DNA of 61,943 bases, counting the filler, from an uncultured bacterium (lineage in GTDB: Bacteria; Hinthialibacterota; Hinthialibacteria; Hinthialibacterales; Hinthialibacteraceae), in NCBI GenBank assembly GCA_964449065.1. It is 9 parts of 9 records of this genome, joined end to end, with 100 filler letters (N's around TTAATTAATTAA, not from the genome) between each part and the next. Parts side by side here need not be neighbours in the genome. Positions count along the whole stretch, not along the records: positions 27,790 to 34,612 come from CAYVAZ010000288.1; 8 more parts are not named here. One strand, 5' to 3'. A model generated the notes under the pieces. The model saw only the letters and a list, made by a program, of their open reading frames with translations, was not told the DNA's origin and did not search any database. This document shows, in pieces, positions 1-61,943 of this stretch. The translations under genes and the position numbers were made by a program. Each line of letters starts with the position of its first letter. Position 1 is the stretch's first letter.

Positions 1-217
1 GCCCTCGCCCACCGGGAGAGGGACGGGGTGAGGGTTCGGGAGGAATAAATCTCTATTTATGCTACTGCGTCATAGGGAGCAATCGCTCTCATCGCCCTCA
101 TCTCTTATCTTCTCCCAAAGGGAGAAGACGATAGACACTGCGTATGACTAAGAATAGTTGGCTCACAACAAAAACCATTTTTCAAGCAATAGACAATCAT
201 TGATTGCGTAACATCAG
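1..217 (+). mobile_element. MITE family A, partial copy (left part cut by contig start)
   Basis: 1-134 is near-identical to 35935-36068; ends in the terminal motif TGCGTAACATCAG (205-217) followed by CTAG. Confidence 0.8.
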
Positions 218-229
218 CTAGTAAAATAA

Positions 230-835
230 TCAAAACGCTATATTGGCTGTAATCCAGTCGGGAGCGGGGCCGGCGGTGGTGAAGATGGCGCCCAAACTGC
301 GCAGGCCGTTGCTGGAATCGAAGGGGGCGAAGTGGCTGGGTCTGCCGGGATAATTGGGGCTACCGGGAATGCCGTCGATTTGCGAGGGGCCGACTCCTTC
401 CAAGAGATACATATCCGCGTTGAGGTCATTTTGCGCGGGGACAAGACTGCCCTTGCCATGCTTGCGCGGCGTGTATTCAAACTTTTGGTCGTAGGTGTTG
501 TCCGAGTTTCCGAAGCCGACGGTTTCATCGCGGAACGGATTGGTGACGGCATCGAGTGAAGACAGGTAGGCGACAGGTGTGGTTAAACCGACGTAAGGAT
601 AGTAATCGTTGAAGGTGCCTCCGTACGCATACATGGGGATAAAGGTGTTGTTGTCGATGCGGTACATCTCCAGTGAAGTGGCAACGGCTTTTTGGTTGGA
701 AACCGCTTTGGCAACCTTTGCACGGACTTGCGCGTTGAGAAAATTGGGGACGGCAATCGCCGCCAAAATGCCGATGATGGCCACAACGATCAATAATTCG
801 ATTAATGTGAATCCTTTTTTGTAAGCAAAAATCAT
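230..835 (-). CDS. Prepilin-type N-terminal cleavage/methylation protein (type II secretion pseudopilin / pilin-like)
   Basis: KKG-FTLIELLIVVAIIGILAAIAVP class III signal; upstream AAGGAG RBS. Confidence 0.9.
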   Translation of the reverse strand: MIFAYKKGFTLIELLIVVAIIGILAAIAVPNFLNAQVRAKVAKAVSNQKAVATSLEMYRIDNNTFIPMYAYGGTFNDYYPYVGLTTPVAYLSSLDAVTNPFRDETVGFGNSDNTYDQKFEYTPRKHGKGSLVPAQNDLNADMYLLEGVGPSQIDGIPGSPNYPGRPSHFAPFDSSNGLRSLGAIFTTAGPAPDWITANIAF

Positions 836-939
836 ATTGGCTTCTCCTTTATTAAAGAACAGCAGGATAGCCCGGATGTGTTAAGATTGTGTTGTGCGGT
901 TGATACTCACTACCTAAACCCGTCTATTAGAAACGTATT

Positions 940-973
940 GTACTTCCGGCTCGGTGGGAGCCTCGCCCTCCCA
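940..973 (+). repeat. REP-like repeat family C (TACTTCCGGCTCGGYGGGAGCCTCGCCCTCCCA)
   Basis: Near-identical copies at 17057-17090 (+) and 45481-45513 (-); GGCTC...GAGCC hairpin. Confidence 0.85.
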
Positions 974-1014
974 GAATGAATCTTGCTATCCCAAACCGAT
1001 TGAGATTGTTTACA

Positions 1015-1800
1015 CTAAATTTGCGAATAGCCCGTTGGTTTTAAGAGGATATCCGTGATGTTGGATACGGTATCTTTGTATTGCGGGTCACCGCTGAGTT
1101 CTTTCCATTCGGGCGAACTGACGAATGCCGCCCAGGCTTTGTTTTTCGCGTCCCAATCTTCAAAGCCCAGCATGTAGGTAAGGTTGGGCAAGCGGTCTCC
1201 GATTAAGGATTCGCCGAAGAAGACCGGGTCCATGCCGTATTGTTTAAAGAGCGCGATTTCGCCGCCTTCGTTGAACATTTCGATTTTCTTTTTGGCCGCG
1301 GTTTGATTGTGGCTTTCGTAGATACGCATTTGAAAGAAGCGCGAATCTTTGTTTTTGATGGCTTCGGGGATTTCGACCGTCGGCATATCTTTAAAACCCA
1401 ACATCAAGTTGCTGTAGACCCGCAGGAAGGATGGATCGTTCATGGGGACGTCTAAAAACGCTTTGCCTGCTTTGCGGTATTCATCGTCATCCAGCAATTG
1501 GCGTTCGCAGGTGATGACGGATTCCATGTTGGGGTGCGGCAATAAGACATAGACGGACGGCTGCGTCTCTCCATGCCATACGGTGAAGGCGCCGATGTGT
1601 TTGATGCCGATGCGGTTCCATGCGGGGATGGCGGCGTTTTTCAAAAAGGTATTCAGCGTGCCGCGTTGTCCCCAGTTGACCAAATCATAGCGGCGCATTT
1701 CCAGCAGTTGTTGTTTGGTGGTTTGTGCTTGCGCAAGCGTACCGGCCATCATAGCGGTGCCTGCAACTCCAGATGCGATAGAAAATTGGCGGCGGTCCAT
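1015..1800 (-). CDS. NIPSNAP-family protein with Tat signal
   Basis: MDRRQF twin-arginine leader; two NIPSNAP-like halves (LEMRRY; FQMRIYES...PNLTYML...W.AF..SPEW). Confidence 0.85.
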   Translation of the reverse strand: MDRRQFSIASGVAGTAMMAGTLAQAQTTKQQLLEMRRYDLVNWGQRGTLNTFLKNAAIPAWNRIGIKHIGAFTVWHGETQPSVYVLLPHPNMESVITCERQLLDDDEYRKAGKAFLDVPMNDPSFLRVYSNLMLGFKDMPTVEIPEAIKNKDSRFFQMRIYESHNQTAAKKKIEMFNEGGEIALFKQYGMDPVFFGESLIGDRLPNLTYMLGFEDWDAKNKAWAAFVSSPEWKELSGDPQYKDTVSNITDILLKPTGYSQI

Positions 1801-1946
1801 AGTGAATATCTCCGTAGGTTAAGATAAAAATGTCATCTTTAAACGATAGCATAATTCTAAGCGTTATATAGATTTGTGAAGCATTTTGGGAGGTGGATCA
1901 AGATGTTGGAAAACCGCTTTGCTTGCTATACCATGATTAACGGTAT

Positions 1947-1981
1947 GGGACGAAGGACGAGTGATGAGTGATGAGTGATGA
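1947..1981 (+). repeat. Short tandem heptamer array
   Basis: GGGACGA-AGGACGA-GTGATGA-GTGATGA-GTGATGA. Confidence 0.75.
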
Positions 1982-2004
1982 GAAAATTAAAGGAAGGTTT
2001 CGTT

Positions 2005-2898
2005 ATGAACCGTGTTGAACTGTTATCGGGTGTGTTTTTGCCGGTTGTGACTCCGTTTCAAGAGGATATGAGTGTGGATGAAGCCGCGTTGGAAGCGAAC
2101 ATGAAGTATTACGCTTCCACCGAGGTGAACGGGTATTTGGCGTTGGGCAGCAATGGCGAGAACCGCTGTTTGCGTGAAGATGAGAAACGGCGGGTGTTGG
2201 AAATCATCATTCAGAATAAAGCCCCCAACCAAATTGTAATGACGGGTTGTATTTATGACAGCACGGTTCAGACGATTGAGTTTATGAAGATCGCGCAGAA
2301 TATTGGGAGTGATTTTGCGACACTGCTATCGCCTTCGTATTTCCGCAAGCAGATGACGCATGAAGTGTTGATGGATTATTTTCGCGAATGCGCGGAGGCG
2401 GTGGAGATTCCTTGCTTGTTGTATAACGCGCCGGGATTTACGGGGGTGACATTATCGAACGAAACGGTGGAGACGCTTGCGACGCATCCTAATATTGTGG
2501 GGATTAAGGATAGCGCCCCGGAAGGGATAGAAGAGTTTTGTAAACTGGCTTCACCAAATTTCGCGGTGCTGGCGGGATCGGCGAACTTCTTTTATCCTTC
2601 GATCAAATTGGGCGTATGCGGCGGGATTGTCAGTCTTGCGAATGTGGTTCCGGATGTTGGGATGACGCTGTACCGCAATGGGCTGTTCGGCCAAGACGCG
2701 TATTGCGAGGAGTATCATGAAAAGATGAAGGCTGCAAATAGACGAATCAGCGGTGTGTACGGTGTGGCTGGAGTGAAAGCGGCGATGGATTTGGTGGGCT
2801 TGCAAGGCGGGTATCCCCGCAGGCCGTTGAAGCGGTTGGAAGGGGAAGACCGGGAAGCGGTGAAAGTTGCACTGCAAGAAGCGGAGTTGCTGAAATGA
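2005..2898 (+). CDS. Dihydrodipicolinate synthase (DapA/HOGA-like) class I aldolase
   Basis: VVTPF, GSNGE, LYNAP and GIKDS (Schiff-base Lys) motifs; ATG 2005 after AAGGAAGG. Confidence 0.9.
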   Translation: MNRVELLSGVFLPVVTPFQEDMSVDEAALEANMKYYASTEVNGYLALGSNGENRCLREDEKRRVLEIIIQNKAPNQIVMTGCIYDSTVQTIEFMKIAQNIGSDFATLLSPSYFRKQMTHEVLMDYFRECAEAVEIPCLLYNAPGFTGVTLSNETVETLATHPNIVGIKDSAPEGIEEFCKLASPNFAVLAGSANFFYPSIKLGVCGGIVSLANVVPDVGMTLYRNGLFGQDAYCEEYHEKMKAANRRISGVYGVAGVKAAMDLVGLQGGYPRRPLKRLEGEDREAVKVALQEAELLK

Positions 2899-4247
2899 GT
2901 ATTGTGTTTGCAGTAGATGCCGGGACAACCGGGTTAAAGTGCGCTGTGGTGCGTGACGGAAAGGATATCCTATCTACTTATTCAACTTCATATCCTCTTA
3001 TTACTTATCCTGACGGCCGGGCTGAAATCCATCCAGAGGATTGGTGGAACGCGTTTTTAGAAGGATGCAAGCATCATCAAGAATATATGAACGAAATTGA
3101 GGTTGTGAGTTTCTCGGTTTCAACGCCGGGTACGATGGCGATGGATGAGGAAGGGAAACCGCTGACGGATGCGGTTCCGTTTATGGATGGCCGCAGCCAT
3201 GAGCAGGCCAGGTCTATTCGGGAAACGGTTGGTGAAGATGTGCTGCTTGAAAAGACGCTGAATCTGCCGGTATCCGGCGGGTGTACGGCCGCGACGCTGT
3301 TGTGGTGGAAGGATCATCAGCCGGAGTTGTTTGACGCGGCCGCGATGTTTGGGCATACCAATACCTTTTTGGTGAAGCGGTTGACGGGGGAATGGGGGAT
3401 GGATCCCTCGACGGCATCGTTGACCGCTTTGTATAACACCGCCGCAAATGATAAGCGTTGGAATGAAGACATTTGCGGTGCGGTTGGGATCCCTATTGGC
3501 AAGCTGCCTCCGGTATATCATAGTTGGGAAGTGGTAGGGACGATCCTCCCGCCATGGAGTGATGAAACGGGATTGCCCAAGGATGTGCCTATTTTAATGG
3601 GCGGGAATGACGCGATGTGTGCCGCGATGACAGGCGGGGTGACGTCTGAAGGGGCGATTATGAACATCAGCGGGACGTGCGATATTATTTGCGTGGGGTT
3701 GAAGAATCCCGTGCCGGGGAGTGCGTATAACATTCGCTGCCATGTGATCCCGGATTTGTGGTCTACGCTTTATGTATTGAATGCCGGCGGTAAGGCGTTG
3801 GAGTGGTTCCATGAGAACTTTTGCCGGGAGTTATCCGCGGATGAGTTCTTTCAAGAGTATGTGCCGTCGGTGCTTGATTCGTATTTTCATGACCCCGATT
3901 CGATGCGTGTTCCGGAATATGAGGTGTATTTGGCGGGAGACCGCTACAGCATTGAGCCGAAGTACGGGGCGTTTTCGAAGTTAAATTTATCGACGACGCG
4001 GGAAGCGATGCTGCTGGCGGTTATCCGGGAAAACAATTTGTATCTCAAACGGCATGTCGATGAGATGCGGGGGAAGACCAATCTCTCGAATCAAGTGCAT
4101 TTGACCGGGGGCGGATTGTCGGAAGAGTTTATTCTCTGCAAAAAAAAGTGGTTGGGCGATTTTGAATATATGTATTGCGAGAATTCATCGATGATAGGGG
4201 CGGCGCAGCTGGGGCATTACGCACTGACGGGGGAGGCTTTGTGGTGA
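2895..4247 (+). CDS. FGGY-family carbohydrate kinase
   Basis: VDAGTTGLK phosphate loop, GGND, ISGT, LTGGG motifs; ATGA overlap with the aldolase gene. Confidence 0.9.
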   Translation: MSIVFAVDAGTTGLKCAVVRDGKDILSTYSTSYPLITYPDGRAEIHPEDWWNAFLEGCKHHQEYMNEIEVVSFSVSTPGTMAMDEEGKPLTDAVPFMDGRSHEQARSIRETVGEDVLLEKTLNLPVSGGCTAATLLWWKDHQPELFDAAAMFGHTNTFLVKRLTGEWGMDPSTASLTALYNTAANDKRWNEDICGAVGIPIGKLPPVYHSWEVVGTILPPWSDETGLPKDVPILMGGNDAMCAAMTGGVTSEGAIMNISGTCDIICVGLKNPVPGSAYNIRCHVIPDLWSTLYVLNAGGKALEWFHENFCRELSADEFFQEYVPSVLDSYFHDPDSMRVPEYEVYLAGDRYSIEPKYGAFSKLNLSTTREAMLLAVIRENNLYLKRHVDEMRGKTNLSNQVHLTGGGLSEEFILCKKKWLGDFEYMYCENSSMIGAAQLGHYALTGEALW

Positions 4248-4264
4248 CGCATATTGATTTGAAC

Positions 4265-4320
4265 CGCAGAGACGCAGAGGGTGCGGAAATTTCGCAGAGT
4301 GGGAGAGTGGGAGAGTGGGA
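4265..4320 (+). repeat. Short tandem repeats (CGCAGAG units, then AGAGTGGG x3)
   Basis: CGCAGAG at 4265, 4273 and 4293; exact octamer triplet 4296-4319. Confidence 0.7.
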
Positions 4321-4405
4321 CACCGCCGGTCTCTTTTTTGAAAAAGCCTCTTCTTTCCGACAGGGTGTTTTCTTGTTATAATGATTGTTGTATTCAATTA
4401 AAATC

Positions 4406-4512
4406 TAGTACTGTGTCAACGATTTGATGACGGGCATCAATCCCCCTAGCCCCCCATAACAAGGGGGGAACAACGGATAGCCGGTTGTCATTTTTTGATT
4501 GACAAACTACTA
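4406..4512 (+). mobile_element. MITE family D, complete 107-bp copy
   Basis: Ends TAGTACTGTGTCAA and TTGACAAACTACTA are inverted repeats; internal CCCCCC-ATAACAA-GGGGGG hairpin; homologue at 20654-20750 on the opposite strand. Confidence 0.8.
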
Positions 4513-4530
4513 AGCAATCAGGTATCCATC

Positions 4531-4728
4531 ATGCAGGGTATACAATTTTTAATCGATGAGCAAGGCAATAAGAATGCCGTTCAAATTGACCTGAATCTCT
4601 ATGGAGAGGTTTGGGAAGATATTTATGATCTGTTACTGATACATGAACGTAAAGAGGAACCGCGAATTTCTCTTGGTCAACTGAAGAAGAAATTGGTGGA
4701 ATCCGGTAAGCTTGCTGGATCAGAATAA
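4531..4728 (+). CDS. Putative type II antitoxin (RelB-like partner)
   Basis: Small acidic protein (IQFLIDEQGNKNAV...EDIYD) whose stop overlaps the RelE start. Confidence 0.7.
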   Translation: MQGIQFLIDEQGNKNAVQIDLNLYGEVWEDIYDLLLIHERKEEPRISLGQLKKKLVESGKLAGSE

Positions 4729-4991
4729 TGGCAGAGTATCAAGTTACCATTGCACGCTCTGCCGAAAAAGAAATCAACAAACTGGAAAACGAATGGCTTG
4801 AACGAATCATGAATAAACTGGAGTTTCTATCTTCCAACCCAAGACCAAAGGGCAGTGTGAAGTTGGAAGGAGGAGGCGGTTACCGGGTTCGTGTAGGAGA
4901 CTACCGGATCATTTATACGATTGATGATAATAAAGAGATTATAGATATTTCCGCGGTACGTCACCGGAAAGAAGTGTACCGAAAGCGTTAA
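4728..4991 (+). CDS. relE: RelE/StbE-family toxin
   Basis: Y.V.I.RSAEKE...NPRP.G..KL...YRVRVGDYRIIY.IDD...VRHRKEVYR. Confidence 0.92.
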   Translation: MAEYQVTIARSAEKEINKLENEWLERIMNKLEFLSSNPRPKGSVKLEGGGGYRVRVGDYRIIYTIDDNKEIIDISAVRHRKEVYRKR

Positions 4992-5175
4992 ATGATACAA
5001 AAGTATATGTTGGATTGACTCACCCGTCCCCATCCCGAACAGGGAAGGCAGTCTTCACAGCACCGTTCATTTAATACAATGACTTAATCTTTAAAAATAT
5101 CTTGATATGAAAATATTTATGATTGAACCGGGATTACGTCTAGATTGAATCAGCACAAAAAAAGGAGTCTATCCA

Positions 5176-6573
5176 ATGAAACGAATATTTTATTTATTTA
5201 CGCTAATGATAGTATGTCTATCAATTGTTTGGATAGAAGGATGTGTAGAAAAGCGTTTGATGCTCAACGTCAACATCATCGTAGACGATCAATATGTTAC
5301 CGAAACGATGTCCAAAGAAGATGTGCTTGAAGCCGTTGCGTCTGATTTTGAATTTGCGCAAGATTACTTTGATTGTAAATTTGATATTTATTTGCGAAAG
5401 ATGGATATTCAATTGCTTACGTTCACTACTGAAATATGGCAATCCAATCCAGAAATATTGCGTCCAGATGGGACTCAAATTGCTATTGTATATGCTAAAA
5501 GAATATCTGATTTTGGCGGTGCAGGAAGAACCTATTTGAATTCAGGGAATATTTTGATGAATATCATTTTGGACCAACCGCAAGATTCATCCCATGATCA
5601 AACCGATTCGCCTGACAAACTATACACTTATAAATGGTTGCTGGTTCACGAACTTGCTCACCTTTTTGGCGCGATTGATTTGAAATGGGAAAACCATTTG
5701 ATGGATGAGAAAAGCCTATTTAGTTTTAATGAGTCCGGTGAATATGATATCATTCCGTTTACATATGATGAAACACTTTTTGTTGATGAAAATACTCATG
5801 AATTGATCAAACTGTTTGAGAAAAAAATTCATCATAAATGGGAAGGTTTCGACTCAAGCCGCTTTTCTGATAATATTGGGAAAAATATTATTAAGCTAAA
5901 ACAATCCTTAATCTCCAAAGCGGCATACCCTGATAGCGAACTCTACCAGATTGGACTTTTTTATTACAACCGAAATCAATTCGATACCGCGTTAGAACAA
6001 TTTAATTTGGCAATGGAACTTTCGCCACAATCCATAGACTTTAATGCTCACAGGGATACTTCATTACACCAAAACAATATTTTATTTTATAAGAGTCGTT
6101 GTTTTGAAAAACTAAATCAGATAGAAAAAGCTGTGTCTGTATTATTGCAAATGGATGATAACGGGCCAAAAGTGTTAGAAAAATATCATTTTTTAGGGAG
6201 CCATTATTTGAGTTCCAAGCAACATGAAAAAGCGATTGAAACCTACCGGAAAATTACTTCAACGATCAATCCTGAGGATGTTAATGGTTGGTACATTTTA
6301 GGGCTTGCATTACTGGAACAAATCCCAATTGAAATTTGGGAAGGCACTGCAATCGAAGAATGCAAGCAGGCGTTTAAACAAACTGTCAAACTGGACCCGA
6401 ATCATTTGCTGGCATACGCCATATTAGGCGCAATCTATCAAGCGCAAAACAAACCTGAACAATCAAAAGCACATCTCAACCGGGTAATGGAACTCGGCTT
6501 AAAAGAGCCTTTGCAAATAAAAAAAGGCGAAAAATACTTCACCATCACACCGCCAAATCACACCGCCAAATAA
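5176..6573 (+). CDS. Secreted zinc-metallopeptidase-like protein with TPR repeats
   Basis: Signal/lipobox-like N-terminus, HELAHLFGA (HExxH), several C-terminal TPR-like units; AT-rich. Confidence 0.75.
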   Translation: MKRIFYLFTLMIVCLSIVWIEGCVEKRLMLNVNIIVDDQYVTETMSKEDVLEAVASDFEFAQDYFDCKFDIYLRKMDIQLLTFTTEIWQSNPEILRPDGTQIAIVYAKRISDFGGAGRTYLNSGNILMNIILDQPQDSSHDQTDSPDKLYTYKWLLVHELAHLFGAIDLKWENHLMDEKSLFSFNESGEYDIIPFTYDETLFVDENTHELIKLFEKKIHHKWEGFDSSRFSDNIGKNIIKLKQSLISKAAYPDSELYQIGLFYYNRNQFDTALEQFNLAMELSPQSIDFNAHRDTSLHQNNILFYKSRCFEKLNQIEKAVSVLLQMDDNGPKVLEKYHFLGSHYLSSKQHEKAIETYRKITSTINPEDVNGWYILGLALLEQIPIEIWEGTAIEECKQAFKQTVKLDPNHLLAYAILGAIYQAQNKPEQSKAHLNRVMELGLKEPLQIKKGEKYFTITPPNHTAK

Positions 6574-6853
6574 ACAATAAAATGTCAATTATTCAATACT
6601 GCGCATACAATTCCAAGTCGTGCGACGGACGGGTGGAAAGGGGAAGGTTTATCTCCCCTTGCAGATTATCTTTGATATAGCGCTTTGCCGATCAATTAAA
6701 GACAGTGATTCGTGATGAGTGACAAGTGTTTAGTGCAGTGATTTCAAAGGCTTAAATGAGTACATATAATCCAGCATTTTGAAGCACCCAAAAATGTAAG
6801 CGCCGTCAGCAAGCATAAGGAATCCGAAAACGTATTCACCCTCCATATACGTA

Positions 6854-6953
6854 NNNNNNNNNNNNNNNNNNNNNNNNNNNNNNNNNNNNNNNNNNNNTTA
6901 ATTAATTAANNNNNNNNNNNNNNNNNNNNNNNNNNNNNNNNNNNNNNNNNNNN
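6854..6953. other. Artificial contig linker
   Basis: 44 N + TTAATTAATTAA + 44 N; identical linkers at 13806, 20751, 27690, 34613, 41509, 48342 and 55147. Confidence 0.99.
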
Positions 6954-7005
6954 GGATTTAAATCTCGCAACAATACCTACCGTATAGAATTTTGCGTAAC
7001 GTCAG
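6954..7005 (+). mobile_element. MITE family A terminus at contig start
   Basis: TGCGTAACGTCAG at 6993-7005. Confidence 0.6.
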
Positions 7006-7047
7006 TGATTAATTTTACCATTTCTATCGGGAAAATATGGATATCTA

Positions 7048-7076
7048 TTGACATTACCGATAGAATTTCGTATCTT
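7048..7076 (+). promoter_or_regulatory. Sigma70-type promoter overlapped by an inverted repeat
   Basis: TTGACA-17 bp-TATCTT; TTCTATCGG (7022-7030) and CCGATAGAA (7057-7065) are inverted. Confidence 0.7.
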
Positions 7077-7122
7077 GGAGTGAAAATATTAGATTTACAT
7101 TAAATTTTTGGGAGGAAAAGTT

Positions 7123-9384
7123 ATGAGAAAGTTGAGTATTTTTATCGTTTTGGGCATGTTAATTTGCATACAAGTGCAGGCCATTGACCGCGATGGTTTA
7201 GTGGGAGAATGGACCTTTGACGACGGCACGGGTACGGATACCACCGGCAACGGCAACGATAGTTCCGGCGATGCCACGAATGTGGAAGGGATATCCGGCC
7301 GGGCAATGGAATTTGACGGCTCGCAGGGAATGGCGATCGATGCCTTCAGTGATGATTTTGTCTTTGATCAAGGCTTTTCGCTTGAAGTATGGGTGAACCC
7401 GCAAGCCGGTTCGCAAACCATGGTACGCAAAGGCGGGGCGGCGAACTTTTTGATCGAATTGGGTGTAGGCAGAACCAATGATCCCGGTACAACACCACAG
7501 TTCGGTTTCGCGACCGACCAAGTCGGTATTGGTGCCAGCATTGTGACAGGAGATGATCCGCTGCCGTTAGACCGGTGGAGCATGGTTTCCATGACGTACG
7601 ACGGCAGTGTTTTGCGCGGATACGTAAATGGGGAATTGATCGCGGAAAATCCGGTGACCGGCAGCGCGTTGAATGATACTTCACAACCGTTGTTGTTCGG
7701 AAATTTTGGCAGCGAAATCTTTATCGGCGTTTTGGATGAAATCCGAATCTGGAACAAGCCGCTTTCGCAGGAACAGATATTGAACGACTTTGAAGAATTC
7801 GCGCCGAATCTCAACACGAATATCGTTGGAGAATGGTTGTTTGAGGGGGATACCAATGATTCCAGCGGAGAAGGCAATGACGCGACGAATAACGGCGGCA
7901 CCTTTGTTCCCGGTTTGAATGGTGAAGCGATTCACTTTGAAGGCACCCATGCCGTGGTGGAATCGTTCAGCGACGGGTTTGTGTTTGAGGATGAATTTTC
8001 GCTTTCGTTGTGGGTAAAGCCGCAGGGCGGTTCGCAAACAATGATCCGGAAAGGCGGATCGGCAAACTTTCTATTGGAATTGGGTGTGGGCAGAACCAAT
8101 GATCCCGGCACAACGCCGCAGTTTGGTTTTGCCACGGATGAAGTGAATATCGGCGCCAGCATTGTAACCGGCAATACCTCGCTGCCGCAGGAACAATGGG
8201 CGCATTTGGCGATGATTTATGACGGACAGAATTTAAAGGGGTATATCAACGGAATTGAGATCGCCAGCAATCCGGTCACCGGGCTTGGAATTAACGACCC
8301 CTCGCAGTTCTTATTTTTCGGTACTTGGGCATCGGAAGTGTTTTTTGGAGAACTGGATGAAATCCGGATATGGAACCGCGCGCTGCGGGTGCGGGAAATC
8401 GAACAGTTGTTCCTAGAGCACGGCGCCAAACCGGACGTATTTCAATTACAGGTTGGCGAGCGTGATTTCAATGACTTATCTTTCACAGCAGGCAGTCCGT
8501 TGGAAGTTCGTATCAAACTGGAAGGACAAGCGGGTGATGTGACGGTTACTGAGACCCCGCCCGCGGGATGGGATGTATCAAACATCAGCAACGGCGGTAC
8601 GCTCAGCGGGGGGGATATTACATGGAATGTGTCCAAACCTGCTGGACTGTTCACGCTGTCTTATACAGTAACACCACCCGGTGATGCTTCCGGCAATGTA
8701 GAATTTTCCGGGCAAACCGGCAGTGATCCGACGGGCGGTTTTACGACCCTGGTGCCGAGTGAACCGATCGGTATATTTGAAAACCATTTGGATGTGGGCG
8801 AAGTGCTGCCGGACGGCGGCAGCGCCGAATTTTCGGATGGCACGTATACCATCGTGGCGAGCGGGCGCGAAATTTGGAACCACATGGATAATTTTCATTT
8901 TGTATACAACCGCACCGATCAGGATTTTGTATTGACATCGTTTGTCGAGACGTTTCCGCTGGAATCGGCACAAGAATGGCTGAAAGCCGGTTTGGTTGTA
9001 CGCGATACTTTAGCACCGAGTTCATCGTATGCGTTGGTTTATGTGCGCAACGATTTGCAAGTCGGGTTTCAATTCCGCCCACGGTCGAGAATCTATCCGA
9101 ACAGAACGGCTACGTTGTTTGGATTTGACGTGCAGGACGGTGTGATTCAGATTGAGCGGAAAGGATCACTCGTAACCGTTCGCCATCGGGATTTAAACAC
9201 AGGTGAGTTTGTGGATATTGATAGCATGGAGATTGAATTGGAGAACCCGGCATACGTTGGATTGGCGGTTTCGGCGGCCCTGCCCAGCGCGGGCGACGGT
9301 TTGGGTGCGGTGGAAGGAACGTTTAGTGATGTGGAGTTTGAAACATCCGAACCGGCTGGCTTGTTGGATTGGTCGATTTATTAA
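7123..9384 (+). CDS. Secreted protein with two LamG-like jelly-roll domains and a C-terminal beta-sandwich region
   Basis: Signal peptide; two LVGEW.F...W.H..MTYDG...Y.NG...F.G.LDEIRIWN.AL domains; GGAGGA RBS. Confidence 0.85.
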   Translation: MRKLSIFIVLGMLICIQVQAIDRDGLVGEWTFDDGTGTDTTGNGNDSSGDATNVEGISGRAMEFDGSQGMAIDAFSDDFVFDQGFSLEVWVNPQAGSQTMVRKGGAANFLIELGVGRTNDPGTTPQFGFATDQVGIGASIVTGDDPLPLDRWSMVSMTYDGSVLRGYVNGELIAENPVTGSALNDTSQPLLFGNFGSEIFIGVLDEIRIWNKPLSQEQILNDFEEFAPNLNTNIVGEWLFEGDTNDSSGEGNDATNNGGTFVPGLNGEAIHFEGTHAVVESFSDGFVFEDEFSLSLWVKPQGGSQTMIRKGGSANFLLELGVGRTNDPGTTPQFGFATDEVNIGASIVTGNTSLPQEQWAHLAMIYDGQNLKGYINGIEIASNPVTGLGINDPSQFLFFGTWASEVFFGELDEIRIWNRALRVREIEQLFLEHGAKPDVFQLQVGERDFNDLSFTAGSPLEVRIKLEGQAGDVTVTETPPAGWDVSNISNGGTLSGGDITWNVSKPAGLFTLSYTVTPPGDASGNVEFSGQTGSDPTGGFTTLVPSEPIGIFENHLDVGEVLPDGGSAEFSDGTYTIVASGREIWNHMDNFHFVYNRTDQDFVLTSFVETFPLESAQEWLKAGLVVRDTLAPSSSYALVYVRNDLQVGFQFRPRSRIYPNRTATLFGFDVQDGVIQIERKGSLVTVRHRDLNTGEFVDIDSMEIELENPAYVGLAVSAALPSAGDGLGAVEGTFSDVEFETSEPAGLLDWSIY

Positions 9385-9432
9385 AGAGTTTTAGGATTGG
9401 ATAGCGGTAGAATCGGTTTATGATTCGTAGCA

Positions 9433-9460
9433 GTAGGGGCACGTTGCAACGTGCCCCTAC
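9433..9460. repeat. Perfect 28-bp GTAG-type REP palindrome
   Basis: GTAGGGGCACGTTGCAACGTGCCCCTAC equals its own reverse complement. Confidence 0.85.
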
Positions 9461-9538
9461 GATAGATCCTTTAATCCTTTACATCCATGCAGCCTTGCAA
9501 TGTCTCTAACATTTTCTCTTACTGTTGAGTCTTGTATT

Positions 9539-9565
9539 AGCGCGGGTTTAATCCCGCGCTTTTTT
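9539..9565 (+). terminator. Rho-independent terminator
   Basis: AGCGCGGG-tttaat-CCCGCGCT followed by a T run, downstream of the LamG gene. Confidence 0.75.
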
Positions 9566-9667
9566 ATTGGCCGCGTGTGGTTGAAATCACCCCGGTTGTG
9601 CTACTCTTCCTTTTGCCGGCATCCATTGTATGTTCAAATCAAATTTATTGACCAGAGCGAAATGATT

Positions 9668-12600
9668 ATGAAGCGATATTTGTTTCTGTTTTCTATTCTT
9701 GTACTCATCGTTGTGATTTCCCATCCGGTTGCGATGGCACAAGGCTTGCCGTTGGGCGGAATTGGCACCGGAAAAGTTGAGATTTTGCCGAACGGCGGGT
9801 TTGGCGCGTTTACTCTGCATCAAAAGCCTCATGAGCCATTTATGAATGACGGCAGCACCTTTGCCGCGGTGTATGTCAATCAGAAAGGGAATCCCCTGGT
9901 TAAAAAACTGACGGCGAATGATCCACAGGGTTTGGATTCGGTACTGTTTGAAGGGGTGTTTCCAAACGAGCGAATCGTGTATGAGGATGATTTGCTGCCG
10001 GTGACGGTTGTTTTGGAGGCGTTTAGTCCGCTGCTGATTCGAGATGCGGAGAAATCGGCGGTACCGGGAGCGGTACTGCGGTATACGGTAAATAACCACA
10101 GCGCGGAGGAATTGGAAGTTGCGCTTGCTTTATCGTGGCAAAATATAATCGGCGGGGTAATGGCGAACACGCAGACGAAGTTTGAAGCGGGAAAGGTTCG
10201 GCATGATGCGTTTTCATCCGGTGATGAGCATGGAGTAGAGATGCGTTTTGAACCGAAGGATGAGGATTTCATTGGCGGTGATATAACGCTCTTGTGTGTG
10301 GAAGAAGATGATGACAATGTCTCTATTATTCCATCATGGGATGCTTCTTCGAATGATATGTGGATTCGTTTTGCGGCTGAGGGAACATGGGGAGATCCGA
10401 AAGAGAAACGGATTGAGAAGACAGTAACCGAGGCTTCACGGCCGGCGGGCGCGCTTGCAGTGAAACGGAAGCTGGCGGCGAATCGTTCGACAACGTTTAC
10501 GTTTGTTGTGGCATGGCATTCTCCCTCTTGGATCAGTTCGCGTGGGGAGCGATACACGGCACGGTATGCGGATGAATGGGATTCCTCGAAAGATACGGCG
10601 CGGAAATTGGCGGATGACTTTGCGGAAATCCGTGGAGAGATGAATGCTTGGGTAAAGCGGTTGCATGCAGGCGAATTGCCGGAGCCTATGAAAGCGGCGG
10701 TGATGGATGGGTTTAAAGAGTTGATCCGCAAAAGCGTTTGGTTGGAAGATGGCAAGTTCAGCTTGACTACGGACGATGCGGAATGGCAGGGGAATTTAGG
10801 GTCTCCGGAAGAGCGGTTAGCGGCGATGCCGTTTCTGCTGCATTGCTTTCCCAACCTGTTGCGGTCAGAACTGAATATGATGATGGGGCAGCAGTTGGTC
10901 AGCGGAGAGGCTCCTTCTTACATCGGTAGAGCGGGTGACCGTGTCGGCGTGTTGGATGTGGACGGGGCGTTTTTGGGGCGGCCGGATTCGACCATTGCAT
11001 ACGTGTTATTGCTGTATCAGTATTATTTGTGGACGGGGGATCAAGACTATTTGCAGACGATTTATCCCCACATCCGGTCGGCGTTGGGGTGGCTGATTAA
11101 CGAAGATGAAAGCGGTGACGGTGTGCCGGATGGAGAATCTTTTATTGGCGGCACACAAGCAGGGACCCTTTCCATGTGGACGGCGGACACGTATTTGGCA
11201 GCGCTGCGTGTGGGCGATGAGATCGGCGGTTTGATGAATGATATTGAACTGCAAAGCCGATGCTATAAAGCGCGGCAAAGGGTTGTGGAGAATGTGGTCA
11301 GCCAATTGTGGAACGGGAACGCGTTTCATGCGCGGTTTGATCCCGCGAATCCGGTGCAATCGCGAGGGATGCCGCTGTTTCCGGGAACATTTATCGAGCG
11401 GTTGAATGGATGGCAGACGCATTTTCATTCCAACAAAATGAATGTGGGTTTGAAACCGGTTGCGTTGATGTTGGAACAACAAGATTCTGTATTTTCCCAA
11501 AAAATCAGATGGATCAACGCCGGATTGATAGCGGATTATGGATATGGACATCCGCTCCATGAAGCCATGCCCTTCAATGGGATGCCAAGCATGTCGGCTT
11601 GGAATTGGTGGAACCGGTTGACAGGTGTGGGATTGGATATGGCGCGCAAGAGTATTATTGTTGGACCGAAATTCACAACCGACAATGACGAATGGACGTA
11701 TCCGTTGCTTAGTCCTGTGGTGGACGGCACTGTTCATGCCAGCCGGTCTTTGCGTTCCGGAATTGTTGAGTGTGAGATTGTGTTGGAGCAGCAGTGGGGA
11801 GAGCGGAATATCGAGTTGAATGAGATTTCGTTTCTGCCGCGGGGAGACCAAGATCCGAACGATTTTATTTTGTATGTGATGCATGAGGGCGAAGTGTTAA
11901 GCGGGCAGGATTTTGTGCGCGAAGGATTGCGGGTGTTTCGCTTTGCGGAACCGGTGAAGTTTTCGCGTGATGACCGGGTGGTGGTAACGGCTGCTCCAAC
12001 TGAGAGCGGTAAAGTGTTTGCCGATGTATCGTCTGGGCGGATTGTGAATATGGGGGCGAACTGCACGATTGATCCGGTGCGGACGAGTCCGGATCATCTT
12101 TCGTTCCGGCTGATTAACTTGCAACAGGAAAACCAGCTGGTGCGTTTGGACGCGGGCGGCAGCAATGCGGGTAAATTTACCGTGCTGCTGAATGGAAATC
12201 CGTTGGGAAGCGCCGGCGGCGAGATGAGCGCCGTACCGCTGTTTTTGCGCCGCAGCCCGGTGGCCGCGGAGGATTACGCCTGGCTGCAATATGCCCGGAG
12301 TGGATTTGTGGATGCGGTACAGCATATTGAGGCAATCCATTTGCCTTCGCTGCAAAAGCGGTTGTGGGATTTGCAGGAAGAAGTAGAGACCGCGTTTTTA
12401 GCCGATGCGGATTTACGGGGATTTCAGGTGGATATTGTTTCACCGGAAGCGGATGTGGAGATTGACCCGGATGATTTTGCCTATAACCCGCGCAGGGTGA
12501 TGGACGACATCCATGACGCGCGTGAGGCCTTGGATGACTTTTTGAACGACCTGCCTACGCTGGCGCGCGACCCGGTGCTGGCGGCGGAAATCACCGGCTT

Positions 12601-13420
12601 TTTTGTGCCGGTTTATATGCAGCCGGATATCCGGGGGGCGGGACTGAATCAAGAAATGTTCACGGTTGCGGTGGATGTGGAAAACCCGGCGGAACTGGAG
12701 GCGCGGGCGCGGTTGTCGATAGTGATTCCAAACGGATGGCGGTATGAGACCAAAGGTGTGATAGAAAAAGAATTGGATGCCGCTACGGATGGCTTCAACG
12801 CGCGGTTTATCGTAAACCCGAACGCGCGCTTGCAGGAGCAGCGCTACGGCATACGGCTGGTGCTTTCGGGGGCGTGGAAGAATCATGCATACCGGCGGTA
12901 TGCGGATTTGGCGGTGGGGCATAACTTCATCAAAAACTGGATGGTGGCCGGACCGTTCGATAACAACGGTGGGCAGGGATTCGAGAAGCGCTATCAGTTG
13001 GAGTTGAACATCGAGACCAACGAAACGTATAAAGACGGCGAGCGCGATATTGTGTGGAAAGAGATGATCTATCCCGACGGCTATGTGGATTTTAATGTAA
13101 CCTTTGATCCCAAGAATGATGTGGTGGGGTATGGGTACGTGGCTGTACACTCGCCGCGTGAGATGAAGGTGTTCGCGCTGATTGGCGCGGATGAAGGCGT
13201 GAAAGTGTTTCATAACTACAAAGAGATTTACTCGAAATACCGCACATCGTCATCCAAGCCTGGGACGGAGAGGGTACCGCTCAATTTGTTTCAAGGGTGG
13301 AATCATATCTTAGTGAAGGTGCAGGATCACCAGGGGCCGTGGGGCTTTTTTATGGAAATTACCGATTTGCAGGGACGGCCGGTGCCGGAGCTGCGCTATG
13401 CCTTGGATCGCTCGCCTTAA
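9668..13420 (+). CDS. Large secreted GH116-like protein with long C-terminal extension
   Basis: GLPLGGIGTG GH116 N-terminal motif; helical barrel with YQYYLWTGD..YL...YP and DESGDGVPD; C-terminal W.VAGPF...GADEGVKV...GWNHILVKV jelly-roll. Confidence 0.8.
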   Translation: MKRYLFLFSILVLIVVISHPVAMAQGLPLGGIGTGKVEILPNGGFGAFTLHQKPHEPFMNDGSTFAAVYVNQKGNPLVKKLTANDPQGLDSVLFEGVFPNERIVYEDDLLPVTVVLEAFSPLLIRDAEKSAVPGAVLRYTVNNHSAEELEVALALSWQNIIGGVMANTQTKFEAGKVRHDAFSSGDEHGVEMRFEPKDEDFIGGDITLLCVEEDDDNVSIIPSWDASSNDMWIRFAAEGTWGDPKEKRIEKTVTEASRPAGALAVKRKLAANRSTTFTFVVAWHSPSWISSRGERYTARYADEWDSSKDTARKLADDFAEIRGEMNAWVKRLHAGELPEPMKAAVMDGFKELIRKSVWLEDGKFSLTTDDAEWQGNLGSPEERLAAMPFLLHCFPNLLRSELNMMMGQQLVSGEAPSYIGRAGDRVGVLDVDGAFLGRPDSTIAYVLLLYQYYLWTGDQDYLQTIYPHIRSALGWLINEDESGDGVPDGESFIGGTQAGTLSMWTADTYLAALRVGDEIGGLMNDIELQSRCYKARQRVVENVVSQLWNGNAFHARFDPANPVQSRGMPLFPGTFIERLNGWQTHFHSNKMNVGLKPVALMLEQQDSVFSQKIRWINAGLIADYGYGHPLHEAMPFNGMPSMSAWNWWNRLTGVGLDMARKSIIVGPKFTTDNDEWTYPLLSPVVDGTVHASRSLRSGIVECEIVLEQQWGERNIELNEISFLPRGDQDPNDFILYVMHEGEVLSGQDFVREGLRVFRFAEPVKFSRDDRVVVTAAPTESGKVFADVSSGRIVNMGANCTIDPVRTSPDHLSFRLINLQQENQLVRLDAGGSNAGKFTVLLNGNPLGSAGGEMSAVPLFLRRSPVAAEDYAWLQYARSGFVDAVQHIEAIHLPSLQKRLWDLQEEVETAFLADADLRGFQVDIVSPEADVEIDPDDFAYNPRRVMDDIHDAREALDDFLNDLPTLARDPVLAAEITGFFVPVYMQPDIRGAGLNQEMFTVAVDVENPAELEARARLSIVIPNGWRYETKGVIEKELDAATDGFNARFIVNPNARLQEQRYGIRLVLSGAWKNHAYRRYADLAVGHNFIKNWMVAGPFDNNGGQGFEKRYQLELNIETNETYKDGERDIVWKEMIYPDGYVDFNVTFDPKNDVVGYGYVAVHSPREMKVFALIGADEGVKVFHNYKEIYSKYRTSSSKPGTERVPLNLFQGWNHILVKVQDHQGPWGFFMEITDLQGRPVPELRYALDRSP

Positions 13421-13631
13421 GTTCTCCTTAGCGCTTTTTTCAAAGGCAATTCATTCTTCCATGCATCAAAAAAGTGTAAACTATGTCGTCGGTCTAAAAT
13501 GTAAACGATGTTCCAGGTTCTTCAAGGAGGGGGTGATGATCGAGCGGTCAATCACCCTTATACCATTTTCATTTAGGGCATATGTCCGGCCGGGGAAAAA
13601 GAAAGGGGTGTCCTGCCTGCCGATGCCATTG

Positions 13632-13690
13632 TCTCCCCCAAAATGATTGGGGGAGATGTCCGACGTAAGGAGGACAGAGGGGGTGTGAAG
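13632..13690 (+). repeat. C/G-rich hairpin repeat family E
   Basis: CTCCCCCAA..TTGGGGGAGATGTCCGACG..AGGAGGACAGAG; homologue at 45601-45658; start of another copy cut at 27689. Confidence 0.8.
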
Positions 13691-13905
13691 AGAGCCATAA
13701 TCCGTAAAGTATTAGGTCAGCCTTTTGAAGAAAGATTTCCCCTCACAAGACTGGGAGGGGTTAGGGGAGGGTTGATTCGATTCTTTGAGAAAATGCCTTA
13801 ACCCCNNNNNNNNNNNNNNNNNNNNNNNNNNNNNNNNNNNNNNNNNNNNTTAATTAATTAANNNNNNNNNNNNNNNNNNNNNNNNNNNNNNNNNNNNNNN
13901 NNNNN

Positions 13906-14011
13906 AGCCGTAGGCTCCGGGGGATTTTGCGTTGTTGAAAGCGTGCTTCGATCCCCCTTACCCCCCTTAATAAGGGGGGATAACAACAGTCTCTTCGTTG
14001 CGTAACATGAG
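13906..14011 (-). mobile_element. MITE family A shell with alternative cargo (partial)
   Basis: TGCGTAACATGAG at 13999-14011; interior CCCCCCTTAATAAGGGGGG hairpin. Confidence 0.65.
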
Positions 14012-14050
14012 TTAGTAAAGCACTTGCCATCGATATGTTCGTTGTGGGTA

Positions 14051-14485
14051 TTATCGAATCAACCCGGCACCGATGTTGGAGACTTTGATAAACGCCGAGG
14101 ATTCGGATGTATTTCCTTTTTTGTCGGTGGCGGTGACGTGATAATGATGCATGGCGAATTCCGTCTTGCCGTCCATTTCCGTCTCAAAGGTATAAGGGTC
14201 ATCCAACTCGGCCTGCCGGGTATTGCCGTCAACGGTCAGTGTTATGGATTCAAGCCCGTCCGGGTCATGGACGTAAATATACATCTTGTAAGGATCGTTT
14301 CCTTTTAGGTCTTTGCGTTGCGAAAGAAACTTGGTTACAGCATACACCACCGGATTGAGTTTGCCTTTTAGGGTGAGTTTGTCTAGGTATTCAATGTTGC
14401 AGTAGGGCTTATCCATCCAAATGTTGAAGCCGTATAACCCGATGCCCCCAACCACCAGCCACGGAATCACCTTTTTAAGTTTCAT
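14051..14485 (-). CDS. Hypothetical membrane-anchored protein with Ig-like domain
   Basis: N-terminal TM helix; V.DPDGL..ITL.VDG...H.Y.VTATDKKGN beta-sandwich pattern. Confidence 0.65.
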   Translation of the reverse strand: MKLKKVIPWLVVGGIGLYGFNIWMDKPYCNIEYLDKLTLKGKLNPVVYAVTKFLSQRKDLKGNDPYKMYIYVHDPDGLESITLTVDGNTRQAELDDPYTFETEMDGKTEFAMHHYHVTATDKKGNTSESSAFIKVSNIGAGLIR

Positions 14486-14577
14486 CTTTTCTATCCCCCT
14501 TTAATATGATCGATCCAGCCAACAATATCATGGGAATGCAAAGATAGTTGTCTAAAGTTGTGAAATGAAAAAGGAAT

Positions 14578-14672
14578 TAGAGTAATTCAGGTTTGCGTAG
14601 AGGTACAATGTATACATTCATTTACCGGCTGGAAGCCGATGCTACCCGGCTATTCAACTTTGAAACGCTCTA
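14578..14672 (+). mobile_element. MITE family B, 95 bp, copy 1
   Basis: TAGAGTAATTCAGG...TGAAACGCTCTA ends; homologous to 16770-16864 and 36595-36689. Confidence 0.85.
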
Positions 14673-14754
14673 ATCGTAAAATAATTTGGAATGGTTTTTT
14701 GGGTACATTCGGTTATAATATTTTCTTACAATAGAAATTTTAGAAGATGATATC

Positions 14755-15873
14755 GTGAAACTAACAGAGCTCAAAATAAATGGTTTCAAATCGATTTCCC
14801 CGGAAGGTCAAACGATTACTTTTGGTGATATCAATATATTGATCGGCGCGAATGCCTCTGGAAAAAGCAACTTGCTATCTTTTTTTAGTATGTTGAATTA
14901 CATGACCACTCAATCCCTTCAGCTTTTTGTGGGAGAAAAAGGGGGTGCGAATACTCTGCTATATTTTGGTGCCAAGCATACGCCCCGCTTGAGTGCAGAA
15001 TTAATTTTTAAAGAGGATTACAAAGAAGATAACTACTCGTTTGCCTTATCTCATGCGGCAGGTGATACCTTAATATTTACAGAAGAATCTATTGATTGGA
15101 AACTTTCGAATGAATCAACATACAAAAATATAAGTTTAGGAGCGGGGCATAAGGAAACCAATTTGGTTGAGGAGAGTTTGCGTGGTGGTACAGCTAGTAA
15201 AATCGTATTAAATTTACTGCGTAATTGCCGTTTTTTTCACTTTCATGATACGTCTAGTTCTTCAAATATCAGGAACATTTCCCATATAGATGATAATCAT
15301 TATTTGCGGCATGACGCGGGGAACATCGCGTCATTTTTATATGCTTTAAAAAACGCAAAGCGGTTTTACAGTCATTATATTAGAATCGTCGAGCATATTC
15401 AACAAATATTCACTCAATTCTCGGATTTTGTCATAACACCCTCACCTCATAATCCAAATGGTATTCTTTTAAATTGGAGGGGGAAAGATTCTGAATACTT
15501 TTTGGGGCCTCATCAAATCTCAGACGGTTCCCTACGTTTCATCGCGTTGACGACTCTGCTGCTTCAGCCGAAAGAACTTATTCCAAATGTAATTGTGCTT
15601 GATGAACCCGAACTTGGCCTTCATCCTTATGCTATTTCTGTGTTGGCAAGTATGATTCGAATCGCCGCTATTAATACGCAAGTGATTGTCGCCACACAAT
15701 CTCCAAGACTTGTCGATGAATTTGAAACGAAACACATTATCGTTTCGGATTGGAATGAATCAAAACAATGCAGTGAGTTTAGCCGCTTGGATCAGGATTA
15801 TCTTTCGGATTGGCTTGAAGACTATTGCCTAAGTCAATTGTGGGAAAAAAATGTGTTGGGAGGAAAACCGTGA
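14755..15873 (+). CDS. ABC/AAA_21-type ATPase (COG4637-like)
   Basis: Walker A GANASGKS, signature SDGSLRF, Walker B IVLDEPE, ATQS switch; AT-rich. Confidence 0.9.
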   Translation: MKLTELKINGFKSISPEGQTITFGDINILIGANASGKSNLLSFFSMLNYMTTQSLQLFVGEKGGANTLLYFGAKHTPRLSAELIFKEDYKEDNYSFALSHAAGDTLIFTEESIDWKLSNESTYKNISLGAGHKETNLVEESLRGGTASKIVLNLLRNCRFFHFHDTSSSSNIRNISHIDDNHYLRHDAGNIASFLYALKNAKRFYSHYIRIVEHIQQIFTQFSDFVITPSPHNPNGILLNWRGKDSEYFLGPHQISDGSLRFIALTTLLLQPKELIPNVIVLDEPELGLHPYAISVLASMIRIAAINTQVIVATQSPRLVDEFETKHIIVSDWNESKQCSEFSRLDQDYLSDWLEDYCLSQLWEKNVLGGKP

Positions 15874-16586
15874 CCTCCTCCATGAGGCTTAATGTTATTA
15901 CTGAAAGACAGACGGAAGAACAATTTGTCAAAAAAGTATTATCAAAGTATTTAAATATTTCTGTAAACGCACGAAGCGTGTTGACCAGTACAGATCAAGG
16001 TAAACACCGCCCTAACCGTGGGGGGCTTGCAAAATATCATCAAGTAAAATCCGATATAGAAAAATGGTTAAAACAAGAGTCTCGTAAAGACTGTATTTTT
16101 ACATCCATGTTTGACTTGTATCGTTTACCCAATGATTTTCCGGGGTTTCAAGATGTTCAAAGTGTTATGGACCCTTATCAAAGAATACAGAGATTAGAAG
16201 ATGAATTCTATAATGATGTCGCAGATAAAAGATTTATTCCTTATATCCAACTTCATGAATTTGAAGCATTATTATTTGTGAATATAAGAGATTTGCAAAG
16301 TGTTTATATTGAGCATTTTCATCAAATATCCCGATTGGAAAGGATTAAAGAAAGTTTTCAAGGAAATCCAGAACTGATTGATGATGGACCTACTACCGCT
16401 CCTTCCAAAAGAATTCTTCAGGAAATCCCGGAATATAAAAAAGTAATAGGGGGAACGCTTGTTGCACAAAGAATTGGAATACAAAATATGAGAAATCAAT
16501 GCCAACACTTTAATCGTTGGTTGGCTAAAATTGAAGAAAAAAAACATTCATTCTCTTCAATGAGTTCAACTAATCATCAGGTGTAA
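15870..16586 (+). CDS. DUF4276-family protein
   Basis: E.QTEE.FV..VL, MFDLY.LP.DFPG, FIPYIQLHEFEALLF, PELIDDG..TAPSKRI, C.HF..WL motifs; GTGA overlap with ATPase and GGAGGA RBS. Confidence 0.88.
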   Translation: MTSSMRLNVITERQTEEQFVKKVLSKYLNISVNARSVLTSTDQGKHRPNRGGLAKYHQVKSDIEKWLKQESRKDCIFTSMFDLYRLPNDFPGFQDVQSVMDPYQRIQRLEDEFYNDVADKRFIPYIQLHEFEALLFVNIRDLQSVYIEHFHQISRLERIKESFQGNPELIDDGPTTAPSKRILQEIPEYKKVIGGTLVAQRIGIQNMRNQCQHFNRWLAKIEEKKHSFSSMSSTNHQV

Positions 16587-16719
16587 TTTTCTTCTCCTGC
16601 TTGCGCGAATACCCTTTCTTTCCCTTCTTGGTGCTATGCGGGGTTTGCACGGGCTTCCGCGGCCACGTTTTGCGGATTTTCACTTTCTTTTTTTTCGATT
16701 TCACTTTTTTTGCCAACAT
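16570..16719 (-). CDS. Small Lys/Arg-rich protein (~48-49 aa), ArfA-like motif
   Basis: AAGGAGGT RBS directly upstream of ATG/TTG; sequence MLAKKVKSKKKKVKIRKTWPRKPVQTPHSTKKGKKGYSRKQEKKITPDD. Confidence 0.6.
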   Translation of the reverse strand: MLAKKVKSKKKKVKIRKTWPRKPVQTPHSTKKGKKGYSRKQEKKITPDD

Positions 16720-16769
16720 AACCTCCTTACGCAGGCGCTTTAACCCCAACGGGATCACCAAATATTGCC

Positions 16770-16864
16770 TATAGCAATTCAGGTTTGTGTAGAGGTACAA
16801 AGCGTACATACAAGTACCATCTGGAAGCTAGTGCTACCCGGCTATTCAACTCCGAAACGCTCTA
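16770..16864 (+). mobile_element. MITE family B, 95 bp, copy 2
   Basis: TATAGCAATTCAGG...CGAAACGCTCTA; colinear with copies 1 and 3. Confidence 0.85.
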
Positions 16865-17056
16865 GTACATCGTCATACATGAAATGATGACCGCCTCGCC
16901 TTTGTTGCCCCTCTTGTTAAGGCTGAAGTTTACCCACAGCTATTATCAGTGTGTTGCCCTGTGTTATGTCAGAGTGCCCATTTGGAGCTTTTTCGTTATC
17001 TTTTTTTCGTTATCTAAAGCGGTGTTGCCAAAAATGCGTTCGGATTGGAATGAAGC

Positions 17057-17090
17057 GTACTTCCGGCTCGGCGGGAGCCTCGCCCTCCCA
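17057..17090 (+). repeat. REP-like repeat family C
   Basis: Matches 940-973; lies just inside a D-like end (CAGACTACTAG to 17126). Confidence 0.85.
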
Positions 17091-17135
17091 ATCCAACCCG
17101 ACATTTGGACTCTGTCAGACTACTAGGGCAGTGTC

Positions 17136-18059
17136 CTAGCGATTCTCCGTGAGTTCCATATAGGTTTCCGGACGGCGGTTGCGGAAGCGCCCTTCATAGC
17201 GGCTGGGACTTGTGTTGATTTCCGCGTAGACTACCTCATTGCTATTCGCCTGCGCTTCGATATCACCGGACCGGTTTATAATCAAGCTTTGGTAGGGATG
17301 CGAAAAAATCAACGGGAACCGGTTCTCATACGCGCGGGTTTGCAGCAAGCGGGTGTTCCAGCCATCGCCGTTGTCATAACTGCCGTACGATGGCAGCAGA
17401 AGCAGTTGTGCCCCCTTCACGGCAAGAATACGCGCCGGTTCGGGCAGTTGGCGGTCATAGCAAATGAGAATGCCCACTTTGCCGAATGGTGTATCAAAAA
17501 CCGGATATCCTTGCCCTGGAAGGTAGCAGCTTGGGTTAATGGAATACCCCTGCGCGAAGTGCGTCTTGCTGTACTTGGCGATGATATCCCCATCCGGGTC
17601 AATCATAATGACTGAGTTGTACAGCGTTTCTCCATCCTTTTCCAAAAATCCCAACACGAAAAAAATATTCAGCTCACGCGCCAGTATGATGGCTTTACTG
17701 ATATACTGCCCATCCAGCGGTTCGGCGAGTTTAATGAAGCGCTCAACAGCACCGGTTTTTTCTTTTTGAACAACACAAGCGTTTACTTCGTTGATGACAT
17801 AGCCATCCAATGCGCCTTCCGGGGTGACCACAACATCGGCGCCCCCCATTTCGGCGGCTTGGCGGGTGAGAGTTTCAATTCGCTGCCAATTGGCTTGTTT
17901 CCGCCACCGGTCCGGCAATACCGAAATGGACGCAACCCGTACCCGGGTAATGGATTGATCTTTTCCGCTGTATTTGTTTAGTGTAAGTTCCTTTGAGATT
18001 GCCGCATTGAATAATCCTGGGATCAAAACGAGCGTAAGCAGTACAAAACGGATTTTCAT
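17136..18059 (-). CDS. Carbon-nitrogen hydrolase (nitrilase superfamily) with signal peptide
   Basis: E-K-C triad contexts TPEG, YSKTH, ICYD; ATG 18059 with AGGAG RBS. Confidence 0.9.
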   Translation of the reverse strand: MKIRFVLLTLVLIPGLFNAAISKELTLNKYSGKDQSITRVRVASISVLPDRWRKQANWQRIETLTRQAAEMGGADVVVTPEGALDGYVINEVNACVVQKEKTGAVERFIKLAEPLDGQYISKAIILARELNIFFVLGFLEKDGETLYNSVIMIDPDGDIIAKYSKTHFAQGYSINPSCYLPGQGYPVFDTPFGKVGILICYDRQLPEPARILAVKGAQLLLLPSYGSYDNGDGWNTRLLQTRAYENRFPLIFSHPYQSLIINRSGDIEAQANSNEVVYAEINTSPSRYEGRFRNRRPETYMELTENR

Positions 18060-18211
18060 AATAGATCGTCTCCTAAATGGATTCAGAAAAAAACAGGCAA
18101 AACCATACCGAATTCCCGCAAAACTGGATAGAATCATAAGATTCTAACAAAAAACCCCGGCGATTTCAAATCAACCGGCTGGGGGTAAAGACGAAATGAG
18201 TTGTTGACTCA

Positions 18212-18973
18212 ATGAATCAACCGAATCCGAAGTTGCAGATAGATATTGAAGGATTTAGCGGTCCGTTAGACCTGCTGGTGCACTTAATCGTCAAGCACGA
18301 GATGGATATCACCACCATCCAACTGGCCCCCATCACCGATATGTTTTTGCAGGTAATTCAAGAGCAGGATCAAAAAGATTTGGATATGGCGGGTGAGTAT
18401 CTCATCCTGGCCTCTACTTTAATCCGCTTTAAATCGCGGGCATTGGTTCCCAAAGATGAATCCGAGCCGGAAGATGAAGAGCTGGCGGACCAACTGCTGG
18501 AAGAGCGCCGCAAAGAGTATGAACGCTTTCGTGCCTTGGCGGATGAACTGAAAGAGTGTGAAGAGCGCAGTTCGGCACTCTTCCCCCGCTTGGGCAAGCC
18601 GCCGGAAGGCAAGCGCGATGTCATCGAATTCGCCGATATCAGCATCTACGACTTGCAACAAACCTTCGCGAAGATATTGTCTGAAATCGGCGAACGCGAG
18701 CCGGGTTTGATTGAAGATGAAACCTATTCCGTTGATGAAAAAATACTGGAACTGGAAGCCTTGCTAGAACACAACAAACGTATTGTGCTCACGCAATATT
18801 TGCGTTCCAAAACATCGAAGATAGAAGTCATCGTCATCTTTTTAGCGTTGCTGGAAATGATCCGCCTGCGGGAAGTAAAAGCCGTGCAGGATAAAGTACA
18901 CGGCGAAATCATATTAGAACAAGCCGAAAAGAAACTCCACGTCGGCGTCGAACTCGATTCGGATGAATCCTAA
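18212..18973 (+). CDS. scpA: Segregation and condensation protein A
   Basis: F.GPLDLL..LI, EYL.LA.TL...KSR.L.P, FLALLE motifs. Confidence 0.95.
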   Translation: MNQPNPKLQIDIEGFSGPLDLLVHLIVKHEMDITTIQLAPITDMFLQVIQEQDQKDLDMAGEYLILASTLIRFKSRALVPKDESEPEDEELADQLLEERRKEYERFRALADELKECEERSSALFPRLGKPPEGKRDVIEFADISIYDLQQTFAKILSEIGEREPGLIEDETYSVDEKILELEALLEHNKRIVLTQYLRSKTSKIEVIVIFLALLEMIRLREVKAVQDKVHGEIILEQAEKKLHVGVELDSDES

Positions 18974-19001
18974 TTTAGGTTGAGGGAAGTGAAACAGAAG
19001 C

Positions 19002-19697
19002 ATGGAACAAGAACAATTATCCTCCGTGATTGAAGCGTTAATCTTCGTATCCGGCGACCCGCTTCCGCCACGGCGTTTGGCCGATTTGCTGGAAGTCCGC
19101 ATGGAAGAAATTGAATCGGCAATCGAATTGCTGGAAACCCACCTCGATGAATCCGGTTCCGGCATGCAGATCATGGAAGTCGCCGGCGGTTATCAACTGC
19201 GTACGCGCCCTGTTCACAGCGAATATGTCAACCGCTTTTTAGAGCGCAAGCGCAAACAAACCTTAAGCAGTGCCGCGTTAGAAGCCTTGGCCATCATTGC
19301 CTACAAACAGCCGATTACCCGCGCGGAAATCGAAGCGATCCGCGGGGTTGGTGTTGACGGAGTACTGAAATCCTTGTTGGATAAGAAGTTGGTAAAAATT
19401 ACGGGGGTAAAGGAGGTTCCCGGACGGCCCAATCTGTATGGAACCACCAAAACCTTTCTAGAGTATTTCGGCATCAATTCCCTTAAAGACCTGCCGCCGA
19501 TCGAAGACATCACACAAACCTTTCCGGCACAGGCAGGAGCAGTAGAAGACAATGAATCAACCCATGAAGCCCAATCCGAACAGTCCCAAGAATCCACAGA
19601 CCGGCAAGAAGATGAGCCGGACAACACTGCCGAAGAAAAACCGTCGGTCGAAGTCGAGGGGGAAGAATCTCAAAGCGGTACTGAATCAAAAGGATGA
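19002..19697 (+). CDS. scpB: Segregation and condensation protein B
   Basis: IEALIF, VAGGYQLRT, LS.AALE.LAIIAYKQPITRAEIEAIRGV, GRP.LYGTT. Confidence 0.97.
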   Translation: MEQEQLSSVIEALIFVSGDPLPPRRLADLLEVRMEEIESAIELLETHLDESGSGMQIMEVAGGYQLRTRPVHSEYVNRFLERKRKQTLSSAALEALAIIAYKQPITRAEIEAIRGVGVDGVLKSLLDKKLVKITGVKEVPGRPNLYGTTKTFLEYFGINSLKDLPPIEDITQTFPAQAGAVEDNESTHEAQSEQSQESTDRQEDEPDNTAEEKPSVEVEGEESQSGTESKG

Positions 19698-20466
19698 AGA
19701 AGGCAGCATCCGCCTAAACCGCCTGATCGCCCGCCATGGTGTTTGTTCCCGCCGCAAAGCGGATGAATGGATTGAGCAGGGGCGTGTTGCAATAGACGGG
19801 GTGATTTGCAAGCAGGTCGGCATTGCCATCAAGCCGGAAGACCACACGGTCACGATAGACGGCAAAATTTTGGATGCCCCTCCCCCGTTGATATATCTCG
19901 CGTTTCACAAACCTAAGGGCGTGGTAACCACCAAGCATGATCCGCAGGGCAGGGTGACGGTGATGGAACTGCTGCCGAAAGATTATGTGAGGATGGGGGT
20001 CTTTCCGGTCGGGCGTTTGGACCGCGATTCAGAAGGGCTTATTCTCTTAACCAACGACGGCGAATGGAGCAAGAAACTGCAGCACCCCCGCCATCAGGTA
20101 TGGAAAAAATATTTGGTGGAGGTGGATCAACTTTTGAATCAAAACGCCATCAACCGATTGGAAAAGGGCATGATGCTCGACGGCAGAAAAACGCTCCCCG
20201 CCAAGGTACAGCCCAAACGCTTTAAAGGCAAATTGAGCAAAAAATTTATTTTGGAAATCCGCGAAGGCCGCAACCGCCAGGTGCGGCGCATGTGTAAAAA
20301 AACCGGAATGCAGGTAAAATCGTTAAAGCGGATTGGGATTGGAAATGTCGCACTGGGCAAGTTACAACCCGGTGAATGCCGCCGCCTAAGCGGTAAAGAA
20401 GCCGCGGAGATCGCTGACACCCCCAAACGGGAAACCAAACCGAAACCAGCGGAGGAGAAGGCATGA
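19552..20466 (+). CDS. rluB: rRNA pseudouridine synthase (RluB/RsuA family); start uncertain (19552, 19564 or 19612)
   Basis: S4 domain RLN.LIA..G.CSRRKADE; GRLDRDSEGL; EGRNRQVRRM; scpAB-rluB synteny. Confidence 0.9.
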   Translation: MNQPMKPNPNSPKNPQTGKKMSRTTLPKKNRRSKSRGKNLKAVLNQKDEEGSIRLNRLIARHGVCSRRKADEWIEQGRVAIDGVICKQVGIAIKPEDHTVTIDGKILDAPPPLIYLAFHKPKGVVTTKHDPQGRVTVMELLPKDYVRMGVFPVGRLDRDSEGLILLTNDGEWSKKLQHPRHQVWKKYLVEVDQLLNQNAINRLEKGMMLDGRKTLPAKVQPKRFKGKLSKKFILEIREGRNRQVRRMCKKTGMQVKSLKRIGIGNVALGKLQPGECRRLSGKEAAEIADTPKRETKPKPAEEKA

Positions 20467-20651
20467 ACGCGCAAGCCATCATCCTATTCGCCATCGTAAT
20501 TTTCTTGATCGCAAGCGGACTCCTCCCCTGCTGGCGAAGTAATTTGCAATTTGGGATGAAACTGTTTTGGAGCGTAATCATTCTAGTCTTGCCCGGGGTG
20601 GGAACACTATTCTATTTCGGTTACAAGGATCAATTGAATGAACTTCAATAA
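20463..20651 (+). CDS. Small membrane protein, PLDc N-terminal-like
   Basis: Two TM helices; K..W...I...P..G...YF; ATGA overlap and GGAGGAG RBS. Confidence 0.7.
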   Translation: MNAQAIILFAIVIFLIASGLLPCWRSNLQFGMKLFWSVIILVLPGVGTLFYFGYKDQLNELQ

Positions 20652-20653
20652 TC

Positions 20654-20750
20654 TAGTAGTCTGTCAGTCAAAAAATGGCGGCTGGCTATCCGTTGTCCCC
20701 CCTTGTTAAGGGGGGCTAGGGGGGATCAATACCCGTCAATAAAACGTTGA
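20654..20750 (-). mobile_element. MITE family D copy, cut by contig end
   Basis: Reverse-complement homologue of 4406-4512. Confidence 0.8.
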
Positions 20751-20850
20751 NNNNNNNNNNNNNNNNNNNNNNNNNNNNNNNNNNNNNNNNNNNNTTAATT
20801 AATTAANNNNNNNNNNNNNNNNNNNNNNNNNNNNNNNNNNNNNNNNNNNN

Positions 20851-21995
20851 AAGAACCCATTGGCGTTAAGGCCAGCCGTGTTACGACCAATATATCCCTT
20901 CCCGGCCGTTATATCGTCTTGTTGCCGTGTACCAATCATATCGGGGTATCGCGCAAAATTGACGAAGAACCGCAACGGGACCGGTTGATTGAGACGGTAT
21001 CCAAACTGGTGCCGGACGGGATGGGAGCGATTGTCCGTACCGCGGCGCAAGAATGCACGGAAGATGATTTTCGCCAAGATTTAGCCTTTTTGGTGGAAGA
21101 ATGGCATAAAATTCAAAAACGGGCGGATGCGGTCTCGGCGCCGGCGGAAATTTATAACAATCCCAGCACAGTGTTTCAGTTTATTCGGGATATGATCTCG
21201 GATGATTTGGAAGAAGTGGTGATCGATGAGCCGACGTTGTATTCGGAAGTTATGGAGTATTTGAAGGAAATTGATACATCCTTGTCATACCGTGTCACGT
21301 ATTACGATGAAACCACTCCGATGTTTTACGCGTACGGCATGGATTCGGAAATTCAGAAATTGCGCTCCAAAAAGGTGTGGCTGCAAAGCGGCGGCTATAT
21401 TATTATAGAAGAAACCGAAGCCATGACCGTCATCGATGTGAACACGGGACGCTATTTGGGCAAACACAATTTAGAAGAAACCGTGTTTAAAACCAATATC
21501 GAGTCTGCGACAGAAATCGCTTTGCAGTTGCGGCTGCGGGATATCGGCGGGATTATCATTATCGACTTCATTGATATGGTAGAAGCAGACCACCGGTTTG
21601 CGCTGATCGAACACTTTTCCGAATTGGTGAAAAAAGACCGGTCACGCTGCAATTTGTATCCCTTAACCGAACTGGGGTTGCTGCAAATGACCCGCAAGCG
21701 GGTGCGAAAAAGTTTGAACCGAATGATCACGCAGTCGTGCCCCTATTGCAAACGGGATGGATCGATCTTATCGACCGAAACGATGATGATTAATACCTTC
21801 CGGACGTTTGAAGAAATTTGCCACGAAGACAATGTGGAAAAAGTGACTTTGCGGGTACATCCAAGAGTCGTGAAAAAAATTCAAGAAGAAAAAAAACAGG
21901 AAGTGGAACGCCTGCAAGCAAAATACGATGTGGAATTGGAGATTTTGGCGGGCGACGATTTGCACTTCGAACAGATTATCGAGGAAATTCAGTGA
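20851..21995 (+). CDS. rng: Rne/Rng-family ribonuclease, 5'-truncated
   Basis: Frame open from contig start (EPIGVKASRVTTNISLPGRY); TEAMTVIDVNTG, LRLRDIGGIIIIDFIDM, CPYC. Confidence 0.93.
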
Positions 21996-22936
21996 GTATT
22001 CCTTCCGAAAAAATGCGGTCTCTCATGACAGAGAAACGCAATCCCAACACCATGGATATAGACCGGCTTTCCACCCGGGAGGTATTGGAGCGGATTCATC
22101 AAGAAGATTACGCCGCGTTTCAAGCGGTGGATGGTGCGGTCGGGGAAATCGAACAAGTGGTTGATTTTGTGGTGAACGCGTTTGAAAACGGCGGCCGCTT
22201 GATCTATGTCGGTGCCGGTACCAGCGGTCGGCTGGGCGTGTTGGATGCAGCGGAATGCCCGCCAACCTATGGAACGGATCCAGAGATGGTGCAGGGCATT
22301 ATTGCCGGGGGGTGGACCGCGCTGCGCCGCTCGGTGGAGCGGGCGGAGGATTTTCCGGAAGATGGAGCAAAGGCCGTTCGGGAAAAAGAAGTGGGCGGGA
22401 ACGATGTTGTTACAGGAATCGCGGCATCCAGTACGACCCCATTTGTGATTGGCGCACTGAAAGAGGCTCACCGATTGGGGGCGAAAACCGCTTTCATCAC
22501 CTGCAATCCCAATCCGGATACAATCCCGGAAGCCGATGTGATTATTGTATTGCCGGTGGGACCGGAAGTTGTAACGGGATCGACGCGGATGAAAGCGGGA
22601 ACGGCAACCAAACTGGTTTTGAATATGATCACAACCACCGCGATGATTCGCATCGGAAAAGTGTATGAAAATTTAATGATTGATGTCAATGCTACATGCA
22701 ATAAATTGGATGATCGTTCCAGACGAATCGTGGAAATGGTTACAGGGGTATCTTATGAAGAGGCGGACCGGTTGGTACGCGAGGCGAACGGTAAAGTGAA
22801 AACCGCATTGGTGATGTATTTTTGTGGGTGCAGCCGGGAAGACGCGGAACAATTTATTGAACAATCCAACGGCCGGATTCAAGATGTTTTGAGGGGAAAT
22901 AGAAAGGCTGGAGACGTATTCTCATCAATGGGATGA
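21992..22936 (+). CDS. murQ: N-acetylmuramic acid 6-phosphate etherase
   Basis: TEKRNP, GAGTSGRLGVLDAAECPPT, GPEVVTGSTRMKAGTATK. Confidence 0.96.
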   Translation: MSIPSEKMRSLMTEKRNPNTMDIDRLSTREVLERIHQEDYAAFQAVDGAVGEIEQVVDFVVNAFENGGRLIYVGAGTSGRLGVLDAAECPPTYGTDPEMVQGIIAGGWTALRRSVERAEDFPEDGAKAVREKEVGGNDVVTGIAASSTTPFVIGALKEAHRLGAKTAFITCNPNPDTIPEADVIIVLPVGPEVVTGSTRMKAGTATKLVLNMITTTAMIRIGKVYENLMIDVNATCNKLDDRSRRIVEMVTGVSYEEADRLVREANGKVKTALVMYFCGCSREDAEQFIEQSNGRIQDVLRGNRKAGDVFSSMG

Positions 22937-23099
22937 AATCGGCTCGAAACTGATCTATCATTTCTTTTCAAATCGTGAAAAAGTGTTATTGTTTATTGTT
23001 CTTGTAAATGCTATACTTAGGAAACGCATGACCAAGTTTGGTAATATCTTACAGATTGCTTTCAAGATGGATATTCATTTTTTTCGGTAGGCGGCGGCG

Positions 23100-23606
23100 A
23101 TGGATCGTGTAAGATTATCCTATAATATTGCCCGAATTCGTAAACAGATATTTTCCATTGTGGCGTTTTCCGGTTTTGCCGCGGTGTTGGTTGCAACCAT
23201 AATTGGGCATGGTTTTGATATGTACACGTTGTTTATCCATTCTGGAATAGCGGTTCTGGTTTTTGGAACTTCCGGCTATTTGTTGGGGAATTTTTATCAA
23301 TGGATTGTGGAAGAGCCGTTGATTGAGTCATACCGTGAAGAGGCAAAGCAGCGCATTGAAGAGTTGAAAAACGCCAGTCCGCAGCGTGTTGTACTGGAAC
23401 TGTCGGTGGGAGAATTGCAGCCCGGTTTAAAGTCGATTGAAACGGTAAACAACAAAGAAGGGGCGTTGATGGTTCGTGCCGGTGCGGTGTTGAATGACCG
23501 CATTATTAAATTGCTGCGCGAGAATAACATCGAAAAAATTAAGGTCGAAGGCCAGAAGAACATTTCTACCGAAGCGCGTGTGGCGCAGCAAATGCAAAAC
23601 ATTTAG
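23100..23606 (+). CDS. Hypothetical two-TM membrane protein upstream of fliA
   Basis: Two hydrophobic segments plus cytoplasmic domain; TGcTATACT upstream. Confidence 0.7.
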   Translation: MDRVRLSYNIARIRKQIFSIVAFSGFAAVLVATIIGHGFDMYTLFIHSGIAVLVFGTSGYLLGNFYQWIVEEPLIESYREEAKQRIEELKNASPQRVVLELSVGELQPGLKSIETVNNKEGALMVRAGAVLNDRIIKLLRENNIEKIKVEGQKNISTEARVAQQMQNI

Positions 23607-23638
23607 GCGGTTTGATTTTGGCGGTAGAAGGGTAAAGG

Positions 23639-24457
23639 ATGTACATGCGCTATTATAATGCTCAAACACAAAAAATTTCCGATGAAGAAGAACGGCTGCT
23701 TTGGATTGAATTTTGCAAAAGCGGTTCTTTGGATGCCCGGGAAAAACTCGCCGAAAAATACATTCATCTTGTGAAATATGTCATCAACCGAATGCTCGCT
23801 GTTTCGCATATCGAAAGCGAAGTATTGGATTATGATGATTTGTATTCTTGTGGCGTAATGGGGCTTTTAAGCGCAATCGATAACTTTGATTTGGGCCGGG
23901 AAGTGAAGTTTGTGACCTATGCCATTCCCCGTATAAAAGGCGCCATTATCGATGAGTTGCGGTCAGTGGATTGGATTCCCAGATCATTGCGTCAGCAAGT
24001 GAATCAACTGCAACATGCGTTTGCCGAATTAGAAGGAAAATTGCAGCGTCCCGCAAATGAAGTTGAAATCGCCGAAAAATTGGGGGTGGAGGTATCGGAT
24101 CTGCATCAGCTTATCCATCATGCCAGCCGCTCGACTTTACTTTCGCTTGACGAAGTGTTACGGGTTTCGGAGGACGGATCATCCACCCGCGCGGATGTAA
24201 CCCCTTCGAAGAAAATTGATGATCCCCGTGACCAAATTCATCAAGAAGAAATTGTCGAACTGCTTACCCTTGCGATTGAAGGCCTGCCGGAAAAAGAACG
24301 GTTGGTTGTGGTTATGTATTATAACGAAGAACTAACCCTTCGTGAAATCGGCGAAGTGTTGGGCGTGACAGAATCGCGTGTTTGCCAATTGCATACCAAA
24401 GCGATGCTTCGTCTTCGCGGTAAACTGACAGCCTGGCAGCAGGATTTGGTTGTGTAA
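23639..24457 (+). CDS. fliA: FliA/WhiG-family sigma factor
   Basis: KF.TYA..RIKGAIIDELR..DWIPRS; YY.EELTLREIGEVLGVTESRVCQLH. Confidence 0.95.
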   Translation: MYMRYYNAQTQKISDEEERLLWIEFCKSGSLDAREKLAEKYIHLVKYVINRMLAVSHIESEVLDYDDLYSCGVMGLLSAIDNFDLGREVKFVTYAIPRIKGAIIDELRSVDWIPRSLRQQVNQLQHAFAELEGKLQRPANEVEIAEKLGVEVSDLHQLIHHASRSTLLSLDEVLRVSEDGSSTRADVTPSKKIDDPRDQIHQEEIVELLTLAIEGLPEKERLVVVMYYNEELTLREIGEVLGVTESRVCQLHTKAMLRLRGKLTAWQQDLVV

Positions 24458-24544
24458 TGTTGTTGGTTTTGTGATAATAGATTACAATAGAATGAGAATT
24501 GCGATGCAGTCCGGCAATTCAATCTTTATTGTGGAGATGAGGTC

Positions 24545-24871
24545 ATGAACCTTTCTGATCTGCAAAACCCGATTGCCAATATGCCGCATGTGCAGCAAAT
24601 GCGTGCCGGACAGGAGTCCAATCTACACCAAGTTCCTGTGTATCTTGCCAACCAGTTGGAAGAAGAGACGGAAGAAAAGTTAACCACCGTTCGTGAATCC
24701 AACGAAGAGGAAGAAAGCGACAACATTCGGGACGAAGAAGAACGCGGCGGCAAAGGCCGCGGGCGTATGTCGCGGCGGGCCAAACCATCCGAAGATGACG
24801 AAGAAAATGAAAAAGTTCCCGCCCGTCTGAGCGATGGTATTCATGGCTTTCATTTGGATATTCAAGCATAA
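24545..24871 (+). CDS. Hypothetical charged protein of the type found downstream of fliA
   Basis: DLQ...V.Q N-terminus; C-terminal G..LDI motif. Confidence 0.65.
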   Translation: MNLSDLQNPIANMPHVQQMRAGQESNLHQVPVYLANQLEEETEEKLTTVRESNEEEESDNIRDEEERGGKGRGRMSRRAKPSEDDEENEKVPARLSDGIHGFHLDIQA

Positions 24872-24946
24872 TGTTTACGTTAGTTTCCAGCAAATTTACG
24901 TTTGCTTACTCATCCACTTGAATGGAGTGGTGAGGGTTGAGGAACC

Positions 24947-25429
24947 ATGTCGATTATTGAACTCCTGCTCATACTGATCAATGTGGGATTGTTGTTGTGG
25001 ATTATTCAACTCAAATCCCGCGTATCTTCCATAGAAATGGAACTGGACTGCCAGCCGCCTGAACAAGAATCGTTATCCCCCGATGATTTGAAGCAAGTCC
25101 GCGCTTCCATGAATGAATTGGTATACGAGATTGAAGGATTCACCGAAGATCAAATGCGGCGAATTACCCAGCAGATGTCGATCTTGCAGGGAATGGTTTC
25201 GCGGATTGAAAAGGCGGAACAGGAACGCCGTGAACAGGAACTGATGGAACTGCGTAAACAACAGCAAGCACCGCGCGTGGTACCGCTTTCGCCTTCTCAA
25301 CTGGGCGGTACACATAAAGAGAAAGACCGAATTATTGAATTGTATGAAAAGGGGTGGAGCGTTGACAAGATTGCGGAAGACTTACGCATCACCCGCAGCG
25401 AAGTCCAGCTGGTGGTCAATCTAGCTTAA
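24947..25429 (+). CDS. DUF2802/DUF6115-like membrane-anchored coiled-coil protein with C-terminal HTH
   Basis: N-terminal TM; I..LY..G.SV..IA..L.I...EV.LV..L. Confidence 0.75.
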   Translation: MSIIELLLILINVGLLLWIIQLKSRVSSIEMELDCQPPEQESLSPDDLKQVRASMNELVYEIEGFTEDQMRRITQQMSILQGMVSRIEKAEQERREQELMELRKQQQAPRVVPLSPSQLGGTHKEKDRIIELYEKGWSVDKIAEDLRITRSEVQLVVNLA

Positions 25430-25519
25430 CATAATTCTAACCGTAAAAACTTGCTTTCCTATCTAACATCCTTCAAAATACAAACATCTAAAAGTTAAAA
25501 CAATTCTAAGGAGATTACT

Positions 25520-27352
25520 ATGTTTTCAACCGCGAAGAATGTTCTATTTTTATGTTTCGCTGTGGGCTTGTTTATCCCGTCCGGATACGCTCACATTGAT
25601 GGGATGGCATCTGTACATGATACGGTTGTGGAGATCAAGCGGCGCTTGATCAAAGAGTTCAATCCGGATGAACTGGTGGAACTCAACCGCGATACCATCA
25701 TGGAATTCATCACAGATGACGAAAAGCGTGTGTTGAGCGAGGGGCATATACGGATGAGCGTTAATGTGCCGGTCAATGTGATTGTGTTAAAAGATCCGGG
25801 ATTGGGTGAAGATCCGTTTTGGTTAAAGAGCCGGGGATTTGAACCGGCTGGTATTCAGATTGAGTTTGGCGGGGATGAATATGAAGGCTGGAAAACCCAA
25901 ATGGATGCCGGTCGCATCGGTTTTGGTGTCAACTCGCTTCGGGGCGGGGGAGAGCATTATTTGATCGCATTGAGTCCGCAAAACCCGGAAGATCGGTTGG
26001 AAATCTCCAAACCATATCCGGGACAATGCCGTATTCAAACCGCGAAAGAAGTAGAAGTGTATGTTCAGCGTTGGGACGGTTCGTTTTCGTTGCCCGATGC
26101 TTTGCAAGAGACCACCATCGTGATGGCAGGCAGCGGCGACTGGGAGGACAACGCCAACCTGACACGCACCTTCCGCAAGACCCGCTTTCCCGCGAAAACG
26201 ATGCCGGATCAAATCGTACTGACCTGGAGCGACGACCCCAAAACCACGCAAACGGTTCAATGGCGTACGAGTAAAGAGGTCACAACCGGCAAAGTTAAGT
26301 ACATCAAGAAATCCGAGTATAACCGTTTTAATCCATCAGAACCGAAAATGGTGAATGCCCGGTCTGAAGAATTGGAAACCTTGGATATCGTAAACGATCC
26401 ATTGTGTTTTCGCCATTATGCAACGATTACCGGTTTAGAGCCGGATACCACGTACTTGTATTCCGTCGGCGATGCGGACGGCAAGTATTGGAGCGGGATG
26501 GCAGAATTCACTACGGCTCCTGACCGGGTAAAACCGTTCTCTTTCGTGTATTTGGGAGACGCGCAGAATGGACTGGACCGCTGGGGAACCCTGGTACATA
26601 ACGCGTTTCGCCACCGTCCGGACGCGGATTTTTATGTGATGGTAGGCGATTTGGTGAACGTAGGAAATGAACGCTGGGATTGGGATGATTTCTTTTATAA
26701 CGCCGACGGTGTTTATAACAACCGCCAGCTGGTGCCTGCCATCGGAAACCATGAGGATCAGGGTCCGGGGCCGTGGATGTATTTGCGGATGTTTGATCTT
26801 CCCAAAAACGGGCCGGAGAATATTGAAGCGGAACGGGCGTATTCCTTTGAATACAGCAACGCGTTGTTTGTCATTTTGGATACGAACCTGGAGCCGGAAG
26901 ACCAAACAGAGTGGTTGGAAGAACAACTGAAAAACAGCGATGCGTTATGGAAGTTTGTGGTGTATCATCACCCCGCGTATTCTTCCTCACCCAACCGCAA
27001 CAATCCGGAAGTGCGTGAGCACTGGGTGCCGTTGTTTGATAAATACAAAGTGGATATGTGTTTGCAAGGTCATGATCATGCGTATTTGCGAACCTACCCA
27101 ATGAAGGGCGGCGAGCCGCAAAAAGACGGTGGAGACGGAACCATATATATTGTATCGGTATCCGGTACCAAAATGTATGAGCAGGGCGATTTTGACTACA
27201 AGGAATTCGGAATGACCAATGTTTCTACATATCAAACCCTCGATATCCAATTGATCGGTGACCGGATGATCTATCGCTCGTATGATATTTTGGGCAATTT
27301 GCGCGATGATTTCATCATCGAGAAAAGCGATTGGCGGGGGAATGCGAAGTAG
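25520..27352 (+). CDS. Secreted purple-acid-phosphatase-like metallophosphoesterase with FN3-like domain
   Basis: GDAQ, GDLV, GNHE, HHPAYS, GHDH motifs; TGLEPDTTYLYSVG. Confidence 0.92.
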   Translation: MFSTAKNVLFLCFAVGLFIPSGYAHIDGMASVHDTVVEIKRRLIKEFNPDELVELNRDTIMEFITDDEKRVLSEGHIRMSVNVPVNVIVLKDPGLGEDPFWLKSRGFEPAGIQIEFGGDEYEGWKTQMDAGRIGFGVNSLRGGGEHYLIALSPQNPEDRLEISKPYPGQCRIQTAKEVEVYVQRWDGSFSLPDALQETTIVMAGSGDWEDNANLTRTFRKTRFPAKTMPDQIVLTWSDDPKTTQTVQWRTSKEVTTGKVKYIKKSEYNRFNPSEPKMVNARSEELETLDIVNDPLCFRHYATITGLEPDTTYLYSVGDADGKYWSGMAEFTTAPDRVKPFSFVYLGDAQNGLDRWGTLVHNAFRHRPDADFYVMVGDLVNVGNERWDWDDFFYNADGVYNNRQLVPAIGNHEDQGPGPWMYLRMFDLPKNGPENIEAERAYSFEYSNALFVILDTNLEPEDQTEWLEEQLKNSDALWKFVVYHHPAYSSSPNRNNPEVREHWVPLFDKYKVDMCLQGHDHAYLRTYPMKGGEPQKDGGDGTIYIVSVSGTKMYEQGDFDYKEFGMTNVSTYQTLDIQLIGDRMIYRSYDILGNLRDDFIIEKSDWRGNAK

Positions 27353-27361
27353 TAGACCGCA

Positions 27362-27448
27362 GTTCAGGTAAGCCTCATTTTGCGCATCAAACTCACTAAA
27401 CTTAAGGCACTTAAGCGAATGTGGTTTGCGGCGTAGCTTAGCCTGAAC
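27362..27448. repeat. 87-bp segment bounded by inverted repeats
   Basis: GTTCAGG-TAAGC ... GCTTAGCCTGAAC; single copy in the window. Confidence 0.5.
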
Positions 27449-27789
27449 ATTCATTATTGATTTAAAGCGGTTTTATACCATATGCAATTAAGAATGGGGT
27501 GGCTGTCACTTCTTTCGCTGGTGATGCGGCTTAACCAATTTTCGATTGGGTTCGCGAAGTAGTGGAGATCAAAGCGTAACCCAACGACGCTTGATTGTGA
27601 TGAGGCAGATCCCCCCTAGTTAAGAGGGGCTAAGGCAATGTCATTGATTTAAGGTATTAAACTTGAAAACGCAATATCTTCTCCCCCAANNNNNNNNNNN
27701 NNNNNNNNNNNNNNNNNNNNNNNNNNNNNNNNNTTAATTAATTAANNNNNNNNNNNNNNNNNNNNNNNNNNNNNNNNNNNNNNNNNNNN

Positions 27790-28963
27790 TTGCGTTTTCA
27801 CCCCCTTCATGCACGGCAATTTCGATATGCAGCAACTCCCCGCTGCCGCTGGCACCGCCATACGTGCTGGCGTACCCTCTCCCATACACATATAAAACCC
27901 CTTCCCGTTCTGAAAATACCTGCGTATCCACTTTCGGATAACTCATGTTCTGCTTCCACCACTGCCCATACGATACCAGTGGATCCACACGGATCACTGC
28001 TGGATCGTAATGAATTTCTGTTGAGAATGACAACATATTTTCGGCATTTTGTATATTCACGGTTACTTGCTTTTTGGGCCCCAGCGGATCAAGGCGTAAT
28101 TCCGTTTCCTTAAATGAAACCGCTGTATTCCATCCCATTGGAAACCAGAAGGGAGCGGAATCCAACTCCGCCAATTCCATATCGATGGCGGATACCGGTT
28201 GAACCGGAATGCGCGGCGCTCCCCCAACGGAATGCAGGATGCCGTTGGAATCCAATAGGATCATTCCCCTTCCAGAAGGCATGATTTCAAAATCAAGATA
28301 ACGTCCCTGCTCCAGTTTCGGTAGTTCAATTTCGTTGGCCTCTTTCGCATTCGCATCGAACACTTGATAAACCGTTCCGTTTTTAGTCAGAACAAAAAAC
28401 GTACGACGATATTGTTCTAAATCAATTGCCTCATCCCGGGATAAGTTTACTGTACGGTTCCATTCGGATTCGCTTGGTCCGCATATCGTGATATGTCCGT
28501 TTGATAGCAACACCGCCAATTGCTTGAGAACCGGGTCATACTCCACATCGCGAATCGGATAAGTAAAGGCGGGAACAACCAAGGATGGAGCCATGCCAAT
28601 GGATTTGATATAGTTTTGTGTGGCAACCCAACCACCATTGCCATTGGGAAGCAATGCCATCCCTACCGCGACATCCTTGTGCAGCATCCCCGATGAAATT
28701 CGAGCTTTGCCCACCGGAAACAACATGCCATTGCCCAGCAATTGTCCCCCGCCTTTTTGCGTCAATTCGAAATCGATGATACCGGGCAGGGGGGAATTCA
28801 ATACCGGCCGGACCATCAGGGTTTCCATCGCGGTTTGATCTAGCGAAATGTCTAAACCCGTGATTCCGCCCCATTGATCCTGCAAAATTAAAATCGGCTT
28901 GGATTGCGCGGCAGTAAATATCCAAATGCTGAGAATGATAGAAAAAAGAATTCGCAAAAACAT
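27790..28963 (-). CDS. Secreted beta-propeller-like protein with cohesin-like domain, 3'-truncated
   Basis: Signal peptide; repeated A.D.E...G...L...G blades; V.VNI.NA.N..SF...I.YDP...SGSGEL. Confidence 0.7.
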
Positions 28964-29025
28964 AAATTTAACTCAACCCGAAACCGTACCGATATTAGAG
29001 AGATATTTTTACAAAGGATTATAAC

Positions 29026-29673
29026 GTGACACGCCTGAATTATACACCGCTTTTCATCATTCCCCTCCTCGTGTGTATGTTAAGCGCATCCGCTTCTGAC
29101 CGGGTTACTTTATTGCATGGGGATATCTTTATCGGCGATCAGCTGCAATTCAATAACGCCCGCTACCTACACGACCGCTTCGGATTTCGAACCAGCACCC
29201 CCTATTGGTTTGTGAGAGAAATCGAAGAAAATGTAAATCAGTTGGAATTAACCTCGACCCAAACCGGCAATGTAACAACAGATACGCTGCGAGTCTTCGG
29301 TGACCGCATCCTATCCGTCACGTCCGATATCCCCATGGAAACCAGCAACTTGGAACTCCACCCCTGGCGCTCCGATCACTGGATCGCCGCCGAGCGCTTC
29401 ATCCGCGGCTATATCGCCAACCGTTCCAGTGAAGGGTACAACGTCTTACACGCATCCATGGTCTTTTACGGCACAGCCCCTGCCCTGCCCCCCAACCAAA
29501 CGCCTAGACAAGTACGCCTGCTGGAAGAAAAAATCACCGTCTTCAAACTCTACCCCCACACCATGAAACCCTTCTTGGTCGACGCATGGCACGTACCCTG
29601 GGATCAAGTGGAATCCATTCGGGTGGTCAAAACCGGAGAGTCATTGATGGTCCGCAAACACTTCAGTCCGTAA
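29026..29673 (+). CDS. Hypothetical secreted protein (FxLYD-like C-terminal domain)
   Basis: Signal peptide; IRGYIAN.S...Y.......VFY. Confidence 0.6.
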   Translation: MTRLNYTPLFIIPLLVCMLSASASDRVTLLHGDIFIGDQLQFNNARYLHDRFGFRTSTPYWFVREIEENVNQLELTSTQTGNVTTDTLRVFGDRILSVTSDIPMETSNLELHPWRSDHWIAAERFIRGYIANRSSEGYNVLHASMVFYGTAPALPPNQTPRQVRLLEEKITVFKLYPHTMKPFLVDAWHVPWDQVESIRVVKTGESLMVRKHFSP

Positions 29674-29683
29674 CCGAAGAGAT

Positions 29684-29935
29684 TTAAACCGCCTCAAACT
29701 TACGGGGTACTAAACGAACGTGAATATCTAAATTGCGGTCAAATAAATCTGCTGTTTTTCTTAAAAAAGACAAATACTCGCCTTCATATCCTCCCTGTTC
29801 AATCAATTCCAGCGTTTCAGAAGAAATTCCAAGCATTTCAGACAACTCATCTTGCTTCATTTCCGCTTCTTCACGCGTTTGATATATAGCTTCCCCAACA
29901 TGAATGCCGAAATGTGTTTCCTCCAATAGAGCCAA
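29684..29935 (-). CDS. XRE/HigA-like HTH protein, possibly 5'-damaged
   Basis: IY..R..A...Q.EL...LG.S......E...Y.G..L..LR; frame extends to an in-frame TGA at 29987-29989. Confidence 0.65.
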   Translation of the reverse strand: MALLEETHFGIHVGEAIYQTREEAEMKQDELSEMLGISSETLELIEQGGYEGEYLSFLRKTADLFDRNLDIHVRLVPRKFEAV

Positions 29936-29999
29936 ACATTCCGGGTCGTTTTTGATGTTATTCAGGCGGAACGATTTTTTCTTTCTTCAAACCATGTGT

Positions 30000-30106
30000 T
30001 AGCGCATTTCAGAGTTGGATAGACAGAATCTGCCGTTATTTCCCACCTTATTAAGGGGGGGATCAAAGACGATCTCTTTCTATCTACACAAACCTGAATT
30101 GCTCTA
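30000..30106 (-). mobile_element. MITE family B shell with different cargo (107 bp)
   Basis: Minus strand: TAGAGCAATTCAGGTTTGTGTAGA...CTATCCAACTCTGAAATGCGCTA; interior CCCCCCCTTAATAAGGTGGG. Confidence 0.85.
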
Positions 30107-30213
30107 ATGTAAAGTTTCGTATTACCACCTTCAAGATAACCAACCTTTATTCTCAAAGCAGATTACATTTAACTCCATTATTTTGCAAACATTTCACAAC
30201 TAGTGAGGATGTA

Positions 30214-30525
30214 TTACAGGAACACAGGCAAGACCGGCAGTTCGGTGGTGTTCCGAAGAATCCAGCGCCTCAACATGTTTCGCGCTTGGTACCATTCCCT
30301 GCAGGGGTGCTGAGACGAGTTTTTTCGGATTTCGCGTCTCAATTCATGTTGAGATTTCATGGAATTTTGGCGAGATTCTATCCGCCTGGATTGTTCCCTA
30401 TAACTGCCGCAATCGAAAAAGGGGCGCCCCGATTTCACAATAATTAAAAAAACAAAAGAAAGAAAACAAAAGATAAAAGGTAACAGGTTAGCGGTGTGAA
30501 GTAAAAAATCAAAAAAAGGTTCCAT
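30214..30525 (-). CDS. Hypothetical small membrane protein
   Basis: ORF with N-terminal TM and GGAGGA upstream, but that RBS-like motif lies in a repeat hairpin. Confidence 0.35.
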   Translation of the reverse strand: MEPFFDFLLHTANLLPFIFCFLSFVFLIIVKSGRPFFDCGSYREQSRRIESRQNSMKSQHELRREIRKNSSQHPCREWYQARNMLRRWILRNTTELPVLPVFL

Positions 30526-30606
30526 ATTCCTCCCCCAATGCAATGGGATGAGGTTAGGAGAGGGTTAAGACACTCTCTTACAAAACCGGATGAGGAATAA
30601 TTACTT

Positions 30607-31614
30607 TTACTGTATCTCCCCATTCTCAATCCGTTTGGTCATCTCATCAATCACCTGCTGGCGGGCTTCTTCCACCGTGCCGTGCAGCAACGCGCCCGCC
30701 GCCCGTTGATGCCCTCCTCCCCCAAACTTGTTGGCAGAGATGGCAATATTGTTATTCCCTTTTCCGCGCCAACTGACTTTCACGCGCTTGTCCGCCTCTT
30801 CCCGCAAATAGATTCCCACACTTACCCCTTCAATCGTACGCACTAAATCAGAAAACCCTTCGTCTTCCATCACATCCGCGCCGCTCTCTTTTATCATATC
30901 CAGCGACGTATGCATCACCGCCAGTTTGCCGTCACAATACACCTTCAAATTTTCAAACGCCATCGACATCAAACGCAGCCGGGCAAAGCGGGTCGTCCCA
31001 AACACCGGATCATAAACGTGTGTTGGCTGCACACCGGCCTCTAGGCATCTCGCGGCAATACGATGAGACTCAACAGTGGTATTGGGCAAATGAAAATTCT
31101 GCGTATCGACAATCAACCCCAGATAAATGGGCTCAGCAATATCCAGTGTAAGTTCCATCTCCAAATGTTCCAAAAAATGATAAATCAAAACGGTCGTCGA
31201 TGGCGCCGATGTATCCACCAAGCGAACCCCGGAAAATGAATCATGCGGCGGGTGGTGATCAATACAAATCTTCGCTCCGGGATGCGCTTGAAATACTTTA
31301 CCCACATCGCCCAATCGTTTCCACAATCCCGCGTCCGTCATGATCAATGCGTGACGGTCGCTTAAATCCGGTGGATTGGATTCAAAATCAATCACTTCAC
31401 CATTGTGCAAAAACGGATGAAACGAAGGGCCGAGTTTTTTCTCCAAAATAAAAAGAACATCTTTGCCGCGTTTTTCTAATATCCGCTTGAGCGCCAATCC
31501 GGACCCGACTGCATCCCCATCCGGATTGATATGGCTGGAAATCGCGAAACGCGCGTGTTGATCAATAACGGATTGAATCTCATCCCAACTGCCTTGCTGT
31601 ATATGCTCAGACAC
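30607..31614 (-). CDS. nrnA: DHH/DHHA1 phosphoesterase (bifunctional oligoribonuclease/pAp phosphatase)
   Basis: H.NPDGDA.GS, IDHH, DT..F, GGGGH..AAG. Confidence 0.92.
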   Translation of the reverse strand: MSEHIQQGSWDEIQSVIDQHARFAISSHINPDGDAVGSGLALKRILEKRGKDVLFILEKKLGPSFHPFLHNGEVIDFESNPPDLSDRHALIMTDAGLWKRLGDVGKVFQAHPGAKICIDHHPPHDSFSGVRLVDTSAPSTTVLIYHFLEHLEMELTLDIAEPIYLGLIVDTQNFHLPNTTVESHRIAARCLEAGVQPTHVYDPVFGTTRFARLRLMSMAFENLKVYCDGKLAVMHTSLDMIKESGADVMEDEGFSDLVRTIEGVSVGIYLREEADKRVKVSWRGKGNNNIAISANKFGGGGHQRAAGALLHGTVEEARQQVIDEMTKRIENGEIQ

Positions 31615-31710
31615 AAGTATTCTCCACTTCGGTAGTCATGATGAGAATTCTAATGGAATTACCCATCGCGGAAAGGTTTAACAAAATAACTCTGGATACC
31701 ATTGTTCACT

Positions 31711-34608
31711 TTAAAACGAAAAATAAATCGCTTTTGGCGGGATAATTTGCTCCGGAAGATTCTGCTTCGGCCCCACGACTTTCCGTCGATCATCCAAATT
31801 CAAATACATATTCATTGCTCCCTGCTTGCTCACAAACACCCGGTTGGTCTCCCCATCCGCGGCCGTGCTGAACTTGAATCGGGGATCCAGCAAATCAGGA
31901 TGAGCCATCACCGTGCTAAGCAGTTCCATAAACATCCAATTGTTTACATGCTCTTGCGGCATCACTAATGTGATGCCGCGTCCCGTCTCCCGCAAAAACG
32001 AAGTCCGCAATAATTCCCGCTCAAATTGAGGGGTATTCGGTGCCTGCCCTCTTACGGTCCTGTTTTGAATTTGCCCATTCACAGGCAGCAGCGCAATCCG
32101 GCTGACCGCCATCGTTACCGGAAATGATCGGGTCGCCCCCAACACCTGTCCGGCGCTCCACTCTTGCCCGCGAAGATGGATTTCCACATCCCGGTTTCTA
32201 GGTCGCTGCGCGCCGGTTAATTCCCTCTTCCACTTCACTTCACCGGAACCGTCAATCGTCCCCACGTTTCGGCCGCCAACATACACATCCACCGGATGGT
32301 CTTTCGCCGCGTATCCGTCAATCTGCAATTCATAATCCCGCCCGGGTATCATCGGAAGCGTGGCCTTGGCATTTTCACGAAACCACCGGAACGAATCGAA
32401 TTCAAATCCGTAAAAATTTGCCGTGCTCTCTCCCTCCGGCGCGCTCCATTTCCCTTCCAAAAACGGCTGATCCATACCGGTGCCGATTTGAATATTCCGC
32501 CTATCCGCCGGTTGAATCGGCTCTCCTTCGGTTAATTGGGCATCTTTTGATCTGGGCACAATCGTCCATACACCATTGCGTTGTTCCAACTTCCCGGCAA
32601 ACAATTGTTCATTGATTGTGCGGTCACCCTGCGGACTTTGCCACGCTTGATCCATGTGAACAATCAAAGCGCTGCCTCCCCGGGCAAGCCGTTCAAATTG
32701 TTGAAACGTTTCACTCCGCCAAACATGCCCTACTGGCACAATCACAATTGGATATTGAGATGGATTTATGTATTGCAGTTCCAATTCATCCACCACATCA
32801 AAATCAAAGCGCTCGCGCAAATCGCTCACAATCCGGCTGAATTCCTGGTCATCGGTATGCGAAACGGCTGTCCGCGGAAACACCACAACCGCGTTGCGGT
32901 TCGGCAACGTAGACCGCAGCGCATTTGTTGATTTGGAATACAAATCCCACGCGTCTTTTGGTTGCAACGCCGCTTCATGAAATTGAAGAATTCTTCCTCC
33001 CTCACTGGCCATCGAATACATCCCGCTCATCACCGATGTGCTCGAATACTGTCCGGTGAGATGCAATCCAAACGGAACCCCCAATATCCGGGCGGAACGC
33101 GCCATCATCAGCCAGGTATACAAACGCGTTGGGGTTTCTTCCCGGCTCGTCATCACCAGCGAACTCCCCGATTGCGATGCCAATGCTGCTACCGTTGAAT
33201 AATCCGTAGCGGTATACAAATACCGGTCGCCGACCTCTATAGCAATTTTCGCCTGCGGAAAATAGTTCTTGGCGGATTGTACGATGTTCGCCATCAATCG
33301 GGTAAGCGATTGCTGATACCATACCAACATATCCGCTTTCGCGGCCGCATTGGGGTCTGTCGATGCAATCAGGACTGCCTCATCCCATGAGCCTAGCCGT
33401 CTCCCCCATGCCGATGCTATCCGCGATAACGTTCCGTATTGACTGCTTAAATGCCGGGCTAGGCTTCGTTGCGCAAGAGGATCCCCAATCCAAAAATCCG
33501 GATACCCGCCGCTTTGTTCTGTCGAGAGCAGCAATGGCCCCCAGTCGCCGGCAAAAGAAAGCATGAGTTGATTAATATTCACACCGCCTGATTTCCGCTT
33601 CAGTTGGATAAACATATCCGTATACAACCGCGGTAAGGCCGGCTCCCATAACGAGATCATTGGTCCTGTACTTTTGTTGTTAACCGAAACAGCGCGCTGC
33701 ATTTGATCTATGGCATTTGAAGGGATCTGATGCACGTTGCCGATTGAAAACCGGGGCACCCAATGAATCCCTTGCTGCTGAATCAATTCCGCCCGCTGCA
33801 TAACCGGGTTTTTCTCTCCCGGCGGATCATCCTGATACAATTCGGTAACATCAAATGTCTCAATAAGCGATTGCACTCCCCACGAGCGGTACAACTTCAT
33901 CTTGCTTTGGAGGAATGAAACATCACTCTCGATCTCTTTTGCTTCGTTCGCATTGATGTGAATGGCAAACGAATACCCCGGCGGCACCGAAACCGTTGGC
34001 TGGCGGAAATCATCAAACTGCTTATGCTTGGGTTGGGAAAACGGAACCCGCGTAACCGCCACCTGCCGGATCAAAATATCCGGACAATGAAGTTTGAAAT
34101 CACTTTCGTTCTCAAACAGGTGGTCGAAAAACGCGTCTTCCAATTGAAACGTATGCCGCTCCCAAAACCCGCTGTTGCCTAGAAATATACGCTGCGATTG
34201 CAGTACCGGCTCAGCCTCTTCATCCTCACGCTGGTAATACTCCAACTCCAATGCGCTTTTGCCCGCATCCAAATACTGCACGGATACATAAAACGTTCCC
34301 GTTGTGGTGATCAACTGATCGGTCGCCACCTGAAAATACAGCGATGGCTTCTTCGAATCCGCCCCCGGCTTTACCCCGCGTGATCCGAGTTGAACATCTT
34401 CTTCATACGTCACGCCATCCGGATTGTTCATCTGCAGCGCTTGCGTATATAATGGGCGGGTAAACGAGACATACGCCGCAACCCGCCCGTCCTTCAACAT
34501 TCGCGGAACCACCCGCTTTTGCTGCGGTTGATCTTGGGCTTCAACCACCGTGGAAGCCGTCAATATGAATAACGCGATCAATAAAAAAGAGGCGATTTTG
34601 TTCAACAT
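31711..34608 (-). CDS. Large secreted GH42/GH14-like multidomain protein
   Basis: Signal peptide; N-terminal jelly-roll; D.W.GDP.A......L...YGT......AWG; trimerisation-domain-like FD.V.E region. Confidence 0.55.
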   Translation of the reverse strand: MLNKIASFLLIALFILTASTVVEAQDQPQQKRVVPRMLKDGRVAAYVSFTRPLYTQALQMNNPDGVTYEEDVQLGSRGVKPGADSKKPSLYFQVATDQLITTTGTFYVSVQYLDAGKSALELEYYQREDEEAEPVLQSQRIFLGNSGFWERHTFQLEDAFFDHLFENESDFKLHCPDILIRQVAVTRVPFSQPKHKQFDDFRQPTVSVPPGYSFAIHINANEAKEIESDVSFLQSKMKLYRSWGVQSLIETFDVTELYQDDPPGEKNPVMQRAELIQQQGIHWVPRFSIGNVHQIPSNAIDQMQRAVSVNNKSTGPMISLWEPALPRLYTDMFIQLKRKSGGVNINQLMLSFAGDWGPLLLSTEQSGGYPDFWIGDPLAQRSLARHLSSQYGTLSRIASAWGRRLGSWDEAVLIASTDPNAAAKADMLVWYQQSLTRLMANIVQSAKNYFPQAKIAIEVGDRYLYTATDYSTVAALASQSGSSLVMTSREETPTRLYTWLMMARSARILGVPFGLHLTGQYSSTSVMSGMYSMASEGGRILQFHEAALQPKDAWDLYSKSTNALRSTLPNRNAVVVFPRTAVSHTDDQEFSRIVSDLRERFDFDVVDELELQYINPSQYPIVIVPVGHVWRSETFQQFERLARGGSALIVHMDQAWQSPQGDRTINEQLFAGKLEQRNGVWTIVPRSKDAQLTEGEPIQPADRRNIQIGTGMDQPFLEGKWSAPEGESTANFYGFEFDSFRWFRENAKATLPMIPGRDYELQIDGYAAKDHPVDVYVGGRNVGTIDGSGEVKWKRELTGAQRPRNRDVEIHLRGQEWSAGQVLGATRSFPVTMAVSRIALLPVNGQIQNRTVRGQAPNTPQFERELLRTSFLRETGRGITLVMPQEHVNNWMFMELLSTVMAHPDLLDPRFKFSTAADGETNRVFVSKQGAMNMYLNLDDRRKVVGPKQNLPEQIIPPKAIYFSF

Positions 34609-34712
34609 GAGANNNNNNNNNNNNNNNNNNNNNNNNNNNNNNNNNNNNNNNNNNNNTTAATTAATTAANNNNNNNNNNNNNNNNNNNNNNNNNNNNNNNN
34701 NNNNNNNNNNNN

Positions 34713-35875
34713 AATCCGGCAAAACCTTTTCCGGCCACATGTTCATCGATGCCACTTATGAAGGCGATCTGATGGCCAAAGCCGGCGTCTCTTACCATGT
34801 TGGCAGAGAGGCGAATTCCGTTTACAACGAAACCCTCAATGGTGTGCAAACCATTCTCTTTAGACAATATAATGATGGATTACGTGCCCGCAACATGCAA
34901 AATCACAATTTCCGCAATCCGGTCGATCCATTCATCATTCCCGGCGTGCCATCCAGTGGATTATTGCCGGGGGTGCAAGACGGCCCTCCCGGTGATTACA
35001 GTTCTGGAGACCACCGCGTGCAGGCCTATAACTTCCGTATTTGCATGACGGATGCCGAAGAAAACAAACGCCCGTTCCCTAAGCCCGCGGGGTACAACAC
35101 AATGCGGTATGAACTCTTGTTGCGTTACATCAAAACCGGTGTGTTTGATGTTCTCAATTTAAGCACCCCCATGCCAAACCGTAAAACCGATACCAATAAC
35201 AAAGGGGCTTTCTCTAGCGATAATATCGGCATGAACTACGACTATCCTGATGGTGACTACGAAACACGCGAACGGATCTTTCAGGATCACGTTACCTACC
35301 AGCAAGGCATGATGTGGTTTTTATCCAATGACCCGCGCGTGCCGGACGATGTGCGAAATAAAGTCCGCCGCTGGGGATTGGCGAAAGACGAATTTACCGA
35401 TCACGGCAACTGGCCGCATCAATTGTATGTCCGTGAAGCCCGCCGGATGATTTCCGATGTTGTCATGACCGAGCACCACTGCCGCGGCCATAAGGTAGTA
35501 GAAGACGTTGTAGGATTGGCTGCTTACGGGATGGATTCGCACAACGTACAGCGCTATGAAACCGGTGGAATTGTTTTAAATGAAGGCAATGTTGAAGCGC
35601 ATCCATTGTCGCCCTATGCGGTGTCATACCGCTCCATTCGTCCCAAGCGTGAGGAATGCAAAAACCTGCTTGTGCCGGTATGTGTATCGTCATCACACAT
35701 CGCGTTCGGTTCCATTCGCATGGAACCGGTCTTTATGGTTCTGGGACAATCCGCGGCAACCGCGGCCTGCTTGGCTATCGATGACGGAATTGCCGTGCAG
35801 GATGTGGACTACAAAAAACTCCGCAAGAACCTGATTACGGATAAGCAGGTTTTAAAATGGGAATCGACTGAATAA
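34713..35875 (+). CDS. FAD-dependent oxidoreductase (FAD_oxidored family), 5'-truncated
   Basis: FIDATYEGDLMA.AGV.Y.VGRE, QAYNFR.C.T, YVREARRM, SHIAFGSIRMEPV. Confidence 0.92.
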
Positions 35876-36145
35876 CTCATGTTACGCACTACATTATGAT
35901 AGACCCGTTTTTCTAATCGTTCGCTGAATCTGTCGCCCTCGCCCACTGGGAGAGGGACGGGGTGAGGGTTCGGGAGGAATAAACCTCTATTTACGCGACT
36001 GCGTCATAAGGAGCAATCGCTCTCATCGCCCTCATCTCTTATCTTCTCCCAAAGGGAGAAGGCGATAGTCGTACTGAAAATTAAAGGACTTTCAATAGAC
36101 CTCAATTTCAACATGAACTTTCTATTCCCTTTTGCGTAACATCAG
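35876..36145 (+). mobile_element. MITE family A, complete 270-bp copy
   Basis: 13-bp TIRs CTCATGTTACGCA / TGCGTAACATCAG (1 mismatch); begins right after a TAA stop; no ORF. Confidence 0.88.
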
Positions 36146-36164
36146 TTTATAAGATACATTATCT

Positions 36165-36545
36165 TTATGAAACAATAGCAATGGCATCCATTTCTACCGC
36201 GACACCTTTTGGCAATGCCGCCGCTTGGATGCATGCCCGCGCGGGTTTGCTGACTCCAAAGTACTCTTCATAAAGATCGTTTAATACCGTAAAGTTATTA
36301 ATATCATCCAAATAGATTGTTACCTTTACCGTATCTTCCAGCGAGGAACCGGATGATTCCAGCATCATTTTCAGGTTATCCAGCGTTTGCCGCGCCTGCG
36401 CTTCGAACGATCCCGTCTCGATGGAGCCGTCATTTTTCATCGGAATCTGTCCGGACACAAACACAAAGCTGTTCGCAACCACGGCAGGAGAATAAGGCCC
36501 CACGGGAGCAGGGCCGTTTGGTGGAGAGACCAGTTTTTTATCCAT
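36165..36545 (-). CDS. ridA: RidA/YjgF-family reactive intermediate deaminase
   Basis: GPYS.A, SGQIP, VKVTIYL, PARAC, LPKG..VE.DAIA. Confidence 0.93.
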   Translation of the reverse strand: MDKKLVSPPNGPAPVGPYSPAVVANSFVFVSGQIPMKNDGSIETGSFEAQARQTLDNLKMMLESSGSSLEDTVKVTIYLDDINNFTVLNDLYEEYFGVSKPARACIQAAALPKGVAVEMDAIAIVS

Positions 36546-36594
36546 AATCACCCTCTTATACGAAATAATACCATTTCCAATTTGGATTGTTAAC

Positions 36595-36689
36595 TAGAGC
36601 AATTCAGGTTTGCGTAGAGGTACAACGTGTACATCCATGTACCGGCTTGAAGCCGATGCCACCCGGCTATTCAACTCTAAAACGCTCTA
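36595..36689 (+). mobile_element. MITE family B, 95 bp, copy 3
   Basis: cTAGAGCAATTCAGG...CTAAAACGCTCTAg. Confidence 0.88.
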
Positions 36690-36709
36690 GCATATATGAT
36701 TCTTAAATC

Positions 36710-36739
36710 AAAAGAAACAGCCCGGATCACTCCGGGCTG
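36710..36739 (-). terminator. Rho-independent terminator of the 549-aa gene
   Basis: CAGCCCGGA-4 nt-TCCGGGCTG stem followed by TTTCTTTT on the minus strand. Confidence 0.75.
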
Positions 36740-36768
36740 ATTTCAGTTTACCCTATCAAAAAGAAAGG

Positions 36769-38418
36769 CTAATTGTAAGTAGGCGTTAAAACCTGCGTCT
36801 TTAAATAATCCGGCAGGATGCAGATGGTTTCGCCATGCTGTCCGATTGCCCGGTATGCCCCATTCAAAATCTCCAACACATCCTGCACCTTTCGTTGTGA
36901 GGGAAAAAGAGTCTTGTTTTTCAAGCAGTTCTTTTTCAGTTGATCTTTTGACATACACAGCCCGTTTTCGCAAAACTGTTCGTAGATGAAGAATAGTTGC
37001 TTGCGGGTATCGGTATCGGTTTCGTAATCCAATACCTCGCGCAGGGGGATCAACGCTTGCCGGCGTTCTTCTTCGCTCAGTTGCTCGTTGTTTTCGCGAA
37101 CAAAGGCGGTTTCCGCCACCGCGACCGCTTTGCGTAAATCGCGGATGAAGTCTTTTTTGCTCAACGCGCGCTTGCTTAGTTTTTGACGCGACAGGCCATA
37201 TTCCAGCGCCTTGCGCAGTACGTTGATTTTAATCTCAAAGCCCCACTGTTCTTCATAAATGCGGGCATAATTTTGCTTCAAAAAGTTAATCGTCTTCTTC
37301 ATGTGTTCCAAGGAATGATTTTTACGCGTTCGGGCATATTGTTCCGCGGTTTTGCGGGTAATGCCTTCTTCTTCCATTAAATATTGCACCATTTGTTCCT
37401 CCGCTTCACTGGAGGCTTTTCCGGCTCGTCGCATGAGCTTAGCAATCGTTCGTTTTCCTCCCATTAAGTCTGATATGGCAATTTTGCCATTCGATAATTT
37501 CAGTAGATTCTGCATCGTCTGATAGGTAGCCCGTGCTGAGATGTATTTAATTTGCTCGGGTGATGCCCCCAATTTTTTGAGCAATTCTTTGCGGCTTTCA
37601 TAATCCATATAACGCTGTTTCGTGCGTTTGAGTTGATCACGCAGCCTTGCCAAGTTTGCTTTCATCCGGTTCGGCTCAATAAAGCCCAGTTCCTTTTGCA
37701 GTAAAGAGGCTTTTTTCTTCAGCATTTCCAAACTGGATTGGCTCACGAGAAACTCGAGATCCGATTCTAAAAACATTGGGCAAACCATATTTGAATCGGC
37801 CAGTTTTTCCAGGTATTCGTATTTTTCACGCCGTTCAACATGCCAAAGATTGCCGCGTTCAGCTCTCGCTTTGGACCGCGCATCAATTTTAGACGATGAC
37901 AAGGATAATTCGTTGACGCGCACAAAGGCTTTGTTGGAAATATAATAGTTTAATTTTTGCTGAAACCGCTCAAGAGATTTTCTCGTTGGCAAATCTTCCA
38001 AGTTCCACGCTTTTCGTATCTTGATAAGACCGTCTTCCCCTTCCATCGCGCAATTCCGCACGAATTGCAAATGAGATGCCAATAGAAAATCAGCGAGATA
38101 CTCCCGGATATGTCTGCCGATTCGTCTAAACCATTCTTCCATACGCGGATTTTCTTCAACCAGTTTTTCTTCCACTTTAAAAACTGTATTCAGCACATCT
38201 TTCGCGTCTTCATCATCCAACACAGGATGGGGCAATGAGAGAGGATTCTCTTGAAAATATGTGGTAACAATTTTTTGAGATTGATCGTATTTTGTAAAAT
38301 CCTGTCCTTTGGCGGCTTTCATGGCCTTCTCAATGTCAGGTACAAGAGATTGCCAACGGTTCGTTGCATCACCAAAATGTAAGGAATATTCAATATTGTG
38401 TTCTTGAACATGGGCCAT
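36769..38418 (-). CDS. Hypothetical 549-aa basic, helical cytoplasmic protein
   Basis: Long ORF, GGAGGA RBS, own terminator; no family recognised. Confidence 0.8.
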   Translation of the reverse strand: MAHVQEHNIEYSLHFGDATNRWQSLVPDIEKAMKAAKGQDFTKYDQSQKIVTTYFQENPLSLPHPVLDDEDAKDVLNTVFKVEEKLVEENPRMEEWFRRIGRHIREYLADFLLASHLQFVRNCAMEGEDGLIKIRKAWNLEDLPTRKSLERFQQKLNYYISNKAFVRVNELSLSSSKIDARSKARAERGNLWHVERREKYEYLEKLADSNMVCPMFLESDLEFLVSQSSLEMLKKKASLLQKELGFIEPNRMKANLARLRDQLKRTKQRYMDYESRKELLKKLGASPEQIKYISARATYQTMQNLLKLSNGKIAISDLMGGKRTIAKLMRRAGKASSEAEEQMVQYLMEEEGITRKTAEQYARTRKNHSLEHMKKTINFLKQNYARIYEEQWGFEIKINVLRKALEYGLSRQKLSKRALSKKDFIRDLRKAVAVAETAFVRENNEQLSEEERRQALIPLREVLDYETDTDTRKQLFFIYEQFCENGLCMSKDQLKKNCLKNKTLFPSQRKVQDVLEILNGAYRAIGQHGETICILPDYLKTQVLTPTYN

Positions 38419-38775
38419 GAGATAATGTCCTCCAGTTTAAAAGTGATTAGGACTATGGTTAAGATGTTATTATGACTCAAATTGTCATATTTAGATTATA
38501 CCATCTGGTGAGATGATTTGTCAACAATTTTAAGCAAAAAGTATGAACTATTTTTCTGAACAAGGCCTGGATAAACCCGCTTTAAAATAAATAAATCCAA
38601 AATCCTCTTATTTTCTAAGTTACGGTATACCAACACGATAAGTAACGCTAAAATTCGATTCGCATTTCAAAAAAAATGCTGTGTCACTTGAAAAATACAA
38701 AAAAAAGAGCTATTTGTATAATGTAGAAAAATTATATTCGTTTGTTTGCAATTGAGAGATAGAAAGGCTTTTTCA

Positions 38776-39111
38776 ATGGATATGAATGTTCGTCAAGAAT
38801 CTGACACTGCAATCGTTACGCTTGAGGGAAAGATGGACTGGCGCTCATTATCCGACTTTTCCGGTTCGATTGTACAATTGGTCGATTCCGGGACAAAGAA
38901 TATCCTTCTCGACTTCTCGAAAATGGAATACATGAGCAGTGCGGGTATTCGGGCATTGATTGAAGCCATGCAAAATGTTGAAAGCAAAGGCGGAAAACTG
39001 GCAATTTGCTCTCCCGGCAAATCAATTATGGAACTGTTTCAAGTCGTTCAGTTGGAAAAGATTATCCGTATTTACAAGACAGAATGGGATGCCTTAAATG
39101 AATTAATGTAA
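38776..39111 (+). CDS. STAS-domain anti-sigma-factor antagonist
   Basis: L.G.MD, ILLDFS.MEYMSSAGIRAL phosphorylatable Ser motif. Confidence 0.93.
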   Translation: MDMNVRQESDTAIVTLEGKMDWRSLSDFSGSIVQLVDSGTKNILLDFSKMEYMSSAGIRALIEAMQNVESKGGKLAICSPGKSIMELFQVVQLEKIIRIYKTEWDALNELM

Positions 39112-39150
39112 GTCTATTTATATCAATATATTATATCAAAAGAGTTTTTC

Positions 39151-41007
39151 ATGGATGAGCGTCATGAATCAACTTGGCAGGATATACGCCGCATCACTCC
39201 CAATTATCTGAATACCAACTTAGATACTCTCTCAACCAAACACCCTCATATTCATGAAGCACTACAAACTTCTTTACATCATCTCCATATAGAATTGCAT
39301 AGAACCGAACATACCCCAACACAAGCGGCAGAATTAATTGAAGACCGGTCCATGGTGTTTTATGATACACTTGACCTGCAAAAAGAATTCAGGCGGGTTC
39401 AACGATTTTCCCAACAACTTACACCGGCACCGCAAACCCAACTCTACTTTATTTTAGGATTCGATCTTGGATTTACCCTAACCCAACTCATCCGCTTTAT
39501 TTCACAATCAACTCGATCCGCTTTCGTGGTAATAGAGCCGGATATCCGCATGGCAGCCTGCACATTCGCGACGCAAGATATGACCCATTTCCTGCAATCC
39601 AACCGGATCGATTTTGTAGTGGGAAAGGATTATCTTTCCCAGTTGGATACCGTATTCGAGCAAAGAAACTATTTCGCCCTCCCGGAAATTAAAGTGGTTG
39701 CATCAACGACAGCCCATCTGCCGCGGTACGCGGACGAGTGGACACGGCTGAAGGACACCACATCTCATTTGCAGAAAAAATATCAACATCACTTTCAAAC
39801 AGAACTGGAAGAAACCCGGCAGTTCTATCAAAACAAACCGTGTCATCCCATTCAAACCATGCTCTCGCTCGTCCAAACCGGGGGATTGGCCGTCCGTTTC
39901 ATCCAACAGCGCTTCTTGACTGAATGCCAAAAACAAGGCGTTGAGATCATGAACTATCAACCCGGTTTTGCCAATGAAATCGGCATTCTACGAACCATAC
40001 ACCGCTATAAACCGGACTGCCTGCTCTTCATCAACCGCTCGCCCGGAGAGTATGTCAGTACCGATGTACTCAACACAATCCATATTCCCCGAATGGTTTG
40101 GTGCGTGGACGACCCCAACAGTTTTATCAAAGAGTCTTTCCACCGCAATGATATCGTTTTCACTTGGGATGATTCATACGCGGAAGATATGAAACGGAAA
40201 GGGGCTTATAATGTCGATCACTTTCCTTATGTTGCCGACTTGGATCAAGTGAACGCAAACGTGAGAGAAGACTTCCTGAGCCCGGTTAGTTATGTCGGCC
40301 AAGTGAAAGCCTTTCATCCGCAAGAATTAGGTTTGGATGACCCCACTGCTGCATTGGTCAAGCACGTCGCACGGGAGAAAAGCAAAAATCCGCTTGAACC
40401 CTACCAAAACTTAATCCTTGAGAACCAAGATTCATTCGGACTGCGTATTCTGAATGAGGGAACTGATGATGTACCCCGCTATGTTCGGTACAGCATTTAT
40501 CTGGTTGCCAACGCGTTGCGAAGAATCAGGATATTGGAAACCGCAATGCCGTTTGGGTTAAAAATCTATGGGGGGACCGACTGGCTTGAGGTTCTTGGAG
40601 ACCACCCTCTCAAAGATTGCTATTGCGGCTTGGCCGATCCGCAAACCGATGTGCCCGATATATTTTTATCCAGCAAAATCAATCTAAACATCCACAGTTT
40701 GCAAGCGCTTACCAGTTTAAACCAACGTGATTTCAATTGTCCGCTTGTTGGGGGATTTCTACTGACTGACTGGGTCGAAAAAGCGGATGCATTCTTCATT
40801 CCTGGGAAAGAACTCATGTTTTATCATGACACCGAAGATTTGAAGGGGAAAATTGCCTATTTTCTGAACCATGAAGAAGAGCGAAAAGACATCATCGAAC
40901 GGGGGAAAAGACGTGTTATGAAAGATCACACGTACGCCTCAAGAGTTCCCAAGGTAATCGATACCTTAAACCAAAGAATCCAAGAACAGATGTATAGTGA
41001 TGCGTAA
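39151..41007 (+). CDS. Glycosyltransferase (CgeB/YkvP-like C-terminus, Maf-like N-terminus)
   Basis: ILGF.LG...VIEPD; SKINLNIH..LNQR.F.....GGFLLTD...EER..I...G..RV...HTY..R. Confidence 0.8.
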   Translation: MDERHESTWQDIRRITPNYLNTNLDTLSTKHPHIHEALQTSLHHLHIELHRTEHTPTQAAELIEDRSMVFYDTLDLQKEFRRVQRFSQQLTPAPQTQLYFILGFDLGFTLTQLIRFISQSTRSAFVVIEPDIRMAACTFATQDMTHFLQSNRIDFVVGKDYLSQLDTVFEQRNYFALPEIKVVASTTAHLPRYADEWTRLKDTTSHLQKKYQHHFQTELEETRQFYQNKPCHPIQTMLSLVQTGGLAVRFIQQRFLTECQKQGVEIMNYQPGFANEIGILRTIHRYKPDCLLFINRSPGEYVSTDVLNTIHIPRMVWCVDDPNSFIKESFHRNDIVFTWDDSYAEDMKRKGAYNVDHFPYVADLDQVNANVREDFLSPVSYVGQVKAFHPQELGLDDPTAALVKHVAREKSKNPLEPYQNLILENQDSFGLRILNEGTDDVPRYVRYSIYLVANALRRIRILETAMPFGLKIYGGTDWLEVLGDHPLKDCYCGLADPQTDVPDIFLSSKINLNIHSLQALTSLNQRDFNCPLVGGFLLTDWVEKADAFFIPGKELMFYHDTEDLKGKIAYFLNHEEERKDIIERGKRRVMKDHTYASRVPKVIDTLNQRIQEQMYSDA

Positions 41008-41047
41008 TGTTTTTATACCGCTTCAATGAAATAATATGCGTTGTGCT

Positions 41048-41095
41048 GTACCGGCTGGAAGCCGATGCTCCCCGGCTTTTCAACTCTGAAATGCT
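41048..41095 (+). mobile_element. Partial MITE family B (right half)
   Basis: GTACCGGCTGGAAGCCGATGCTCCCCGGCTTTTCAACTCTGAAATGCT. Confidence 0.7.
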
Positions 41096-41187
41096 GTTGA
41101 AGGCATGTAAACGCGTCATACTTTATCCGCGAATGGATGCTGATGAAAACAAAAACCGAATAGCGGCATTTTTATAATTTTGTAAAT

Positions 41188-41508
41188 TTATGGCCGGCAG
41201 TTTTCGAGCGCGACTTCTAAGGCCCAGCTGGTAAAGGCGGCGTAATTAAAATCTTTGTAGCGTCCGCCCGCTGCGTCTCCTTTGTTTTTCTCCAGCACTT
41301 CTTTCATGACCGGTACGAGCGGGCAGGCTTGTTTGCCGATCAGTTGGATGGTTCGCGCTGCGTAAAGGGAGACCCAAGGCCGGTTATCCAAAACATTGCG
41401 TTTGAGTGCCCGCAGCGCTTTGTTTTCATAATCGAGTTTACAAAGCACTTCCGCGCTGGCAATCTGTACGCTGGGAGAATCATCATCCAAATGTTCCACC
41501 AAATGCGG
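41188..41508 (-). CDS. C-terminal HEAT-repeat fragment (5'-truncated; possibly a sulfatase tail)
   Basis: L.DDSPSVQIASAE.L; D..PWV.L.AA..I. Confidence 0.65.
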   Translation of the reverse strand, partial: PHLVEHLDDDSPSVQIASAEVLCKLDYENKALRALKRNVLDNRPWVSLYAARTIQLIGKQACPLVPVMKEVLEKNKGDAAGGRYKDFNYAAFTSWALEVALENCRP

Positions 41509-41608
41509 NNNNNNNNNNNNNNNNNNNNNNNNNNNNNNNNNNNNNNNNNNNNTTAATTAATTAANNNNNNNNNNNNNNNNNNNNNNNNNNNNNNNNNNNN
41601 NNNNNNNN

Positions 41609-41759
41609 AAGAGAGCGATTGCTCCCCATGACGCAGTAGCGTAATTAGAGGTTTATTCCTCCCAAACCCTCACCCCGGCCCTCTCCCGGTGGGCGAGGGC
41701 GATAGATTCAGCGAACGATGAGAAAAACGGGCATATCATAATGTAGTGCGTAACGTGAG
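41609..41759 (-). mobile_element. MITE family A, partial copy (left 151 bp)
   Basis: Reverse complement matches 35876 onward; TGCGTAACGTGAG at 41747-41759. Confidence 0.85.
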
Positions 41760-41796
41760 CTATCTAACTCACAATTTTATACCGAATGGGTGTGGT

Positions 41797-43218
41797 ATGA
41801 ACAATTCCGTCAAACTGGCTGTTTCGCTGCTGATTCCTTTCATCATCCTTATTATTCCCTCAACCTGGCTGCCGATTGAAAACCTGACCATCATTGAACA
41901 CCGCTTCATCGCCCTGTTCTTCCTGGCCGCCTTACTGTGGGTACTCGAACCCATTCCCGTTTATACCACATCGGTACTCATTATCGTTCTCGAACTGCTG
42001 ATGTGCTCCAACAAGAGTTTTATCCTCTTTCAAGTCGATCCTGACAACCCCGTTTCGGGCACCGTTCTCAAATACGACGATATCATGGCCACCTTCGCCT
42101 CCCCCATTATCCTGCTTTTTTTAGGGGGATTCTTCCTCGCTATGGCCACCACCAAATACCGTTTGGATATGAACCTCGCGCGTGTTTTGCTCAGACCCTT
42201 CGGCTCCAATCCCAAATGGATTATGCTGGGTTTGATGCTCATCACTTCTGTCTTTTCCATGTTCATGAGCAACACCGCCACCACCGCTATGATGCTGGCC
42301 ATCCTCGCCCCTGTATTACTTTCTTTCGATCAAGATGATCCCGGCAGAATCGCTTTTACGCTGGCCATTCCCTTTTCTGCTAATATCGGTGGTCTCGGCA
42401 CCCCCATCGGAACCCCGCCCAACGCCATCGCCATCAATTATCTCAAAGGCGATTTAGCTGTTTCTTTCGGAACCTGGATGATGATCAGCCTTCCTTTGGT
42501 TATCGCTTTGTTGATTGTAACATGGTTTCTGCTCATGTTCTTATTTCCCATCCGCTCCCAAAACATCGATCTCAACATCAAAAGCGAATTTCTTATAAAC
42601 TGGAAAGCCATCACCGTTTACATTACCTTTGCATCAACCATCCTGCTTTGGTTATCGGGCGGTGTTCACGGCATGAACTCGTATGTCGTCGCCATGATTC
42701 CGGTCGCCGTCTTCTCCGTCACCCAAATCATCACCAAAGATGACCTCAAGCGCATCAGCTGGGATGTCCTTTGGCTGGTCGCGGGCGGTATCGCGCTCGG
42801 CTTAGGGCTGGAAGAAAGCGGACTCTCCGCCCACATCATCCAAAGCATTCCGTTCGAAACCTTTTCTCCCTACATGATCGTATTCATGGTTACTGCCGTG
42901 ACCATTGTTATGGCAACGTTTATGTCCAACACCGCGACCGCCAACCTGCTGATGCCCATCGTCTTCGCGCTTGGAACTTCACTGCCCGGTGAACTCGCCC
43001 CCATCGGCGGCAGCAAAATGCTGATTCTCGCAACCACGTTTGCCGCGTCCCTGGCGATGTCGCTTGCCGTCAGCACACCACCCAACGCGATTGCCTACTC
43101 GACCGGATCCATCCAAAGCCAGCACATGCTTAAAGCCGGTGCCATGATTGGCGTAATCGGTTTGGGCGGCAATTATATTTTAATGGCCGCTCTCAATGCG
43201 GTAGGATTTTTCGGCTAA
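41797..43218 (+). CDS. DASS/SLC13-family anion transporter
   Basis: SMFMSNTAT, ANIGG.GTPIGTPPN, second MSNTAT, STPPNAI; many TMs. Confidence 0.95.
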   Translation: MNNSVKLAVSLLIPFIILIIPSTWLPIENLTIIEHRFIALFFLAALLWVLEPIPVYTTSVLIIVLELLMCSNKSFILFQVDPDNPVSGTVLKYDDIMATFASPIILLFLGGFFLAMATTKYRLDMNLARVLLRPFGSNPKWIMLGLMLITSVFSMFMSNTATTAMMLAILAPVLLSFDQDDPGRIAFTLAIPFSANIGGLGTPIGTPPNAIAINYLKGDLAVSFGTWMMISLPLVIALLIVTWFLLMFLFPIRSQNIDLNIKSEFLINWKAITVYITFASTILLWLSGGVHGMNSYVVAMIPVAVFSVTQIITKDDLKRISWDVLWLVAGGIALGLGLEESGLSAHIIQSIPFETFSPYMIVFMVTAVTIVMATFMSNTATANLLMPIVFALGTSLPGELAPIGGSKMLILATTFAASLAMSLAVSTPPNAIAYSTGSIQSQHMLKAGAMIGVIGLGGNYILMAALNAVGFFG

Positions 43219-43240
43219 ATGAAGGGCAAGGTATACCGAA

Positions 43241-44716
43241 ATGCAGACTTATGATACGATCCAACGAATACCAGCCAACCAAACTGAATCCGCATACTGG
43301 GACAGGATGAACAGAGCATCGATGAAACCAAACCCCTCGTTTCATGACAAAATCAATCCGAATCATGTGAAGCAAATCATCCAAACCTATTTTACCAATC
43401 CCGCCCAATCTATGGAGGTGAACCAGGGGCATACCCTGCTGCACGAAGGTCAAAATAACAACAAACTTTTCTATGTAACTAACGGTATACTCGAAGGCTT
43501 TTGGCTGGACAAAGATGGACACAAAATTGAATCGTTCGAAGCGGTGACCGGCAGTTTCATCGGCATTCCCAGCTTCTTTTCCGATACCAACATCAGCCTG
43601 CATACCGTCGTCGCCAAAAAAGATTCCACCCTGCATTACATCACCCGTGAGCAAAAACTCATCCCCTTCAACAACGCCGCGTCCCTTGAAGAACAGTTCA
43701 TGCCCATCGTTATCAACGAACTCATCCACCGCCAATTGCACGTACAGCAATTGGCCTTTGAGCGCGCCCAAACCCAAAAAGTATTGGCCCACCACGAAAA
43801 AATGGCTGCTCTCGGAAAAATATCCGCGGGAATCGCACACGAATTAAACAACGCCATCTCCGTTATCCAGCACAGCACCGAATGGCTCTCCAAATCGATC
43901 AAATCACTCATCAAAAAAAACGATGCGTTCGGCTCCAATATGTTTGATGAAGGATTGGCATGCGGAAGACAACTTTCCAGCCGGGAAATCCGCAAGAAAG
44001 CGCAAGCATTAGCCAAAACATGCCGTATTCCGCTCGCAAGCGCCAACCATTTGGCCCAGATGCAACTATCACCGGATCAAGAACAGAACGCCGCAAAGAA
44101 TTTAAAAGAATTAGAAGAAAAATACCAAAGTTGGGAACTCGGTGCCACCATGCACGATATGCAAACCGCGTCCAGTCATGCCGCTCATGTTGTTCGTTCT
44201 GTCAAAGCCTTAGGATCAAACTCCAATCTCCAAGCCAACATCGATGTCAATGAAACCATAGAAGAAGCCGTTACCCTGCTCACCAGCCCGCTGCGCAAAG
44301 TGCAGTTTGAAAAAGAACTCCAGCCGGTCGCGCCCATTACAGCCAACCGGGGTGAATTGGTTCAGGTCTGGGTCAACATCGTCCAAAACGCCGTTGAGAG
44401 TTTAATGGCAGACAAAATAGAACATCCGCTTGTTCGGGTAGAATCCACCATGCTCGCAACCAGCGTGCGGGTTAAAATATCCGACAACGGCAACGGCATC
44501 CCGCGGGATATTCTTCACAAAATTTTCGAACCGCAATTTACCACCAAAAGCGGCGAAGCTTCCGTAGGATTGGGACTGGGCCTAACCTTTGTCGACCGCA
44601 TTATCACCTCGCACAATGGGACCATAAAAGTAGAGAGCAAACCCGGAAACACCACCTTTACCATCACGCTTCCGGAAGGAGATGAACATGAGCAAACCCG
44701 CCATCATCTGCGTTGA
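43241..44716 (+). CDS. Cytoplasmic sensor histidine kinase with cNMP-binding-like domain; start uncertain
   Basis: EG..N.KLFYV..G; AGIAHELNN; QVWVNIVQNA, DNGNGIP, FTTK, GLGLGL. Confidence 0.92.
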   Translation: MQTYDTIQRIPANQTESAYWDRMNRASMKPNPSFHDKINPNHVKQIIQTYFTNPAQSMEVNQGHTLLHEGQNNNKLFYVTNGILEGFWLDKDGHKIESFEAVTGSFIGIPSFFSDTNISLHTVVAKKDSTLHYITREQKLIPFNNAASLEEQFMPIVINELIHRQLHVQQLAFERAQTQKVLAHHEKMAALGKISAGIAHELNNAISVIQHSTEWLSKSIKSLIKKNDAFGSNMFDEGLACGRQLSSREIRKKAQALAKTCRIPLASANHLAQMQLSPDQEQNAAKNLKELEEKYQSWELGATMHDMQTASSHAAHVVRSVKALGSNSNLQANIDVNETIEEAVTLLTSPLRKVQFEKELQPVAPITANRGELVQVWVNIVQNAVESLMADKIEHPLVRVESTMLATSVRVKISDNGNGIPRDILHKIFEPQFTTKSGEASVGLGLGLTFVDRIITSHNGTIKVESKPGNTTFTITLPEGDEHEQTRHHLR

Positions 44717-45170
44717 CGACCAACGGGAAATACTGGCCACGCTGCAAAAAGACCTCAGCGATTTGGAACCCTACTTCCAAATCGAATACTGCGAATCGGC
44801 GGAAGAAGCCAAAGAACTTCTCACCCAATTTGACGCGGAAGGCAAACGGACTGTGCTCATCATCAGCGACCACGTCATGCCCGAACAAAGCGGGGTGGAT
44901 TTTCTTATCGAACTGAACACCGACCACCGTTTCACCAACATCCCCTCCATGCTTCTAACCGGGCTGGCCACCCATCAAGACACCATCACCGCCATCAACG
45001 AAGCGGGCATTCAAGCCTACATCGAAAAACCGTGGGACAAAGAAACCCTGCTTAATAAAGCCAAACGCCTCTACACCCAAGCCATCCTGCGCGCGGGTAT
45101 CGACTACCAGCCATTCATCCCCGTCCTGGATCAAGAAATCCTGCTGCGCGAACTCCGTATGCAAACGTAG
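44682..45170 (+). CDS. Response regulator receiver protein
   Basis: CVDD, ISDHVMP, LLTG, EKPW. Confidence 0.93.
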   Translation: MNMSKPAIICVDDQREILATLQKDLSDLEPYFQIEYCESAEEAKELLTQFDAEGKRTVLIISDHVMPEQSGVDFLIELNTDHRFTNIPSMLLTGLATHQDTITAINEAGIQAYIEKPWDKETLLNKAKRLYTQAILRAGIDYQPFIPVLDQEILLRELRMQT

Positions 45171-45183
45171 TTGAAAAAAATGT

Positions 45184-45192
45184 TGCTATAAT
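45184..45192 (+). promoter_or_regulatory. Extended -10 element upstream of the antitoxin
   Basis: TGCTATAAT. Confidence 0.5.
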
Positions 45193-45226
45193 CATAATGA
45201 ATCTATAATTACATTTGGAGAATTGA

Positions 45227-45454
45227 TTGATGAATATTACACTTCCGGATGACCTTCAATTCAAAATACAAAATGCTGTAAAAGATACCAACAGGAACGT
45301 TGAAGATTTCGTACGTGAAGCCATCGAAACCCAATTGCAAGAAGAAGAGCGGCTTCGTTTACAGATTCAACAAGGCATAGATAGCGGACCGCCTGAAGTA
45401 TGGAATCCACAAGATATAAAGAAACGTGGCCAACAAAGATTCGAAATCAATTAG
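45227..45454 (+). CDS. parD: ParD-like (RHH) antitoxin without a toxin gene
   Basis: MNITLP.DL...I...V......FVREAI; LR..IQ.GIDSG. Confidence 0.75.
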   Translation: MMNITLPDDLQFKIQNAVKDTNRNVEDFVREAIETQLQEEERLRLQIQQGIDSGPPEVWNPQDIKKRGQQRFEIN

Positions 45455-45480
45455 AGCGGTTGTCAAAAATACGTTCGTTT

Positions 45481-45513
45481 TGGGAGGGTGAGGCTCCCGC
45501 CGAGCCAGAAGTA
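45481..45513 (-). repeat. REP-like repeat family C
   Basis: Reverse complement of the 940-973 / 17057-17090 unit. Confidence 0.85.
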
Positions 45514-45600
45514 AAGTTTCGAATCAATAAAAACCGTACTTTCTAAAATCGGTATAAACATGGGTTGCGTCTTTATAACTCACCGTTATCTTTTGCAATT

Positions 45601-45658
45601 TTCTCCCCCAAGTTGGGGGAGATGTCCGACGCCAGGAGGACAGAGAGGGTTGTGAAGC
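45601..45658 (+). repeat. C/G-rich hairpin repeat family E
   Basis: Homologous to 13632-13690. Confidence 0.8.
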
Positions 45659-45680
45659 AAGCAATAAACTTTCGATTACT

Positions 45681-46781
45681 CTATGATCTTAATTTATACA
45701 TCGCATAAACAAAGTTAATCAAAATCAAACCACCAATTACCAATCCACCAATCAAGAACGGCTGGCTTATTCCAAAACTTACTGAACTGGTTTTGATGAA
45801 TTCAGCTTTATCAGATGACGTTGTTACTTTACCGGAAGTTTCGGACACATTCGTTTCGCCGCTTCCCCCTTCCATCGCCAGCGACATCTCCCATTCACCC
45901 ACTAAACTGTGATCGATGAATGAATCCCAATCGGCGGCCAGCAGCAAATCCATACCGGGGTTGAGTTCCTTCACCTGGCAAGAACATGCCCCAATCACAA
46001 ACTCACACGCATGGCGGATGTTCTCTTCGTTAATCCCGTTGCCGATCAACGCGTACAATGCCCGCCCCCTGCCATACACCGGGAAAGCAATGGGTTCATC
46101 GCTGTAAGCGATTAAATCCGGCTCGGTTTGCAGCAACTGGGTCACAAAAAACTCTTCTTTCGGATCATCCCGCGAGACTTCCGTAAACGAGAACTTCAAC
46201 TTCAACGCATCGGCCCGCACACCGGGGTCTTGCTCCGGCAGTTGCAGCATCTCTTCCATTTTTTTGAGGTTGGATGCAATCAACTTGCGGGCGGTATCAT
46301 CCTTTTCGGCATCCCCGCAGGTCAACAACACCCACGCGGCCGATTCCCCCGCTGCTAACGATTCAATCACCGAAGTCCTGGCAGGCGACTCTATCAGATA
46401 TTGCACCGTCTCGTCATCCGCCGGCCCATGCCAAACAATTTCGCCGATTGGGGCGTTCGCGTTGCGCACCAACACCCACGGTGTCGATTCCGCCTCCAGC
46501 GATTCCCAGATTAAATCCATCGGTTGGTTGAGATCGTTGATACTCGTGTCCCGCAGCACATAATTGGCCGCCCCGCCATGATCGGCATCCCCGCTTTCCA
46601 ATTGATCAATCAACTCCAGCGGGATTTGATCATCATAAAACACGATGACCTCAAACAAATCCGGCGCCCAACGCTCCAACGCGTACCGGTAAACCGGTAT
46701 CTTGCAGGCATGGCTGAGAAGCGCGGTAAAGCACACCAATACGAATAGTAAACACAATTTGATGAATAGGTTCTGTTTCAT
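45681..46781 (-). CDS. Conserved-looking hypothetical secreted protein with C-terminal TM anchor
   Basis: Signal peptide; C.IPVYRYALERW, PVYGRGR, GACSCQVK..NPG.DLL. Confidence 0.8.
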   Translation of the reverse strand: MKQNLFIKLCLLFVLVCFTALLSHACKIPVYRYALERWAPDLFEVIVFYDDQIPLELIDQLESGDADHGGAANYVLRDTSINDLNQPMDLIWESLEAESTPWVLVRNANAPIGEIVWHGPADDETVQYLIESPARTSVIESLAAGESAAWVLLTCGDAEKDDTARKLIASNLKKMEEMLQLPEQDPGVRADALKLKFSFTEVSRDDPKEEFFVTQLLQTEPDLIAYSDEPIAFPVYGRGRALYALIGNGINEENIRHACEFVIGACSCQVKELNPGMDLLLAADWDSFIDHSLVGEWEMSLAMEGGSGETNVSETSGKVTTSSDKAEFIKTSSVSFGISQPFLIGGLVIGGLILINFVYAMYKLRS

Positions 46782-46945
46782 AATAAATAAATAATAACCC
46801 GAAAAGATTAAGATTTTATTTTGATGGAATATTTTTTTATGAAAAGGGGATGCGATTACCCTTAAATATGATTACAGAATCTTCAGAATGTATTTCATTC
46901 ATGTTAGAGTATTTTTACACAAAATGGAAAAGGGGATATACACAC

Positions 46946-48341
46946 ATGCACGCGTCACTCAAAACCATTCCAATCACTTGGATTATCATCTGTTGGCTTT
47001 CACTATTGTCTATTCTTGGATCGCTCACCGCACCGAACGCCTCTTCTCAAGATGCAGAGGGCTTCCACAACCTCTTCAACGGCAAAGACCTCACCGGCTG
47101 GGATGGCAACACGGCATTCTGGTCATGGAAAGACGGGATGCTGGTCGGGCAAACCACCCCGGAAAACCCAACTCCCAGCAATACCTTCCTCATTTGGCGG
47201 CTCGGCAAAGTTGATGATTTCGAACTCAAGTTCCAATACCGCCTGGTCGGCGGCAATTCCGGCGTGCAATACCGCAGCCGCGAAGTCTCCGACTGGGTCA
47301 TCAGCGGCTACCAAGGCGATTTCGAAGCCGGAGACCGCTATTCCGGTATTTTGTATGAAGAAAAAGGCCGCGGCATCCTCGCCCTGCGCGGCGAACAAGC
47401 CGTCCGCACCGCCAGCGGCCACAAACGTGTCTACGATATGATCGGCGACCCGGCAGAACTGAATGAAGTCATCCAAAAAGAAGACTGGAACGAATACCGC
47501 GTTGTCGCCCGGGGCAGCCATATTCAACACTATATCAACGGCCGGTTGATGATGGACTTTATCGACCGCGAAGACGACAAAGCCGCCCGTTCCGGCCTGT
47601 TAGCCTTTCAGGTACACCAAGGCCCGCCCATGCTGCTGCAAGTGAAGGATGTGATGCTCAAACGCCTCCCGCTGGTGGATCAAACCAAAGTGGTTTTGGT
47701 TGCAGGTAAGCCCAGCCATGCCCCACTGCACCATGAATTCAACGCCGGCGTACAACTTCTCAAAAAAGCGCTGGATCAGCATCATTCCAAAGACATCTTG
47801 ACCGAAACCTACCTCAACGGCTGGCCGCTTGACCCTTCAGCGCTTGACAACGCCGATGCCATCGTCCTTTATATGGATGGCTTCGAAAGCCACCCGCTCA
47901 ACAACGAAAAGAATTTGGAATATCTGCAAAAGCAAATCGACCGCGGTGCGGGATTGGCCCTCTTACATTACGCCTGCGGAGCGCCAAAAGACGGAGCAGG
48001 CAAAAAATTCATCGAATGGATCGGCGGCAACTTTGAGCAAGGATTCTCCGACTACCCCCATTGGGAAGCCGACCTGAAATTCAACCACGATCACCCCACC
48101 GCCAACGGGGTGAAAGATGAAACCCTCTTGGATGAATGGTACTTCAACATCCGCTTCCGTCCCGATATGCAAGGCATTACCCCCATTCTCAAAGCCACTC
48201 CGCCCGACGACAAACGCAGCAGCGAAGCATCCAAAGAACACATGGGACGCGCGGAAGTGCTTGCTTGGGGAGTGGAACGCGAAGACGGCGGCCGGGGCTT
48301 CGGCTTCAGGTTGCTCTGCCTCGGCTTCGGCTTCCTCAGCT
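46946..48341 (+). CDS. DUF1080 (3-keto-disaccharide hydrolase-like) plus ThuA-domain protein, 3'-truncated
   Basis: LFNGKDLTGW, NSGVQYRS, WN.Y.V, QVH.GPPM; ThuA-like AG.PSH, LH.A, DEWY. Confidence 0.9.
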
Positions 48342-48441
48342 NNNNNNNNNNNNNNNNNNNNNNNNNNNNNNNNNNNNNNNNNNNNTTAATTAATTAANNN
48401 NNNNNNNNNNNNNNNNNNNNNNNNNNNNNNNNNNNNNNNNN

Positions 48442-51400
48442 AGTCGGTGGCGGTGACGATGGTCTCGCGTAGGAGGCGGTAGTTTTTATCGTAGAGGTTG
48501 GTGACGGTGCGCGAGAGGGAGGGCGCGATGTGGGTCTCGGTGATTTTGGTGAGGTTGCCGGCGAGATCGTATTGATGGTCGTAATGGTAGGTCAAGGGAA
48601 CGGAGATGGTGGAGTTGCGGTTGAGGGCATCGTAGGTCATGAGGACGGTTTGGGCGTTGGGGAGTGTCTTGGAGAGGATGTTGCCGTTGGGGTCGTAGGT
48701 GTAGGTGGTGGTCCTGGGTGCCGGGAGGGAAGGCGAAGACTCGGTCATGGTCTCGAGGCGGTTGAGCTGGTCGTAGGTGGAGATGAGGGTGCGCTGGACG
48801 GTGGCTGGGTTGGATGGGGTGCCGTAGTCGGTGCGGATGCGGTTGCCGGCAAGGTCGTATATATAGCGGTGGGTGATTTTATGGGATTTCTCGGAGGTGA
48901 CGCGGTTGAGGGAATCGTACTGGTAGTGGACATCGGCGGCGAGTTGTTTGGCTGGCTCGCGGACGGAGAGGAGGTTGCCTACTTTATCGTAACTGTAGGT
49001 GCGGTTGTCTTGGGTGCGGTGGGAGTAGGTGATGGCGGTGAGACGGTTACGGGAGTCGTAGGTGTAGGATTTGGTCTGGTTTTTCTCGTCGGTCTCGGAG
49101 ATTTTATTGAGGGCGTCGTAGGTGGTGGTTTTAAAGGTGTTGTCGGGGTGGGTGATGCGGGTGTTGCGGTTGAGCCCGTCGTACTCGAAGAGGGTGATTT
49201 GTTTTTTGCCGTCGGAGACTTCGGTGCGGTTGCCGGAGGGGTCGTATTTGTAGGAGACGAGGATGCCTTCGGGATCTTTGGTTTTGGTGAGGCGGTTGAG
49301 TTTGTCGTAGGTGTTTTCGATGGTGTTGTTGTTAGGGTCGGTGACGGTGAGGATGTTGCCGTTGGAGTCGTAGGTATTTCTGGTGACGGGGCGGGTGGGG
49401 ATACCGGCGAGGAGGACGGCTGGGGCTTTGACTTCGACGGGGCGGTTGGCGCGGTCGTAGAGGGTCTCGGTGGTGTTGCCGTTGGCATCGGTGATGGCGA
49501 TGACGTTGCCGGCGGGGTCGTAGGAGGTTTTGATGACGGGTCCGCCGACGGCTTGTCCGGTGGGGCCGGGCTGGCGGTCTTCGATCTTCCGGTTGCGGGC
49601 ATCGTAGATGAATTCGAATTCTCGCCCGAGGGGGTTGATTGTTTTAATGACGTTGCTGTTGGCATCATAGACGGTGGTGGTGATGGGGGAGGTTATGGTG
49701 CCGGAGCCGTCATCGACGGCGGGAGAGATGGTTTTGACGAGGCGCCCGGCGGCATCGTATTCTTTTTCGTGGATGCGGCCTTCTTCATCGATGGAGCGGA
49801 ATTCGAGCCCGGTGGAGGTGTAGGAGATGGTGCGGGACTCGTCTTCGTCGGCGGGGTCGGATTTGGGGAATAGGATGAGAGTGGGGCGGTTGAGGCCGTC
49901 GTAGGTGGTGGTGGTGGTCCTGCCCAAGGGGTCGGTCTCGGAGGTGACGTTGCCCGCGGAGTCGAAGGTTTTAGATGTGGTGGCGGTTTTACCTGGGGCG
50001 TAGGTGACGGTGGTGGTGATGGGGCGGGAGAGGTTGTCGTAGGTGACTACGGTGACGGTGCCTCTGGGATCGGTGGACCGGGTGGGCTTGAAGGAACTGG
50101 AGTCGAACGCGGAGCTGCCGGAGTTATCGCCGTATTCAAAGGTGGTGGACTGGTTGAGGGCATCGGTGGTTTTGACGAGGCGCTGGATGGCATCGTATTC
50201 GAGGAGGGTCCGGTTGCCGTTGGGGTCGATCTGGCGGGTGACGGAGTTGACGCGGTTGTAGGCGGTCTGGGTGACGAGGTCTTGTTGGGGGTCGATGGTG
50301 CCGTTGAGGTTCATGTCTCTGGCGGATTTGACGACGCGGTTAAGGGGATCATACTCCATGAGGGTGACGTTGCCGTTCTCGTCGATTTCTTTGATTTTAT
50401 TGCTGCGGAGGTCGTAGAAGAATTCTTTGGAGGGGGAGGAGGTCTCGCCGGTGCTCTGGGGATAAAGGACTTTACGGAGGCGGTTGCGGGGGTCGTAGGT
50501 GAAGGTGGTGGTGAGGCCGCGGGGGTCTCTGGTGGTGAGTTTATTGTTGTTGTTGTCGTAGGTGTGCTCGGTGACGAGGGTGGGGCCGCCGGGGTGGATT
50601 TCCTCGCGGATGACGCGCCCGAGGGTATCTGGGGTGTAGGTGGTGGTCAGCGGCACCACCCAAGACGGGTCGCCTTGATTATTGGATGTCTGGACAGTTT
50701 GCGAAGTCATGAAGCCTTTGAGGGTGGGGTGATAGGTGAAGGTGGTGCGCTGGAGGAGGGAGCCGTCGGGGTTGTAAATGCGCTCCTCGGTGCGGTTGCC
50801 GGTGTCGGGGTCGATGGTGTACTCGGTCTTGCGGTGGAGGGCGCCGTTCTCGTAGGTCTCGGACTTGCACATGATGCGGTAGGCGCAGCCGTACTCGAAG
50901 CGTTTCTCGATGGTGGTGGTGCCGGTCTGGCGGATTTCTTTGGTGGGATCGCCGTAAAATTGAATGCCGGTGATGCTGTTGAAGAAGGGGAGCTTCGAGG
51001 ACACATCCCACGGGTCTTCATAGGAAAACTCGGTGACGTTGCCGTAAAAATCGGTGGTTTTTTTGATGGCCATACCGGCGGCGAGATCGTACTCGAAGGT
51101 CTCGACGCCGAGTCCGGCGTGGTCGATGGAGGTGGAGAGAAAAACGACGACGACGGGGGGGACGGAATTGGGGGGGGTGAACTCGTTGGTGGCGATAACC
51201 TGATGGTTGTCGAAGGAGTAGCTGGTGACATTTCCCATGGTGTCGGTGATGGAGGTGCCGCGGGTGCCTTCGATCTTGGCCTCGTAGGGGGAGGAGGAGG
51301 AGAGATCGGTCTCGTTGATGAATCTGGAGGTGCTGCCATCGGGGAGCCTGATGGAGGAGACGATCCTGGGAATACCTTGCTCTTGGACGAGGATGGGCTT

Positions 51401-53014
51401 TTGCTCGGTGTTGAGTGTCCACTGGCGGGTGCTTTTGTCCTGGGTGTAGGTGATGGTGTAGGAGTTCTGGTTGGCATCGGTGATGCGGTCGATATCGCAG
51501 TGGAAGGAGAAGGTGTCGTCGTTTCTTCTTTTGGAACCATGGTTGACGATGCGCTCTTTTTTGACGGAGTAGCGGTAGGTTACTTCTGCCGCCGGGGATT
51601 GATTTTCTGCGGGATAAGTGACTTTACTGAGGACGTGGCCGCCGCCTAAGGGATCGGGCTGATAGCTGTAGTTGATGGAATATCCGCGGGGATCGGTGAT
51701 GCGGGTGATGCGGTGGCCATCGCGCTGGATGGTGATGGTCCGGTTGCCGTGGGAGATGGTGTCGGGGACGAGGGTCGTGTTGGAGGCCTGGAAGGAATAG
51801 AGGAGGGAGTTGCCGAGGCGGTCTTGTACTTGCTGGCAGCGGTGGTAGCTGTACAAGGTGTTATTGCCCGTCATTTTTTTCCTGTCCGAGGGTAGGATGT
51901 ATTGGGCGAGGGATGCTTTATTGAAGATGAGGGTGTTGCCGTATTTTTTCTTGAATACAAGGGTGTTGCCCACGTATTCGAGCGAGGCTTGCAATCCGTC
52001 CGCCTCGTATTTACCGCTGGGTAAAGGATAAAAGACGACAGGGAAATCCTTGTCGGGGTCGTAGGACTCGTAGCGGATGAGAAAACGGAATACGGAGCCG
52101 TTCTCGTCGGTAACATAAGCGAAGGGTGGTTGACGGAAAGTGGGTTTAACGCCCGTGCAATCGCCTTGGCTTGCCGTTAATGCCGTTAATTTAAACTCGA
52201 GCCGTATGTTCGGGGTGAGGTTGGATGACCATCCCTTGCCGAAGGGCCGGTCTAGCTTCTCCTCGGGGCGTAGGCCGGAGCCGTCGTTCCAGATATCGCT
52301 GAGGGTGTTGCGCCTGGCGCTGAGGGCGAGCTGCCCGCCTACGACTGGGACGTAGATGTCGGTGGTGCTATGGTTGAAGTTCAGGTTCATGGCATCGACG
52401 TGGCTTTCTTCCTTCTGCTCGTCGGTTTCTTCGGCGGCTTGGGGTTTCTCGTCGGAGAGGGGCCTGCCGTTGAGGGCGACTTTGCGGTATTTCGGCCCTG
52501 ATATGGAATTGAAGGACATAGGGCTGATGGGGGTCCCTGATCGCGTGATTTCCAAAGTGCCGTTGGCCGAAACCGAGTAAGAGTTTTTCCCGTCCCGGCC
52601 ATTGGAACCGACGGTTGTTTCCTCTATTTCCGCGGTCGCCTCAAAATCGTGGCTCCCTTTTCTGGATGTATTGACCGTCCCCAATACCACAAAACTTGTT
52701 AGATCGTTGATTGTTACCTCTTCGCCGTTTAAAGTGGCCTTGGAACTAACATGATTCGTCCGTGTATCATCGCCGGAAGCGATCACGCGAGCTCTGATCT
52801 CCATTTTACAAGTTGGAAATGGTTCCCCGTCATCGTCCTTGTCATAATGCGTCCCGACGGGGGCGCTGTATTCAGTGGGACCTCCGGTTTCAAAAAGAAC
52901 GAGTTCTTGGTCGTCGGGGTTGATTGTGTAAATCCGAACTACTTCATTAGCTTGCGAGTCTCCAAAAAGCAAAACTCCCGCAACGAGTAGATAACCGTAT
53001 AAATTTATTCTCAT
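48442..53014 (-). CDS. RHS/YD-repeat protein with Sec-type signal peptide, 3'-truncated
   Basis: Many YD..N/G units; PFG.GWSS; ORF runs into the contig end. Confidence 0.93.
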
Positions 53015-53015
53015 A

Positions 53016-55064
53016 TTATGAGAATTCGTGTTTGTTTTGAATGAGCACCTTAAGGGTTTCTACGGTCTCGGGGTCGTCTTTGAAATGCGCTAAAGCTTTC
53101 TGAGCATATTCCTTGGATTTATTCCAAGTCTTCACGTCGTTTGTTTTTTTTGCAATATGTTGGATCAGTTTGATAGAAGAACTCACGGCTCTCCACTGCG
53201 TTTGACCGGAAGCGACTTTCTCGGCCTCTTTGAGTGCGGATGCGTAATCCTTTTCTCGGACCAGTATTCTGGAAAGATCGAGGGTCGCCTCTGCTTGCAC
53301 CTGCAAAGACAACGAATTTTCAGCCAGATAAATGTATGCCGCCCTCAGTTTTGCCGAATCGTGAATGTTATTATAAAAGTTTGTGAGATACGCCGTTGCC
53401 ATATAATTATAAGCCTTGGCTCTCCCATGTGTTTCTTTTTTGTTGGCCAGTTCGACAGAATTCCAGATCGCCCGCTCCCAAACAGGAGCCATCTCAACGA
53501 CCAAACTTTCTTTCAAGTCCATTGACTGTATGATATATATTCCGGCTTCAACCGCGAATTGGTCGCTCAAAGCGTGCTGGGAAGGACTAGTCCCCCGCTT
53601 TCCCATACCGACTTTTTGCGCGAGCATGAACATGGGAATGGCCCTGATTTTGTTATAGCGGCTCTTGGCGTGGATCGCTCCCCATAGCATTTTATCCACC
53701 GAAATATCTGTCCCGCTGTAGCCGCGTTCCTCTATGAGATATAATATCAGATCCACCATCTGGTCGGATTGGCGACCGTAGATGTCGCATAGTTGATCCA
53801 CCATGGCCAACAATTTTTCCGCACTCAAATTCCTTAATCGGTCGGAATAGCCCAATTCCGAATTTCCGGCGATGATCGCGGCACTCATGGCGACCTTCAT
53901 GTTTTCCATGTCAGCCTCACTCAAGCCAGATACTATCTCGCCCTTGACTCTCGCCAGCTTACCCGCAAAGGCGCCAAGAGTTTTTTTATCGAAAGTAGCT
54001 TTGGTCTTCTGCTTCTTATCTTCGGGAATTGTAATCAACTCCCGCATTTTATTTAAAATCGATTCTGCTTTTTTCGTGCTCCCTGTGAGCACCGATTGGT
54101 GAAACTGCGCAATCATATCCGTCGGGCCATCCCCTTGTGAAACCTCGTATCTGATGCCAGACAACCAATTCTCGCCAACTAGCATTTTGTGTTTATCGGG
54201 CTGGTTGAGTATGGTTTCAGCTTTATTCCGATCTCCGATCATCCCGTGCGCATCAGCTAATTGAGCCAGAGACGCTGCCAACTGCTTGGGGTCGCATGTC
54301 AGCACCGCCGCCCCAGCAAGCTCCACGCACATCTCCGGCGCTACCGATCGCGCAATCTCAAAAGCTCTCCTGAACGTCTCCGAAGGGTTTTTATTCGCGA
54401 GTATCGCGGGCATCTCTTTCGCGAGGGCTTCCAAGAATGCCATTCTCTCACGCTTGTCAGCAAAATAATACATTTGCTGGATGGTCAATTCTTCGCTTTT
54501 CAATTCGGCCTTGTTTTTCGAGGCAAGTGCGCTCTCCGCCTTGTCGGGACTTTTCCATGTCCCGTCAGTCCGATATGTTTTTGCGCCGGAAATCGTCGCA
54601 AGCATTTCCGCGCATTTCGATGCTTCCATCGGTACGCCCCTACTGTAGGCATCCGATTCCACCAAAATCCCTTCTTTCAGAAAAAGGTCGTCAGACTCTT
54701 CGGATAAGGTGAATACGTTTGTGTCATACGCGGGGATTGGTTTGTTTTCAGGGGGAGTTTTTTCTTCCTCTGGCGATTTGTCGTCTTTTATCTTCTGAAT
54801 CTCTTTGGGGGTCTTTTTTGTTGGTTCTTGAGGCGTCAAGGGCTTTTTATTTGCGGCAGGGAAAAATTTCTCCTTCTCAGAATCCTTGAGCCGTGACTGA
54901 TAAATCCTCACGGTTTTTCCTTTTTGTTTGAGAACCAAATAATTGCCTTCAACTTCGACCGATTCGGCTTCCTCGACTTTTCCATTACGCAATTCGACAA
55001 TCACCCCTGCTTGTAACAAGGCAGTGGCATGCAACATCGCTAAAATTAGCGCTAAGAATTTCAT
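53016..55064 (-). CDS. Hypothetical secreted helical-repeat protein, co-oriented 1 nt upstream of the RHS gene
   Basis: Signal peptide MKFLALILAMLHATALLQA; Pro/Lys linker; TPR-like helices. Confidence 0.8.
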   Translation of the reverse strand: MKFLALILAMLHATALLQAGVIVELRNGKVEEAESVEVEGNYLVLKQKGKTVRIYQSRLKDSEKEKFFPAANKKPLTPQEPTKKTPKEIQKIKDDKSPEEEKTPPENKPIPAYDTNVFTLSEESDDLFLKEGILVESDAYSRGVPMEASKCAEMLATISGAKTYRTDGTWKSPDKAESALASKNKAELKSEELTIQQMYYFADKRERMAFLEALAKEMPAILANKNPSETFRRAFEIARSVAPEMCVELAGAAVLTCDPKQLAASLAQLADAHGMIGDRNKAETILNQPDKHKMLVGENWLSGIRYEVSQGDGPTDMIAQFHQSVLTGSTKKAESILNKMRELITIPEDKKQKTKATFDKKTLGAFAGKLARVKGEIVSGLSEADMENMKVAMSAAIIAGNSELGYSDRLRNLSAEKLLAMVDQLCDIYGRQSDQMVDLILYLIEERGYSGTDISVDKMLWGAIHAKSRYNKIRAIPMFMLAQKVGMGKRGTSPSQHALSDQFAVEAGIYIIQSMDLKESLVVEMAPVWERAIWNSVELANKKETHGRAKAYNYMATAYLTNFYNNIHDSAKLRAAYIYLAENSLSLQVQAEATLDLSRILVREKDYASALKEAEKVASGQTQWRAVSSSIKLIQHIAKKTNDVKTWNKSKEYAQKALAHFKDDPETVETLKVLIQNKHEFS

Positions 55065-55393
55065 ATCAATCAGCGCCTTATTCATGGATTTGCTGAGGTG
55101 GCGCAGTAAGCGGAGCCAGTCTTTGGGGAAAATAAGTTAGGCTGGGNNNNNNNNNNNNNNNNNNNNNNNNNNNNNNNNNNNNNNNNNNNNTTAATTAATT
55201 AANNNNNNNNNNNNNNNNNNNNNNNNNNNNNNNNNNNNNNNNNNNNTGTGTCTCCCTTTAAGGAACAAGGGTCATTCAAGTTGAAAACTCCAACCATTTA
55301 ACCCCCACCCAGCCTCCCCCCATTACATTGGGGAAGGAGTATGTGACTCATCATTATTTATTTGAATCCGTTAATTTAGGCAGATGGATTGAC

Positions 55394-55414
55394 GCACCGG
55401 CTTTCAGCCGGTGC
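55394..55414. repeat. REP-like hairpin / possible terminator
   Basis: GCACCGGCT-TTC-AGCCGGTGC, preceded by GGAG on the minus strand; related to the MITE-B cargo hairpin. Confidence 0.65.
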
Positions 55415-55440
55415 TCCCCAAATCGAGGACGTAAAAAACT

Positions 55441-56709
55441 CTAAAGCAAATCCGGCTTGTAGCGCACGACTTCTTCCTTGTCCCGGTCGAAAAATAGCGT
55501 CTTGCCCGTGCGGAATGAATCCACGCTCATGCTGATGGCCGCCTGGGTTTTGTATCCCAACTCCGAATCCAGCGTGGGCTTTTGCCGGCTTTTAACGCAT
55601 TCAATAAAGTTCGCCATGTGGTCATCGCGGCCGCGCGATTGCAATACCACTTCATCCCGCCCATAGCGGTCTTTGAACATTTGCACGAAGGGTTCATCAG
55701 GCACGATGCGGATATGGTCCACATTCAGGTAGATGCATCCGTAATGCCCGCGGATGATATCCGGCACGCCCACCGAGTTCGCCATCGATGACGGCATGTT
55801 GACTGAATATTGTCCGTAGAAATCAGCGTTGAACATAAAGGTATCCGGCACATCGCGGCCGTCTTTCTGCACCCAAATCCCCCCGCCGCCATACACCCGG
55901 TACGGAAAATGGTTGCCCAGCGGAATCAGCATGGGAGCGAGTTTGTGGTATAACAGGTCAGTGGCAATTCCGCCGGAATAGTCCCAATATTTGCGAAAGC
56001 GAAAGAAGCGGTCCGGGTCCCAATCGGTATCACGGGCGGGGCCTTGCCACAGGTCCCAATCCACATTCTGCGGGCCGGCGATTTCTTCAATCTCGTAATA
56101 GTTCCATTCGCCTTCTTTTGAGTTACGGCAATAGGTTCCCTGCGCCCATACCACATGACCGATCATGCCTTCTTCAATCACATCCCGCGCGCGCCACCAT
56201 TGATCCTGCGAGCAGTATTGGCTGCCCACTTGCAGTACCCGTCCGGTCTCGAGCACTTTTTGGTGAACCGCTTTGGCTTCTGCAACGGTGTGGGTCATCG
56301 GTTTTTCGAGATACACATCTTTTCCGGCATTGAGGGCATCCAGCGCCATGCGCGCGTGCCAATGATCGGGCGTGGCGATGACCACCGCATCCAAGTTACC
56401 GAGTTCCAGCATCTCGCGGTAATCGTGATAGACTTCCGCATCAGAGAGATCCCGCGCGCGCTGTTTGCGGAGTTCATACACATCGCTGACCGCAATGACC
56501 CGCACATCGCCGCGGCCGCGCTGGCGTTCCATCAACGTCCGCAGGTGACTGGTACCGCGCCCCCCGCAGCCGATGACCCCGAAGTTGATGCGGCTGTTGG
56601 CGCCGGATGGTTGATTCTGCGCTTGAGATAAGGCTGGTTTCAAACCTATCCCAGCCATGCTAGCAGTTGACGCAGAGAGAAAATGCCTTCTAGTTACGTT
56701 TTTGTTCAT
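55441..56709 (-). CDS. Gfo/Idh/MocA-family oxidoreductase with Tat signal
   Basis: TRRHFL; IGCGGRG; ATPDHWH; YLEKP. Confidence 0.94.
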   Translation of the reverse strand: MNKNVTRRHFLSASTASMAGIGLKPALSQAQNQPSGANSRINFGVIGCGGRGTSHLRTLMERQRGRGDVRVIAVSDVYELRKQRARDLSDAEVYHDYREMLELGNLDAVVIATPDHWHARMALDALNAGKDVYLEKPMTHTVAEAKAVHQKVLETGRVLQVGSQYCSQDQWWRARDVIEEGMIGHVVWAQGTYCRNSKEGEWNYYEIEEIAGPQNVDWDLWQGPARDTDWDPDRFFRFRKYWDYSGGIATDLLYHKLAPMLIPLGNHFPYRVYGGGGIWVQKDGRDVPDTFMFNADFYGQYSVNMPSSMANSVGVPDIIRGHYGCIYLNVDHIRIVPDEPFVQMFKDRYGRDEVVLQSRGRDDHMANFIECVKSRQKPTLDSELGYKTQAAISMSVDSFRTGKTLFFDRDKEEVVRYKPDLL

Positions 56710-56776
56710 GGTATTCTTCTATTATTGATTGTTAGTGACATTGAGTCTTTGTTTTGATAGATGCTATATACTCCAA

Positions 56777-57313
56777 TTAAATTCGAGACGAAGTGCCTTT
56801 AATTATGAAACGCGCAAGTTCTTGATAATCATCGTCGTGATTTTCAGTAACTGAAGATGGCGGAATATTACTCATCAATTCTTTTATTTCGTCAGTGGAA
56901 AGGTTAGCAATTAAAGTCATTAACTTACTAATTGCATCTCTCCGTGAGCTCTTTGGAGCAAAGTCTTTACTGATTTGTTCACCAAAATCCTTTATATCAT
57001 CTAATTTAGGTAGAATTCTTCTTTCCCGAATAAGAGAGTCTAATCTTGATAACAATTGATATTTTTCAGGTTCTTTATTTTCTAGTTCAATAACCGCCTT
57101 TGACCTTTGTTTATTGATGGATTTGCTTTTTTTGCCTGGTTTATTCGCCTTTGATATAGAATCAGATGTTTTACTGACATCTAAAAGGTTAAGAATTTCA
57201 AAATTTATCCCTTCTTTTTGAAGCAGTTTCATTGCTTCAAAAATATCTTTTTCCGGATATTCTTCTTTAATGAGACAAATTTTTAACGCAATTTGTTTAA
57301 CATTGCTATTCAT
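56777..57313 (-). CDS. Hypothetical protein translationally coupled to ParA-like ATPase
   Basis: ATGA overlap at 57310-57313; AT-rich; helical and basic. Confidence 0.8.
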   Translation of the reverse strand: MNSNVKQIALKICLIKEEYPEKDIFEAMKLLQKEGINFEILNLLDVSKTSDSISKANKPGKKSKSINKQRSKAVIELENKEPEKYQLLSRLDSLIRERRILPKLDDIKDFGEQISKDFAPKSSRRDAISKLMTLIANLSTDEIKELMSNIPPSSVTENHDDDYQELARFIIKGTSSRI

Positions 57314-58155
57314 TTCAATCCTACCGCCTTTAAAAATTCCTCAGCAACACCGCTAAACTCATTCTTCACGTTCCATCTTGCATAATTAGTGCGAAAAATT
57401 GGTTCGCTTTTTCTGGAACCCGTTGGGTATGAATCAGAATGATTGGCTATATTTTGGAATATTGGCCAGTTGAACTCATCGGCTAATTTTTTGACATCCT
57501 TCATAGATGTTGATTGCTCCCGTGAAGGATGGCGTTTCATATCATTAAATACAATACCTGCCATGTCGATTGTTTGATCTTGATATTTAAGACGAAACTC
57601 TTCAAGTGAACGTACAAGAAGAGGAAATCCGATTGTGGCAAGAAATTCAGGTTTCACAGGAACGATAATGTACCTGCTCGCTCTATAAGCTGCCGTCGTT
57701 AATATTGATTCAGTAGGTGCACAGTCTATCACTATCAAATCATACCTATCACTGACTTCCGCAAGAAACTGTGGTAATAGTTGTGCCTTCTCTGTTGGAT
57801 TCTTCAATGTCCATGACAACTCAAGTCTCGATGGAATAAGGTGAAGCAAACTTCCATCTTTCCATTCACGTAATGAGTGGATCACATTATCGGAAGATAC
57901 TGGTTTGGGAGAACTTCTCTTTTGCCTTGGAGCAGAAAACCGCTCAAATATTTCTACAATTGTACCATTTTCTTCATTGAGATAAGTAAGATACTTTTTT
58001 GCCCCCATACAATATTGACTTAAATTAGCTTGGGGATCTAAATCAATAGCAAGAACTTTCAGTTTGGCACACCAAGCACTGTACCAAGAAAGATTAAAGG
58101 CAAGCGTTGTCTTACCTACACCACCTTTCATGTTTATCAGAGAAACAGATGTCAT
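57310..58155 (-). CDS. ParA/Soj-family ATPase
   Basis: Deviant Walker A NMKGGVGKTT, IDLDPQAN, IDCAP. Confidence 0.93.
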   Translation of the reverse strand: MTSVSLINMKGGVGKTTLAFNLSWYSAWCAKLKVLAIDLDPQANLSQYCMGAKKYLTYLNEENGTIVEIFERFSAPRQKRSSPKPVSSDNVIHSLREWKDGSLLHLIPSRLELSWTLKNPTEKAQLLPQFLAEVSDRYDLIVIDCAPTESILTTAAYRASRYIIVPVKPEFLATIGFPLLVRSLEEFRLKYQDQTIDMAGIVFNDMKRHPSREQSTSMKDVKKLADEFNWPIFQNIANHSDSYPTGSRKSEPIFRTNYARWNVKNEFSGVAEEFLKAVGLK

Positions 58156-58536
58156 GTTGTGATCCCAAAATAAAGTGTTTAAGCATATTATATAGGGAGT
58201 GAATTCAATGCAAGCATACAAAATTGAAAAAGTAGAGGTGACCATGAAGCCAGCGCTGCCGTTGTGAGAGTGTTAACATTGCTCCATGAAGGTCGCATTG
58301 GAAGTTCAACTCCGAATCCAAAATCTGAAACAAAGTCTACGTCTATAATTATAACATGACTTCGGTTGTTTATGGAAGCGGATTCCATCCTCAGTCAGTA
58401 AAAAAAGAATGAATCTGACTGCCATTATTGAGTTATTATCTTTCTTCCAGCAGTCCCTTTTGAATTTTACACGATTCAATACAATTTACTATTTTGACGT
58501 ACACAACCCGAATCATCAGTGAATACGAGGAACAAC

Positions 58537-61095
58537 ATGGCGCAGACGCAGGGAAAAATCTCTCCCAACAAACAAGCCGGTGATAAATATCCCCATGCCG
58601 AAGTGGAACCGAAATGGCAAAAGCATTGGACGGAGAACCATTCGTTCACGCCCAACATGGAGGACACCGGGAACAAATTTTATTGCCTGGAAATGTTTCC
58701 CTACCCGTCCGGCAAGCTGCACATGGGGCATCTGCGCAACTACACCATTGGCGATGTGATGGCGCGTTTTTATAAAATGCGGGGCAAAAGCGTGCTGCAC
58801 CCGATGGGCTACGACGCTTTCGGCCTCCCCGCCGAAAACGCCGCCATGCAGCGCAAGATTCATCCCGCCGATTGGACCTATAGCAACATCGAAGAAATGA
58901 CCCAACAGCAAATCAGCATCGGCCTCTCGTATGATTGGGACCGCAAGGTGATGACCTGCCATGAATCGTATTACAAATGGGGGCAGTACATCTTCCTTAA
59001 GTTTTGGGAAAAAGGCATCGTCGCCAAAAAAGAAGGCTTGGTAAACTGGGATGTGGAATGCCAAACCGTTCTTGCCAACGAACAGGTAGTGGACGGCCGC
59101 AGCTGGCGCGGCGGCCCGGTTGTGCAAAAGTATCTGCCGCAGTGGTATCTAAAGATTACCGACTACGCCGAAGAACTGCTCAACGATTTGGATAAACTCA
59201 CCGAATGGCCGCAAAAGGTAGTGACCATGCAGCGCAACTGGATCGGCCGTTCGGAAGGGGCGGAAATTCATTTTTCGGTGAAGGATGGAGCATTGGAAGG
59301 TGAAAAAATCACGGTGTTCACCACGCGTCCCGATACCATCTTTGGAGCCACCTATATGGTATTGGCTCCAGAACACCCGTTGGTTGAAAAACTGATTGCC
59401 GGGCAAAAGCAGGAAGCCGAGTGCAAAGCCTTCATCGAAAAAGTGACCAAGATGGACCGCGCCACCCGTACCGATGAAGCCACCGCCAAAGAAGGCGTTT
59501 TCACCGGGCAATACGCTGTCAATCCGGTGAATGGGGAAGCCGTTCCGATCTGGCTGGCGAATTATGTCTTGGTTGAATACGGCACCGGTGCCGTGATGGC
59601 CGTCCCGACACACGACCAGCGCGACTTTGAATTTGCCAAACAATACGGGTTGGATTTACGTTTGGTTATTCAACCCGAAGACGGTTCTATTTCATCTGCA
59701 GATGAATTAAAAGAAGCCTGGGTGGATGAAGGTAAGATGATTAACTCCGCCCAATTTGACGGCATGACAAATGTGGAAGGCAAAAAAGCCGTTACCCGAT
59801 GGATGGAAGAAAACGGATACGGCAACGGTACCATCAACTACCGCCTGCGCGATTGGTGTATCTCACGCCAGCGCTTTTGGGGGATGCCCATCCCGCTGAT
59901 TCATTGCGAAACCTGCGGAACCGTGCCGGTGCCTAAAGAAGACCTGCCTGTGCAGTTGCCTTATGATGTAGAAATCACCGATCAAGGCTCTCCGCTCACA
60001 CGCCATGAAGGCTTCTTACATGTGAAGTGTCCTCAATGCGGAGCCGGTGCCAAGCGCGAAACCGACACCATCGATACCTTTTTCGATTCATCCTGGTATT
60101 ACCTGCGCTACATTGATCCCCATAATGATGAACTGCCGTTCGATAACGAGTTGGTCAACAAATGGATGCCGGTTGATCTGTATATCGGCGGTGTTGAGCA
60201 CGCCGTGCTTCATTTGCTCTACTCGCGCTTTTTCACCAAAGCATTGCGTGATGTGGGTATGTTGAATTTTGATGAGCCTTTTAAAAAATTGGTGACGCAA
60301 GGGATGGTCATCAAAGATGGCTTTAAGATGTCGAAATCGAAAGGCAATGTGGTTGACCCGATAGAAATCATCAGCAAATACGGTGCGGATGCCGCGCGCT
60401 TGTTTATCCTCTTTGCGTCACCGGTAGACCGGGATTTGGATTGGAGCGACGAAGGCGTTGTGGGGTCGTCCCGCTTTGCTGATAGAGTGTTCCGCATCAT
60501 CAATTGGTATGCAGATGCCTTGAAAGAATCCTCCTCCTTAGCCCCCCATAATAAGGGTGGGAATGAAGGCGGGATCAGCAAAGAGGCCGAAGCCCTGCGC
60601 CGCACCTGCCACAACATCATCAAAACGGTCACCGAAGATATCGACCACCGCATGAGCCTCAATACCGCCATCGCCCGTATTATGGAACTGGTGAACGAGA
60701 TGTATAAATTCGTAGGCGACGGCGGCATCGATGAATCCGATTTTCCCGTGTTCAAAGAAGCGGCCGAAGCGGTGATTTTGATGCTGTCCCCCTTCACCCC
60801 GCACATGAGCGAAGAGTTGTGGCAGCTCACCGGACACGAAGGCCTGGCGCAGGAGCAAAGCTGGATGAGTTACAATGCGGAATATTTGGTAGCGGATACC
60901 ATCAAAGTCACGGTTCAGGTCAACGGCAAAGTGCGCGGCACGGTCGAAGTGCCCGCCGAAGCGGATGAAGACACGGTTTGGAACGCCGCCCGGCAGGATG
61001 AGCAAATCACCCGCTGGCTGGATGGAATGCAGGTCGTAAAGAAAATTTATATCGCCGGCAAGCTGCTCAACATTGTCATCAAACCGAATCAGTAA
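58537..61095 (+). CDS. leuS: Leucine--tRNA ligase
   Basis: MFPYPSG.LHMGH, FTTRPDT editing domain, YGTGAVMAVP.HDQRD, KMSKS. Confidence 0.98.
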   Translation: MAQTQGKISPNKQAGDKYPHAEVEPKWQKHWTENHSFTPNMEDTGNKFYCLEMFPYPSGKLHMGHLRNYTIGDVMARFYKMRGKSVLHPMGYDAFGLPAENAAMQRKIHPADWTYSNIEEMTQQQISIGLSYDWDRKVMTCHESYYKWGQYIFLKFWEKGIVAKKEGLVNWDVECQTVLANEQVVDGRSWRGGPVVQKYLPQWYLKITDYAEELLNDLDKLTEWPQKVVTMQRNWIGRSEGAEIHFSVKDGALEGEKITVFTTRPDTIFGATYMVLAPEHPLVEKLIAGQKQEAECKAFIEKVTKMDRATRTDEATAKEGVFTGQYAVNPVNGEAVPIWLANYVLVEYGTGAVMAVPTHDQRDFEFAKQYGLDLRLVIQPEDGSISSADELKEAWVDEGKMINSAQFDGMTNVEGKKAVTRWMEENGYGNGTINYRLRDWCISRQRFWGMPIPLIHCETCGTVPVPKEDLPVQLPYDVEITDQGSPLTRHEGFLHVKCPQCGAGAKRETDTIDTFFDSSWYYLRYIDPHNDELPFDNELVNKWMPVDLYIGGVEHAVLHLLYSRFFTKALRDVGMLNFDEPFKKLVTQGMVIKDGFKMSKSKGNVVDPIEIISKYGADAARLFILFASPVDRDLDWSDEGVVGSSRFADRVFRIINWYADALKESSSLAPHNKGGNEGGISKEAEALRRTCHNIIKTVTEDIDHRMSLNTAIARIMELVNEMYKFVGDGGIDESDFPVFKEAAEAVILMLSPFTPHMSEELWQLTGHEGLAQEQSWMSYNAEYLVADTIKVTVQVNGKVRGTVEVPAEADEDTVWNAARQDEQITRWLDGMQVVKKIYIAGKLLNIVIKPNQ

Positions 61096-61112
61096 AAATG
61101 TTGGGATGAAAA

Positions 61113-61253
61113 ATGCCCGTTCTATCCACCTTTTTTGGTTTGATTATATGAATGTATCACTTCGATACGCAAAAGCATCAAGAAGAATTGATGGCGGATT
61201 GGCACCTTGCCGTAGAGGGAAAAAGAATTGTCAAGATCGACCCGTTAAGGTGA
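61113..61253 (+). pseudogene. DUF4160-family pseudogene
   Basis: MPVLSTFFGLII*MYHFDTQKH/QEELMADWHLAVEGKRIVKIDPLR: in-frame TGA and missing central part. Confidence 0.85.
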
Positions 61254-61257
61254 ACAA

Positions 61258-61530
61258 ATGAATCCTAAAGTGAACCAGGTAAAACCGACAGACAACCATA
61301 CGTTAATCGTTACCTTCGACAATGATGAAGTGCGTGAGTTCGATGTAAAACCCTATTTGGATAAAGGGATTTTTACAGAATTAAAAGATCTTTCCCAATT
61401 CCGCACTGTCAAGGTGGTGGCTGGGAGTGTGGAATGGTCTGGTGAACAAGATTTGAGTTATGATACACTATACATGGCAGGAATTTCAATATCTCCTAAA
61501 AATACTTACAGGAAATTGGTAAAGCAATAA
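61258..61530 (+). CDS. DUF2442-family protein
   Basis: V..VKP....L.VTF.N.E.R.FDVKPYL.KG.F.EL....F..V.V..G.VEW....D....LY. Confidence 0.9.
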   Translation: MNPKVNQVKPTDNHTLIVTFDNDEVREFDVKPYLDKGIFTELKDLSQFRTVKVVAGSVEWSGEQDLSYDTLYMAGISISPKNTYRKLVKQ

Positions 61531-61548
61531 TAATGTGGAAAGGACATC

Positions 61549-61833
61549 ATGTATAAACCGATCTATAGCATGTCAGTCATCGCATCTATCCTTTTAATAA
61601 TGTCTACTACTTCTTTTTCCCTAGGCATCCGGTTTATCAAAGGGCCCGGTTTCTATGCAGGAGATACAGATGGAAGTTTTTTACAAGACTTTCAGATCAT
61701 AGGCGACAATGTGTATTTGTTAACAACAGAAGGAAGCAGCCATCGAAATTTTCAAACGTTCTTCAAGCTAGCTAATTTCAATATCGTTAGACCTTTGGCT
61801 GGATCCCGAGCCATGAAGAACTCACCAAATTAA
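61549..61833 (+). CDS. Hypothetical secreted protein, probably truncated
   Basis: AAGGA RBS and signal peptide; 3' end abuts a transposase-like remnant. Confidence 0.45.
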   Translation: MYKPIYSMSVIASILLIMSTTSFSLGIRFIKGPGFYAGDTDGSFLQDFQIIGDNVYLLTTEGSSHRNFQTFFKLANFNIVRPLAGSRAMKNSPN

Positions 61834-61943
61834 ATCATAGATGACGCCTTGATATTTCCATTCATCTTCGTTCGACACAATATTATGCCGAACCCAGTTT
61901 TCCAAAGATGTAAGATTTTCGTTTGCATGTTGATAATGGATTT
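61822..61943 (-). pseudogene. C-terminal fragment of a RAYT/Y1-type transposase, degenerate
   Basis: Minus strand ...LENWVRHNIVSNEDEWKYQGVIYDLIW*; removing one T gives YILENWVR, cf. the YIxxNPVR catalytic motif. Confidence 0.55.

Follow-up and report, generated by a model that had tools for sequence, protein, structure and literature searches.

The window analysed here is 61,943 nucleotides long and consists of nine contigs (C284-C292) of the genome studied (G000; GCA_964449065.1), concatenated with N spacers, from a short-read assembly of 5.2 Mb in 515 contigs that is 86.7% complete. On C288, between a gene for an NrnA-like phosphoesterase and a small helix-turn-helix gene, lies a short element that combines a shell, i.e. 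a pair of terminal inverted repeats (here shell B), with a hairpin cargo (Table 1). It is 7 bp shorter than the consensus of its family, one C-run unit being gone, and loose ends of Logan contigs (two runs of one study) fall exactly at 29999/30000 and 30106/30107. The original prediction had described four shell-B elements in the window, and their coordinates and sequences are as it gave them: the 107-bp element and the three 95-bp elements have both ends of about 24 bp in common and interiors that could not be aligned, and the C-run hairpin is also present inside shells D and A. No match was obtained in an Rfam search of positions 27790-41508 or in a plasmid blastn search with the element, and no RNA dataset was among the matches listed in a Logan search with it.

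Table 1. Repeat elements in the window and parts of the element at 30000-30106
Feature	Position	Strand	Remarks
Shell-B MITE with C-run hairpin cargo	30000..30106	-	107 bp including both TA target copies; family consensus 114 bp
Left terminal inverted repeat, 24 bp including TA	30083..30106	-	Consensus shared with the 95-bp family; identical to the left end of the IS630 L043 over its first 11 bases
Left linker, family-specific	30065..30082	-	Seen solely behind shell-B left ends
Common core: GAT, C-run hairpin (30042-30061), AACAACG-like tail	30034..30064	-	BoxC/triplex-type; second C-run absent here
Right linker	30024..30033	-	Its end also found in the 106-bp GTAG-REP family; complementary in part to the left linker
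Right terminal inverted repeat	30000..30023	-	IS630 right-end type
Shell-B MITE with GTAG/GGAG-tagged REP	14578..14672	+	95 bp; REP on the minus strand, about 14625-14645
Shell-B MITE with degenerate copy of the GTAG/GGAG REP	16770..16864	+	95 bp
Shell-B MITE with the GTAG/GGAG REP of the 14578 element	36595..36689	+	95 bp
Mixed-end hybrid with a REP core between shell-H (left) and shell-B (right) ends	41013..41098	+	One of three 86-bp H/B hybrids genome-wide
Shell-D MITE (CTAG-targeting) with C-run core	4406..4512	+	
Shell-D MITE with C-run core, cut by contig end	20654..20750	-	
Shell-A element, right part; C-run core is half of an inverted hairpin doublet	13906..14014	+	Cut by contig start
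Shell-A element carrying a BoxC-type doublet as a different cargo	35873..36148	+	Shell A thus has two cargos

Elsewhere in the window, positions 9382-9457 hold a decayed shell-B-like end followed by a variant of a GTAG REP known from a RAYT gene (C273). Two 222-bp copies with 76% identity are found at 7345-7566 and 7966-8187, spaced by 621 bp, and the high-GC contig at 48442-55146 contains numerous short repeats, which we take to be those typical of an RHS/YD-repeat protein gene.

Shell B proved to be abundant in G000. Its 24-nt end pattern, allowing up to two mismatches, gave 240 matches compared with none for the reversed control, so these ends are not there by chance, and paired 24-bp ends enclosed 100 elements of 71-439 bp, with length modes of 95, 106 and 114 bp. 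A GTAG/GGAG (CCGG) REP occupied 39 of these interiors, the C-run hairpin 28, a second GTAG REP 26 and other sequences 7. The possibility raised with the original prediction, that each shell has essentially one interior and that the copy at 30000 is a lone chimera, is contradicted by these counts. The three families had only their ends in common, with linkers and end variants specific to each cargo. Compared with the other two families, the 106-bp family has the inner halves of its left and right ends swapped (shell-B end consensus), as if the interior had been inverted via recombination between the ends. Across all shells, 198 of the 212 simple elements were located outside long ORFs. At -8 kcal/mol, hairpins were found in 98 of 150 interiors, compared with 22 flanks and 21 random windows (150 of each; copies not independent), and 32 of 64 clusters passed this threshold, singletons and decayed copies included. 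A hairpin as a general requirement was rejected, since two shell-B families of genome G007 contained no strong one. Two GTAG-led hairpins had originally been read in the 95-bp family; the second is a REP and its stem is perfect in 21 of 30 copies, whereas the first, with a 5-bp stem perfect in 6 of 30, is not, its GTAG lying inside the terminal repeat and being present too in the end of an autonomous IS630 (L043).

An exact scan of the genome collection with the shell-B ends gave five loci, of which four were lone ends and one (L043) was an intact 1052-bp IS630 (NCBIfam NF033545, E 4.7e-44) with ISRm2011-2-like relatives, from a distant Alphaproteobacterium. L043 agrees with shell-B copies in 23 of 24 bases at the right end and with the shell-B left end in the first 11 bases, and the inner halves of both shell-B ends resemble the IS630 right end. 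The base preceding the TA was Y in 148 of 162 readings at shell-B flanks (YTAR) and C in 53 of 64 at shell-D flanks (CTAG); a CTAG preference of IS630 is stated by a title in the reference list of PMC2170065, and that paper gives 24-bp repeats as the likely minimum for ISY100 of the IS630 family. Single-TA empty sites within other repeats were found for shell B (C282:4318, C297:120) and shell D (C65:14598, C86:1007), clean cases picked by eye among the matches listed, in which at least 76 joined-flank matches were mostly self or neighbour matches. No orthologous empty allele was found in the shallow contigs of two runs, and shell B showed no enrichment next to other repeats (14 of 81, compared with 1957 of 11848 intergenic YTAR sites). 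As judged from the sequences, shell B is an IS630-type MITE with TA duplication; of the IS630/IS5-like transposase originally suggested, the L043 ends and the TA duplication uphold IS630 and not IS5. A classical internal-deletion MITE was rejected as its origin: when the whole of L043 was searched against G000 by blastn, its interior was without a match among the top matches listed, which comprised the terminal 24-42 bases and one 26-base match at chance level.

An autonomous IS630 with similar ends is represented by L043 in its distant host, and none was found in G000. Neither IS630 (PF13358) nor IS701 (PF13546) gave a match in this assembly (86.7% complete, 515 contigs), six DDE_Tnp_1 loci in G000 showed no convincing shell end, and shell-B ends were absent from all 30 IS630 loci of the phylum that were examined. 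Among metagenome contigs, 8 of 11 loci were examined and no transposase was seen by eye among their long ORFs. For shells A, C and D, plasmid blastn returned only hairpin or chance matches in place of an autonomous partner, and pattern searches of the phylum for shell partners returned only further MITEs or lone ends. An IS630 with ends like those of shell F was present in the relative G013.

The modular combination of shells and cargos, proposed from the window, was borne out genome-wide once the matrix had been built for several shells and several cargos. Shell B contained three cargos in G000, shell D the C-run core and a GGGAG-led REP, shell A two doublets, shell H two cargos, shell G two REPs, shell C at least four interiors and shell E one doublet type; five shells besides B thus had at least two cargos each. 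Around the C-run core, the arm pairs were B/B (26), D/D (79), A-type/A (19), B/D (3) and D/B (3). In the three H/B hybrids of 86 bp the switch point is in the CCGG REP, and B/D, D/B, H/B, G/B, H/G and A/D hybrids each switch within a core common to their partners. Families with matched ends have between 17 and 79 members, located at unrelated TA sites; counts of free-standing cores, which loose patterns had inflated, were left aside. Of 40 other genomes searched, 3 had the shell-B end pattern; in two of these (G007, G013), as in metagenome contigs, the ends were filled with other interiors, and so were the ends of shells D and C in other genera. A junction at the REP tag, the position of which was to be checked according to the original prediction, was seen only in shell G, where two different REPs (8 and 6 two-armed copies) of near-equal length join a common arm at the GGAG tag and have the far arm in common as well, but not in shell B, where only the ends are common and no linkers are shared. 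No empty shell B was found, and no shell-B element in G000 was shorter than 71 bp. A joint of left to right ends at C91 was not counted as an empty shell, because its middle was not resolved.

The REP/RAYT reading of the cargos applies to part of them: genuine REPs ride in the shells, whereas the cargo of the element at 30000 is not a RAYT REP. A GTAG-type tag is absent from both this element and its family consensus, and with no tag at the hairpin foot a RAYT-associated REP could be ruled out. The C-run consensus instead has two stem arms around a short loop, followed by a 3-nt linker and a third G-tract. It fits the BoxC/triplex layout (PMC4666352), with the copy at 30000 being without the third tract. 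On the strength of its primary structure, the C-run cargo is a BoxC/triplex-type hairpin, of which the family consensus may form a triplex. Near-identical C-run hairpins were found in cyanobacterial plasmids. Hairpins of the BoxC class occurred within 250 bases of 15 of 18 DUF559 genes of the phylum (the strong matches among 30 loci fetched) compared with 1 of 47 control loci, with a hairpin pattern that was written after viewing DUF559 loci and thus leans towards them; by the same pattern, 6 of 8 plasmid DUF559 genes from other phyla had such a hairpin. At L108, the DUF559 gene is bracketed by a C-run pair.

Several of these DUF559 genes have further features. DUF559 domains lie in long open frames at L108:1114-2400 (G029), L089 and L106 (428, 1121 and 529 aa), and at L108 both hairpins, like the domain, are in frame within a larger protein. 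In G000, a DUF559 gene with inverted BoxC-type hairpins on both sides (L040:853-1851; C459) is fused in frame to a prepilin/pseudopilin gene, and upstream of this fusion a second gene begins with an identical hairpin and leader.

The cargos of the 95-bp and 106-bp families have both a tag and a GC-rich hairpin. Among 164 copies of the CCGG REP, the tag was GTAG in 69 and GGAG in 66; their contexts agree in two G bases (96% each) immediately 5' of the tag, and on the 3' side longer, variable flanks are common to them. The second GTAG REP, that of the 106-bp family, had gone unnoticed in the original prediction; it has the "double foot" form, which PMC6006769 assigns to RAYT subclass 2.4. A close variant of it lies in frame inside a RAYT gene of G000 (C273; NF047646, E 3.3e-20, below the cut-off). 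In G000, the search for a RAYT gene with flanking copies of the CCGG REP found none, and a sibling REP of the CCGG type flanks a Y1 gene in G026. No CT/CA cut site was prominent by eye at the tag-side junctions of the two shell-B REP families.

The RAYT gene with the in-frame REP (L003:82-1034, G000 C273) has a shell-A element upstream along with small genes that are presumably DUF433-like and antitoxin-like, and downstream of it a REP is interrupted by a nest of shell C, shell C and shell B. In G026, the REP-flanked Y1 transposase domain is part of a 584-aa frame (L138). A repeated GGGGTC-led sequence flanks another Y1 gene in G000 (L001, C189:600-900), which is truncated and preceded by a fragment that, from its motif, we assume to be the end of an ISAzo13 transposase.

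Nesting provides a view of how new pairs arise. Shell D or C was found inside shell B at C48, C155, C83, C91 and C92. Conversely, in four complete shell-C elements an entire shell-B element of 106 bp took the place of the interior typical of the 134-bp C type. Its junctions both coincided with TA sites of that C type; all four copies had one derived base of the B end in common and were located at three different target duplications of about 10 bp. Insertion with adjacent deletion, followed by copying by the outer shell, would explain these elements. Two loci (C6:35152-35487 and C222:6002-6335 in G000) have a four-level nest of shell E, C, B and REP at the same position in E, on which account the whole stack was probably copied. 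Shell C adjoined G/C runs at 29 of 33 sites, compared with 16% of random windows, and a clean 10-bp duplication was seen in only 12 of 33 shell-C pairs. MITEs of this CAATG-ended kind, with duplications of about 10 bp and positions beside G/C-run hairpins (e.g., 27636-27650 in the window), were found in 15 of 35 phylum genomes. For the birth of the three shell-B families neither an intermediate nor a donor was found. The left linker of the C-run family gave 46 matches classed as behind shell-B left ends and 7 others, namely three shell-B variants and four without repeat context; it was otherwise found nowhere in G000. Single births with subsequent amplification would fit the shell-B families, because only the ends are common, the end variants are cargo-specific and the linker is seen nowhere else. 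Most shell-cargo pairs look as if they were born once and then copied.

Combined with the above analysis, the element at 30000 probably belongs to a family of non-coding MITEs with IS630 ends, moved in trans with TA duplication, in which the interior hairpin was captured once and then copied along. An IS630 transposase acting in trans and needing only the two 24-bp ends would likely move the element, and the hairpin would likely have come a single time from another repeat class. The formation of new pairs would be a rare event: an element would insert into another one, whose interior would then disappear through adjacent or slippage deletion; only products retaining both ends could spread, and the homology would thus be trimmed back to the terminal repeats. 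Hairpins common to several families could then serve as crossover points, from which the mixed-end hybrids seen in the sequences may have arisen. The hairpins themselves would derive from two nuclease-linked classes, i.e. the RAYT REPs and the BoxC/triplex hairpins flanking DUF559 genes. They are most likely passengers inside the shells, and hitch-hiking is the best reading for the REPs. Points against this explanation are that no IS630 was found in the incomplete G000 assembly, no shell-B ends at the phylum IS630 loci, no empty allele in the shallow contigs of two runs and no shell-B intermediate or donor, that L043 comes from a distant organism, that the left linker is confined to the C-run family, that shell B is not concentrated near other repeats, that clean duplications are limited to 12 of 33 shell-C pairs, and that the tag junction of shell G is not predicted by random deletion. 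That junction would rather be expected if hairpins were actively cut and pasted into the shells by their own nucleases (RAYT, possibly DUF559), one cargo replacing another, which we consider unlikely. In line with such swapping, the CCGG REP contexts diverge two bases 5' of the tag, G000 has RAYT genes, one with the REP type of the 106-bp family in frame, and RAYTs are described in PMC8266576 as cutting on both the 5' and the 3' side of a REP. However, the shell-B families have no common linker and so no common empty precursor, the shortest shell-B element (71 bp) is by its sequence a deletion product, and neither a prominent CT/CA site nor a RAYT flanked by the CCGG REP was found; the shell G junction is also a GGGAG microhomology, and microhomology explains the tag junctions equally well.

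Host recombination or gene conversion at the common hairpins, with little further transposition, would account for the reciprocal B/D hybrids (three each way) and the H/B, G/B, H/G and A/D hybrids that switch inside the common core, and triplex motifs are tied to local instability in E. coli (PMC4666352). As the main source of the matrix it is nevertheless improbable, because it reshuffles existing arms and is unable to create new end-to-cargo junctions, and because the hybrids are few compared with the matched-end families at their unrelated TA sites. A second end could alternatively have been generated around the hairpin by fold-back template switching that duplicated a single IS end beside it. 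The C-run family does fold as one long imperfect hairpin including its linkers (z = -3.6, consensus fold), and both ends are like the IS630 right end over their inner halves, but the left/right difference of L043 is kept in all three shell-B families and the linkers in the two REP families lack symmetry, so that this origin appears very improbable. ("Adjacent deletion" and "fold-back template switching" are terms of general knowledge.) Chimeras formed between short repeats during assembly are conceivable with short reads and 515 contigs, and none of the listed Logan matches reaches across the 30000 locus into unique sequence on both sides. Yet identical junctions recur in 28 copies at separate loci, and analogous pairs exist in other genomes. 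In independent Logan contigs the boundaries are found again, and one contig of 663 bp runs without differences through a nested C/B junction and on into unique DNA. An artefact of this kind is extremely unlikely as a general explanation, and single hybrids could still be misjoins.

On the preferred explanation of trans-mobilized MITEs with once-captured hairpins, G000 offers a concrete route for the spread of REP and triplex repeats, with DDE-type miniature transposons as carriers and the birth of one pair traceable; REP spread is called poorly understood in PMC8266576. This also bears on the origin of bacterial MITEs with foreign interiors. A closer coupling of shells and hairpins may be imagined, although we regard it as rather doubtful: the central hairpin would be selected for bringing together the ends of an element of about 100 bp, RAYT or DUF559 would reload shells at the tag, the MITEs would be a RAYT-independent vehicle, and DUF559 would be the enzyme of the triplex repeats. 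If true, REPs and BoxC/triplex repeats would spread and change transposase hosts via MITEs.

The published systems closest to these elements are compared here from the portions of the cited papers available to us. ISs of the IS630 family (ISRm2011-2-like; ISY100, PMC2170065) and the MITEs derived from them are similar to shell B in their imperfect 24-bp repeats, TA duplication and YTAR/CTAG targets, and like shell B these MITEs have no coding capacity, one shell-B end being nearly that of an intact IS630. Shell B differs from them in that several unrelated interiors from other repeat classes occur in one end pair and that no transposase remnant is present except for a few possible terminal codons. 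BrickBuilt/MITEPgRS of P. gingivalis (PMC4596501) likewise combine near-identical ends with unrelated interiors holding another repeat and without transposase remnant; however, they have IS5-family ends and a minisatellite cargo, and a cargo common to different shells is not reported in the portion of that paper covered. MIC231 of the Bacillus cereus group (PMC6199540) also has transposase-less ends with varied passengers moved in trans, but differs in its IS4/IS231 ends, length of 0.7-3 kb and protein-coding passengers. "Undescribed system", the wording of the original prediction, is therefore too strong, because MITEs with the same ends and different interiors have been published (PMC4596501, PMC6199540). 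Within a literature search of limited coverage and partial texts, no description was found of REP or triplex hairpins as exchangeable or shared MITE cargo, or of DUF559 genes with hairpin flanks. Two shell-B cargos are tagged hairpins of the kind known from REP/REPIN/BIME with RAYT (PMC3733652, PMC6006769, PMC8266576), and they are unlike these in lying within DDE-type ends and being copied with TA duplication; insertion of ISs into REPs is known (PMC3184786). The C-run consensus shares stem, loop, stem and third G-tract with the BoxC/PIT/TM triplex repeats (PMC4666352), and whereas the pages available on the E. coli triplex motif link it to no transposon, the C-run class here is found inside MITEs and flanking DUF559 genes. 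All of the parts belong to known kinds; what is of value is the clean shell-by-cargo record, together with the tests that it allows. This is an under-described variant of known mobile DNA, in which tiny transposons have likely picked up and spread other selfish repeats.
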